DNA of 64,000 bases from the NCBI GenBank assembly GCA_964057225.1, contig OZ059894.1:13702001-13766000 (forward strand). The letters are read 5' to 3'. Below, one piece after another: positions 1 to 64,000 of this stretch. Numbering within the stretch: position 1 is the first letter of the stretch; the number at the start of each line of letters is the position of its first letter. The DNA comes from Auanema rhodensis. Lineage: Eukaryota > Animalia > Nematoda. Below the pieces are notes generated by a model. That model did no database searches. It was not told the DNA's origin and saw only the letters and a list, made by a program, of their open reading frames with translations. Position numbers and translations under genes: made by a program.

Positions 1-859
1 TATTAACAACCTGGAAAAACAAAAAATATTTTAATGAAATCAAATCAAAGCTAACCCCTCCGTGTACACCAAACCCTAAAATATCATTGCCAACAGAAGA
101 AGTTCTGCCCGATTCAAATTCATGCTTATGTCTAAAACAAATTTATGACATAAACTGGGAAAACTCAAGTACCTAAAAAGTTTAGTTCTAGCTAAACCAC
201 GACCATCATCAAGAGAACTATGCGTCAAAACACCCAAAAGCGTTGATTTACCAGCATCAACGTTTCCTACGACTGCTACACGTACCTATAAGTCATAATA
301 TTGTATAGAAAATTGAGAAAATTATTACTTCAATAAAATCATCTTCTGAAGGAGGGTCTCTCAGAAGCCAAACTTCAGTAAACTTCTTTCCATTTTGTCG
401 AGTTTCATATTTTGTGCCCACAGCAGGGACAGATTTAATAATTTCGTTATGCTGTTCTACAGCTTTTTCGAGATCTTTTTGATTTAAACCAGACCCTGTA
501 CAACTGAATAAATAAGAAATATACTAGAAAATACCTACCTCTTCCTGTGCTTCCAATTGGAACACCAAGTTCTATCAAAGTTTCACCTTCTCCTTCGAGA
601 AGCTGTTTTCTCAAATGAATAATATATTTTTCTACTTCTTCAGGCTTATTCCGAAGAAGGAATGATGAATCTAATCCACCTTCCTTCTGTTCCGAACTTT
701 CGTCATCAGAATCTAGGGCAGCAAAAAATATGTACAAAGGAAAATAAGCTACAAACCATAAAGCCCAGCTAGACTTTCGACTGCTTTCTTAGACTTCTTG
801 ATGTTTTCTTGTTCGATCACATCAGTTGAAGCGATATTAGAGTTTGATATTCGATCCAT
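1..859 (-). CDS. cgp-1: GTP-binding protein 1 (GTPBP1, translational GTPase), 5' part; multi-exon, continues off the left edge of the window
   Basis: ATG at 859 ([11 protein letters not shown]...). Spliced translation gives [62 protein letters not shown], the GTPBP1 G1/G2 signature. Confidence 0.93.
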
Positions 860-2032
860 AAGCTGTTATTTAATAGTAAAATAATCACAAAGACTACAAC
901 TGCATCTGACGACAACAATCATATGAAAGAAAGGTAAAGTAGGGCGGGTCATAACAAATTTCGACATAGCCTGACTGAAACTATTGCGCAACATGACGGA
1001 TGAAAAAGGAAGAAGATTTTAAACTTTCGAAAGAATATTTTGAAAGCATGTAAAGATCACTAGGCAACTATGTCTAAGGGACGAGTTTCCAAATAAAAGA
1101 AAAAACATATCCAATCGATAATACCACACAGCAATTCAAAACTATTTTTAAACTGTGCCACCTTGATTGAGGTCACATAATCAATATAGAATGAGTAGTG
1201 CCGCCGAAAATTATTTTATTTTCCAAATATGCTATAGTTGGAAAGCAAATAAAGAGAATAAGCAAATTTTCAATATGACGTCAGTACGTGGTACTTTTTT
1301 TTTGAATTTGGGATAAAATTACTCGGTCACATACATTAGTAGAAATAATAATTATAATGGTGCATAATATAACTAATCTATTCAGCTTCTGACATTAGTT
1401 TCATCTAGTTGTGAGACGAAGCAACAATGACAATTTGTTTACGAAAAGCAGAGAAAACATCAAAAAGATGCGGATTCATTCGTTCGCCGTTCTTTTTCTC
1501 TCTTCTCTATTCATCGTAACTCTCCCTTTCCTCGCGTTTTCACTTTATCTTTTCTCATCGTCTATCTACCCACCCCCTCTTCAGCGAATCACTAACACTA
1601 ACTTTCGTCTACTACGCGTTCGTTTGATATCATGATAGCAAATATTTCTGGATTCAAATAATATGGAATAATGATATAATAATGTAATGCTTAGATATCA
1701 TCTAGCTTTATAAAACACAAATAGCTTTTACTGCAGATTTTCACGTGACAAAATGTATCGTACGCGATGTTGCTTGACATCTTCCAACATTTAATAAACA
1801 GCGATGTTCCACCTCACCCAACCGGGCTGCATTCACCTGATATGGTCACTGCGTTACGGCTTCATTCTCACAACAATTGCCATTGTGGCGCGATCACCTC
1901 ATGTCTATCAGGCCGTTTGATAACAGGAGCTTCACGGATTGACCACGTGAAGTAAGGCTGACTATATATAAACTGAAGACAGCCTAGGATATGACGTCCA
2001 CAACTTTATACTTAAATATTTTCTGATCTGAT
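860..2032. promoter_or_regulatory. Divergent promoter region shared by cgp-1 and the HADH gene
   Basis: Head-to-head genes. GGGCGG at ~942, CRE TGACGTCA at 1276-1283, E-boxes TCACGTGA at 1741-1748 and CACGTG at 1944-1949, TATATAAA at ~1965 about 65 nt before the HADH ATG. Confidence 0.55.
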
Positions 2033-3881
2033 ATGGTAGCTGCTTCTGTTACTTCAACTAATAACCTAGACCATGTAGCTATTCTCGGTTACGGTCTTAT
2101 GGGCGGCGGCATCGCTCAGGTCAGTTAAGTCTGTTCGAAGTATATAAGAACGGAAAAAAAAGAAGAAAATTTCGAAAAAGTATCGAACATGCTATGATAT
2201 GTGTATGTATTTCGAGATTGAAGATAGATATGCTATTAGAACATTTCATTTATCTATTGAATATTATTATATTCAGCGCAATTTTTGAATGACAACGAAT
2301 GAATGCTTCGTTTTTCATTAAAATAGAAGATTATAGCAGAAAGTAGTGTAAAATGCAATTACATTTTGTTCGCTTTGTACTATTCATTTGAACTGTCATA
2401 TCCCGATATTCTCAGCCTACATGAAACTCAATCATTTTGCTTTGGCATTACTTGATGAGCGGTTGTGTTAGCTGTTTATCGTACCGTTTTCCAGTTCAAC
2501 TGCTTACCCGTTCGAACGGCAGTTGGTTTCTTAGGCTTTAGAAGATTTCTGCACAAATATATAAACAAAGAAATTAATATCAACAACAAAACATATGAAT
2601 CAGAGGGTTAAGTGAGTAATTTCATTTTCAGGTTTGCCTTCAGAATGGCTATAGCGTTTCAATTTTTGGACGCGACATCAAAAGACTTCAGGAATGTGTG
2701 GATCGCATACGTACAGGACTACTTAAGAATGCTTCAAAAAATAAAAAATTGGACCTTGTAAGCTTTTTTTTAGTTAAAGAAAAATGTGTAAAAAGATGAT
2801 TTTAAAATGATTGTTTATTGTTTTAAACCTTACAGGATGCTATCAATTTGGTTGTTGAAGAACAAATGTCTCGTTTATCAGTTAGCACAGTTATATCGAA
2901 TGTTGTCCAAAATGCTCAAATGATAATTGAAGCTGTTGCTGAAGATTTGAAGCTTAAGAGAGATATCTTTGAAGATGTACAGAAATACTGTTCACCGTTA
3001 GTTTATTATTACAATTTAAATCAGCAGAAAAACATGTTTACAGAGATGCTATTCTGATTACAAATACATCTTCTATTCGATTGATGGATATTGTACCATT
3101 TATTAAAAATCCTAGTCGATTTGCCGGTCTTCACTTTTTCAATCCAGTTCCATTGATAAAGTTGGTTGAGGTTGTTAGCACACCCGTTACCTCAGAAGAG
3201 ACTAAGATAATTTTGCTAGAATTTTGTAAAACAATTGATAAAACTTCAATTGCTTGTAAGGTTAGTGCTAATTCAGCAATTGATATGCATTCCTGATTGT
3301 ATTTCTGATAGTAATACAATATTTTATTTTGTAGGATACTCCAGGATTCATTGTAAATCGTCTACTTATTCCATATTTAATAGAAAGTATTCGCATGGTA
3401 GAAAGAGGGGATGCCACAATGGAAGACATTGACGCTGGTTAGATTAAAAATATTTTTTTATTACAATCAATCCTCCCATATGTATTAGTCTGATAACAGT
3501 TAATAGTAATCATGAAAAATTAAAAGAAAGATCGAGTGGAATAGTCAGACCATATTTAATGAGAAATGTTTATCTGACTACATCGAATTTCTATGGCAAT
3601 GATAATAAGTTTTTGGCATTAAAGGTATGAGATGTGGAACGAACTATCCGATGGGACCATTGGAATTATGCGATTATGTAGGTTTGGATACACTTCAAAA
3701 TGTAATGAAAGGTAACAATCTAAGATAGAAATTTGTTATTAAGTTTCTGAATATATCATTTTCAGTTTGGCAAGAATCAATGCCTCATGACAGTCGATTT
3801 GAGCCATGTAATCTATTAGATTCATTAGTTGAACAAGGAAAGCTAGGTAGAAAAACTAAACAAGGATTTTACACATATTAA
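2033..3881 (+). CDS. 3-hydroxyacyl-CoA dehydrogenase (HADH family), multi-exon
   Basis: Exon 1 [29 protein letters not shown] (Rossmann GxGxxG). Later exons give [36 protein letters not shown] (catalytic His/Glu), [44 protein letters not shown] at 3879-3881 followed by AATAAA. Confidence 0.95.
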
Positions 3882-4562
3882 TATTTATGTTTTTTCAATA
3901 AAAATTATAAAAATTTCAATTATTATTATTCAAAACAAAATAGAAATTCAAATTTCTCTAATCTTTTCTTATAATATAATACATTAACTGTTTGAAAATT
4001 CATTTAAAACCCAAAATTTATTAAATTCAAAATCTAATTGTCATTTATCAAAGGTAAACTAATACGAATATTTGGATTAACTGTGTATTTTACCACAATG
4101 CTCATTCAAATAACACTTAAGTTTAACTTTACTAAAACAATAGTTAGCTAATAGTACTCCATACAAAAGTCTTAGTGGTGATCGTGTATTCGGAGTAGTA
4201 TTTGATAGAAAAGTTTTTTTAAATCTGGATATTGTAAATGCTTCAGATAGAATTGAATATGACGTAAATTTATTTGTTTGACCGAACATAAGAGATGCAC
4301 CACTTCTTTAACCGTATTGATCTACGATTGTTTTGGTCAAATAAAATCTTAAAATGACGTTTTATGCTTTATCTTTAAGCCTTTTAAAATACAAACTCTA
4401 ACCTTCAACCCACTCTTTCACGAACTTTCCAGCGTATAAACGATATAAAAGAAGGAGCTCATCAAGTTAAAGCATAATTTTCCGCCATGCTTCATCATTT
4501 ATCAAATCTTCTTCCACATATTTTACCAGTTAATCTTCTTTATTTCAGTATTTACAGATACA

Positions 4563-5106
4563 ATGTGGTTCACCTTAAAAAAGTCACTGTTGTTAATTTT
4601 GATTATTGATGGAGTATTCGGGAGAGTAATCCAAAAGAGAGCTGTTCCAGCTGTTGTAGGAGTTATAGGTGTTGGCGTAAGCATTGCTGAAGGTATTAGG
4701 AATGCCTCCAGAAGAACTGTAGAGGTAGGTCTATTATTATTTTGAAAAGGTTCAATATGTCTTTATAGATAGCCAATAACGACATTTGTAACATTGAAAT
4801 AGAATGCTGTCAGAAAGGAGAATGTCGTGGTAGAAAAGTAATTCAACCAGGACATTCATATGCATTCAGTTTCAGTGAGTTGTTACTGATAATTTTATTT
4901 TTTCTTTAAATATTTTTTCAGTTCCAAATGTACGAACTCTATGGTGGTGCACGTTCCGGTTCGCAGATGAATCAGGGCACAGCCACTACGACGTATGGAA
5001 GGGCCACGGTAACAGCAAGAGATATACTATAAGAAAAGATCGTCATTTCTTCAAGGCAAATCTTAACGGAAGCAATGAAAAATATATCAAAAATTTAGGA
5101 AAATAA
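4563..5106 (+). CDS. Small secreted protein (150 aa, 3 exons): signal peptide, KR site, amphipathic helix, Cys-containing beta domain resembling SPH / self-incompatibility S1 domains
   Basis: Exons 4563-4724, 4769-4874, 4922-5106 with GT-AG introns keep frame: MWFTLKKSLLLILIIDGVFGRVIQKR-AVPAVVGVIGVGVSIAEGIRNASRRTVEIANNDICNIEIECCQKGECRGRKVIQPGHSYAFSFIPNVRTLWWCTFRFADESGHSHYDVWKGHGNSKRYTIRKDRHFFKANLNGSNEKYIKNLGK*. TATAAAA at ~4444, AATAAA at ~5200. The gene model is firm; the family call is tentative. Confidence 0.85.
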
Positions 5107-8100
5107 TTATTTAAAGTTAGTTAAACACACACGTATATACAATATTTTAATTCGTATATGTTTATGAGTATAGAAACCATTCATTGTTTTAAAATTTTTA
5201 ATAAATTATTTAAATATATAGATACGATATATGGAAATACATAGAGCAAAAACAAAATAAAATATGGTTAAACAAGATTAAACAGTAGTACCTTTCTTGG
5301 TTTTCTAATCTAGTAAAGAAGCTTGAAAACAAAGATGAGAATGTCAATCATTTTAATCAAATGCCAAGCATTTTGGAGACATTAAGTAAAGTTCCTTCAT
5401 CAAGTTTTAAAAATGATAAGTAAAGATATTCTGTAAATCAAAAAAAAAGAAATAATAAATGTTATGTGCAAAAGCGTTTTGAACATCTAAAGTTCTAGTT
5501 TCTTGAGATGCTAAGTTCAAGTAGAAGTAATAAGAGAAACTTTACTAAAAGAAAGTAATAATAAACTAATAAGACTAAATATAATAACTATATCGAGATA
5601 GCACACAAAGCTAACATCGGTATTTAACACGAACAAATAATAACGTACTTCTAGACTAGTTAACTATATCTTCCCTAACCTACTCAAATCCAACACCAGA
5701 CTACAAACTCTAACCACCAAGTAGATATATATTTCCTTAACTTAGATCTCAAGTATGACTCTCTCCACGGTTATATCAGTGCATTTCAAAAGTTTCAAAA
5801 TCAAATGAAAAATCTACTCACATACTACATTTCAATTTTCACGTTTAGCATGTACATTCCCATTATATACTTTGGTAATTTCTAATCCACAAAGATTTTT
5901 TTAATAAAGCTTCACAATCTATCTTGACTGCTCAAGCTTGAGAGTTTCTAGTTTTGGTTGTAGTTATCCTATCGGAAGGTTGATCATGAGAACTTATTCT
6001 GTATGTATTTCTGAAGTTGTTTCATATCACTTTGAGTGTTAACTCTTGTATATGGAATATTCATTTTTCACATGTTTCATCTAAAATATGTACATATGTA
6101 CATGTGTCATAACAAAAGGAAAAAAAAATTGTTTGTACTTGAAACGTAAATTGAACGATTCTTGGAATTATTCACGGATATAACTCTGATTATACTAAAA
6201 TATCTGAAGTTATTGAAGATTTTTAATAATTAAATGGATTAATGAAAATGTGTAATTATAATATTATAAAGTATAATATTATTTTTGAAATAATATTTTC
6301 TTATTTTAAATAATTTTTCATTAATGTTTCTACAATCTGTTATCAAATTGTTATATATAACATAATTTTTTAATATTAATATATATGTATGTAAATAAAA
6401 TATTTATATTATTTCAGCATATTGATGTTCCCTTAAAAAAAACTTTCTTTGACCATATGTAATAGCTAAAACATATGTAGCTAAATACGAACAGTGGTGT
6501 GCTAATCAAGAGGTCAAGTTGAGGATACAAACGTATTTCACACAAAAACCAGAAAATGCCGTACCAGTCACCATTCAGTCTTTTGGCATAAAACTCAACA
6601 TATACATACATACATATGAATACTAAGACCATATGACAGTTAGATATTGAATTAAGATATGCACATGTATTATCCAGACATGTTGTGAGAAGAAAAAGAA
6701 ATTGACGACATACTAGATACACTTATCATTCAAAACAAAGAAAGGGCAAGGCTCTTTTATATAATATTTGGAAGTGTGATCTTCCTGAAGTTCGTGACAG
6801 TTGGTACCTCTTGGTTGTCATCTCTACCTGGCGTGATTTTCTGATTTTATTGTATTTTATCCAATACCGTTTGAATGTTGTGTTGAAAGAAAATATTTAT
6901 ATTATGTCAATTTGATTTGAAATGAGGTAGTTTATGCTTTCAGTTTTCCAAATTAAGTATTAATTAATATAGTAAAACTTAAAATATTTTATAAAAAAAA
7001 AGTAATATGTAATATTATATTTTCTGGGTTTTAGTATATCGTATCAACGTATGAGTAATCTTCTGAGTTTTTGAATTTTTATTTTTAGTACACATATTGA
7101 CAAACAATCTTATTTTGTTCAAAATATCAAAATATATAGCAACTTTAGTTTGTTAATGTAAACAACATAAACATGATAATATTTATTATTTATAACTTTC
7201 TAGAAAACTTATTTATCTTTTCTTTCTTTCTTTATATATTATGCTTTAACTGAAAAATGCTCATGATTAGTTATTTTATTTCTAAAATACAATCGAATAC
7301 CAAATCTTCATCATCCATCTTGACCTAAATCCTTAATACTTTTTGTATCATCTCATCGCTTCTTCCTTTCGTTTCCCTATATCTTGAGCATCTGACATTA
7401 ATACGATCCTGACCCTTTCCTCTAAAGCTATAGTTTGTGATCTGTGACTAATACAATCTAATAGATTGAACATCAGAACATGTAACCCTATGGCTAATTG
7501 TTTATTTCTTTTTTTTATTTCATATTTTCATGTTCAACTGTTCTATTTAAAACAGTTATGTTATCAGTTATGATCAGAAAACTGCAAATATGAACATGTA
7601 CATGTTTATAGTTGCTAGTAAGATGCTTTGTCAACAAAATGTGAATAATCTTTTAGTTTTTTTCTTATAAGTCACATGAGTCTGAGTATAATTGACATGT
7701 AGAGTGTGGGTGCAGTTGGGTGGTAGGTGGATAAGAACAGCATTTTTCATACCAGGCTATCATTTCCAAACTATTCATATAGCATCATGTTACTTATGGC
7801 TGTTGTTGTCTACTTCCTTCTTGTCTTTTAATCCAAATTTAGAAAACTGCTTACGCGTGTTACTTTGTAAATATAAGAGAACGAGGAAAGAGAGCGAGGG
7901 TTGGAGGGAGATTGTTGACATCGCGCTCCAGTTGTTTACTAATTGCTATGTCAGCTACAATACAAGCTTTCATTAGCAGTCAACAAAACTGCTTTTCTTC
8001 AGTATCTTTTTCTCTTTCTAAGCATCTACCCATTTTTCATCCAATTTTACATCTTTTCTCTTATTTTCTTAATCTTTTTTTTTTAACTTTTTTTCCATGT

Positions 8101-9640
8101 GTTCATTGTTTAAATCTTTTTACTAGTCACGTTGTTCATCGTGTTATACTTTTTAAATCACATGTATATGTATATATAATAATACTATATATATATTATA
8201 TACTATATATATAGAGAAAATAGGAATATATTTATCTAAATATATATATGTGATCAACAAAACTATTTCAGTCTCTTTGTGTAGTTTGTCAGCACTGGAT
8301 ATCAATACATTCTTATTACTCTTTTTATTAATTTGAATGTTTTCTTTTTGATTGCCTCAAACACGTTTTTAATTTTTACTTATTCCATCTTATCTTTTCT
8401 TTTTCAAATTGTTTCAAAATCGTATTGCTTTTCATTCAAATTAAAATATTTTGTAGTTTTCTAAAAAATCAATTTGCCTCATTTTGTAAAATCCATAAAA
8501 ATCTTAAAATTCAAAAAAAACCATTAGCTTATATTGTCTAGTCTTCAGAGATCTATTGTTAGCTGTGGGTTGTCTAAATATACCGATTATTTACTCATGA
8601 TATAGAAATTGTACCAACAATAACAACTTATGATCTCGCTAACTAAACTACTCAACTTCAAACAATATTTTAGAAACTCTATTTCTAATTGAAAAAAACA
8701 ACATAATCAAACGAATGATTTAAGCTAAAGAATTAAAATGAAATATATTCGGGAAATTGAAGAAGTTTATTGAATATATATGGGTATATAGTATGTACAT
8801 AGTAGGTATGTATGTACCTAAAAAACATTAAATCGCCATATTATTTACTTGTTTATTCATTTTTCGATATGTATATATACATATAAATGTTTTTTTATTA
8901 TATTTTTCTATATAACTAGATATGTTCATGCTATATAGCATAAAGCTGAACAATTTATTTCCTTTTTCGCACCACTTTTTCAAATAATATTAGTTGTAAA
9001 TTGAAAAAAACCTTCATCTAACATGTCGTTGTTTTTTTTTTTTTGTTTCGTTTGGGTATTCGTTCACGTCATACGTGAAAACCATTTTTTCATTTCTATT
9101 AGAAGTATTTTCATTTTTATTTTAAGATGTACTGAAACGGTCGCTCATTGCTTAATGTCTGTGTGTGCGTGTTCTCACTTTTTCAATCAACATTCAATTC
9201 ATCTCATCCACATTTTCCTCCGTTTTCTCTCTCTATGTTTCTCTCTTTCTCTCTTTCTCTCTTTCGAATTCTGGTACACTAAACATACAGATGTGTATAT
9301 AAATATATAAATATATATTTAATCGATCTTAAACTTTCAACTCAATTAAATAAAATGACTTACTTAGATGAGAAAAACATTTTTCGATCTTATTTCTCCT
9401 TTATTCATCTGAAAAACAGCTAATAATCTATGTCTTTAAACAGAATATTAAACGACGCTTATATCTCATCTCAGTTCAGTTTATACTATATCTTGTGATA
9501 TTTCCTATTCTATTTTAAAAAAACAGTATGAAAGTAAGTAATATCTTCATCATTTTCAATCGAAAAAGCTTCCACATTTGGCTCTATCTTGTAAACAGCA
9601 CTTCTCGAACACTTGTACTACAACTGTACTTACGTCAAAT

Positions 9641-12600
9641 TCACGTGAAATGAACAATGCTGTGGCTATTTGACAGAGGAAGTTTGCGTTCATAGATTTA
9701 ATACTTGTTTCAATTATAGAATATTCATATTCATCCCATATAGTAATAATTCTGCTGATCCTGAAACTGTAATTATAACAAAATTATTTGTAGACATAAT
9801 TAGTACATTTTAATCATATGATTATTGTAAATGTTTCAGCTTAGCAATATATTATAGTATTTCGCAAGAATTTCCATCAAGTTTTCTGAGGAAAAATATA
9901 TTTTATTAGAAGAAGGAGAGAAAAAGAGATCAGACCTTTCGTCCTTTGCTTGCCCTATGTCTTTTAAGTATAAATTGACTTGATACTCATAATTTCACTA
10001 CAATTATTCGAAATTCAGATTATCTTTGATTTGAATTCTTAGAATGCAAAGTAAATATTAAGCAGATGTGATATTTCCATTTTTGTGCATCTATTTTAAA
10101 CTTGTTCTCACTGTCCACTTATACATATGACATCCATCTGCACAATTCCTGCAAAAAATGAACAGAATATAGGATTTTCAATGAATTTTAGCTAATTATG
10201 ATATTAATTTAATTGATAACTTGTAGATATTTGAAGAACTTTATCTATATAGATATCATAAAATTAAAATTCTGAAACAAAATACATACAAGAAATATTT
10301 TAACTTCCAAACAATGCCCATTATGTTCTTTTTTTTGTCTTTTTTTTTCATGTTAGAACTTTAAAAAAAAAACGAACCTTTTATTTCATTTAAAAAACCA
10401 TTTAAAAAAAATAAGAAATATTGTGGGATGACCCCTCTGCTAGTCCACTTGCATAAGTGCAAGTTCTCTTCATATTCTTGTTTTCTCTATTCCTGAAAGT
10501 CCATCTGTTTTAGTGCAGATTTCACAATTCGATCCTAAAATAGCCCCATCGATGTGCGGTTCTTTACATGAGTTAGTTGATTCTGAAATCAACGTACAAA
10601 CTCTTGATATATTGAATTTCAGTATGCTAGCGTTTAACAAATTATATCGATATATACATATTTCCATTTATGTACATATGCATATCAGAATTCATATGTA
10701 ATTTTTTTATTTTAACTTTAAAAATAGTAACTGATATGATCAACATTTTGATCTATGAAAACTAAATCATGGAAATAATATAAGAAAAAGAAGGTTTTAA
10801 TCTCTATTTTCAACGATTGTAATCCTCCATGACTGAACTCAGATTAGGCAGACAAGTAGGACTGTTCATGTGAATGAAACGGAACTCTTTCGAGTAACAC
10901 AACCATCTCAACTTCAAATACAACCGATATCATTTCAACTAGTTTTTCCATCAGGTTCTGCTCATAAATTCAAATTTCAACGAGTTAAACATCAAAAGAT
11001 ATTTTTTACTTCTTTGATCATTGCTGCCAGTTAGGATTTCGTAAGAATTTCTAAGAACTTGAAAAATATATATCAAACGACAGGCTAAGATAATAAGGAA
11101 GAAAAATGAAAAAGAGAGAGAAAAACTACAAGTTGATTTCAAATAATATAGGTTGACTAATTCTCCGGTGTTCCCCCCCCCCTTATTCTACTCCTAAAAA
11201 TATCGAATGAATTGTCTTCCGAATTTTCTTCAAAGAATTCCGACGGCAATAAGTGATGTAACAGGCTTTTCTTTCTTTAAGTTGATTAGTTATAGTTTTT
11301 CAATGATTTTTTTTAGTTTTTTTTGTCAATCTCGTGCTCGTAAAAATTCGAAGTACTTGATAAAATAAGGTAAATAGATCAAACTATAAAGAAAGAAACA
11401 AAACAGCTTGATTATCATCCATATCAATTTCAAGATACGACTCATTTCATGATTTATTATTATATTTTTTTTTGATATCAGTAATAAATTAGTAATTCAA
11501 ACTATATATTTAATTTCGAATATTCTCGCATCTGTTTTTTGTTGTTGAAATCTCTTACATATAATATCAAATTTTGAAGTTTTATGTGATTTCAAAGAGG
11601 AGAACAGCTTTAATAGTCTTTAAGTAGTTGTGTGACCCGTAAAGGAATTCTTCGATTACTTTTGTCTTTGTTAAGCTTGCATTCTCTCTCAAAACATCAT
11701 CTTCATCCTAAAATCTTCTCTAAATACTATTGTGCACTTTTCACGTGTATTGCATGCTTCAAGTTTCACGTGAAATTCTTATTTTAATTAATAAAACGCT
11801 TATGTACACGGTTGCACACACAACTTTCAGACAATTTGAATAAATCTAATTATTTTTAAATTTGTAAAGTTTAAGAAAAATTATTTTTTTGTAATAATAG
11901 ATAATAATTGTGTTAAACTTTACTATTTTAAATCTTTGCAATCCATGCATGGCAGTGCTTTAATACCTTCTAGCAAACTAGTAAAAGTGCAAGTGTCCAT
12001 ATCGAGTACATTAAGAGTTTATATTTGAAACTATATTAACAATCTAAGCCTTTTTTTCTGAAATAAATTTAAAATTTAATTTTGAATGATACAAATATTA
12101 ATATAATATGTTTTATTGTTAATTAAATACAATAAAACTATTTCTATCTTAAACGTTGTGTTCGTGTATGCCCCTAGTATTTTCTGGAAAAAAATTATTT
12201 TTTGAGATTTTTCATGTTGTAAACTGTTTGTACATTATTCTCTATGATATTCACGTGAATATTACATGATATTCAAGATCAGATAAGTTTTATAACATAT
12301 ATTATGTAAACCCTGTGTAACTTCAAACATTTTTCACAAAAATCAGTTTTTAAGAAACATAAAAGAAGAGATATCCAAGAGAATGAAAAAGTAGCAAAAC
12401 AAAAATTGAAATTATCTTGAGATTCAGTTAAAGATTAGACAAAAGCAAAAAAAAAATTTTTGTCATGATCATCTGGGATGATAGATACAGCATAAACAAA
12501 GCATCATCATCCTCTTTACTATATATGATATCTGTCTTTAGCTTTGCAATCAAAAACCAAAAAAAATCACGCAAACTTCAAAGAATCCCTTTTGCAGCTG

Positions 12601-14544
12601 CTTACGAGTTCAAGTATTTTTTGTTTTGTAGGAACAATCAAAAAAGAACGTTTCCCTGTTACTGTTCTAAATGTGTTCGAGATGAACTATTTTCTATTTT
12701 TTTCTTGTCTGCCAATTATACTTGGTATTCCTTTGATATCTGCTCTCATGAGACTCATCAATTCTTAAATCGGAATTAAGAGACAGACCGAGGGACCTGT
12801 TTATGAACTTAAATTGAATCTTCAAAATCACATATTGTTCTTAGAATTATATCATCTTTCTATAACTATATAACCCAACATTTGAGTGATTTCTGACTTT
12901 ATCTTCAACTGGTTTTCAGAAAATGTTCTTGTCTAAACTACCTTGTCTCACCCAACTAGCTCGTAGCAATCATTCATAGAACAGAGTTTGCCCAGAGTTC
13001 GAAGCACTTAGACTTACCAATTCCAGTTTTTCACAGCCTTTTCTAGTTTCTTTACTCTTGCCTTTTTCTGGTTAAGATATTTTTCGAGAAAGAAAAAAGT
13101 CGTTTTTTCTCTCTCTGAACATGGTTTGGTTTCATCATACAAGCAACTTCATTTCAATACTATATACATTTCCTGAGAGTCAACATACCTAATTCTTCTC
13201 TTTAAAAAAATCACGTCACTGTCCGGTTTACGTGATTTTTTTCATAAAAATTGGGCGGGACATGGAGTTATATATGGTCATTGAAATCAGAAAGGTAGTG
13301 CCACTCCAATTCAGCTTTACATCATGACGTCCTCCATTTACATCATTTGAGTGTTTGTATCTTTTTATCTACATTCGTGTGTAATCGATGTAGAAGTACC
13401 CATTTTCTTCAGGTATTCAAGACGAATTAAATGATTTCGGTTTAAACTATCCCACTATCCAAAATATTTTACAATAATATCTGTTTTAACGTTGTAGATG
13501 GCCTCCACATGAAGTTTGAAATGCTTTATCTTATAAGGTTCAATTAACGAATCAGTTACTTCAGTTTTTTTTTTAATTAATTTGTATTCACATCAAGAAT
13601 TTCAATGGATTATGTGAACGAGGTGCCATGATTATGGGATCTATTACTATCTAAAACGGGTTACACACCCCATCAGATGTCTTCTAGTCTTGTTTGGTGT
13701 AATTGTTGGCATTCAAACATACATATAGACAGACATATGTACATATTCTATCAAACAAAACGGATCCAGTTGATTATTTGTCCTCATTTTGCCAATAAAT
13801 CAGACTAGACCCGGAACGCGTTCATTTTGCCGTTGCAGATTTTTTATTTACGTTAACTGTCCTAACTATACTTTGATTTCTTTTACAACTTAATATCTTA
13901 CTTTATAATTTTAAATTATAATTTATTTTTAAGTAAGGTTAAGTTTTATCCATTTATGATATTGAATCAGTGTACAGTAGTGATTTAAACTTTGCTGACT
14001 CAGATATCAGTGTTTTTTCATAAACTTCAAAAGAAAACAGTTTAAAATGAGATTACAACAACTTCACGTAATTTTCACGTGAGTACATATCATGTAGGAC
14101 GGAAATTAATTTGTCATTTAATGTAAAATAACCGGAGAGAACGGTTGTCATTCATATTTATTTCATTCCATAAATTTTTTTCATATAACTCATTCATTCA
14201 TCTATCTACAAAGTATTTCAATATTATAAATTTTAAACAATGAATCGATAAATCAATATTATTTATGTATATGTTTATTTGTTTAAAATCTTTTCATACA
14301 TTTTTTATGGTGATTATATATAAGAAATGTTTAATATAAGTAACAAATACTATGTATTATATAAATTTGTTACTATATGTTAAAACATTTATATTATTAT
14401 TATTTTCTTTGTTTTAATTTTGATCTTATCAAATAAGCATTATATATACATACATGCATACTCTCAACATGCTATCTATTATTTTAAATGTTCTGTTTCT
14501 GAGAAACAATGACTGAAGATTTCAAAGAACCTAGCAGATGGAAT

Positions 14545-14616
<72 letters not shown>

Positions 14617-15233
14617 CACAAAACACATGAAAACGTTTCATAGATAATAGTGAAGTTAAGAAAAACGTAAAGAAAGCAATTCGGTCACGGTTGAAAAAAA
14701 CGGAAAACACACTGTACTTAATGATCCTTTCTCCTTTTTGGCTTCATCGTACATCTCTACTATTTCATCATACTTCTTATATGTCTGTTCCATTTACTCT
14801 TTTCATACACTATTTATTTTCAAGCTTTATGTACTTTAACTTAACCATATGGTATATTCTAACTGTCAGTCTACACTATCTAAACTTCAAATCGCTTCTT
14901 TCTTTCTTGTACTTTACTTACTTTAAAAGTATTTAAATCAACCAATGAAACGTTGGTGTTGTTACTTTAACCAGTAATTCCTTTTAAATACTTATGTCTC
15001 GAACCCTTTGACATATTATCATGTATACAAGCTCTAGTTGACGTACTTTCTATTTTCGGTTGTCGTTTTACCTCATTCATAAACATTTTTTTCAGGTAAA
15101 TGAACCCTTTTCTTCAATTCAATGTGAACTTACGCAGCTAATGCAATGCACCACGGACCACAACAGTTCTTACTCAGTTTATGACGTCATTTAGGTTAAG
15201 TGAAATACACAAATACATTTGTATATCACGTGA
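9641..15233. promoter_or_regulatory. Cluster of palindromic E-boxes (TCACGTGA) plus a CRE; probable enhancer field
   Basis: TCACGTGA at 9641, 11766, 12251 (inside the 16-bp palindrome ATATTCACGTGAATAT, 12247-12262), 14075 and 15226; ATGACGTCAT at 15181-15190. Confidence 0.5.
14549..14613. repeat. (AG)n microsatellite
   Basis: About 32 perfect AG units. Confidence 0.97.
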
Positions 15234-17581
15234 GTTTTGACTTAAAGTTGTAAATTGGTAACTACTTTTTACTTTGGAGTTGTTTCTTATCTTTTCTTTT
15301 GAATGTAATCTAACATGTAGTTTTCTTCGTACTTTCCTCGATTGAATAGTACTTGTGTGCTTATCAGATGATATCTATCTGTAATTCTGAGAGAAAGAGA
15401 GAAAACGACACAATCATAATTATGAAAACCTTTATATATAATTGATACTCAGTATTCTGAATACTTAAAATAAACTTTATATTCAATGTTCCTAGCGGTT
15501 CACTACGATCTTCGTGTTTTATCTAGTACATATCAAAGAGTCAACACTCATTTCTACTCATTTTCTTCATTATTGAGCTTAAAGTCCTTACCTCTTATCC
15601 GTTGATGTCTCCATTCTGTCGTTGCTTTGATTTCATTACCACGTTGAACCTTATTAACCGTTTTGCTTATTCAAGATAATATTGTAGATGGTTGTATGGA
15701 TAAAGTCTTAGTGTTCTTCAATTTCCTTTTACACTTCAGTTAGCATCTCTCTCTCTATGTATATGCACTCGCCTGAATCTAATTCTCCAAATCTTATATT
15801 TAGCTTAATTTCCCGTTTTACCTCAGCCACTGACACTACATTTGGCTTTATTCCTCGCTCACTCTGACATTTCCTTTACACATTTCAAGAATTGCTGTCA
15901 TTTTGTTGCATTTTTAACAAGCATCAAGCATCTAATTATGTTTCAAACAGCAAATACTGAATATAACCTTCCTGATATGATTATGACATCATTTGAACTA
16001 GGCAAGTTACAAGAAATCAAAAAACGAAAGATAAAAGAAAGAAATACTTCAAATATCAGCTGATTTGATCCACATAAATGAACATACATCAGTTGAAATG
16101 TGATTCTGTTCGATCACTGAAATCAACACAGCATTTGAAATCTAATTCAATATTTACATTTGTGATACTCGGATTTAGCACGCATCTTTTTCATATTCCT
16201 TTTACTCACTTATTCATTCCCTCTTTCCCTCGTCAACATATCTTTAGTATAAAACATAATTTCATTTCTTTCACTCTTTCAGTCCAAAAAGGTCATTTAA
16301 GAATGACTTTCATATATATTTTAATGAATTTCAAACATATCAGATTTATAGTTCAGCTTAATGTGTCCTCAATATATCCTTATATCCTGCATATCACTTT
16401 CACTTAAAGTGCATCCCCTTATTAGGCATGTAGAAACCATCGTAGTGGCTGATGTTCTCGACTTGTAGTCTAGCTTGAAGCCTTGTAGTCGAATCAACTT
16501 CACGCGCCTATTCCACTAATAAGGACGACACTGCTACAGCGATTGTGGCCTCCAATACATACACACATGCACACAAAGTCTGTTTTTCATTTTTGACTTG
16601 AATGGACTTTTGCGCCTGATTGCAAAAGCAGCCATGAGCAACAACATCTTGTTGTCTCCTAACCCCCGAGGTCCCGTAAATAACTGCAACAGCCTGCTTT
16701 CTTTTTTCCTTTAATTTTCTGTTTCAATACCAATGAATGAAGAAACTGTCTACAAACTGCATTTCCACTTTAATATTCTATATTATTTATCTTTTACAAC
16801 CAGCTTTTTCCTCTTTTCATCTCTCTTCTCTCTTGTTTTCTTATAAGTTTCTTTCTTTGTTCTACGTCGTAACTGCTCTCTCATGCCTCTTCATTCGTTT
16901 TCCATTGGATTATCATTGACGGCATCTGATGTTCTCAGTTTGCTCAATTTTTTGAACTTTGTCCTATTGAAAAAAAAGTTTAAAAAGGTGAATCGTAATT
17001 ATTCTTCAATCAAGAAACCGGAAATATAATTCATCTCATTGCAACAGTTATTTTACGAGAAATCGCTATTCACACAACTTGCTGTTGCTTTGTCTCACAT
17101 GTTGCTGCTTAATACAGCATGCATATATGGATATCTATCCCTGTTTTTTGATATCTTTATATTTCTATTATCATGGGAAAAATATTCATTTTCACCGTAT
17201 GTTTTCGTTTTTCAAATATAACTATTGTAATTACTTCATTTCTTGCTCGTTTTTTAGTTTCAGTAAGCATGCACTAGTCTGCCCGATCTGTGCTCCACTA
17301 TATCCGGCTGGAGCCTTTTTTTGAATTTGACGGGTGTTCACTGAACTTGTCTCTCAATTTTGTAGTACTAACATTTTCTTCTTTTCGTCAAAATCTTTTT
17401 CATCAAGTGCAACAATAACATACGAAATCAACATTCTTTTTCAAAATTTGAATGTAATCCTTTTAATTTTTACTTTAAGTTCAATAATAAATTACTATAG
17501 TATATCCTTTTGTTCATAAAAGAAAGAAAAAGAAGAAGAAGAAGAATGTAAGAAGAGTTTTTAATAAAAGAAATACGTTAT

Positions 17582-17619
17582 ATACATACATACATCTATA
17601 CATACATACATACATACAT
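17582..17619. repeat. (TACA)n microsatellite, imperfect
   Basis: atacatacatacatctatacatacatacatacatacat. Confidence 0.8.
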
Positions 17620-20600
17620 GTATGGATGTAATTGTAATAGAATTGTATGTACTTCGATTCGCCTAACAACCGATCTCTGCTTTAAAACTTAAGAAGATAG
17701 AAACTTTGAGCTATTTTACGTTTTTTTTTTCTCTTAAGTCATGTGTAACATAAAACATGTGAGTGATATCATATCTTTAAAATAGATCTATGCATATCAC
17801 GGTAATGAATAAAATTTAAAAAGTTTCTATTTTATAGTTTTCCTGATCAGTTTACGATCAAACACAAATATATATATGCATATATACATCAATGTATCAA
17901 TGCACACATCTTATCATTTTTTCGGATATTTTTTTTTCGCAAAAAGACAGCCAAATGAAGTCTTAAACGAAATATTCAAATATTTATTTTTGTAATCATC
18001 TATTTCAAAAGAATATCTGAAAAAAAAATGAGGAAAGAGTTTCTAAAGTTGAAAATAAATAGTTCGAGCTTGCCAGCAAATCAACGTGAAAGATAACGAG
18101 CTTGAGAAAACTAGGTTGGAAAAAGCATTGCATCACAAATCATGCGGATGTTTGAACATTTCATGTTTCTATCTTGATCTCTACTTGTCTTTGCTTTTAC
18201 CTCTCTACTCTGCACTTTCCGCTATTCGACCTTCCTTCTCTTGTTAGCTTGTTATGTTTTCCCTAATAAGTTTCACTTAGTCAAGTTTTCTAAGGATTAT
18301 TCGTTTGAGTTTGGCTTCTTTCCAGAAAATATGAAGATTCTAATCCGCTTGTCCTCCCACGTAAAAGCTTTGTGATCATCACATCTAGCTTCCATTTCAA
18401 GTTACGGCTCTCTTTTTTTTGCAAATAAAATTTTCCCAAAAAATATGTACATAAAGAGAGAGAAATACGAAAGGAATTATATAATTTAACTGAAAATACT
18501 GCTAGTTAAACAATCTTAAAATGATTTCGTTTGATTTATGTATTCAAGAGATCAATTAATCGAGCTCAAAGAAATAACTATCACAAATGGTTGTGATTTA
18601 AAGAATTTTTTAATGTCAAATTAGTGGTAATATACTTGAATGCTATAATAAAAATTGTCTTTATAACTCAAAATAGACATGATCTATAGCATCCTCACGG
18701 AATTTCTAGAATTTTATCTTATCGCTACATTAAAAGTTCGATTTACTGATTATAGCAAATCATCTGGTCTATATTTGGAAGTCATTACTTTTTTTTTATC
18801 AAATTTTATTTGAAATATACCGACAGACTCCATTAATTACTGCTGTATGTAAGCGACCTGCAATCTGCATTCACATCTTTTGACCAAAAAGATTTGATGA
18901 GCATGCCAACTTCTTACATTCATCAACACTCGCCATCGACATCAATGTCACCTTCTACTTCAACTTATGTTTTGAACATATCCTCTTTCGCTACTTCCAT
19001 ATTGTCAAATGTTCGTTCATCTTCTCTTTACTCCCATTTTACTGAATGCAACAACACTACACCACATCCGTTCATTTTCTTTTTTTTTGCATCTGCATTT
19101 GCAGTCAATGATTCCATTTGTTTTAATTCAGAACGAGAGTGCTCTGTCTCATAGTATTCGGGGTTTCGTCGTAGTCGTCATCAACAATGATAGTTCTGAT
19201 GTCTTTTTGTTTCTGGTCATTAGTTAATGTTGCGTTTTCGTTCATTTTCCGGGCAACGAGCTATTTCAGTTGGCTTTTTATTCCTTCTTCTTTCTTTTTT
19301 TGTTCTTTCTGTTTGTCTGAAGTTGAAGAGTGAAGCTATTTCTAATTTTCAATTCTCAGTTCGAAAAGGGGAAAAACGAGGAAATGACGACAAAGATGAC
19401 GACATTTTTGATATGGGATCTGTTTATTTCTTTTTCGGCTAAACCAACTTTTTTCCCCAAATGAGTATACATATATTTTGTTTTTATTTCTTTTAATTGA
19501 TGTTGGTATTTAGCATGATTGGATATGGGTATTCTACTTGTTTTTTTTTGTTTTTCTCCTCAAAAAAATAAAAAGAAAAACGAACAACGAACAACATAAT
19601 ATAATAGTTTGTCGCTAAAAATGCTCCCTGTATACACACAAATATACTGCTAGACGACAACGGCATATGTGAGTAAACAACAATGATTTTATTTGGAAAA
19701 TATCAAAGTTCTTCGTTCAGTTGGGTTTCTGGTCGCTGAATGTTTCACTTCGTTGTTAGTGATTTCTTCCATTTCCCTGTTTATTTCGGTTTTTTTCAAA
19801 TCATATGCCTTTTATTTTTGTATTCTGAGGCTTCAAAGCTCTTTTTGTCTTTTGTGATGTTCTTCAAAATTTTTAATATATCAAAGTTCTCACGATAAAC
19901 CTTAAGTTTTGTATTTTTTGTTCTCAGTCTCTCTTGTACATATTATCTCTCGAACTGTTTCTCCATTGCTTCATCCTTGTTTCTCCCACTTTATTCACTC
20001 AAAAAAGATGTCATCAACCCACTAGTCATGTCTCATGGCTATCTAGAGCACCTGACTGACCGACTGAGCCGTTGATTTGTACTTATGATAGTGACCTTCT
20101 GACTTCTGATTCTATATATAAATATATGAAAATATATTTAGAATCATTTGCTCAATTTTGTTCCCAAATTTTGTAAAACCTGATTTCTATATAACTATAT
20201 GAAACATTTGGATTCGATAATATTTCTATAGGACATTTTGATATAATAAACTGATGTGATGAAGTTCATAGAATATCAAGTCAGTTGTCTACGAATATTC
20301 ATGCCTATATATATTCCTATTTCTTCAAGGTATTCTTGAATATTTTACTTCTTTCAGCTCAAATATATCATTAGACTAACATCATATTATGTTTTCTCAT
20401 TATCTTTAAAGCACGCATATTCAGCTCTAACACATTTAATGTTATGCATTCTTAGAAAGACTTGACCAAAAACTACGCGAAACTTCCTCATTTTCATCTT
20501 CTCTTGCTGCTTTGTGCTTCTGAACTTCGTTCTTTGATGCAAACTATTTGAGGACAATCATCAATAGAATATCGTTTCAGTTTGTGCATATTCGTTTCTA

Positions 20601-21394
20601 TTCCCTCAAGCTATTTACGCCTCTATTTCTCTCACTGTTTCTTGTTTGTTTCTTTTTCTGGCTTTCATTCTTGTTGCTGTTCCTTAAAAACACTTAATGT
20701 TTTTCCTTATACTCTCTCTCTTTCCCTCTCTTTCTCTTACCTCACGTTCATTCCGTCTATTCTTTTGCCGTTCTCTGTATTTCGTTGTCAGTTCCCACCC
20801 ACCCCAGTTTGCCTCTTTCTCCTCCCTTTCAGTCCCGCCTCCCGTCTAGCTCAGTGCTTGTTCTAACCAAGCACCGAATCGACTTCCCTTGTACCCATAG
20901 GCTGGGCGCAAGTTCTGGTGGACTTTCTATTCATAAATAGGAATATATGCATATACTCTACCAAGCTATAACACAAGATATGGTTCAATGTTTTATTCTC
21001 ACTCTAACTATGATTATTCCACACTAGTTCCATATTGGAAGTCTTTTCATTTTTTGCTTAATCGCTTTTTTTCCGAAATTTAAAAATCACAAGATTGCTT
21101 AATCAAGCGATTAACACGTGGCCACTAAAATCTACACTGAAATCAGATTTGGACTCTTAGATGGACGTCGATCTTTTTTGATTTCTTGTTCACTTTTCAC
21201 GTCACAGACTGATAGCCTTACATGGCTCCGGCATTTTAGCATCTTATCGTCTAGGCCCGCCTTCTTATTCTCACTCATATCTACTTTTGCAAACGTTATT
21301 CCGTATTTTTCGTGATAATGTCGTGTTCTTCGCTATTTTATCTTTTTTTTATTTGTTTGGAAACTTTTTTTCCTAAAGTCTGCTGTTTTTTCAG

Positions 21395-24300
21395 ATGTTC
21401 ATTTTACAATCTTCCAAGCCAAGCTATTGCTCGGATACCTTTGCTTCCAGCTCATGCCACACTGAATTCAATGGAAAGGTACCAATTTATCTGAACTTTT
21501 TGCTTTCTTAACAGTTCTTTCTCGTATTACTTCACCTATTTTTTTAAGCTTTTCCAGGGGTTGAATAGACAGCCATCCCTTGGCGGCCTTCCTACTGGTT
21601 TACGCCGCAACTCATCCAATCTTTCCCAGCTTTCAAATCAAGATTTGTGCTCAGCTGATGCCACTCAGGTGTGCTTTTTTTCTGAGTATTTTTCTTGTTG
21701 GACTCTAATCCATAATGTAGTCTATTAGTCCTTCCTTTTTAATATTAATGGTTTTTTTTAGTAGTAAACTAATATAAACTTAAATCATTCAGTTAAAATA
21801 ATATTAGAACTACTTAAAATCATTAATAATTTAACTATTATGGACTTTATCCAAAGTTTCTTTTCAATATAATTCATCAAAATGAAAAAGAAACTACTAC
21901 AAATTCTCGTAAGTGACGAGTATTATATGCTATATGTGTGTAGTAGTGTGCGAGAATGACGTAATGAAAACAATTTTTTTTCAATTCTTACTCAACCATT
22001 TTTGAGGTAACATTATCAGAATTTCATCAATTTTTTATATTTCCATATACTTATAGTTTTTATATACGCATATTCTATAATATATGTATATAAATAGTTG
22101 ATGAGATTTCTTAAATACTATATCATCACTAATAACTAACTATGCTTATTAGTTAATCCAAACTTTTGTGATTTAAATCGTCTGTTCATCTGTCATCTAG
22201 TATCTACAAGCTATTTGATTGAGTCATTCTTCTGATTCTGAGTCATCTAATACACCAACGTTCATGACGTAAACCATTTTTGACTCAATCTAGAAACAAG
22301 AAATAGATTCGATGACTAGGTAAATTGACGTTTGAACGATGAAGAGTGTAGAAAGATTGTAGAAATGGAGAGACTGTGAAGATGATTCAAAAATTTCATT
22401 CGATTCGTGCTAACACCTGACATTGCATTCCACCGTGTACTTTCACCCGAAAATTTTTCTATTTTTGCATTCAACGATTTAAAAATCTTCACATTTTTCT
22501 TTCCAACTTAGTTAACCTCACTAAATCAACATATCTTCTCTAATTCGTTCGCTAGTATTTACAACGAGATCAAACTCACGTCACTCTGATCACATCTTAC
22601 GAGTTTGTTGAGCATTAATAAAGTGGAAAGCTCATTCTGGAACCTGTTTCACAATTATTGTCATATCTACTGTTCTTCTTCCGTAATTCTGTTTTCATAT
22701 CAATCACATGCTAGATCTGTGAACCTCATTGATCAAATCTTAATTGACAACATTAAAGATTAAATACTGATCATGTTGCTACAGCTTAGCCTTTTGAAGA
22801 TTATTATCTCCTTTTTTAATCTTTTGCTCTCAATCTTTTTTTTTACTCAATTTTCTCAATATCATGCTTTTTGTTTATTTTCGGTTGGTTGATGGGCAAT
22901 TTCCATCCAAGGGATCTAGTTTCTATTATATTTACGACGTCATCAGCCACAACTCAAAAAGAATAATGTCAGTCTGGTCAATAAAGGAACATCTGAACAT
23001 TTTTTCTTTTTTTCTCAGCTTTTTCTCAAGCATTCGAAAGCAAAAAAAGAAATGATTTCACATGAAATTACGAATACTTGAACTCACGTAATATTCGTGG
23101 CAAAGTGTGGGAAGGAAAATACCTAACTTTACGAAAAAATGTTGGACAGAGAGATCGGAAGAGCTTGATAAACAACCCATATGAGAATTTTGATGAAATC
23201 ATATATATGTATATAAGGTAAAAATTGAAAAATATTAAGCATTTGTAATTGTTTTTTCATTTGGAATCAGGTCAAGTTTCGGCTTTTCCTAAATGACATC
23301 ACATATAGTAAACCAAATGAATACAGATGGACATGAAATTAGTTGTTTCCTCATCATAATATGTGTATTATATCACATTTCTCTCAATATTTCCATTATT
23401 TTATATATAAACGTGCATGTATATGTATATACATGTATATGGTTCTATTGAAACATCATATATTGAATTGATAATATAGAGATATAAATGGTATTATATA
23501 GGTTTGCAATTTATAATGCTTTTTGTATATGTTTGAAAACAAAAAAAAACTTCCTCTTCTGCTAACACGCTCTATTGTAATAGCTGAGATAAAGCTATAT
23601 ATGAAGTGCTATAAACAAAACGCATGGTTTCGTCCAATTTGATCAAAAAACATTAACTATAATATATCTTCAAAACATGATAGATAACTTGGGATTATTT
23701 GATGCTTTATTAAACTTTACTACCAAATTTTCATTGTTTGTTGTTGGTGGAAAAATAAAACCTAACATACTTAGCTTTTATGTTTCATTTTATTTTTTAT
23801 TGAAAACATGAATATCAGCTTCTATTAAACTCACATTTTTTATATTCAATTGCCAACACTGTATTTCATTTTGTTGTAAAAAAAATATGACGAAAAATGA
23901 AAAATGTTGAAGAATTCATCTTCATTCTCTTATGTTTTCTAAAAAAATTTTCTTTTATAATCTTCTGTAATATTCATATTATAACAACAATTTGTATTCT
24001 GTTGTCATGAGTATGAAAGAAGAAGCTCATTAACCCAATAAAGAAACATTCTCCTATGACGTTTCTCTGTTTTTCAATTTCAAATGTTTTTTTCTTTTGT
24101 TATAACCAAACACATATACGCACACACATACAAGACACATATACATATACTTTTCTATTTTGACGTCACTTTCAATCATCATTTCAGTATTTGAGAGGTA
24201 CCAGATGATTAAATTGACGTCATGTATCCTTTTTTCTTGTTTGTTTGTCCAATATATTAACATTACTTCATACTTCCATGAAAGTATATCTGTATGAACT

Positions 24301-25097
24301 GTTCTAACTATTCATGTCAATGTTTCTGACATTTGTTTTTGGAAAATATTTGTTTGAAATATCATTTTTGATCCTTTCCCATCACTAATGAGCATTTGTT
24401 TTAAGCTAAAGAGATTTTTTTGTTTGCATCAAAAATAGCTGAAAACCTATGAAATAGCCAACAAGTCAAAATTATTAAAGTTTCAAAAAACTATTTTCCA
24501 TGTTTCCATAAACAACAATTTATATCATCTTTCCAAAACTTTGTATATACAGCTGCTTTTATTTAACCGGAAATTAATTTATTATACTTTTCAAATCTAA
24601 TTAATTATTTTTTAAATTTTCAGATAGAAATTGACTTTCTGTCCCTGACCTCAACCGCTTTCCATGTACTTGTTCAAACACCAACCGGAGAAGCTGGAGT
24701 ACTTGAATTTACAGAGGTAATAGAATATAAATACAATTTTAAACAAAAAGATTTATAATTCAAATATATTAAATAATACATTAAATTCATTTAACTTATA
24801 ATTCATTTTATAGAACGGATCTTCAAAAGCTTTCCTTCCTTCACAAACAGGATGTGGTCATGGCCTTTGGACTTTCACTGTATACCGCGAACTTAACAAC
24901 AGGTATTATCAATATAACCACATATGTATAATATATTATTTTCTCTTTTTTTCAGTAAAGCTCATCAGAGCACAGAGACAATGCAGCTTGATGGAGTAGG
25001 TTCACTTTTCTTTACTGTAAGTGATGACATGAGACCTCACTTAACTTCACAAGAATTCTTGCATATGTCTGGATTATGTCCTAAACATCGTCATTAA
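21395..25097 (+). CDS. Uncharacterised ~172-aa protein, 5 exons: Ser-rich N-terminus plus a compact beta-rich C-terminal domain
   Basis: Exons 21395-21478, 21558-21668, 24624-24716, 24814-24902, 24956-25097 have canonical sites and matching phases: MFILQSSKPSYCSDTFASSSCHTEFNGK/GLNRQPSLGGLPTGLRRNSSNLSQLSNQDLCSADATQ/IEIDFLSLTSTAFHVLVQTPTGEAGVLEFTE/NGSSKAFLPSQTGCGHGLWTFTVYRELNNS/KAHQSTETMQLDGVGSLFFTVSDDMRPHLTSQEFLHMSGLCPKHRH*. The ATG directly follows TTTTTTCAG. Absent from the ORF track. Confidence 0.8.
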
Positions 25098-26229
25098 CCG
25101 TTTGTATATGTCAGAAATGGATAGTAATTTCTTAGCGTTTTTAAACAGAAATTATCATATCATATCACTGATTCCTTTTTTTCCTTCAAAATCTTTTATA
25201 TATCTAATTCGGAGCAAGAAGAAAAGCTTCGTAACTAGCTCTTGTTTTTCTTCTTGTATAACCTATTAATTTTTCATTTTTTTATATTTTTGTTTACATG
25301 CAAACACGGAAACATTCTCTTTTGTCTTCGAATTCTCCTATATCTTCTCGGGTTTGCTATTTTTAAGGGCCATCCACGTACGGATAGCATATGTGTAAGA
25401 AGTTTTTCTAATTCCCAAGCTGAAATATTGTGAACTTTTCGATTTAATTTCCAAATGTTTAGGAAATTTTAAGTAATGTAAGAATTTTATGATAACTTCA
25501 CAACATTTCATAGTAGATGAGCTTAACGTGGAAAGGAAACGGGTGTACGTGATATAGTGCTAAAGTAGTTCCAATTTTTATAATAATTTCAAAATTAAAT
25601 CCAAAAAATAGAAAATATGAACATTTAATAGTCTTTCTTGATCTCTTATCAAAACAATTTGGGTTTGCACAGTCACGTATATAGTCCGAGCTATAGTTAA
25701 GCCATCTACTTGGCAATTTTAGCAAATTTTGTCAATATTTCTGTATAAAATCTTATTTTTTCCATATTTTACTGCTAATATATGTTTTTTATCTTTCATG
25801 AAGCACTTGCAATAAATGTTTGAAAAAATTAAAATTATTTCTTTTTATATGATATTATTACTAAGAAAAAGGAAATACATACTTATACATAAATGGGAAA
25901 TTTAAGAATGTATGAATAATATTTATTATTAAAGTTTTGAAGTCAAATTCTATATTCAAATTACAAGTCAATAGCCAGTTGTTCTTATTCTATTTTTAAG
26001 AACATTTTAAGATAAATAACTGCATTTATATAATATATACATAGAAATTATGGTGTGAAATGTTTCGAATAACATGTTATACTCGTAATTTTCATGTTTT
26101 TATGCAATTTTATCAGAAAAAAATGTTTTTTTAGATAGGGATGAAACGTTTTGAAAAGAAACTTTTATTTACAAAAATGGCTGTAGATGAGTATCAATTC
26201 AGGAACTATTTCATGGGGCAGAGGGGTCC

Positions 26230-26619
26230 TCATTGAGCAGTTCCCAAACTTGAAGAGAGTATGGTCGGAATCTATAAACATCAGGATTATAGTTTTGAAT
26301 TAGTAGATTTTTTGTAAAAAAATAAAGTTATAACTTACCGATCTTCTTGCTCTAATCACAGGTTTCTCTAAAGAATCGAATTGAAGAGGGTCGGAAGCAT
26401 ATCCACTGGGCTCAATAGGGACATTCAATGCCGAACTGAATTATAAAATATAAACAAAAAATAAAAAGAATAAGAACTGTTTTATATTAAATTTTTTTTA
26501 GAAATATACTATAAATTATAAAGAAAGGTGTATGTAGCTAAAAATGTTATAAAGTTATAATAAACCGATTAAACTTACATAAAACTGATGAGTAGAGCGA
26601 ATATCAAGACAAATCGCAT
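26230..26619 (-). CDS. Small secreted peptide precursor (59 aa, 3 exons) with an RARR convertase site
   Basis: Exons 26619-26579, 26435-26339, 26271-26230 with GTAAG donors: MRFVLIFALLISFISALNVPIEPSGYASDPLQFDSLEKPVIRARR-SIPTILSSSLGTAQ*. TATATAAG ~30 nt upstream (26650-26657), AATAAA at ~26165. Confidence 0.8.
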
Positions 26620-27533
26620 GTTCCTTCTATTGTTCTTAAACTTTTCTTCCTTATATATACATATATACCCCCATACTTTTGTTGTAATATTGCTTTGTTT
26701 GTCTATTTGTTTGTTCGATATTTCAATTGACTTTTGAACGGACACTAAAAACCTCAAGGACGGACAAGAAGCTTCATTTTTCGGTAAGGAAAGAAAAAGA
26801 AATAAAAGTTCTATCTTTTTTTCTTCAGTGAGGCTTTCAGTTCCAGGAAGGATAGTGTTGAAGTCTTTTGTATGTATCTTTATGAATAGAATTCATTTTC
26901 GAGTATATTATATGCCTTTTGAAAAACAGTCTCAGTTAGTAAGTCGATAGCTTCTTCAAATTGCTGAGAATATATAATATATGAGGTAATTTGTTTTTTT
27001 TGTTAAAAGTTTCATCAATTTTTCTTGAACCATCCGTAATTAAAATAACTTCTCTACATAACTAGACAATCAAATGAATGTAATTCGTACATAAGTTCCA
27101 TTCCACACTCAAATCTCAAACTCAATCTTGCAACGCAGAGTCTTATACGACGGGAAATTAGAATGCAACCGTTTATCATGCAAAATGCTTTAAAATAAAA
27201 ATTGAAAACACCATCTGCATATGAATCCTCCTTCCCTTGTTCGTCATCCAAAACTTGAAAAATAATAGAAAATAAATAGAAGCAATATGTATTTCAGACA
27301 TAAAATACATATATTGATTGTTTGAAAGTTGACTCTGCTCTCTTAGTGATCAAGTTGAAATCAACATGGAACATTTGTTTTGTATATTTGATGATACTCG
27401 CCTCAGGCACGTGATGAACTATAAGATTTACTTTATCATTTCGTGACTAAATCATCATTTTTACTCTTGATTTCCCAATTGTATTTTTATGATTCAATAA
27501 CATCCACGTTTGTCTATACTTAATATCCATAGT

Positions 27534-27548
27534 GGGGGGGGGGGGGGG
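27534..27548 (+). repeat. G15 homopolymer tract (G-quadruplex-capable)
   Basis: 15 consecutive G in an otherwise very AT-rich region. Confidence 0.9.
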
Positions 27549-28293
27549 ATGAGGTTTAAAAAAATTCTAAAATGCTTATCACTAATACAGCTCATATATA
27601 TGAGATGTGTTAAGCTTTATTAAATTTCATTCGAAATAATAATGAACCGCATATATACGATTAAATCTTCAATTGGAGTAACTCTTCTGAACTCTTTTTT
27701 AAGTATTTTTTGTTAATTATTCCTAGAAAAGAATAAAATGTTTACTAAGCCTTAATATTGAATAGCTTTTCGAGCATTATTTATGCTGAACAGGTTTTGA
27801 CGCTGCAGCAGCGCAGCAAAGGGTCTCGGAGCGTTTGGCATTTTGCCAATAAACGGGCGGTTCTTCACTCCTCTGGTAGTTCAGGAAACTTTGTATTTTT
27901 TTTTGAATATTCATTAATTTTATTATTAATAACTTTATTAAAATTGCTAATATATATATATAAGTTAACAGAAAAATATAATTTTAATTTGGGCCAATTA
28001 TTAAATTAAAAAACACGTTTTAACGTTTTCCAAAAGTTGTATATTGGCGATGACCAACTTATGAACTGTGTTATCTTCATTGATTTCTGATCTGATTGGC
28101 ACTATTGCAGACATGATGAATTTCTTTTTTTCTATTATTACTGTGTATCCCGTTTCAATTTTTTATATTTTTTTCTTAGGTATTCATAAACTAAAGCACA
28201 TTTGTGCTACCTTTTGGTTGTAGCATTTGTGTGAAGCAGGATTATAGAGTCAGTTTTTTTATTGTTAAAGCTCAGATTATTTTTATTATAGAC

Positions 28294-30352
28294 ATGTCCA
28301 AGTTTCCTTCTAGAGGACTTCCTCTTCGCACCATCGGAGGTTTCAGACAAACTTCGTTGACAGCCGCAGCTGCGAATCTCCCAATTCTTCAACCTAGGTT
28401 TGAATAAAAAGCTAAAACTTGTCTAACTTTTGTTGTTATAGTCGCAATGTTTCTCAGAGTAGATTATCTCCTCTCTTTGGAAGCCCACCAAAAACTGTAA
28501 ATATTCGACCATGCGCCACAATCAAGGGAATTCGTCTTTACAGCAGTAAGGCTTTTTTTCGTCTAAAACAAATCACGTTATTATTGAAGGCAATCTTCCT
28601 AAGAACCACAGAGTTCCTCTTCCTGCTCTCTCTCCAACTATGGAGCTAGGAACTGTTGTTTCATGGCAAAAAGTAATTTAAAAAAAAATATAATTAATAG
28701 CTCAACTCTATAATCTACAGAAAGAAGGAGATCAACTCAGCGAAGGAGATCTTCTTTGCGAAATCGAAACCGATAAAGCCACTATGGGTTTTGAGACTCC
28801 TGAGGAAGGATATCTTGCTAAGATTCTTATTCCTGAAGGAACAAAGGATGTTCCCATTGGAAAAGTTTGTGTTTTAATGAATTCATACCCTGATTCTTTC
28901 TCTTTAGCTTCTATGTATTATCGTAGATAACGAAGCCGATGTTGCTGCATTCAAAGATTATAAGGATACAGGAGACAATGCATCTGCTGGTGCTCCTAAG
29001 GCTGAAGAGAAGGTTGCTGCTCCACAAGTAAGCATATTTGTTTTATAATATTATATAATGCATTTCAGCCTGCCGCTCCTACTGCTGCTCCAGCTGTAGC
29101 CTCTTTCTCTGCTCCACCTCCCGCAGCTCGAGCTTTCGCCCCAGGACGTGTTAGCGCATCTCCATTCGCTAAAAAAATCGCTGCAGAGCGTGGATTGGAT
29201 CTTACGGTACACAACAAATCTTTGATGTATATGATATGTTCCTGCATTCTAGGCTGTTGCTGGATCTGGACCAGGTGGAAGAATTTTGGCATCTGACCTC
29301 TCCAGCGCTCCATCTAAAACTGCTACAGCTTCAGCAGCCGCTGCTGCTACTGTCAGTTCCGAAGGATCATACACCGTACTTCTAAGTTTTTTAGGATCGT
29401 TATAATACGCTTAATTTTTCAGGATGTCCCTCTTACAAACATGAGACGAACAATTGCTAAGAGACTGACTGAAAGTAAATCAACTATTCCTCATTACTAT
29501 CTTAGCAGTGAAATTAACATCGATAACCTTCTTGCGTATGTTTTTCATTTTTAAACTTTTTTTGATAAAAATGTTTTTAGTGTTCGTGAGAAATTAAATG
29601 TAATGTTGGCTAAGGGAGCTGTTGGTAGTTCATCTAAGCTTTCAATCAACGATTTCGTTATTAAGGTTTGTAAAATACTTTCGTTAAAGTATTTTCTGGT
29701 TATAATTTTTTTTAGGCCTCTGCCTTAGCTTGTATGAAGGTTCCTGAAGCCAACAGCTTCTTCATGGATTCATTCATCAGACAAAACAATAACGTTGATG
29801 TATGTGTAGCTGTATCTACACCCTCTGGACTTATTACTCCTATTATTTTCAATGCCCATGCTAAGGTTCTTTTCTTATTTGTTTGTTTTTCTACTTTTAT
29901 GTTACTCTTAGGGTTTGGCTACAATCTCCAGCGAAGTTTCTGAATTAGCTTCTAGAGCTAGAGAGAACAAGCTTCAACCTCACGAATTCCAGGTTTATCC
30001 AATTGTAGTATTTTTCTTTTTAATTTGTATATGTCAGGGAGGAACTTTCACCGTTTCTAACCTCGGAATGTTTGGAAGTGTCACTGACTTCACCGCTATT
30101 ATCAATCCTCCACAATCATGTATTCTCGCTATTGGAGGAGCTGAAAACAAGCTCGTACCATGTGAAACTGATGGGTATGTCAATCATCTTTGTTATATTT
30201 TGGTGATTATTGTATCGTTTAGATATCGTTCGACAAAAGTTATGCGCGTCACCTTATCTTGCGACCATCGTACTGTCGATGGAGCTGTAGGCGCTGTTTG
30301 GTTGAAGCATTTCAAAGAGTTCTTAGAGAAACCTCATACTATGCTTCTTTAG
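28294..30352 (+). CDS. dlat-1: Dihydrolipoyllysine-residue acetyltransferase, pyruvate dehydrogenase E2 (DLAT), multi-exon
   Basis: Mitochondrial presequence [16 protein letters not shown]...; lipoyl domain [38 protein letters not shown]; E1/E3-binding domain [13 protein letters not shown]...GSGPGGRI; catalytic [18 protein letters not shown]...PHTMLL*. Confidence 0.97.
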
Positions 30353-30852
30353 ATTAGTAATTCGGATTAAATTGTTTATATTTGGATTCGCATTTCGTTT
30401 TCTTCTATACGTGCTAAATAGTTTTTGATGAATAGTCATCCTAGGTAGTTTGCTTAACAAACAAACTACCTAATTCAGAGCCGGTTGTTCACTATATTTT
30501 TGATATCGTTGTGCAAATTTAAGATTTATATTGTAAGCAACTTTAGGTACTACGTGATTTGAGTGAAATTAGTGTACCCCTTGACGGGATTTACGAGTTT
30601 TGTCTTTAGTTTTGCATCAGCTCTCTAGGAAATAGTTGGCGCTAACTGGTTGCCGTAGGCCTACGTACATGTATAATGAACTAATAAAGTTTTTTAATAT
30701 ATTATGCAGTTGTTTTCTAATATGTAGTACAAGTAGTTTGGGTTTATAAGAAAATTAATAAAATATTAATTTACTATTTCCCAAAATTCAAAAAAAATAT
30801 TAGCAAGAGTAACCAATTTATACTTACTAGTCTATTTCTCGCTGAGGTTTAT

Positions 30853-30925
30853 GGCCCCGTGGCCTAATGGATAAGGCGTCGGTCTCCTAAACCGAAGACT
30901 GCAGGTTCGAGTCCTGCCTGGGTCG
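30853..30925 (+). tRNA. tRNA-Arg (anticodon CCT)
   Basis: 73-nt cloverleaf GGCCCCGTGGCCTAATGGATAAGGCGTCGGTCTCCTAAACCGAAGACTGCAGGTTCGAGTCCTGCCTGGGTCG. Anticodon stem TCGGT/ACCGA, T-arm GCAGG-TTCGAGT-CCTGC, TTTT just downstream. Confidence 0.95.
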
Positions 30926-31536
30926 TAATTTTAGGAACTTGTCATCATGCGTATTATAAAGCGTAGAAAAGCTACATTTTACCTCGATGACGTTTGATAA
31001 ATCCAATTCATATCAACGACTTTCAATAGGTTTTTTTTAATGAAGTTATGAGACTAGTTAAGTTGTCAGGAGTTTCTTACTTTTTTTATTTTCGCTTAAT
31101 ACGATGAGACATCTCCGAAGCATTTTTTGAAAATTTTGTTCGATTAATCATTTAATTCTTTGATTTTAAAAATATTTTAACCTGTGTGAACATGTACTGT
31201 ATTTCATGATGTTTAATAAAATTCAAAATTTCATTCAAATATAATCACATTTAGAACATGCTGTTGAAAATTTCTTTTAATAAAAATACAAAAACATGTT
31301 TTCCAAGCATACTCGTAATGACAAACCAATCATGAGCAAGCTGTTAATGGAAAAAATAAAGAAATGAAATCGTTTTTGTTTACATATTATGTGCAATTGA
31401 CTGTATAATATGAGTTGAAGTGAAAAATCACAAAATATGTCTCAATATTCAAATATATCATCAACTTATTTCTATATACCCTGAACTTTCGAGCAAAGTC
31501 CAAGAAAAATCACTAGGTTTCTATTATTTTTTATTC

Positions 31537-34500
31537 TTAGGAGCATCCTGATACTTCTTTTTCTTCTTTTACAATTTTTTCACGTAAACGACGCTCTTGA
31601 AGTGTTCTAAGCATATCAATCATTTCCTTAAAATATGATTTTTTTAATTAAAAACACTTAGTATAAGCAGTTGTTTCAACTTACATTATTCTTTTTACGA
31701 TTCGCTTCAGTATATGGAGTTGTTCCAAATTCATCCATGACACGAGGATCAAGACCACAATCCATTAGATATTGAACAACGTCTTTACGATTATGAGTAA
31801 CAGCCTATAATTCATTATAGATAGCATGGTAAAGGTCATCTAATTGTTCTTGAAAGAAAATAAAAATTCAAAATACCACATGTAATGCTGTACGGTCATC
31901 ATAATCAGTTTCTTTCATGCTACAGCCAGCTGCTCGATAACATTTCAATAAAGTCAAATCACCTTGAGATGCAGCTAAGCACAATTCAACTCCTATAACC
32001 CATTTCTTTTATTTTGCCTTCAAGTTATGTTTTTCCAAACCTATTTTATGAGCACTTGCATCAATGCTAGCTCCCGCTTTTCTAAGTGCTTCCACACAAG
32101 GAAGTGCCTTAGCTTTAACTGCACAAACTAAAGGATTATATCCAAACATATCTCTGAAATATATAGTTTTTAATTATTTATATTTAATTATTTTTATACT
32201 TTGTATGTACATTAACCCCAATGCTTAACAAATATTTTACAGATTCTAAATTTCCATGAGATGCAGCTACGTGTAACGCAGTTCGATGATTATAATCAGG
32301 AGATGAGAAGTTTACACCACTTTCCTTTAATTATATATTTTAATATTTTAATTATTAAAACTACAAAATCTTACATTCAAACTTCTCAAGAGATCAGGCT
32401 TATTAGTCTTAGCAGCGTTACAAAACAATGGAGGTAAGATCGTATCGCGAAGAAGTTGTACTTCATTTGCTGAGGATATTCTCAAACATTTCGCAATATA
32501 TGGAACTGAAATAGATTAAAAATATTAAAAATAATTGTTGAAAATCATTACTTATATCAGATTCACGTAATGGTCCCATGTTACTTACTGTCATTTCACC
32601 ACGAAGATTTGCTTGTAGCATCTAAATGAACGTCGTTTTATTAAAAATCTTAATTGAAAGAAGGAAATTATGTTTACCAATTTTTTCTGAGGTAGAGTCC
32701 ATTCATCTTTTCCAAGAACGTAACACATCTTTGTCATTGCAGCTTCTGATGTCATATCAGAACCAGAAATAACTCCAATATCGGTGAGCACCTAAAATAT
32801 AGTTACAGTATCTTTTTATTAGAAAAAATATGATATACCTTGCCTGTTGCATAGTTAAGATCTACTTGTCCTCGTAGACATTGAGAACAATTAAGTACTA
32901 ATAAACCACGTTCATCAATAGCTTCCTATAATTTTCAATTATTGATTTAAAAAAAACTTTTTTTTTCAAAATATACTTTAATAGCTTTTAGAATATCTTG
33001 ACGTTGTGAAGGCACATTACCACAGCCATATGTTTGAAGAATAACACCTTTAACTGGCGGAGCCAAAAATGATTTAACCTATAATATAATAATAAAATTA
33101 TAATATATATAAAAAGAAAACTAACTAATTCTATACTAATTGATGGGAAAATTCGTAATATTCCAACATTTCGACAAAGATTATCATGAACAGAGAAAGC
33201 TTCAATAGTATCACTTCGAAATACAGAATCATAATGCACTGAAATGTTAAAAAATTAACAGATAAATGTTATTTAATATATGACCTTACCTTTAATATTG
33301 ATATTCATTTTGGCTAATGGAGCTAAATTTGGACTATCAAATGCTTCCAAAGCTGAATTATCAAGTTTTATCGTTCTATTTCCGCGCATTAATTTGTTAT
33401 TAAAGTACACACAAACCTTAAATAATATTCTTTTATACTTTTTAAATTAAATTTATTATACTTCAGGAATATCTAAATTACCAGCTACTATCAGTGCACC
33501 GATCAGGTTATCCATGCCATCAGAACGAACTTCAGCAACGGGAATCTAGAAAGAAAAAAAAATGTTCTTAAACTTATGAAGACATACTTGGCTTCCAGTA
33601 ATTACAACAGGTTTTCCCAAGTTTTCCATCATGAAGGATAATGCACTAGCTGTGTATGCTAAGGTATCTGTTCCATGCAACACAACAAAGCCATCATAGT
33701 TATGATAAGCTTTTTTGATATCAGAAGCAATACGAATCCAATCATCAAAAGTCATATCACATGAATCAAGTAAAGGCTCATACTCAACAATCTATTTAAA
33801 CGTATATAATTAATAAAAAATTATAAAATATCATATAGCTTACCCAATAAACAACCCGTTTTGTCATACCTCGTACAGGTGGGAGTGAATATGGCCGTAC
33901 AGATGACAAACTTCCATAGTGTTGATTAATAAAATTACGATCATTAAGTGGAGGAATATCACGTAATACTTCAGGAAGATATCCAGCATATGGTTTATAT
34001 ACTAAAAATTATAATATTTGTAAATTAACTTATATGAATTTATTTTCTAATATATCATGTGATCAATTCATTTTAGATTTTGATGTTCCTATGTTCAACA
34101 AACATTTTTGATATACGTGAAGTTTCACGTGGAATTAATTTTAAACAATTTGACACATGACACGGTTGTATAATAAATATTAAAATATTAATTTTATATA
34201 AAGTTTTAAATAATTTTTCATATTTCTATAAAATTTTTTGTGATTGACCCTGATCAAACATCGTCTATAGTTTGAAAAATGTGATTTGTTTTAAGTTCTT
34301 CTCATTTTAATCGGATCATTTTCGACTGAAACAATGATCTCTCTATTTGCTCCATAAACTTTTCTTATAGTTTGATCAATTATATAATTTATACCAAAAG
34401 ATTAAATGAAATAAAATAACATATTTTATGTTATAATTTTGTTTAAAATATGTTTTATAATATTATATTATATAGTTATAATACAGTACCTCCATCACGA

Positions 34501-36117
34501 TTCATCATTCCAATAGTTCCACCAGTATACAAAACCAATACACGTGATTCAGGTAAAGATGTTGGAGCAACAATTGTCTTGTGTATAGATATTGGATCAC
34601 TGAGTTCTTGTACAAGATCCTAAACATATAAAAATTAGAAAAAAAATCTGTAAAACTGAATATTATAAAATATTTTAACATATAATTAGCTTCTCTTGAT
34701 TATAGACATTTATTTATTTCCCATATTAGGTTAATGTACCTCAATGTAGCCTTGAATAATAGCTGAATCATTTGTTCGAACTTGGTATTGATATAGAAGT
34801 TTAGCCATTATTCTTAATAATTATATAATTTTCAATTCAGCTCTAACTATTCAACAACCAATCAATTAATAATAATAAATTCTATATATCATATATAATT
34901 AAAAAATTATAATAAATAGAATAAAATTAATAAAAATTAAACAAAAGCATTAAATTCTGATCTGAGTACAGATGACCTCAGTGCATTATTTAATGAAAGA
35001 CAGCTCGATGATTTGATTCTCGGCGTCGATGTCTTCGTCTTCAATAGCAATCGTTTTCAATTTACTTTTGAATTGACATAGTGGTTAACAGACAGACAGA
35101 CCGATCATACTGATAGGAACGATAGACAAAGAAATAGATACTTTAATCAAAAAGAAATTACTATCAGAATCGGCGATGTCTTTCTTCGACCAGCCATCTC
35201 TCCGTTTTGATCTCTTGAATCTGTCTCGTTTCCCTGTCTCCTAGGCTTTTTCATTTTCTCTTTTATACCGTCTCATTTGACTGCCGTCAGAGAGATTTTT
35301 CAATAAACATATTCTTTTCTTTTTTTTGAATCATTCACATTATTTCTTTAAGACCTAATCACAAACACCATCACACTACTTCACGTTCATTATTTTTCTG
35401 CTCCACACCTCGCTTTTGTAGATTTTTTTTCCAATTTGTTTGTTCCTGTCCTCCTACTCCGCCTCCTCACCCATATTTCTTTCAACTTTTCTTGAAAATT
35501 CATCTTTTGATTTTATTTTTTAGCATTCTTTGTAAGAAAAATATCTATCCTTTTCATGAATCAAACATAAATATCAAATTGTTCTTATACAAAATGTTCT
35601 TTTTTTTCATTTTACGTTCCGCGTGGTTTAAGTTTTTCATCACAAACTGTTAATAGCTTTATATGATCATACATTCATCATATATGATCAATTAAACTAA
35701 CATTCCACTTTTGTTTCTTTACTACTTTATAAGAAAATTAAATATAACAAGAGATGAGCACGAAATTTATGAATTTTATATCTTTTCTCTCAACTACAAC
35801 ATCTCAAAAATCACTTTTTCAACCTATGGCTTTGATAAGTTTAGTTGACTTTTAGATTAAGAAATGCAGAAGAAAAAGAATGGTTTGAAACTGAAAACAC
35901 ATACCGTAGCAGAAATATTTCTCAGCAATGATCCATCAAGAACTTTCAACATCTTGGGTGTATGTGAGTCATCTAATGGTGTTCGGCGACATCCGGATGG
36001 TGATTCTGTGATATATACGATGAAATTAGGAATATAGAAAAGAAAATATTCACCCTCACAGAAGCTTCCATTCTCACAACCACGAACTTTAACTATTGGG
36101 ATGGCAGCCGATGACAT
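31537..36117 (-). CDS. L-asparaginase / 60-kDa lysophospholipase (ASPG-like) with C-terminal ankyrin repeats, multi-exon
   Basis: VLVLYTGGTIGM, LLDSCDMT, GFVVLHGTDTLAYTAS, KPVVITGSQ, GNRTIKLD, QTYGCGN, SDMTSEAA and ankyrin DYNHRTALHVAASHG / DYDDRTALHV. TAA at 31537. The 5' exons 36117-36054 and 36005-35905 are joined to 34619 by phase; the exact N-terminus is less certain. Confidence 0.93.
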
Positions 36118-37935
36118 TTTGGCTGATAACCAACTCCAATCTAAAAGTAATTTCTCCATGCAAGGTATGGTAATGTGATCACTAAGATCATCAATAATTT
36201 GAGAGTCATGTGAGCCATATAGAAGCATAGACATGATTAGCTATATGAATAGTTAGCAGAAGTATTTATATGAAGATGACTAGGATAATAGATTAACTAT
36301 ATGAGTAGGGAAATTTCGATCATTTATCTCATCTATATAAGGAAATTTAATGATAAAAATGTGTCAGAAATTCATTATATTTAATCGGAAAATATCAATT
36401 CGCAAAAGGATTTCCTATCACATAGCTGAGGAGGTCACTGCCAAAAGCAAAGATTTTTGATAGGAAGATGATAATCATGAAAACCAGACTAATCGTTAAA
36501 TATTGAACACCATATGTAGAAATCAGTTCAAATTTGAATACTTCACAAAGAAAACTCAAAATCCCAGCTGGTGCTGTACGAATAAATTTTTTTTTGTCAT
36601 ATTTATTTCAATGAAAATAGGAATTGGGATGAAAACGATTAGTCATTAACTCATTTAAAATGATAATAAATTGAATTAAAACTATATATATGTATGTATG
36701 TATATATAAATATAAATATATATTATTAAAATAGAAATAAGTAAAGCATAGAATGAAGAAAATCAGCAAAGTAAAGGAGGAGAAAGAGATGATGATGATG
36801 CTATACTATAATATAGATAGCACACTACTTAACTACAGGGACTAGAGCAAAAGTCAAGTAATTTTGAAATTAAATGGATTTTCAAGTACCAGTTCTCAGA
36901 AATCATATAGCTCAATAAACTAACTCTAGTTCAATTTACGAATTTAAATATAATATGGAATAACATGGATAAGAGAGAATTTCTTAGTGATAGAAAATAG
37001 GAAAATGCTGTTGGCAAGATGTCGCATGAAGTATTTAAGGGAATAAACATAACTTTATATAGTAAAAGCTGATTGTAGATATATGATAAAGAAAAATATT
37101 ATTCTAATAATCAACCGTTCTCTTTAAATATTTCAAATAAAATAAAATGATAGATGATACAGCATGATTATGTGAAAATAAATATTAATTTGTATATATT
37201 GATTAAAATTATAATAATAAATGAAGTAAGTTAGCAATATATTAATAATTTACATAATATAATGTGAAAATAGAGAAAAACATGTGAAAGATTAAACGAA
37301 GAACTAAAATATTTTTTATTAAAATGTTTATCATTGTAATAAATTTCAAAAAATCCAATAAAACTGATTGTTCCAACAAGATTATCTATATAATTTGTCT
37401 ATTTTTGGATGAGATCAGAAAACTAGATAGAAGTTCAAGGTAGAGAAAAGAATACAATTGCAAAATTACTTGATTTTCATGAACACGGTTTATGAAACTT
37501 GAAAAAAATATTTTTGTAGTTCTTTAAGAATTGCCAGGTTTAAAACACAATAATAATCGCTTTTGTTTTTATTATATGATATAATATATGTGTAAATTGG
37601 TTAATAAACCTGCTTGAGTAAAAATATGAAGGTTGAGCTAAAAAAATCGATCCACTGATGCTAGGAGTTCTTCTCCACCCCACACATTGATGAAAGTATG
37701 TTTGAGGGAGACACGAAGGATTTAAAGAAAGCTAGACAGACGCAATTTGAAAATAGCCTTTGGAGAGAAGAGAAGTGGCGGAAAAACTGCGGGTTGCTGG
37801 GAGGGTTGACTAAGCATTGTGAGAGATATATAGGGTGCCAGAGAAATGTCTAGAAAAATAGGAAAAGGAATAAAAATGAGAGAGAATGAAGTGGAAACAG
37901 AAGATTGACGAGACTTATTGGTAATGGAAAAATGA

Positions 37936-37937
<2 letters not shown>

Positions 37938-38002
<65 letters not shown>
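37938..38002. repeat. (AG)n microsatellite followed by GGAGAGA units
   Basis: About 32 perfect AG units. Confidence 0.97.
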
Positions 38003-38006
<4 letters not shown>

Positions 38007-38652
38007 AGAGAGATAAGAGGAGAGAGGAGAGAGGAGAGAGGAAGAGCTGTGTAGACAAAGAAAAAGAAATTAGAAAAAGAGAATAAGAGCTACATATTTC
38101 AATTCAAAGTGCAAACTGAAAAGAATAGCTGCATGACGACAGTTATTAAAACCACTTTTCATGTGAATAATGTGTGAGGAATGTTAAACAGTGAATTTCA
38201 GATCTTTTCACGCAAAATTTCAAAAGACATAGTATGTAAAGCACATGAGAAATAGCTCATGATATTTAAAAAATATTTTTTTAAATGAAAAAACATTGTA
38301 AAGTGGCATGCACTAATAGATCATATTTCTTTTCAAAAGTAGCCTCCGTCAAATGTAAAGTTTAAATTTTAAAAAACATTGCGACTAAGGAGAAAAAACT
38401 TTGGGAAACTTGAGAGATTTGATATGGTATGATCATGTGAATTTGTTCTTGATTTCATGACATATCTATAAAATCAATTCGATATAGTACATATATTAAA
38501 TAAAATTTTATTAAAATATTATTTATTAGAAACAATTTATAACAGTTTATACATTAAACTTAATTAAAAAATTAAATTAAAGTTAAACAGTCATTTTTTT
38601 ATTATATTTACATAGGAAAACAATGGTTATGCCCTGTATTTTGAAATGACAC

Positions 38653-40249
38653 TCAACGACGTCCAGAAAGAACTTCTCCGAGAAGTCCATTCAATCCATT
38701 AACAACTTCTACTACATCGTCTCTGATGTCACTTATTGGATTTCCTAAAAATATACTAGGTTTTTTCTCGCCTTCAGGCTCAGCATCTTTTTTGGTGTCA
38801 CCTTCTTCAATGTCATCTCCATCAGCATCATCTTCATCATCATCATCATCATCATCATCTTCATCAGCGTCATCTTCATCATCGTCATCTTCATCAGCGT
38901 CGTCTTCATCAGCGTCATCTTCTACGTTTTCATCGTCTTCTTTGTCACCATTTTCATCCTCAACTATATGCTCTTCGTCAGTTGCTTCCTCGGGTTCAGC
39001 AACATCTTCGACTTCAACAGGAGACTCTTCAGGTTCAGCAACATCTTCGACTTCAACAGGAGACTCTTCAGGTTCAGCAACATCTTCGACTTCAACTGGA
39101 GACTCTTCAGGTTCAGCAACATCTTCGTCTTCAACGGGAGACTCTTCGGGTTCAGCAACATTTTCTTCTTCAACGGGAGACTCTTCGGGTTCAGCAACAT
39201 CTTCGTCTTCAACGGGAGACTCTTCGGGTTCAGCAACTTCTTCTTCAACGGGAGACTCTTCGGGTTCAGCAACATCTTCGTCTCCAACGGGAGACTCCTC
39301 GGGTTCAGCTACATCTCCTACTTCAACAGGAGACTCCTCTGCCTCTGCTTCATTCTCCTCATCAGGAGTGGTTGTTTCTGAATCTTCTTCCTCAGCAGTA
39401 GGTTCTTCGGTTTCCTCTGGATCTCCTCCTAATGCAAAAGATAGTTTGATAGCTAAACCAGAAGTAGAATCTTCTGCTTCTCCTTCTTCAGCAGTAACGT
39501 CTTCTGCTTCTTCTGTTACTTCTTCTTCAGCAGTAGCCTCTTCTGCTTCTTCTGCTCCTACTTCTTCAGCATTAGCCTCTTCTGCTTCCTCTGTTACTTC
39601 TTCTTCAGCAGTAGCCTCTTCTTCTTCTGTTACTTCTTCTTCTGCAATAGCTTCTTCTGCATCCTCTGTTACTTCTTCTGCTTCTTCAACAGTAGCGTCT
39701 TCTGCGCCCTCTGTTACTTCTTCTTCAGCAGTAGCCTCTTCTTCTTCTGTTACTTCTTCTTCTGCAGTAGTGTCTTCTGCATCCTCTGTTACTTCTTCTG
39801 CTTCTTCAACAGTAGCGTCTTCTGCGCCCTCTGTTACTTCTTCTTCCTCTTCTTCAACAGTAGCGTCTTCTGCTTCTCCTTCTTCAGCAATAGAGTCGTC
39901 TTCCCCGTCAATGGTAGACTCAGCTTCTTCATTTTCATCAGTTGTGTCCACTGGGTCAATTACATCTTCATCTCCGTCTTCTGAAGGCGATTCTTCTTCC
40001 GGAACATTAATTTCTGCGTCTTCATCGGTCGCCATATCATCCTTATCAGTTAACAATAATTCAAGGTTTTCTAGTGTAGGAAAATCTTCTAAAGTATCTA
40101 ATCCAATACTTATATCTTCAGTATCTTCTCTCTAAGAAATAGTAATATTAGAATACTAAACATTAATTATTATCACAAACCGAATACTGAGGATATGCGA
40201 ATGCAAGAAGCATCATGCTTCCAATGACAAGGAACCGGAAAGCCTTCAT
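38653..40249 (-). CDS. Secreted, extremely acidic repetitive protein (~515 aa, 2 exons)
   Basis: Exon 1 40249-40181 MKAFRFLVIGSMMLLAFAYPQYS (signal peptide) splices in phase 0 to 40131, which is in frame with the 467-aa E/D-rich ORF. Repeat blocks EEVTEEAEEATA, then EPEESPVEDEDVA (39-nt units), then poly-Asp; ends ...GLLGEVLSGRR*. Confidence 0.88.
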
Positions 40250-41001
40250 GATTGCTTGAAAGCAATAGAATGTTTCTTGTAGTTTCTTATATAGTCATCA
40301 CTCTTATCAAAATTTGGCAAAACTAGAGTAAACAACAAACATTTATGATCGTAATCTTTTCCTTGTCGTTATATATTTTTTTTAAATGTCTGTCTGTCTT
40401 TGCTTGACAAACATTTATTTTTTGAATTATGTATGTATTGCGTATACTGTTTTCTATAGTTTTCTTCTGAAATTTTGGAAAGGCACGCATAAAGTACCTA
40501 ATTTTATGCTCAATAATCATTAAATAATTGTTTAATTAAATAAATTAATTATTGTTCAGAATGGTATAGTACATTCCTCTCAAAATTTAACAGATTGAAC
40601 TTATTTAACTGTACTAATATATATAATAAAGTTTAAAAAAACATATAATATTGTTTGAATATTGATTAAACTACACAAATTTGTACATTTGGATAATTTG
40701 AGTGAATAATCTTTCTATAGAAAAAAAGGTTCAATGATTCTTCAAGATTCGTTTAAAAAAAAGTTATACTTCTATGTTTTTTTTTTTTTGAAATTTGAAA
40801 ATAATTTTCGAACTTACACCTTAAACTATATATTTTTTTCAGTTTCTGGTTAATACATAACTACTTTTCTGATTAATCAAAATACTATATGATATAATTT
40901 TTTTTGTTATCATCTTTAACTTACCATTCACTCCTAAGTACTATACTATATTAATCTTTTGTTTATGCAGATAATGAAGATATAAATCATTTTCAAACTT
41001 T

Positions 41002-41306
41002 GGCGCTGGTATTGTTTCGCCCACCCCCCCCCTAATAATCAGAGAGTTAACATTAGAGCGCGCTTATAACATTTTGGGCACGCACTAGCTTTGCATAAAC
41101 CAGCGGGAGTGCTCTATCCCAAATCCGGGGGGTCTGGGGGGGTATCCCCCCCAGATAGAGAGAGCTTCAACAAAACTTAAAAGTATTAAAAGTATCAGAG
41201 AGAGCACTCCCACTCGCAGAGATGAGACTCTTTATTTTCAGGTAAAAAACGCATGCGCTCTAATGTTAACTCTTATGGGGGGGGTGGGCGAAACGATACC
41301 AGCCCC
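41002..41306. mobile_element. 305-bp MITE / non-autonomous DNA transposon with long TIRs and an 8-bp TSD (Merlin-like)
   Basis: Left end GGCGCTGGTATTGTTTCGCCCACCCCCCCC...AGAGTTAACATTAGAGCGC mirrors right end GCGCTCTAATGTTAACTCT...GGGGGGGGTGGGCGAAACGATACCAGCCCC. Flanked by direct repeat CAAACTTT at 40994-41001 and 41307-41314. Confidence 0.88.
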
Positions 41307-41938
41307 CAAACTTTTTTTTATTATATAAAAGTATATAATTTATAAAATTTTTACTATGAATATAAAAAAAATTGTGTATAAATTGAAATTTTTACTCACA
41401 GATAATCGTACTTCCATCGTTGTCAACCGCATACCGTAATCCTACAACTTACATATTCAACAAAAAAGTTAATAAATTGTTCTTATTATAAAACAAAAAT
41501 ATGTAATAAAAATTTAATTATATTTACTTTCTATACGCAATTCATTCCCTAACAATACATTTTTTTATATTTCTATTATCTGCAAAAAAAACTTTCAGAT
41601 TACAGTATTTGTTTTTTACAAAAAACATGAAATAATCCTTATTGCTAAGAAAATACCAGATTTTCAGATAAAATAGGTATCTATCTCTTTCTGTCATCTT
41701 GTAAGTATTATTAAATTAGTCTATAATTAAAGGGATAATTGAGAAAATAGGCTAAAAATTACAATAAATCCTAATTTTAATATAAAATTGAACATAGTAT
41801 AATAAATATTTATTGAAATAATATACAGATATATAATTCATAAAACATTAAAAAAACATTATATACAAGCATATATGTAGTTTTTTTGATTTAATAATTA
41901 TATTTTTTATTGAAAATCATTAGAATTTTCAAATTATA

Positions 41939-42590
41939 CTAAACTTTATATGGAATATAAGGGAGCAACTCTGGTCGAATAACAACCAAAACTCTATTAG
42001 AAGGAATTGCTGGAGTTTTCTTTAATCCAAGACCGTCAAGAACACCACCAATAATTCCAGGAATCAGGCCTACTGGTTTGGTTGGTGGGGGTGTATATGC
42101 AGGCACAGTTGGTAGGGTTGGATATGTAGGCAGAGCTGGTTGAGTTGGATATGTAGGCAGAGCTGGTTGAGTTGGATATGTAGGCAGAGCTGGTTGGGTT
42201 GGATATGTAGGCAGAGTTGGTTGGGTTGGATATGTAGTCTGAGCAGGTGGCTTGGAGCTTCCAAAAAGTGATCCAAAAAATCCTGGATCCGAGGGTGGAA
42301 CTGATGGTGTGCCTAGAATAATTTCAAGTTAAATTGGTGAAAAAATATAATAAATACCTAGAAAGGGGTTTAAAACACTATTAACAGTGTTAGTTATTCC
42401 TTGGAGCAGCCCAGGTTGCGAACCTGATGAACTTGAGCCGCCACCAAAGAGAAAACGTGCCTCACCCATAGCATTTTGAACATTCTGAAGTATGAATGAT
42501 GAAATATACATATGTTACAAATCCTACCTTGGATATGACAGGTGAAAACAAGCAGCTTAGAACTACAATCTGATAAGCTTTAAGCATCAT
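41939..42590 (-). CDS. Secreted Pro/Thr/Tyr-repeat protein, 3 exons
   Basis: TTTCAG before the ATG at 42590; MMLKAYQIVVLSCLFSPVISK/NVQNAMGEARFLFGGGSSSSGSQPGLLQGITNTVNSVLNPFLG/TPSVPPSDPGFFGSLFG...(TYPTQPALP)x5...GLIPGIIGGVLDGLG...LPYIPYKV*. Confidence 0.85.
42103..42237 (-). repeat. 27-bp coding minisatellite, ~5 copies (TYPTQPALP)
   Basis: Unit ggatatgtaggcagagctggttgagtt repeated on the + strand. Confidence 0.9.
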
Positions 42591-43872
42591 TGCTCTGAAA
42601 CGTTTTTGAGTTCACAAGTGATTTTTATTGTTCTATCAGCCTCCTTATATACGCATATTTCTTATCATAAAGTTTGTAGAGAAAATCACCAAAAAAGACA
42701 AAAAACTAATAAACAATATCAAAATGTACCAAAAAAAAGTTTAAAGAAATAATAATTACGTAAATCTACTGATTTGTTATCAACTTGAACTTTATATGAT
42801 CATTTTTTATCAATCATCTTTTACTTAAATTTACCTCATTTATATGTTATATATAGCTAATTTATATTATTTTATATTAAAATTATTAATATTTTATGAA
42901 TTAAATCATAAAATTCTCATAAATATTATTCAATTATATGTTATAAGTTTTCATTTTTTGAAGAAAAAAGAAGAAAAGAACAGTTGAACTGTGTTTATTC
43001 TAGTCGATTAAAATATAATTTGACGTCATTGTATTTTGAATTTCAGATCATAATCCCCCTTTCAAGAACATTATTTTCAACTTAAAATTGTATTTTTTTC
43101 ACTCATATGATATTTATTAATCATTAAGCATTAGGATTATTAAAGGAACTTTAAAGACAATATTCGGATAATATAATCTTATGTAAACAAATCAATGAAA
43201 ATCGTCTTAAATTTTAAAAATTGAAACTTTTTAATATTGATTAATCCATATATAAACTTGGAAAACAATAAACAACACCTGATTTTATTATGACAATTTC
43301 TTATGACAACAAAGGATTTTTTTTAAAAAAAATGCATATAAAACCGTTCAAATGAGAATAATAAGAAGAAAAAAAACTTGAGTTTAGATAATTTGAACTT
43401 CAACAGAATGCTGTACCTAATTAAAAAATTTCCTTAAAGATGGAAGTTGTAGCAGGGGCAAACTCTGAAAGCAATGTAACTTAAGGGGGAAAAGTAAATA
43501 TTCCAAATAATTTATTTATGTTTCTTATATTTTACATAAATACATTTAATATATATAAATATAAATATAAATATATATATAAATACACAGATAATTATTG
43601 TTTTAAAATATTATTGATTCTCTCCTATTTTGTTTTAGGATTGAATCTAAAATATTTCTAAATAGGAATATACAAGATAAAGGAAAGTATTTCGAGTTTT
43701 TCATGAAACCTTGGTAGATGCTCTAAGATGATTTTAAAAACAAATATTGAGCATTATTTTTGTAATAGATTAGAACTATCATACAAATTAAAATTAAAAT
43801 TACATATTATGCGCTCAAAATATTAATTTAATTCTCAAAATATGCCATTCATCACAGAATAACTTCTTTAAT

Positions 43873-45996
43873 CTATTGAGACCATGCGATTTGTGGCTTT
43901 CTATCAACTGTAGGTAGCTTCCCTTCGAGCTAAAAGTAATAGAAATTAAAAAATTGTTCGAATATAATACGATATTATTCATTTTCTATCTTCCATATAA
44001 ATTAATTTCAAAAATATTTTACGTATATTAGAACTGATTTGATATCAGATGAAACACCTGATTAAAAACTGAAACAAACAAAAGGCGCAATTTTCTTTTT
44101 CAAACAATGTAATATGAAATCATTCAACCTTTTTTTCTAATAATTAGTCTTAACACGAATGCTTTTCGTTATTTTTTTATTTACTTACTTGTTTCATATC
44201 TTCATTCATTACACGTTCCCCTAATTTGCACAACCCAAAGAAAAATAAAAATCCAATAACGATAATTCCAGCACCGAAAATGACTGAAAAGAAAATATGT
44301 TTGTTTGACTATATACATGTACTTTACGTAGTATGACTGGTGGTCCAGTAATTATGAATCCCACAATTGCAGCAAATTCAATGACATATACGAACCAGGC
44401 CAAAACCTGAAGATGTTAAAGCCGATTGTATTAACAATGGATTAATGTGCTTCAAGGACCTGACGATGGAAGTGTGATCCGATAAAGCTGGCAACTGGAG
44501 CTACTATTAAAGCAACTGGAATTGTAACTTTCACAAAGTTATAAGTTTGTTCAGTAACATCTCCAACCCAAATAGCGCGATAATATCCAGATACCAAAGC
44601 ATTTACCCCTGTATAGAGATAGAAATGTATATTGAGTATAGTTAGTGTTAAGAAATATACCCATAATTTCGATTGTTGTAGGAGTGGCAACTTTTTCCGA
44701 AATACGGAATAATACGGTAATGATGGAAAAAATACAAATATCAGTTCCAGAACCAGTAAAAGCTGTTAGAATACCTATAAGAATAATAAATATATATATT
44801 AATTATACATTATAAATCAATCAAAACCTCCAAAAAATCCTGTGAATATAAGAATTGTAGCCTTTTTCAAATCAACATTTTGAATTTCATTGAATGTTTT
44901 TCTCTTTTTTTCTCTATTTAATATATATAATGCTACTGCAAATGATGACCAAATAGAGACAAAAAGCATTTTCTTTTGTGGACCAGTTAATAGATTATCA
45001 AACTAAAATGATTATAAATAAGTTTTAAAACAATAAAAAGTGAAAGTTTACAAATTCAAATCCTATAATGAGACCAGGAATGGATCCAAGTAATCCATAT
45101 AACGTTGCTGTAGATTCTACTTTTACCTTCATATAATGAACAGAAAACGTAGCCACAACCAGACCTATAAAAGAAAAAATGTTTTTAGATAATTAGTATA
45201 CAAATATTTATATATTAATCATCAGATTAATTATTATTTTTATGTAATTTTGTGTAAACTTCAATGAGGGTTCATATTTCATTTTTGAAATAACGATTTT
45301 GATATTTATTTACAATATTTAACTATATTGTACTAATTGCACTCATAGAGGACTATTAGATGACTGTATATGGCTATATATGGATTACTGGCATTTGTCT
45401 AATATCTCCCAAAATAACTTAGTTAATACCTGCACATTCGATCAGTACAGCAAAATCTCGCGCATGCTTAGGATCAATATGCATTGCCAATGTCATGAAA
45501 GGAAATGCTACAGCTCCACCACTTTCAGCTGTCATACCTCAAATAATACATATCCTGTTCATTATATAAATGTAATATATAAATATACCAGCAACAGCAC
45601 ACCCAAGAATCATTACTAATGGCATTTGCCAGTGAGTTGAATACAATGAGAACCAGTTGTAACGATAAGCCGTTAGAAGCCATATAATCTGAACAGAATG
45701 TTATCTTTTGCATCTGAAAAAAAGTTTTCCAGTACCATAGCTATACTTGTAGGTAATATGACAGCTACATATTTACGATGAGTTATGTTAATTCTCTGGA
45801 AGAATCCAGCATCTGCTGGTGGTTCTTCTCTTGGTCCACCACTTAATTGTTGACCTGAAAACAGAAAATGTATAAGCAAAAATATTCTTAAAGTAAATAT
45901 ACCAGCTAGAAAATATTTTTTAAACCAAGCTTTAGCTGTACGTCGCTGGCTAATCTCATCTGTAGATGTTTCCGAAGAAGTTGGTTCCAAAGACAT
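43873..45996 (-). CDS. TauE/SafE (sulfite exporter / DUF81-type) polytopic membrane protein, multi-exon
   Basis: Spliced translation MILGCAVAGMTAESGGAVAFPFMTLAMHIDPKHARDF, GFFGGILTAFTGSGTDICIFS, ISEKVATPT, VAPVASFIGSHFHRQ shows the duplicated Gly-rich TauE motifs. The last exon (LEGKLPTVDRKPQIAWSQ*) is inferred. Confidence 0.8.
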
Positions 45997-48900
45997 TGCT
46001 TAGGACTAGCTGAAAGAAAGAATAATAAGATAGAAATCAACTTTATAATTTTATATACGTATATGTATGTATGTAAAGAGTAGGAAGTAGGATAGTTTGT
46101 GACTATTCAGCAAATAGAAAAGGAGAAATGATATGAAGTATGATAGCGATCTTCGTTTTGAAAGAAATACAAGAATATCTTTAAAGATCAGAAATCGTTA
46201 AGTCATTATGTTCTTCTTCAAAGTCTAACAATCATTACATCACTAGTATCTTGCAAATTATATTAAAGAACAATTTATGCGAAATAAGATCATTTTTGTA
46301 AGAATAATGTTCAGATTAATCAAGAAAAGAACTAAATATGACAAGTGATGTGAAGGCGATCCAATTCTTAATCGTAAACTGTTGTAACGTGATCATGTGC
46401 ACGTACGATTTTCTCTTCATTTTTTGAAAATGAAGGAAAGGGATTCTGACTGTTGAATGAAAATGCTTAAAACTGACATATGTATCTGACATCATCTCAA
46501 AAATAAAATGAACAAGGAAAGCCGGAAAGCAATAGACAGGAAGAGCTGATTTGCTTAGTAGAAATATTAAGATATGACTATAAGATAGAGCGAGAGAGGA
46601 AAAAAGAAGTACAGAATGAGAGAAGAAAAGAGAAAGAGATGTATGAATCCAGATTTCAATTCAAAAACATGATGTAACAATACCGTGTTCTTCAACTATG
46701 GCCAGTCAATAAGATCAGACTAGGATGAAGAACAGCAGCCATCATCGCCTCAAGGCAACATAACACTAACCAGATTACATTGAATGCTGGTGTTATCTAC
46801 ATCAGATATTCTTTTAACTAATAAAGTATCAAAAAAATGTGTGAAGAAACACGTTAAACTGAAAACTTATGTATTTAAATAGAGGCTACAGTAATCAATG
46901 TAAAACTGAAGTATAATTAGAGGAAAGTTTATAGGATTTAAAACAGTTAGAAACACAGAGCATATACATATATGTATGAAGTACGGTATTGTAAGTTGAA
47001 AAATCGGATTTGACCACAGAGTGTCCCAAAAAACAATAGAACTTCATAGTAAAATTGAAGATGATCAGAGAAATAGAGAAGGAAATGGGAAAAAAAGCGC
47101 ATTAGTGGATGATGAAAGTTCATCAATCGACTCAACGATTATGAACTGTGTATTGAATATTTTGTAGGAAAACACTTGATTACCATTTGTTTCTGTGATG
47201 AGAGATACTAGTTTTCAGGCTGCATCTATATTTGGTAACATAATCCAATATTATGATGATATGAAACATATATTTAATAACACATGATTTAAAAAACTGA
47301 ATGAACTCTAAATATAAATTTGATATGAAGAGAATAAGAGAGATAGAGAGAAAGAAGAGTATTTTTTCGGTTACATTGAACTGAAATGTGAGTTCAACAG
47401 CATTTTAATAACAAAAAATAATAATTTAATAGTTTTCAGAGAATTTGAAACAAAGTTGTTGGTTAATAGAATATTGTACAAAATAAAATAAATTTCAATT
47501 TTTATTTCAATTATCAAGATGTTCATAACATCATTTATATGAAATAATCAAATAAATATAAATAATTTTAAATATTATTGAAATATTTTAAGAAATAAAT
47601 AGTTAAAATGAAAAAGAAACAATACCGATTGTTGTTTATTGCTTATTGTTTACCATATTTACAAACATTCATAAGCTCAATAGACTGTTATTGTTAATTT
47701 TTTTTCTTAACTACTAAGTAGATTTCAATTTTCTTTTTTTTTTATTTCTTTGTTGCATAAATATATAATTAAGCTATAACTTTGATTTTTTTAAACAATT
47801 GCAAAACTTGTCTAGAATGAAAGCTTCTCATCCATTTGTGTTTTTTTTTTCAACTTAACTTGTTGATAATTTCTACTTACTAACAATAATTCTAAGTTAA
47901 AATAGAAACTATAAACAAACAAACCATAATTTGTAATTGAAGTATAATTAAAACTAAAAAAATAGTTGTTTACAAGTTGTCAGAAATATAAGATGAATCT
48001 CTTTGAGTTTCTCGTTTTCTTTGACATTGTCTGTTAGTTTCTTTTCTTTTCTGTATTGATATGAATATGTAAAGTTATATTAGTAATATAAAATGATTCG
48101 TCATTGTAGTAATTGAAAAAGTTTCCTTTTTTTTTTATTCAATACCTGCCAATAAAATTATATAAATTGATTGATTGATTAATATAATTTTTATATTAAA
48201 TTTAAATAATAATTAATCTTTAAATCCTTTAATATATATTTAAAAAACTTTTTTATCTTCAATATATGTATATATTTAAATTAAAACTCTTTAAGCTTAG
48301 AAGTAAAATTCAACTGGAGCATGTATCAAGATACTTCAAGAATTATAAATAGAAAGCAGTTTCATAAAATATTTATTTAATATACTCTAAATCATTATAA
48401 TTGGCGAACGAATGTGCAAAAACTCAAAATAAATTTAAATCTTTATTTGAAAAACAGTTACTTCATTAGGATAAGGCTGACATCATGTTCACTATGTTCT
48501 ATCTTACTAATCACTTCTTCATTTCTTAAAAACATATCATTTACTTTAATAATTAAAAAAATATAATATTTTATGAATTTATGTTAAATCATTAATGTTT
48601 TAATGATCAAATTAAAATATATTTCAGTTTAATTAAAAATGGTTTAAATAAGAAAAGATATCATATCAATGTACTTTCGATAAACTCGTCTTTCTCTTAT
48701 TTTTCAACAGAATATAGCTTAAAATGATTATTCATTTAGAAAATATTTAATCTTTTAAAACTGATAATTTAGAAGGAAATTAAAATTAATTTTATATAAA
48801 ATATTCAAATATTCTAAATATATCCACAAATCTTTTCTTTTTTTTTCATTTAAAAATAAAATAATTTTCTCAGAATATTTGAAAATCAAACAATAATTGC

Positions 48901-49595
48901 TTACAATCATAAGAGATTTCTTTGCAAAACTATTTACTGTATCAAGTATATATATATATATCTGAGAAATATTAGTCTATAACAACAACTATTTTGATAT
49001 AAAATAACCAAAGAATAGAACACAGACCATATTCTTCTCATTCATTTTCATAAAATTCAAATTTTAAATAGAATTTTATGAAATATATATCTGCAAAGAT
49101 ACCATCTTTTCTTTTTTATTATTTTAGATTTTGTATTTAATACAAATATTATAATTATAACAACAATAATTGCTATAAATTATTATAAATTATTCATATA
49201 TCATTACTTATTTTCTTAAAAATGGTTATTTGCTCTCTTTCAAGCCAACAAGTTTATTCATGAACATCATTCTTTGCTTTTCTAAGTATCTGATGTTTAT
49301 AAATGAATAATATATTATCAAAGTTTGGTGTTTTTCTTTTATTTCTTGCAACTTATTAGCAACTTTATCTTTTATTATGTGAACTTTATTAATTAAAAAG
49401 ATATGTGTACATATAGTTTACTTTATTTAGAATATGATACAATATAAATAATAACTAATATCAAATATTAAATCAAATATATAAAAGTAAAATATAATTA
49501 AGTACTATTGTACCAATTAATTTTCAAATCTTTTTAGTTCTTTATTTCCCACAGGACTCATGAGATAATCAGGTGAAAATTCACAAGAATCAACC

Positions 49596-51440
49596 ATGCA
49601 GCAAGCAGGTACTGAATACATAATCTAAGGAAACTTTTTACTACTTATGTTAATATGAAGTAATATGTTCTGAACAGAACATAAAAGAAATCACAAAATA
49701 ATTTTGTTTTTTTGTTTTCAAATGTTTTTACATCAAATAAATTTTTTTTAAATTTAATATTTTTAAAGATCAAGTTGTTGGTAATCGAACTGCTCTTATG
49801 TCAGCTACATTAGAAGAATCATATCGTAATGCTGCAATTCTTTTCTGTGTAAGAAGATTAAAATAATATTATTTATATATTATTATAATTATAATATTTA
49901 TAATAATATAATTTAAAATATTTCAGATATGTCTTCCTGGATTCTTATTCAATGCTTTTTCTAGTTATATCTTATTACATCATCGTGCATTCAAGTTCGT
50001 TTTCAATATTTCTTCTAACATTTTTAACTTATTAAATAAAAAAATTGTTTATATAATATTTAAAAATAATTATATATTTGTAATTAAAATAATTAATATA
50101 ATCTTATTTTATTAAGAAATCCATTTGGTAAACTTGTCGCTGCACATACTGTATCTAACGCCATTTTAGTTTTTATTATGTTAACGTGGGCAACACCTGC
50201 AATTATATTGTAAGTTTTGAATATTTTCATAAACTTACAGCCTTTGTCTTAAACTTACTTTTAAGGAAAATAGAATCAAATATATATATTGATATGAATC
50301 GCAGAGTTGGTCAATTAGCAATATTTTTTCAAGAATGTGCATATCATATGTCATTGTTTATCTCATTCAACAGGTTTTTTTCTCTCAAATACAATTTTGA
50401 AGAAAAAGAAAATATTTTCTTTTTAGATTTATGGCAATTGGAATGCCAATCAAATCTAGGATTTTTTTTACAAATAAAGCTACAAACATTATAATTATAG
50501 CAACAGGTTGTGGATGTGCAATGATGTCTTCAATTTATTTTATTCGTAAATATTAAATTTTTTAATTTTTAAAAATTCTCTTCTGCTTCAGCTGGTTGTA
50601 ACTTTTCTTTCAATGCTATAACAGATATTTGGGAATTTGAAAACACTTTTTGTGGAAATGTTTTAGCTTTCATTGACTTATTCTACAATGTTTTTATTTT
50701 TTCTTTAAATTGTGTTTTTGATATGATTACATTATTTTTATTAAAAGGTGCTAATGAGGTATATTATTTTATATTTTTATATAATAAGATTTAGTAATGA
50801 TTACTATACAAAATGTTCATGTTTTTTTCCAAAAAAAGATGTTTGGCATCTCGCATAATTCAGTTTGTAACAAACTCTGTGATTAATAATCTATGATCTA
50901 GAACTTTTAAAATCTTCCCAGCCATGATTATACATATAATTAGAAAAAAAATGTTATTCAATTATTTTTAGAGAATACTTGGTACTATGCAATTGTCAAG
51001 TAAAGAAGAAATTATGAAACGACAGCGTCGTGAAATTTTATTTTTTTCACAGGTTTTCTTCTTTTTTTTTATTTAAAATTAAAAAAAATAATTTAGGCTT
51101 TAACAAATACTTTTGTTTATTGTTTTATGTTGATATCATTTCATGTTATCAGTACTTTTTTCGATGATCGTTTATATGTTGTATTATCAACAACAATGGT
51201 ATGGGCTTTAGCACATTCAGCTGGAGGGTATGTTTTCATATTTATTATGGTATATATATATATATATATCTTAATATTAAAATACAAAAACATCTTAATT
51301 AATGCTATTATAGATTTATTGTAATTATTTTTAATGTTGAAATACGAAATCTTCTATTTTTCTGTAGAACGAACAAGCTCACACAAACTAATATGAGGAC
51401 CGTTTGTAATACTATTCCAACAGCTACGTCAACGTTTTAA
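49596..51440 (+). CDS. Serpentine chemoreceptor GPCR, Srx-like, multi-exon
   Basis: Seven hydrophobic segments with Srx-type motifs KNPFGKLVAAHTVSN, ISFNRFMAIGMP, GCNFSF...WEFENTFCG, RREILFFSQ, WALAHSAGGFIVIIFNVEIR. TAA at 51438-51440. The start codon is tentative. Confidence 0.85.
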
Positions 51441-52335
51441 CTATGTATATAAACTATATATACATATATAGTTATATATGTATTCATATGTTATATGTTA
51501 GTATAATACAAAACTCAGACTAAGTTATAAGATTAATTTCTAGTTACACGATCTCATGCACATTTCAATATTTCCCAGTTAAAATCTTGGTTTATTTAAT
51601 TTCATTTGAGAGAAAAACTTTAAGAATATATGATCATTGAGTTTAATAAACCAACTCAAATGTTTTATTAAAATCCACAATTATGATATTATTATTGGTT
51701 TAAACACCCGAAGTTTCAACTGAATCTATTGACAATTTTTTAAAATACAGGAAATGATATGAAAATCATAGATTGTTAGGTTGTTACGTATATGTATATG
51801 AATAATATTTAATCCTTAAGTTCACTTTTGCTTACATCTTTATTTAATAATTTGTGAAAATTGTCTGAATTTGTATTATATATTTGTAAAAAAATAAAAT
51901 ATAACTATGAATCAATTCACAGTATTATATATATAAATAGATATATAATTGTATATATTTCAATAAAAATATGTATAAAAGTACAAATTTATTGCGAAAA
52001 ATTGAAAATTACTTGATGACTGCTTTATTAGAAATCTGTTGTTATACATGGGCGGTACATGGTTTGTTTAAAAGGAAAGTTTTAGGCACAATAATGTTGT
52101 TTTCTTGTTAAGGAAATATTCTGTTGAAACGGATAATCATTAGGTTAGTTCTATTCGGAAGGCGCGAAACAACCGAATAGATAGAAGGTGAAGGAGAACA
52201 AGATTAACCGACTAAATGAGGTTTCCTCAGTTAATGATGACGAGAACACATAGAAATATTAACAAAAACGATAAATGTATTGTTAATCTTATATAGTTTA
52301 TTAATATGTGATTATTGATTGAGAAATCAATTCAA

Positions 52336-55300
52336 TTATTCCTCAATGTCATCATCCAGAATTCTACCTCGTGATGCGCTGCGCATGTTCGAAACTGTGG
52401 CTGAAGACATCTATAAGTAAGATTACTGTAGAAATTTCTTTGTCCTTTGGGAAATAATTACCGAATGAGCTAAACCTCTCCCACCGAAAGCAATTGATCC
52501 ACTTCTGGTCTTTAAACGCATTTTCGATAAAGCATTCTCAGCAGCATCAGCTCTGAAAAGAGGCAAACAATATTTATACTTTTAATTAAATGAATAAAAT
52601 TAATTAATTTAGATTAAATAACGAAACCTTTCTTCAGCATCTTCCAATGAATGTTGCAATTGACGGTATTTAGCTAAGTTTTGAGCTGCGAGATTCTCCT
52701 TAACAAATAATGAATTTCGTAAAAAAAAACATAAATATATAATATTTCTTACAGCATCTTCCAATTGTCGTTTGTATGTCTTAATCTTGTTCTGTAATTT
52801 CTCAATCAGATCATATAGACGCTCAGATGATTTCTTATCTTCATCAACCTATAATATCAGTATAATAAGTTTTCATTTCATATTTCTATTATGCATACTT
52901 GGAACTGAAGTTCACGGCATTTTCTGTCCTTGTTACGTAAGTTCTTGAGTGTTTCAGCATGACGACGACCTTCAGAATCAAGCTCTGATTCCAATTCGCG
53001 CGTTTTGTTTTCCAATTTGGCAATGACTCTCTTTCCACCTTTCATGCTTTGTGCTTCTGCTTCATCTAATCTTGTTTGGAGATCCTACAATTGGTCGCGA
53101 AATTGAAAATGTGAAATTCGATTATACAAAAACCTTGATTTGACTCTCCATCTGCTTTCTAGCTCTTTCGAGATTCTGTGAATGCTCATGTTCAGATCGA
53201 AGATCTTCAGTTAAGCGAGTTGTTTCAGCGGTAAGCTACAATACTATAACAATGAAAACACAAAAGTATTGTGTAAACTATACCTTCTTCTTCAGATCAT
53301 CAGCTGATTTGAGCTCGTTCAAGGTTTCAGTAACTTCAATTTGCAGATGCTGAAGTTCTCCTTCAACTTTACGTTTTATTGCAGTTAAAGAAGCATTTTG
53401 ATTGGCTAGGCTAGAAACAGTATCCCTAAGGTCAACATTCTCAACTTCAGCTTGACGACGAGCACGTTCAGCTTGTTCATATCCCATTGCGAGATCTTCC
53501 TTCTCTTGCTGCAAGATTTGAGATCTACGTTCAGCACTGGAAGCTTGATCACGATGTTCTTCTTTCATACGCTGCTCTTCTTCAACTTGAAGCTAAATGA
53601 TGAAAGTTTTTAAAATCTGCTTGTTGATAAGTATCTCACTTGTAAGTCGCGGATATGATCTTGATATCTTTTCAAGTTTTTCTGAGCATCAACTCCAGCC
53701 TTATTAGAGTGATCTAGAGCAATTTCAAGTTCATTAATATCGCTTTCAAGTTTTTTCTTCATGCGCAACAGCTCAGCACGGCCTCGACTCTCGGTTTCAA
53801 GTGAAGCCTATAACATGTTTAAACAAATCGTATATACATATAGTCATTCTAGTTGATGCTATATCTCTAGTTTTACCTGCATGCTCTCTAATGCTCGTTG
53901 ATGATTCTTGCGAGTATTTTCAAATTCTTCTTCTTTTTCTTGTAGACGCTTTTCGATTTCAGCTCTAATCTGACTAACTTCTACCTGGGCTCGGAGGACT
54001 TTAGCTTCTTCAGCTTCAAGAGCTGTTTCAGCATCATCCAGAGCTTGCTATAATACATATAAAGTTGCTATGCATAAGTTATATTAAATTACTTGAAGTT
54101 CTTCCTTTTCCAATTCAAGTTTGCGGCGCAATTTCTGGAGGTCATGAACACTCTTTCCTCCTTCTCCTAACTGATCAGCAATATCCTTCAACTCTTGGCT
54201 CAAAGCCTTGTTCTCTCGACGAACACCTTCGATCTGAAATCAAAAAATGAGTTCAATTCTAAAAATAAAACACTTACTTGTTCGTGTGATTCTTCCAATT
54301 GGTTACGAAGTCTGAATGTTTCAGTGGCTGCTGATCGAGTATCCCGTTGAGCTGATTCAAGTTCCTAATCATGTTCAATGAGATACACTTCCGGAAATCA
54401 CTTACTTGAACCAAGTTTTCACATTTCCTCTTCCATTCCTCGACCACCTTGTCGAATCCTTTCTGTTTTCTCTCGAGAGCAGCTGCATGTTGATTAGCCT
54501 GTGAGAAATCATTTTTTCTTGAACACCTGTGGGAAATCACGTACTCTATCAGCATCTACTTGAGCGTCTTCAAGCTCATGTGTAAGGCGTTGTCTGGTCT
54601 TTTCAAGAGAACCAATCTTTTGATTAGAAGCTTCCAGTTGTTCTTGAACTTCCTGTACTCTGTTAGCCAATTTACGACGAGCTTCCTCAAGCTCTTCAGA
54701 ACGATTCATACCTTCGCCTTCAAATCGAGCACGCCATTGTTGAGTCTCAGCATTAGCCTTGCTATAATTGAATTAAAATATTATGAAAAATTGTATAAGA
54801 AACAATTACCTGATCAGACGTTGAAGTTCGGTCTTAGCATCCTGTTCTTCCTCCAATTGTTCTCGAAGTTGTTCACATTCCAATTGATAATTGGCAGACT
54901 AAATGAAATACACATTTAAAAATAAAATAAAATATTTGAAGAAAAACAAACCTGAGAATGCAAATTATGACGTTCACGGCTCTCTTGTTCCAGCTGTCTA
55001 CGAAGCTCTTCATTTTGTGTATGTTGTTGTGCTTTAATTCTATTAAGAGCAGCTAATTGAGATTCAGCATCCTCAAGTTGTCTAAAATATTGATTATATG
55101 TACATAATAACTATTATATTCTTTAACAATAGATTGATAAACTACAAAAAGATAACGAGATTATTTGACATTTTTTCTCATAAGATGTACGGAAATTCCA
55201 TTATTGAGATCAATTTCATGACTGATCCCGTTAGAATTCTATGATGTTAAACTATTCCGTTTAAGGGAACGTGGAATCAGATTTCTATCGAGGTTTCATC

Positions 55301-58300
55301 GTCTGCTGGCAGACGTTTGAGCCCGTTTTTTTGGAAAAAGGCTTGGTTTGTCCGATGCCGATAAGCTTATGAGTCTAGTTCTAGCTAGCGTATGTACCTG
55401 TTCAAATCTGAGTTTTCAGAATGCATCTTGTTCTTGTACATCATTAGTTCTTGAATTTGACGAGCTTGTTCATCGCTCTTCAATGTCATTTCAGTCAATT
55501 GAGTTTCGAGTTGCTTTGCCATGCGCTCACAGTTCTTCAAAGAATTTCATAGTTAGGGACTTCTATTTGACGCTGTTCTAACCTGTCGTTGTTTAGCTTC
55601 AGAATCATTTTGCTGATGTAATTCATCAATTTCACGTTGCAATTGAGCCTTATCCTTCTCAAGTCTGGAAAAAGACAAAATGCTTAATAGAAGAAATGAC
55701 CAGAGTGTATTTACTTTCCTCGCATCTTCTGAACTGTATCGAGCTGATCGCTCAATTCAGCAATAGAATCATTATGTTTTTTACGAAGAGCAGCCATAGC
55801 AGTTTCATTGTTGATTGAAACATCTTCCAAATCACGTCGAAGTTTAGATAACTTAACCAAAATCATCTTTAAGTCTCATAGATTTTCAAGCTCACCTCAG
55901 CTTCACGCTTCTTATTCAGTTCCATTTGAGCTTGAGTGACACCTCCAGCTTCATCCAAGCGATCTCCTAATTCTTCAAGTTCAAGTTGCATCTCATTTCG
56001 AGCTTTTTCAGCCTTAGCACGGCCTTGACGTTCAGCTTCAAGCTCTTCTTCGAGTTCTTGGATGCGAGCCAAAAGTTCCTTTATTTGACGTTGAAGTTTG
56101 GCAACAAGAGACTGTTCATCCTCCAAACGAGAACATAAAGAATGAATTTCAGCATCCTTCCTGTAAATTATATTTGTTGAAGATAAAATAATATTTTTCA
56201 TCATACTTCTTCAAATTATTTTCCAATTCATGTCTTTGACGATTAATTTCTTCGATAGCCTCTTGAGCCAACTGAAATAAAAAGCTAACGACTATACTCA
56301 AATAATCTATTCAAACCTTAAGTTCTCCTTCAACCTTTCTTTTTTGTTTCTCACAATCTTGGCGATTACGCTTCTCACGCTCAAGATTATCCTCAAGCTC
56401 ATCCAATGTAGATTCAAGCTTAGCTTTAACTTTGTTCATATGATTCACCTTATCTTCTTCTGCTTGAATATCATCCAAAAGCTTACGGTTGATCTATAAG
56501 CACAATACAAACTTATAAAACTTTTACGGGTGCAAGTGAACCTCTTCTTGATGTTTCTTTTCCTTATTCAACTTAGAAATTACCTCATCTTGAGCACCAA
56601 TCTCATCCTGAAAAATAGATTGTTACTGTAACTACGACCTATTATATGACTCACTTGAAGGCTTCGAATTTGATGATCACGACTTTGTTTCTCACTTTCC
56701 TGCTTCTTGATTGTAGTTTCCAAATCAGACACAGTCTTCTTCAACGACTCGTTATCAGTTTCAACCTGGAAGATCAGTTATTCTCCTAATAAAGGAAAAC
56801 AAAGAAAGAATACCTTCTTCTTAGCTTTGCTAAGAGAAGCATTCTTATCTTCTTGATCGGCTAACTGATCATTCATATCAGTCAGCTGTCTTTCCAAATC
56901 AGCTTTCTGAGATAATAGTTTAGCTCCACGTTCTTCTCCTTCTGTATTAGCATCACGCTCTTGCTCAAGTTGTAAGACCATTGCTTGTTTTTCAGCCTAA
57001 ACATGAGATTTTAATCAAAAAATTCACAGAGTCTTTTACAATAAGGCGTTGATTCTCAGCTTCCAAATCTTTTCTTTTGGTAGTCTCTTTTCCGTGAGAT
57101 TCTTCAAGTTCCTTGAATCTAAAATAATTAAAAGTTCATAGATGATATTATTGGTATTTGATAATACTTCTTCTCAAGAGCTTCCATTTCTTCATGTTTC
57201 TTGTTACCCTTGATAAGAGGCTTAACACGACCAAATAACTTGAACCATGACCAATTACGAAGCGTACACCAAGCACGAACATTTCGTTGAACAATCAGTA
57301 ATCCAACTCTGAATATTGTGAATGTAAGTGAAGCCTCAATAGAATTTATTACCTTTGAGTTTTCTTTCTCTTGTATTCACATTGAGCGAGATAATGACGG
57401 CAAGCACATTGGAATTTATTGATAATCACTCCAAGAGCTTCATCACGAAGTTCTTCTAAATGAGCTAGAACTCCGGCTTTGAAAAAGACCTAAAATAATT
57501 ATAAGTTGAAATATTATTTAAAGAGTTTATATGTTTTATAGAAATAAGATAGGTTTAACATAAAAATAACTGAGAAAGGTTGAAACTTCATGCAGACCTT
57601 AGTTAATCCACATTGGAACTCTTCTTCTTTCAATGATCCCTTTGCAATCAATTGAGCAGCAATTTTCTCTCCTGACTCCTTAACATCTTTGCCTTGCTTT
57701 GAAGCTTCAGCTGCTAATACAGCATATCTGAAGTGTTTAACTAAGCAAAACATAAAGTGGTTATTATCATATAAAACTTAAAAAACATGATAAACTTAAA
57801 GTAAGCTTAATGCATATATGTTAATTGACATATAACTAACTTAAAATATAATTTATAAAGAAATAGAACATAGAATCACACATCATTCATACACACGCAT
57901 CATCTCTCACCTTTGTCATTCCATTACGGAAGGAATCAATCTTCAGTTTCCCATGTTTTGTTAAAGATGTTGTCATCTTTTCACCGGCGATCCGCGCATC
58001 ACGATGTGAAGCTTCGTCCGGTGCCAAAACTCCATATCTTTACGGGACAGACAATGATTGAATTAATTGAAAATCATTTTCTTATCACTCATCAACTCTC
58101 AGTTTTGATATTTTTTCATAATTTTCTATTGAAATACCTTTGCTTGAAATCTTCGTATGGCATTCTATTAGGGAATCCTTTCCGACAGATACGAATTCCT
58201 TCCAGTACTCCGTTACATGTTAATTGATTCAAGACTAAGTTGGCTTCGATAACACCTTAAAAATGAATTAATTGCTTTCAATTCTTTTTGAGTTATAATC

Positions 58301-61300
58301 TTAGTACATACCACTCTTCTTCTGTTCATTGGGAATAATACAACGAATAAAATGAGGATGTGTTTGATGAAGCATTTGCATCAACTTGTTTAATGACTCA
58401 CGATACATCATAGACACGGTCATAAAACTAGCAGATTTTCCCTTGAATATCATATCATTTTATCATTTTGGTCTGCAAGTTACCTTCTTCTTACTGATTC
58501 CAGCAGCAGCCTTCTTGCCCATGTTAGCAATATCTTCTTGGGTATTATAGTCGGCCCAGAGTTCCGACATCAACTCGTTGCCGTTGTTAGCTTTAAGCAC
58601 AGTAACAGCGGTATCGTTCAAAGGATCCTATTAACAATATTTTAAGTTTAAAATATTTATCAAATATGTAGTTAAATATTATTTTATAATATATAAAACT
58701 ATGAATTATGACTAAAATTTTCACGTTTCTCACGTAAATGCTAATTAATTATCAGATATTCATATTAAGTAGAATCATTTTAATTGGAATGATTTCATAA
58801 TTTGGTTGCATTTTTGATTAAATTAATTTCATTTTTAGTTAATTTTATAATTAATTTACCTTGTTCTTTTCCAACCATCCCTTGCAATTATACCGTACAG
58901 TACCAGCGTAATGAACAATTGCAAGATGAGCTTCAGCCTACGAAGACAAAGGGGTTTTTCTTTCTAATTTTATCAGAAACTATCATTATTTACCTGTTTG
59001 CCTTTAGGTGGTTTGGGTTTTTGGAAGTTTGGATGCTTACCCAAATGCTGATCATTCAGCTTTTGAGCCAAAGTCAAATCAGAAGCTTTAGGAACAATGC
59101 ATTCCTCATCCAACATAGAAATAATACCCAAAGGCTATAAATAGTCTGATCTTCAAGAGTTATTCAATAGGATAGTTTGTTACCTTCTCAATCAACTCAA
59201 TACAAGCTTGAAGATCAAGACCAAAATCAATGAATTCCCATTTAATTCCTTCACGCTGATACTCCTAAAAATTATTTAAAATTTATAAATTAATAATATT
59301 ACTAACTTCTTGTTCTAGAACAAACATATGATGATTGAAGAATTGTTGAAGACGTTCATTAACAAAGTTAATCCATAACTGTTCAAATGAGTTCAAATCG
59401 AAAATTTCGAAACCAGCAATATCGAGAACTCCGATGAAACAATCGCGAGATAGATCTTGAGCATCAAGCGTCTTGTTACATCTATAATGCTCTTGGTACA
59501 TTAATGTATATCGTATAGTTTATAAACCTCTTGATAAGCCAACTGAACATACGAGCATAAAGAGCTTTAGCAAGAGCTCCAACAGCCCAATTAACTTGAT
59601 CAAGATTTTGACCTTTATTAACCCATTCTGTTCCAACTTTTACTCTTGGCTTGAGAAGAGCCTGTATGAACTTATCATAATCAACTTGGAATAATTTACA
59701 AGCAATTTCTCCTTCTATAATATGAAATTAATGTTCATTTCTTCTTAATCTGTGTAGCTTGCCTTTTCCATTGTCAAGTTCTGCTTGCTCTTCTCTAGGA
59801 CGTTGCTTGAAAGTACATTCTCCCATGTGCATCAAAGCTAAGAAAAGTATAAAGATATAATCATTCTCATACTTATCTACTTACCACCAGTGATGGCAAA
59901 CAACTCATCCTTTTCCCTTTGACTGAATTTCATAATGTTGAAAGCTTCCTAGAAGAATATTTCTTCTTTTCAGTAAACTATGAGTGAAATACCTCAGTCA
60001 AAAGCATTTCTTCTTTATCATCAATACCATCAATAGTAACTTCAGCCTGTGCAACGAATTTGTAGTCCTTGATGGGACGATCCAGCAAAAGACGTTCTGT
60101 ATCATTAGTATTAGTTATATATATTATCTTATTCAGCATAAGTTTCACCTTTCAAGCCTGGGAGAGCGCCAGAATATAGTTGGTAGAAAATGTGATAGCA
60201 GCGTTCTCCTGGAGCTTGTTTGATAACACGAGATTTTTCAAGAAGATCTTAATTATTATTATTTTTTAATTAAAAAGGAAGTTTGTATACAATGCTCAAT
60301 ATCAGCTCCAGCAACTTTACCACCATGATTGAAATGAATTCTGATAAATTTACCAAAACGAGAGGAATTATTGTTTCTCACAGTCTTGGCATTACCTAAA
60401 ATATATTATATATTAAACATTTTTCATCATTTTTCAATACCGAATGCTTCAAGTACAGGATTGGTTTGAACAATTTGATCTTCTAGGGAAACTGTTCCTT
60501 TCTCTTTTTTTTGTCTAAAACGGTATTTTCAGAAAATATTTGATTTGAATATGATTACTGAGTGGCTCCAACGGTAGCAAAGTATGATATTACTTTCTTG
60601 GTGTTTTCAGTCTTACCAGCTCCTGATTCTCCAGTAATCAACATAGATTGATTCTCACGATCTTTAGAATCAGATTATTATAAAAAATTATTGTAAGTAT
60701 ATAACTACCATTAGTCATGTTTCTATATGCTTCATCGGAAACAGCAAAAAGATGAGGTGGCATCTCATTTCTCCGTTTTCCCATGTACATCTTACAGACG
60801 CTTTCAGTATAGATTGGTAAGCGCTTGTATGGATTTATTACAACACAGAAAAGACCAGAATATGTCTAAAGATCGATTTTTTCTGATTTTCTTCTGTTTG
60901 TTTCAAAATTCTTACGTAAATCATCATGGAGTAATATCTTTGTCGTAAGTTGTGAAGTACAGAAGCATCATTGAGGAAAGTCAAATTTGCCATGTCTTCA
61001 GTTCTTTCGAATTTCGGAGGATTCATCTGTTGAACTTCGTCCTTTTTCAAAGTTTTCTGAAAATATAAAAACAGTTCTTCCCAGTTTCTCGTTTAATATG
61101 AACCTCTTGCCCCTTGCTTGTGACGACTGTCATGGTGTCACCTTTGGACGATTTGATCTCAGCGGCGACAAAGCCTTAAAAATGAATTTAAACAACTATT
61201 CTGATGAGAATAATCTACCATCATCAGGATCCGCTATCCATACATTTTTCTTAGAATCGAATTTCTTGGTTGTATTAGCAAGAATCTTTAAATATTGATG

Positions 61301-61381
61301 AAATCAAAAATATCCTATCCATGTAAGGATTACCTGCTCTTTTGACTGGCGTAAAAACTGCCAGCCTGGATCCTGTTCCAT
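52336..61381 (-). CDS. myo-5: Muscle myosin II heavy chain (complete, many short exons), most similar to C. elegans MYO-5
   Basis: [12 protein letters not shown]...[105 protein letters not shown], then a coiled-coil rod ending [11 protein letters not shown]. The myosin II call is certain; the myo-5 orthology is from recalled N-terminal sequence only. Confidence 0.95.
57598..57727 (-). CDS. Myosin converter-domain exon, variant B (130 nt)
   Basis: cttcag|A TAT GCT...ACT AAG|gtctg encodes (R)[43 protein letters not shown]. Confidence 0.92.
57911..58037 (-). CDS. Myosin converter-domain exon, variant A (127 nt), mutually exclusive with variant B
   Basis: gtaaag|A TAT GGA...ACA AAG|gtgag encodes (R)[42 protein letters not shown]; same phases as variant B and homologous to it. 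Confidence 0.88.
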
Positions 61382-64000
61382 CGCAAGGTTCAAAGTTCGA
61401 GTCGCGCTCTTTAATAGATTTGATTATCACAATTTAGAAATATGTAATGAGAGTTTCAAGAAATACATCACGAAATGGGTACTGTTTGACTTTCATTCAA
61501 GAGCGAAATTCATGATAATTCAGTTTGCCCGAGAAGAAGGATTTCTCATAATGATCTTCATAGAATATCAGAGAATGAGATCTTTTTTCGTATTTTCTTC
61601 AAAATTTAATTCTGATGAGGATCAGAAGAGTGTCCATGTTTCTTGTCTATTTGTGTGCTAAACGAATGGAAGGTGACGATGAAGCTTGAATTCATTGAGA
61701 TATAACTTGAAATTAAGAGAAATCTCATTAGTTAGAGATTGCAGAACATATGACGACAGTAAGGGATATTCAGAGAAAAGGAGAAACGAAAGATAGGTAG
61801 ACGACAGAATGAAGATGATGACTGGCTGAGGATTTGTTTGGATTGCAAGAAGACGACGACGGCGAAGAGGATGAGGATGAAGCCAGGGCAAGAGCTGCAC
61901 AGGAAGATGGGATAGACTTCTGGGATACTGAGAGAGGAAGAGAGAGGGCGAACAGCCGACACAACCACCCACTCATACAATACAAATAAGAAATTCGAAG
62001 AAACAAACTTCTACGACAGCCCAGAGCAGCAACATTCTCATCGTAACGCATGCACAGCGTCAAATCACGAATTAGCTGATCACTGTGCTCACAATTAAGC
62101 ATATATAAAGTATTTTCGTTTTTCGTTTTTAGAAAATAGAGAAGGAACAAACAGTAACATTATTTCAGCCTGTTGTTTCACGGGGACAATTTGATGAATC
62201 GACATCTATCTGCTCAGTCAACTATAAAGTGTCTGACTAATTGGGATAGCAAAACGGAAGAGCCAAGACATGTAGCTGACTTATCGGAGAATACTGTTTT
62301 TTTTGCTTGCGTAGGAGGTTGAAACTTCCAGGAAAAGTTTGAATGTTAGCTCAAAAATAGCGATCAAGGCGAGGTGCGGAAAATAAGTTTATTTTCCAGG
62401 CGAAAAAAAGATTTATTTAGTACAGTGGAAGTGCCAAACAGGATTCTTCAAAGCTCGTTCCGAAGTAGAGCAGTAAACGTTATGATCGATGAAGAATGAA
62501 ATAGAAAAGCACAAATACAAAAGTATGAAAACATAAGAGAATAAGAATGATATAGATATCAAAAATAAAGAGTTAATATTTAGAAAAATAAGTTTCAAAT
62601 GTTCAAGTTGAAAACTTTAAAAACTTAAAAGAAAATTAGAGAAATTCACAATATAATAGAAAACACAAAAAATTATATTTAAATTAACGGAAAGTCAAAA
62701 AAAATAGACAATGGCAGAGTCGAAAATTAGAATTTAGTAATGAATAACAATGCATGGAACATGAGTTGAAGTGAAAGACTGAAGAAAATGAAGCTATAGC
62801 TCTTCCAACTCTTGGCTGGACAACTGGAGTGGCCGGCGGCAGGATTTTGAAAATGCAAAGTCATCAGGCGGCATGCTTGCTCTTCTACAAGAAGGTGATG
62901 AAGGGATAAAACCAGAATTGCGTAGATCCATTGCGGAATTTTTGGAACTTACGCATAGAATATGTGGGGCAGAGAGAAAAAGAGAAGGAGCCTCAAGCAG
63001 AAGCATTGAAAGTGGGCGGATCATCTCGCCAACGGTGTACAGTAAGCTGATATAGTGTTGAGTTTTAGAGAAATTAGAGAAATGTTACATGAAATCGATT
63101 GATGGACTTGATGGATTAGAAGAGAGACGACAATTATTACAAGAGAGAGCATTGAATAACTGGAAAAGAAAGAACATGAATCATTTGGAGCTTTTTATCC
63201 CTGTACATCTATAACGATGACAACGGCGCTACGAAACACACATAAACAGAGCGAAGACATCTACTACATCAACAGATATGCGTTATTCCCCTCTCCTAAG
63301 TTCAAAGTCTATCCAAGATCTAGCTAAATGTAAGTTAGATTAAGCTCCAGGTACGTGAAGAGCGCCGTAGAACTTGATGCAAACTTTGGTCAACTGTAAA
63401 CTCTTATGCCAAGAATAAGCCGACGGACATATTCAAATAGATGAGCCGCAAAAGATCTTAGTTGTTTCGTAATGATACAAAAACAGATAGAAAGAAACTA
63501 TGATAAATTTAAAAAATAAATATACATAAATTGCATAGTAAGTTGCAAGTTTTGAATTCTTAGCGTATTTCAGATGCCAGCTTACCATTACATGAATAAA
63601 CTTTTGAAATAAATTTAAGATAAAGAATATAATCGTATTCGAATGAAAACTTTACAAAGATTGTCTGAAATAAGATCAAAGAAGAAAGCTTAAAAATGAT
63701 CGAATGTTATTAAAAACGACGAGTATCACCACGTGTGTAAATTTGCGGCTCAGACATGTGCATGCGCTGAAGAATCCCGAAGATTCAGAATTAAGTATTT
63801 GGAACGGCCGTGATTTATCAGCACAGAGAAAGTACTGCTGGTGATCGAACATCTTTTTTCTCTTATCCTCTTCATTCATCTTTCATCCCTCTTCACTTCT
63901 CCAGATCATTTTATATATTTTGTTCCCGCTTCTGTCACTCCACATTTCAAATTTTTGTATTTGATTATCATCTGGACAAAGTTTAGGGTCATTACGGCAT

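What the first reader, a model, noticed from the sequence alone, without database searches (positions are those of the whole stretch)
57598..58037. Hidden pair of mutually exclusive converter-domain exons in a nematode muscle myosin heavy chain
Seen: between the exon ending ...DFKQ-AG (58138) and the exon starting VFFKAG (57489) lie two homologous, stop-free cassettes. A is 58037-57911 ([42 protein letters not shown]) and B is 57727-57598 ([43 protein letters not shown]). Both are phase 2 to phase 0 (127 and 130 nt), so using both or neither shifts the frame. They share YxVLA, GEK, GxLK, FxxGxTK. Known: this segment is the converter, which Drosophila Mhc varies through exon-11 alternatives to tune muscle kinetics, whereas C. 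elegans mainly uses separate myosin genes. Inference: this nematode makes two motor isoforms from one gene. Exon A has a weak acceptor (CCCGTAAAG), a strong donor (GTGAGA) and a downstream TG-rich tract, as expected of a regulated exon.
Basis: partly seen in the sequence, partly recalled or inferred. Interest (0 to 1): 0.82.

Follow-up and report, generated by a model that had tools for sequence, protein, structure and literature searches.

The report
Conserved alternative converter exons in nematode myo-5
This worm's myo-5 muscle myosin gene carries two interchangeable versions of one exon in the motor's converter; many nematodes share the pair, although the main comparative study says nematodes lost all such exon sets.

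Summary
Two homologous, stop-free cassettes with AG/GT borders lie between the DFKQ exon and the VFFKAG exon of a minus-strand muscle myosin gene. They are A (58037-57911, 127 nt) and B (57727-57598, 130 nt). The gene is the myo-5 orthologue of a rhabditid worm; Auanema sp. JU1783 is the closest relative found.

Using both exons or neither gives an early stop. In the only RNA available (spliced contigs, four runs, one study) exon B is used and A is skipped, so use of A here is not shown.

Exon A is not a dead copy. An orthologous A-type exon with intact splice sites, the same phase and the same position exists in Auanema, two Mesorhabditis species and Halicephalobus. A-type sequence also appears in deposited protein models of Panagrellus, M. 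belari and Plectus. It is under purifying selection and has exon-like GC content. A keeps the canonical basic residue that I place at Drosophila Arg-759; B has Gln.

Caenorhabditis, Diploscapter, Nippostrongylus, Steinernema and Ditylenchus carry a single converter exon. The 2014 claim of loss appears to rest on C. elegans alone. I found no paper describing this cluster.

The parts
58138..58255 (-). Constitutive upstream exon (SH1 helix and start of the converter, ...[13 protein letters not shown]). It ends with AG, the first two bases of the split Arg codon.
   Evidence: RNA contigs cover 58138-58253/5 and splice from 58138. It is 97% identical in protein to Auanema.
57911..58037 (-). Exon A, the alternative converter cassette: 127 nt, 42 codons plus 1 base, A-type (YG.LAP.EAS ... 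AGE ... [YF][RK].G.TK).
   Evidence: It is stop-free with AG/GT borders and 44% GC. Orthologues lie at L001 4942-5068, L004 6762-6891, L005 3408-3534 and L010 15889-16015. dN/dS against Auanema is 0.38. It is skipped in the RNA contigs available.
57598..57727 (-). Exon B, the default converter cassette: 130 nt, 43 codons plus 1 base, myo-5-type ending ...EEFQCGLTK.
   Evidence: Spliced into the transcript contigs of all four runs. It is 79% identical to Auanema B, with dN/dS 0.09.
57353..57489 (-). Constitutive downstream exon ([17 protein letters not shown]..., end of the converter and start of the lever helix).
   Evidence: RNA contig pieces cover 57353-57485/9. It is 91% identical to Auanema.
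57876..57898 (-). GU-rich tract (GUGUG twice) 13-35 nt downstream of the exon A donor.
   Evidence: A GUGUG run lies at a similar offset in Auanema (starts 27-34 there; 15-30 here), in introns that otherwise do not align. It is absent or weak in Mesorhabditis and Halicephalobus. Any role in splicing control is inferred.
57589..57594 (-). UGCAUG (RBFOX-type motif) at +4 to +9 of the intron after exon B.
   Evidence: It sits at the identical position in Auanema. The background in the window is 0.17 per kb per strand. In both Mesorhabditis species UGCAUG lies in the A-B intron instead, and Halicephalobus has none. Binding is inferred, not tested.
57982..58023 (-). GC-rich 5' half of exon A, with very low synonymous divergence and a predicted internal hairpin.
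   Evidence: Codons 1-20 have dS 0.15 against Auanema, versus 0.9-2.3 in neighbouring exons. The hairpin is -17.8 kcal/mol but its z-score is only -1.2 to -1.8. This is unexplained.
52400..61381 (-). The whole intron-rich myo-5 orthologue. The ATG is at 61381-61379; the 3' end at about 52.4 kb is approximate.
   Evidence: Open frames and tblastn hits of nematode myosin heavy chains cover the stretch. The best match is Auanema sp. JU1783 P0276, about 71% identical.

Best explanation
Exons A and B are a conserved two-member set of mutually exclusive exons in the nematode myo-5 muscle myosin gene. Each encodes the central 42-43 residues of the converter, equivalent to UNC-54 residues 729-771 and to Drosophila Mhc exon 11.

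Exactly one exon must be spliced in. Each is 1 mod 3 in length, so including both, or neither, shifts the frame and gives a stop within 7-9 codons. Such transcripts would presumably be removed by nonsense-mediated decay.

B is the default exon in bulk RNA. A has the poorer acceptor and is most likely a minority exon used in a particular tissue, stage or sex.

The two converters differ at a few diagnostic positions. A keeps the canonical basic residue ([YF]-[RK]-x-G-x-T-K) that I place at the position of Drosophila Arg-759, a residue shown there to contact the relay loop. B has Gln-Cys at that point. The switch would therefore be expected to change relay-converter coupling and motor kinetics.

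Shown: the anatomy, the frame logic, use of B, conservation and purifying selection on A, and separate A-only and B-only protein models in Panagrellus.
Inferred: use of A in this species, its tissue specificity, the splicing regulators, decay of mis-spliced forms, and the kinetic effect.
For: Anatomy and frame.

Use of B: junctions 58138>57727 and 57598>57489 appear in spliced contigs of four runs.

Orthologous A-type exons lie upstream of B, with AG/GT borders and lengths of 127 or 130 nt, in:
- Auanema sp. JU1783, 71% identical to window A
- Mesorhabditis spiculigera
- M. belari
- Halicephalobus sp. NKZ332
.

Selection:
- Window against Auanema: dN/dS is 0.38 for A, against 0.09 for B and 0.02-0.07 for the flanking exons. 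The introns do not align.
- If the 26 observed base changes are placed at random, a stop-free result with 12 or fewer amino-acid changes occurs with P = 0.004.
- In the Mesorhabditis pair, synonymous sites are saturated. A still keeps 65% peptide identity with dN 0.28.

Deposited protein models:
- Panagrellus redivivus: P0330 has A only, P0295 has B only, and P0329 has A, the retained intron and B.
- M. belari P0335 and Plectus sambesii P0328 contain A-type sequence.
- Halicephalobus P0270 reads through A and B.

In a tree of converter peptides the A-types separate from the B-types and from other paralogues, with bootstrap support of 90-99.

Diagnostic columns, including [RK] against Q.

The segment maps to UNC-54 729-771 in PDB entry 6QDJ. 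Drosophila exon 11 is chicken residues 724-764, and Arg-759 is functionally critical (PMC4722456).
Against: No read or contig using exon A was seen in this species. The runs are assembled contigs, which drop minor isoforms, and they come from one study.

No short protein in the large collection resembles A, and no environmental contig encodes an A-type peptide.

Exon A evolves faster than B: dN is 0.18 against 0.13 in one pair and 0.28 against 0.16 in the other.

Several lineages do without A.

The Panagrellus isoforms are automatic models, and I could not inspect their RNA support.

The candidate regulatory motifs are shared only by the two closest species, or sit in different introns in others.

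The match to Drosophila Arg-759 assumes that Drosophila exon 11 ends at the same ...TK. No arthropod gene was fetched to check this.
Confidence: 0.8

Rival explanations
1. Exon A is a dead duplicate (a pseudo-exon) decaying inside the intron, and only B is ever coding.
For: Only B is seen in the available RNA contigs. A has a non-consensus acceptor (AAG). A evolves faster than B.
Against: The open frame, phase and both splice sites are intact in five genomes, although synonymous sites are saturated and introns cannot be aligned. dN/dS is below 1. GC content is 44% against 21-27% in the flanking introns. The converter's invariant residues are retained. An A-only protein model exists in Panagrellus.
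Confidence: 0.03
2. Exon A is conserved mainly as a regulatory 'poison' exon. Including it together with B creates an early stop and lowers myo-5 output, so it is not there to make a second protein.
For: Reading from A into B gives a stop at codon 7 of B. Synonymous change in the 5' half of A is unusually low (dS 0.15), which suggests a constraint at the RNA level.
Against: A poison exon needs neither an open frame nor converter-specific residues. Yet A keeps Y1, L4, A5, G18, G29 and G-x-T-K, and the exact length class, in every species. Amino-acid change is also constrained.
Confidence: 0.07
3. The pair is functional in relatives, but in this species A has recently become silent. It looks intact but is no longer selected.
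For: No use of A was seen here. The acceptor in this species (cccgtaaAG) is among the weakest of the five.
Against: Auanema has the same weak acceptor type (tataaAG), the same GTGAGA donor and the same downstream GU-rich tract. The arrangement is therefore shared, not newly degraded. The frame is intact.
Confidence: 0.1

Closest known systems
Arthropod Mhc MXE cluster-10: Drosophila Mhc exons 11a-e, the converter (Kollmar & Hatje 2014, PMC3912159; PMC4722456; PMC11944230)
   Same: Tandem homologous exons encode the same part of the converter (chicken 724-764). One is used per transcript. The segment begins just after the Arg codon and, as I recall the Drosophila sequence, ends at ...TK before VFF[KR]AG. 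It is the least conserved of the alternative regions. It includes the position of Arg-759, which contacts the relay.
   Different: There are two exons, not five. The gene is one of several nematode paralogues (myo-5), not the single Mhc gene. Common descent is unresolved, because the 2014 study places the gain of cluster-10 in arthropods. Identity of exon borders with the arthropod gene was not tested here. No functional or expression data exist.
Mhc genes in other animal groups that combine several paralogues with exon clusters, such as Lottia gigantea and Metaseiulus occidentalis (PMC3912159)
   Same: A family of separate Mhc genes in which only some members also carry alternative exon clusters.
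   Different: Those cases involve other clusters and other phyla. Nematodes were scored as having none.
C. elegans muscle-regulated mutually exclusive exons such as egl-15 5A/5B, controlled by ASD-1/FOX-1 (UGCAUG) and SUP-12 (GU-rich sites). This is from my own knowledge and was not looked up here.
   Same: A two-exon cluster in a muscle-expressed gene, with a UGCAUG and a GU-rich tract next to the alternative exons.
   Different: No binding or genetic evidence exists here. The motif positions are shared only with Auanema and differ in Mesorhabditis.
Exon choice by competing RNA pairings (docking site and selector sequences), as in Dscam and 14-3-3 zeta
   Same: The outcome is mutually exclusive exon choice.
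   Different: No conserved intronic pairing was found. The 22-nt, 73% complementary arms around exon B have no counterpart in Auanema. Here the reading frame alone suffices to make double inclusion or double skipping unproductive.

Membership tests
Mutually exclusive exon cluster (criteria used by WebScipio / Kollmar) | Neighbouring exons between the same two constitutive exons | tested here: met
   A and B lie between the exons ending at 58138 and starting at 57489.
Mutually exclusive exon cluster (criteria used by WebScipio / Kollmar) | Same splice phase and similar length; both or neither breaks the frame | tested here: met
   Lengths are 127 and 130 nt, both running from phase 2 to phase 0. 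Early stops arise at codon 7 (both included) and codon 9 (both skipped). The same holds in four other genomes.
Mutually exclusive exon cluster (criteria used by WebScipio / Kollmar) | Significant sequence similarity between the exons | tested here: met
   z = 11 against shuffles and BLASTP E = 2e-7.
Mutually exclusive exon cluster (criteria used by WebScipio / Kollmar) | Transcripts that contain exactly one of the exons, each exon seen | tested here: inconclusive
   Only B-containing spliced contigs were seen in this species. A-only and B-only protein models exist for Panagrellus redivivus, but I could not see their RNA support.
Mhc MXE cluster-10 (converter; Drosophila exon 11) | Encodes the central converter segment (chicken 724-764) | tested here: met
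   A profile of the A and B peptides aligns end to end with UNC-54 729-771 in PDB 6QDJ. The residue range of exon 11 comes from PMC4722456.
Mhc MXE cluster-10 (converter; Drosophila exon 11) | Intron positions and phases identical to the arthropod exon 11 borders | not tested
   No arthropod Mhc gene was fetched. The match is inferred from the exon starting after the split Arg codon and ending at ...TK, and from the statement that motor-domain intron positions are conserved across Bilateria (PMC3912159).
Mhc MXE cluster-10 (converter; Drosophila exon 11) | Descent from the same ancestral exon duplication as in arthropods | not testable with these tools
   42 residues carry too little signal. 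The profile did not reach Drosophila myosin structures at E <= 1.
Nematode myo-5 orthologue group | Best matches are proteins named MYO-5; converter ends in FQCG.TK | tested here: met
   The closest proteins are Auanema P0276 and C. briggsae P0271. Named members include Pristionchus Myo-5 and CBR-MYO-5. The B exon carries the FQCG signature.
Exon choice by docking-site / selector RNA pairing | Conserved complementary intronic elements flanking the alternative exons | tested here: not met
   The inverted repeats found in the window have no equivalent in Auanema. The exon A hairpin is not significant against shuffles.

The most novel reading that the evidence does not exclude
The nematode A/B converter pair and the arthropod exon-11 cluster descend from one duplication in an early moulting animal. 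On that reading the converter cluster predates arthropods, and nematode Mhc paralogues other than myo-5 lost the alternative exon. In the converter tree the A-types sit apart from both the B-types and all other nematode paralogues, which allows an origin older than the myo-5 lineage. The alternative, an independent duplication of the very same exon in two phyla, would be a clear case of convergence.
Probability: 0.3. Interest if true: 0.7.

Novelty: new member of a known kind. Interest (0 to 1): 0.6.

Why it matters
The reference comparison of animal muscle myosin genes states that nematodes lost all clusters of mutually exclusive exons and rely only on separate genes. Of the six nematode names I searched for in its supplementary species list, only C. 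elegans appears.

The data here show that a converter cluster survives in myo-5 of free-living nematodes across Plectida and across clades IV and V. It was lost repeatedly, including in Caenorhabditis, where the flanking introns are gone.

This changes the reconstruction of how such clusters were gained and lost. It gives the uncharacterised myo-5 gene a testable feature. It also offers small, genetically tractable worms (Auanema, Panagrellus, Mesorhabditis) in which a natural two-state converter switch could be studied. That switch includes a residue I place at the relay-contacting arginine.

Tried and rejected
1. A word search of the large protein collection with the exon A peptide found nothing. 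The length filter makes this uninformative.
2. A 22-nt conserved exon A word and degenerate A-type peptide patterns found nothing in the metagenome contigs.
3. The representative search with a 96-residue rod exon mostly returned fragments. It served only to reach full-length nematode myosins.
5. A scan of the gene for other hidden exon duplicates found none in the motor part. Hits in the rod are coiled-coil repeats.
6. Docking/selector RNA pairing is not conserved. The exon A hairpin is not significant.
7. The Rfam search gave only a chance-level match.
8. phmmer of exon A alone against PDB sequences found nothing. A profile was needed.
9. The idea that the single 42-residue converter of Ditylenchus, Aphelenchoides and Bursaphelenchus is an A/B recombinant is not supported by identity counts.
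10. The + strand open frame 57913-58227 that overlaps exon A is a mechanical ORF and was not pursued.
11. Look-ups for Diploscapter isoform A and M. belari P0287 were not on record. Other isoforms of the same genes worked.
Run and organism names were coded.

Full report
OBSERVATION

On the minus strand of the window lies an intron-rich muscle myosin heavy chain gene. It runs from the ATG at 61381 to about 52.4 kb.

Between the exon ending at 58138 (...DFKQ plus a split AG) and the exon starting at 57489 (VFFKAG...) there are two stop-free cassettes.
- Exon A is 58037-57911, 127 nt, with acceptor gtaaAG and donor GTgaga.
- Exon B is 57727-57598, 130 nt, with acceptor cttcAG and donor GTctgc.

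The two peptides are about 38-40% identical. Their global score is 11 standard deviations above shuffles. In an all-against-all comparison of every minus-strand open frame of the gene, this is the only significant duplicate in the motor part (E = 2e-7).

Exon A has 44% GC and B 38%, while the three surrounding introns have 21-27%.

Each exon is 1 mod 3 in length. If B is read directly after A, a stop appears at codon 7. If both are skipped, the frame hits a stop at codon 9 (read).

WHAT THE RNA SHOWS

Only four small runs from one study hold this stretch. They are served as assembled contigs.

In all four, spliced contigs of up to 4.9 kb join 58138 to 57727 and 57598 to 57489. The neighbouring introns are also removed.

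The gene is therefore transcribed, the flanking exon borders are confirmed, and B is the exon in the dominant transcript.

IDENTITY OF THE GENE

I reached full-length relatives through a rod exon and then through region searches with hits.

The closest protein is that of Auanema sp. JU1783 (P0276), about 71% identical over the tblastn pieces. Next come the myo-5 orthologues of Caenorhabditis, strongylids and others, at about 60-64%.

Named members of this group are Pristionchus Myo-5, CBR-MYO-5 and BMA-MYO-5. Exon B carries the group's converter ending, EEFQCG.TK. A 2022 review states that C. elegans myo-5 is still uncharacterised (PMC9775386).

EXON A IS CONSERVED

I fetched the genomic loci of myo-5 orthologues and searched them with the exon peptides.

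An A-type exon lies between the same two constitutive exons, upstream of B, in four further genomes.
- Auanema sp. JU1783: L001 4942-5068, 71% identical to window A.
- Mesorhabditis spiculigera: L004 6762-6891.
- M. belari: L010 15889-16015.
- Halicephalobus sp. NKZ332: L005 3408-3534.

In every case the frame is open, the borders are AG and GT, and the length is 127 or 130 nt.

Protein records add three more lines of evidence.
- Panagrellus redivivus has three deposited isoforms of one gene: A only (P0330), B only (P0295), and A plus retained intron plus B (P0329).
- M. belari P0335 and Plectus sambesii P0328 are models that run from A-type sequence into B.
- The Halicephalobus model P0270 reads through both exons.

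Selection was measured in two species pairs.
- Window against Auanema: the introns do not align. dN/dS is 0.38 for exon A, 0.09 for B, and 0.02-0.07 for the flanking exons.
- In the same pair, placing the 26 observed base changes at random gives a stop-free result with 12 or fewer amino-acid changes only 0.4% of the time.
- Between the two Mesorhabditis species, synonymous sites are saturated in all four exons. A still keeps 65% peptide identity, with dN 0.28 against 0.16 for B.

A tree of converter peptides separates the A-types from the B-types and from the converters of the other nematode paralogues. Bootstrap support is 90-99, although the alignment has only 45 columns.

The A exon is therefore an old, selected coding exon. 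It is at least as old as the common ancestor of Plectus and Rhabditida.

WHERE IT IS MISSING

- C. briggsae has no introns around the converter and only the B type (L002).
- Diploscapter, Nippostrongylus and Steinernema have an upstream intron of about 50 nt with no room for A.
- Ditylenchus has a single 42-residue converter fused to the upstream exon.
- Toxocara has a 1-kb intron with no recognisable A.
- Filarial myo-5 proteins carry a single converter with some A-like features.

Repeated loss is the simplest reading.

HOW IT MOST LIKELY WORKS

The frame arithmetic makes any transcript with both exons, or neither, unproductive. That alone can enforce one exon per productive message. Removal of such transcripts by nonsense-mediated decay is inferred, not tested.

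B has the better acceptor and is the default. A has a poor acceptor in this species and in Auanema (AAG), a strong GTGAGA donor and a downstream GU-rich tract, all shared by the two species.

A UGCAUG sits at exactly +4 of the intron after B in both species. In Mesorhabditis, UGCAUG lies in the A-B intron instead, and Halicephalobus has none. These motifs resemble the binding sites of muscle splicing regulators known from C. elegans. That comparison rests on my own knowledge, and their role here is a hypothesis.

No conserved intron pairing of the docking/selector kind was found.

At the protein level, a profile of the cassettes aligns with UNC-54 residues 729-771 in the solved motor domain 6QDJ. 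This is the converter segment that Drosophila exon 11 encodes (chicken 724-764; PMC4722456).

Diagnostic differences between A and B include a one-residue deletion and the motif near the end. A has [YF]-[RK]-[IVN]-G-x-T-K and B has F/Y-Q-[CL]-G-x-T-K.

Counting back from the exon end, the [RK]/Q position corresponds to Arg-759. In Drosophila this residue contacts relay residue 509, and the R759E mutation lowers ATPase activity, motility and flight. This mapping assumes the same exon end in Drosophila, which I did not check.

The other nematode paralogues keep the basic residue. A therefore looks like the canonical converter, and B like a myo-5-specific variant of the relay interface. A difference in kinetics is expected by analogy but is untested.

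COMPARISON WITH WHAT IS KNOWN

Kollmar and Hatje (PMC3912159) number the converter cluster as cluster-10. Their gain-and-loss scheme does not list it among the clusters gained in bilaterians or protostomes, and I take it to be among their three arthropod gains. They write that nematodes lost all clusters.

Of the six nematode names I searched for in their supplementary species list, only Caenorhabditis elegans appears. Caenorhabditis is a lineage that lost the pair.

Full-text searches found no paper describing alternative exons in a nematode muscle myosin.

The pair is thus present in a few automated gene models but appears to be undescribed. I file it as a new member of a known kind. Whether it shares ancestry with the arthropod cluster cannot be decided from 42 residues.

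UNEXPLAINED

The first 20 codons of exon A are almost identical at the DNA level between the window and Auanema. dS is 0.15 there, against 0.9-2.3 in neighbouring exons. This half is GC-rich and can form an internal hairpin, but the fold is not better than shuffles.

VERDICT

Use of exon A in this species is still unproven. Interest is moderate to high for myosin evolution and for splicing biology.

Noticed in passing
window 57982-58023 (-); L001 4956-4997: The 5' half of exon A is nearly identical at the DNA level between the window species and Auanema (dS 0.15 against 0.9-2.3 in neighbouring exons). It is GC-rich and can form a hairpin of -17.8 kcal/mol, although the z-score is only about -1.2 to -1.8. 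This may be an RNA-level constraint such as a splicing enhancer.
   Followed up: partly
window 57589-57594 (-); L001 5344-5349; L004 and L010 A-B introns: UGCAUG lies at exactly +4 of the intron after exon B in the window and in Auanema. Both Mesorhabditis species instead carry UGCAUG in the intron between A and B, and Halicephalobus has none. The regulatory layout may differ between lineages.
   Followed up: partly
L008 5278-5403 (Ditylenchus); proteins P0291, P0294, P0299: Tylenchid and aphelenchid myo-5 genes have a single 42-residue converter. It has the A-type length and an AGEKM motif, but the B-type YQCG ending. In Ditylenchus it is fused to the upstream exon. Identity counts do not decide whether it is an A/B recombinant.
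   Followed up: partly
proteins P0307, P0300, P0301, P0303, P0258: Filarial and Gongylonema proteins named MYO-5 carry one converter with A-like features (EEAS..., KMC, DDY[CR]IG.TK). Ascarid and oxyurid proteins carry a B-like one (EEFQ[TA]G). Clade III may have kept different members of the pair in different lineages, or these may be separate paralogues.
   Followed up: no
L004 6330-6700: The intron upstream of exon A in Mesorhabditis spiculigera contains degenerate telomere-like repeats (GGCTTA units), followed by a microsatellite of about 250 nt of GA repeats.
   Followed up: no
L005 501-13143 (protein P0270): The deposited Halicephalobus gene model is 2513 residues long. It fuses the myosin to a ligand-gated ion channel (Neur_chan domains) and reads through the A-B intron, which happens to keep the frame (127+205+130 = 462 nt). 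This is probably an annotation artefact.
   Followed up: no
window 52400-61381 (-) compared with L002: The window gene keeps many short motor-domain exons of about 120-140 nt. The C. briggsae orthologue has lost the introns on both sides of the converter. Intron loss and loss of exon A go together there.
   Followed up: partly
PMC3912159, supplementary file 4: Of the six nematode names I searched for in the species list behind the published statement that nematodes lost all Mhc exon clusters, only Caenorhabditis elegans appears.
   Followed up: yes
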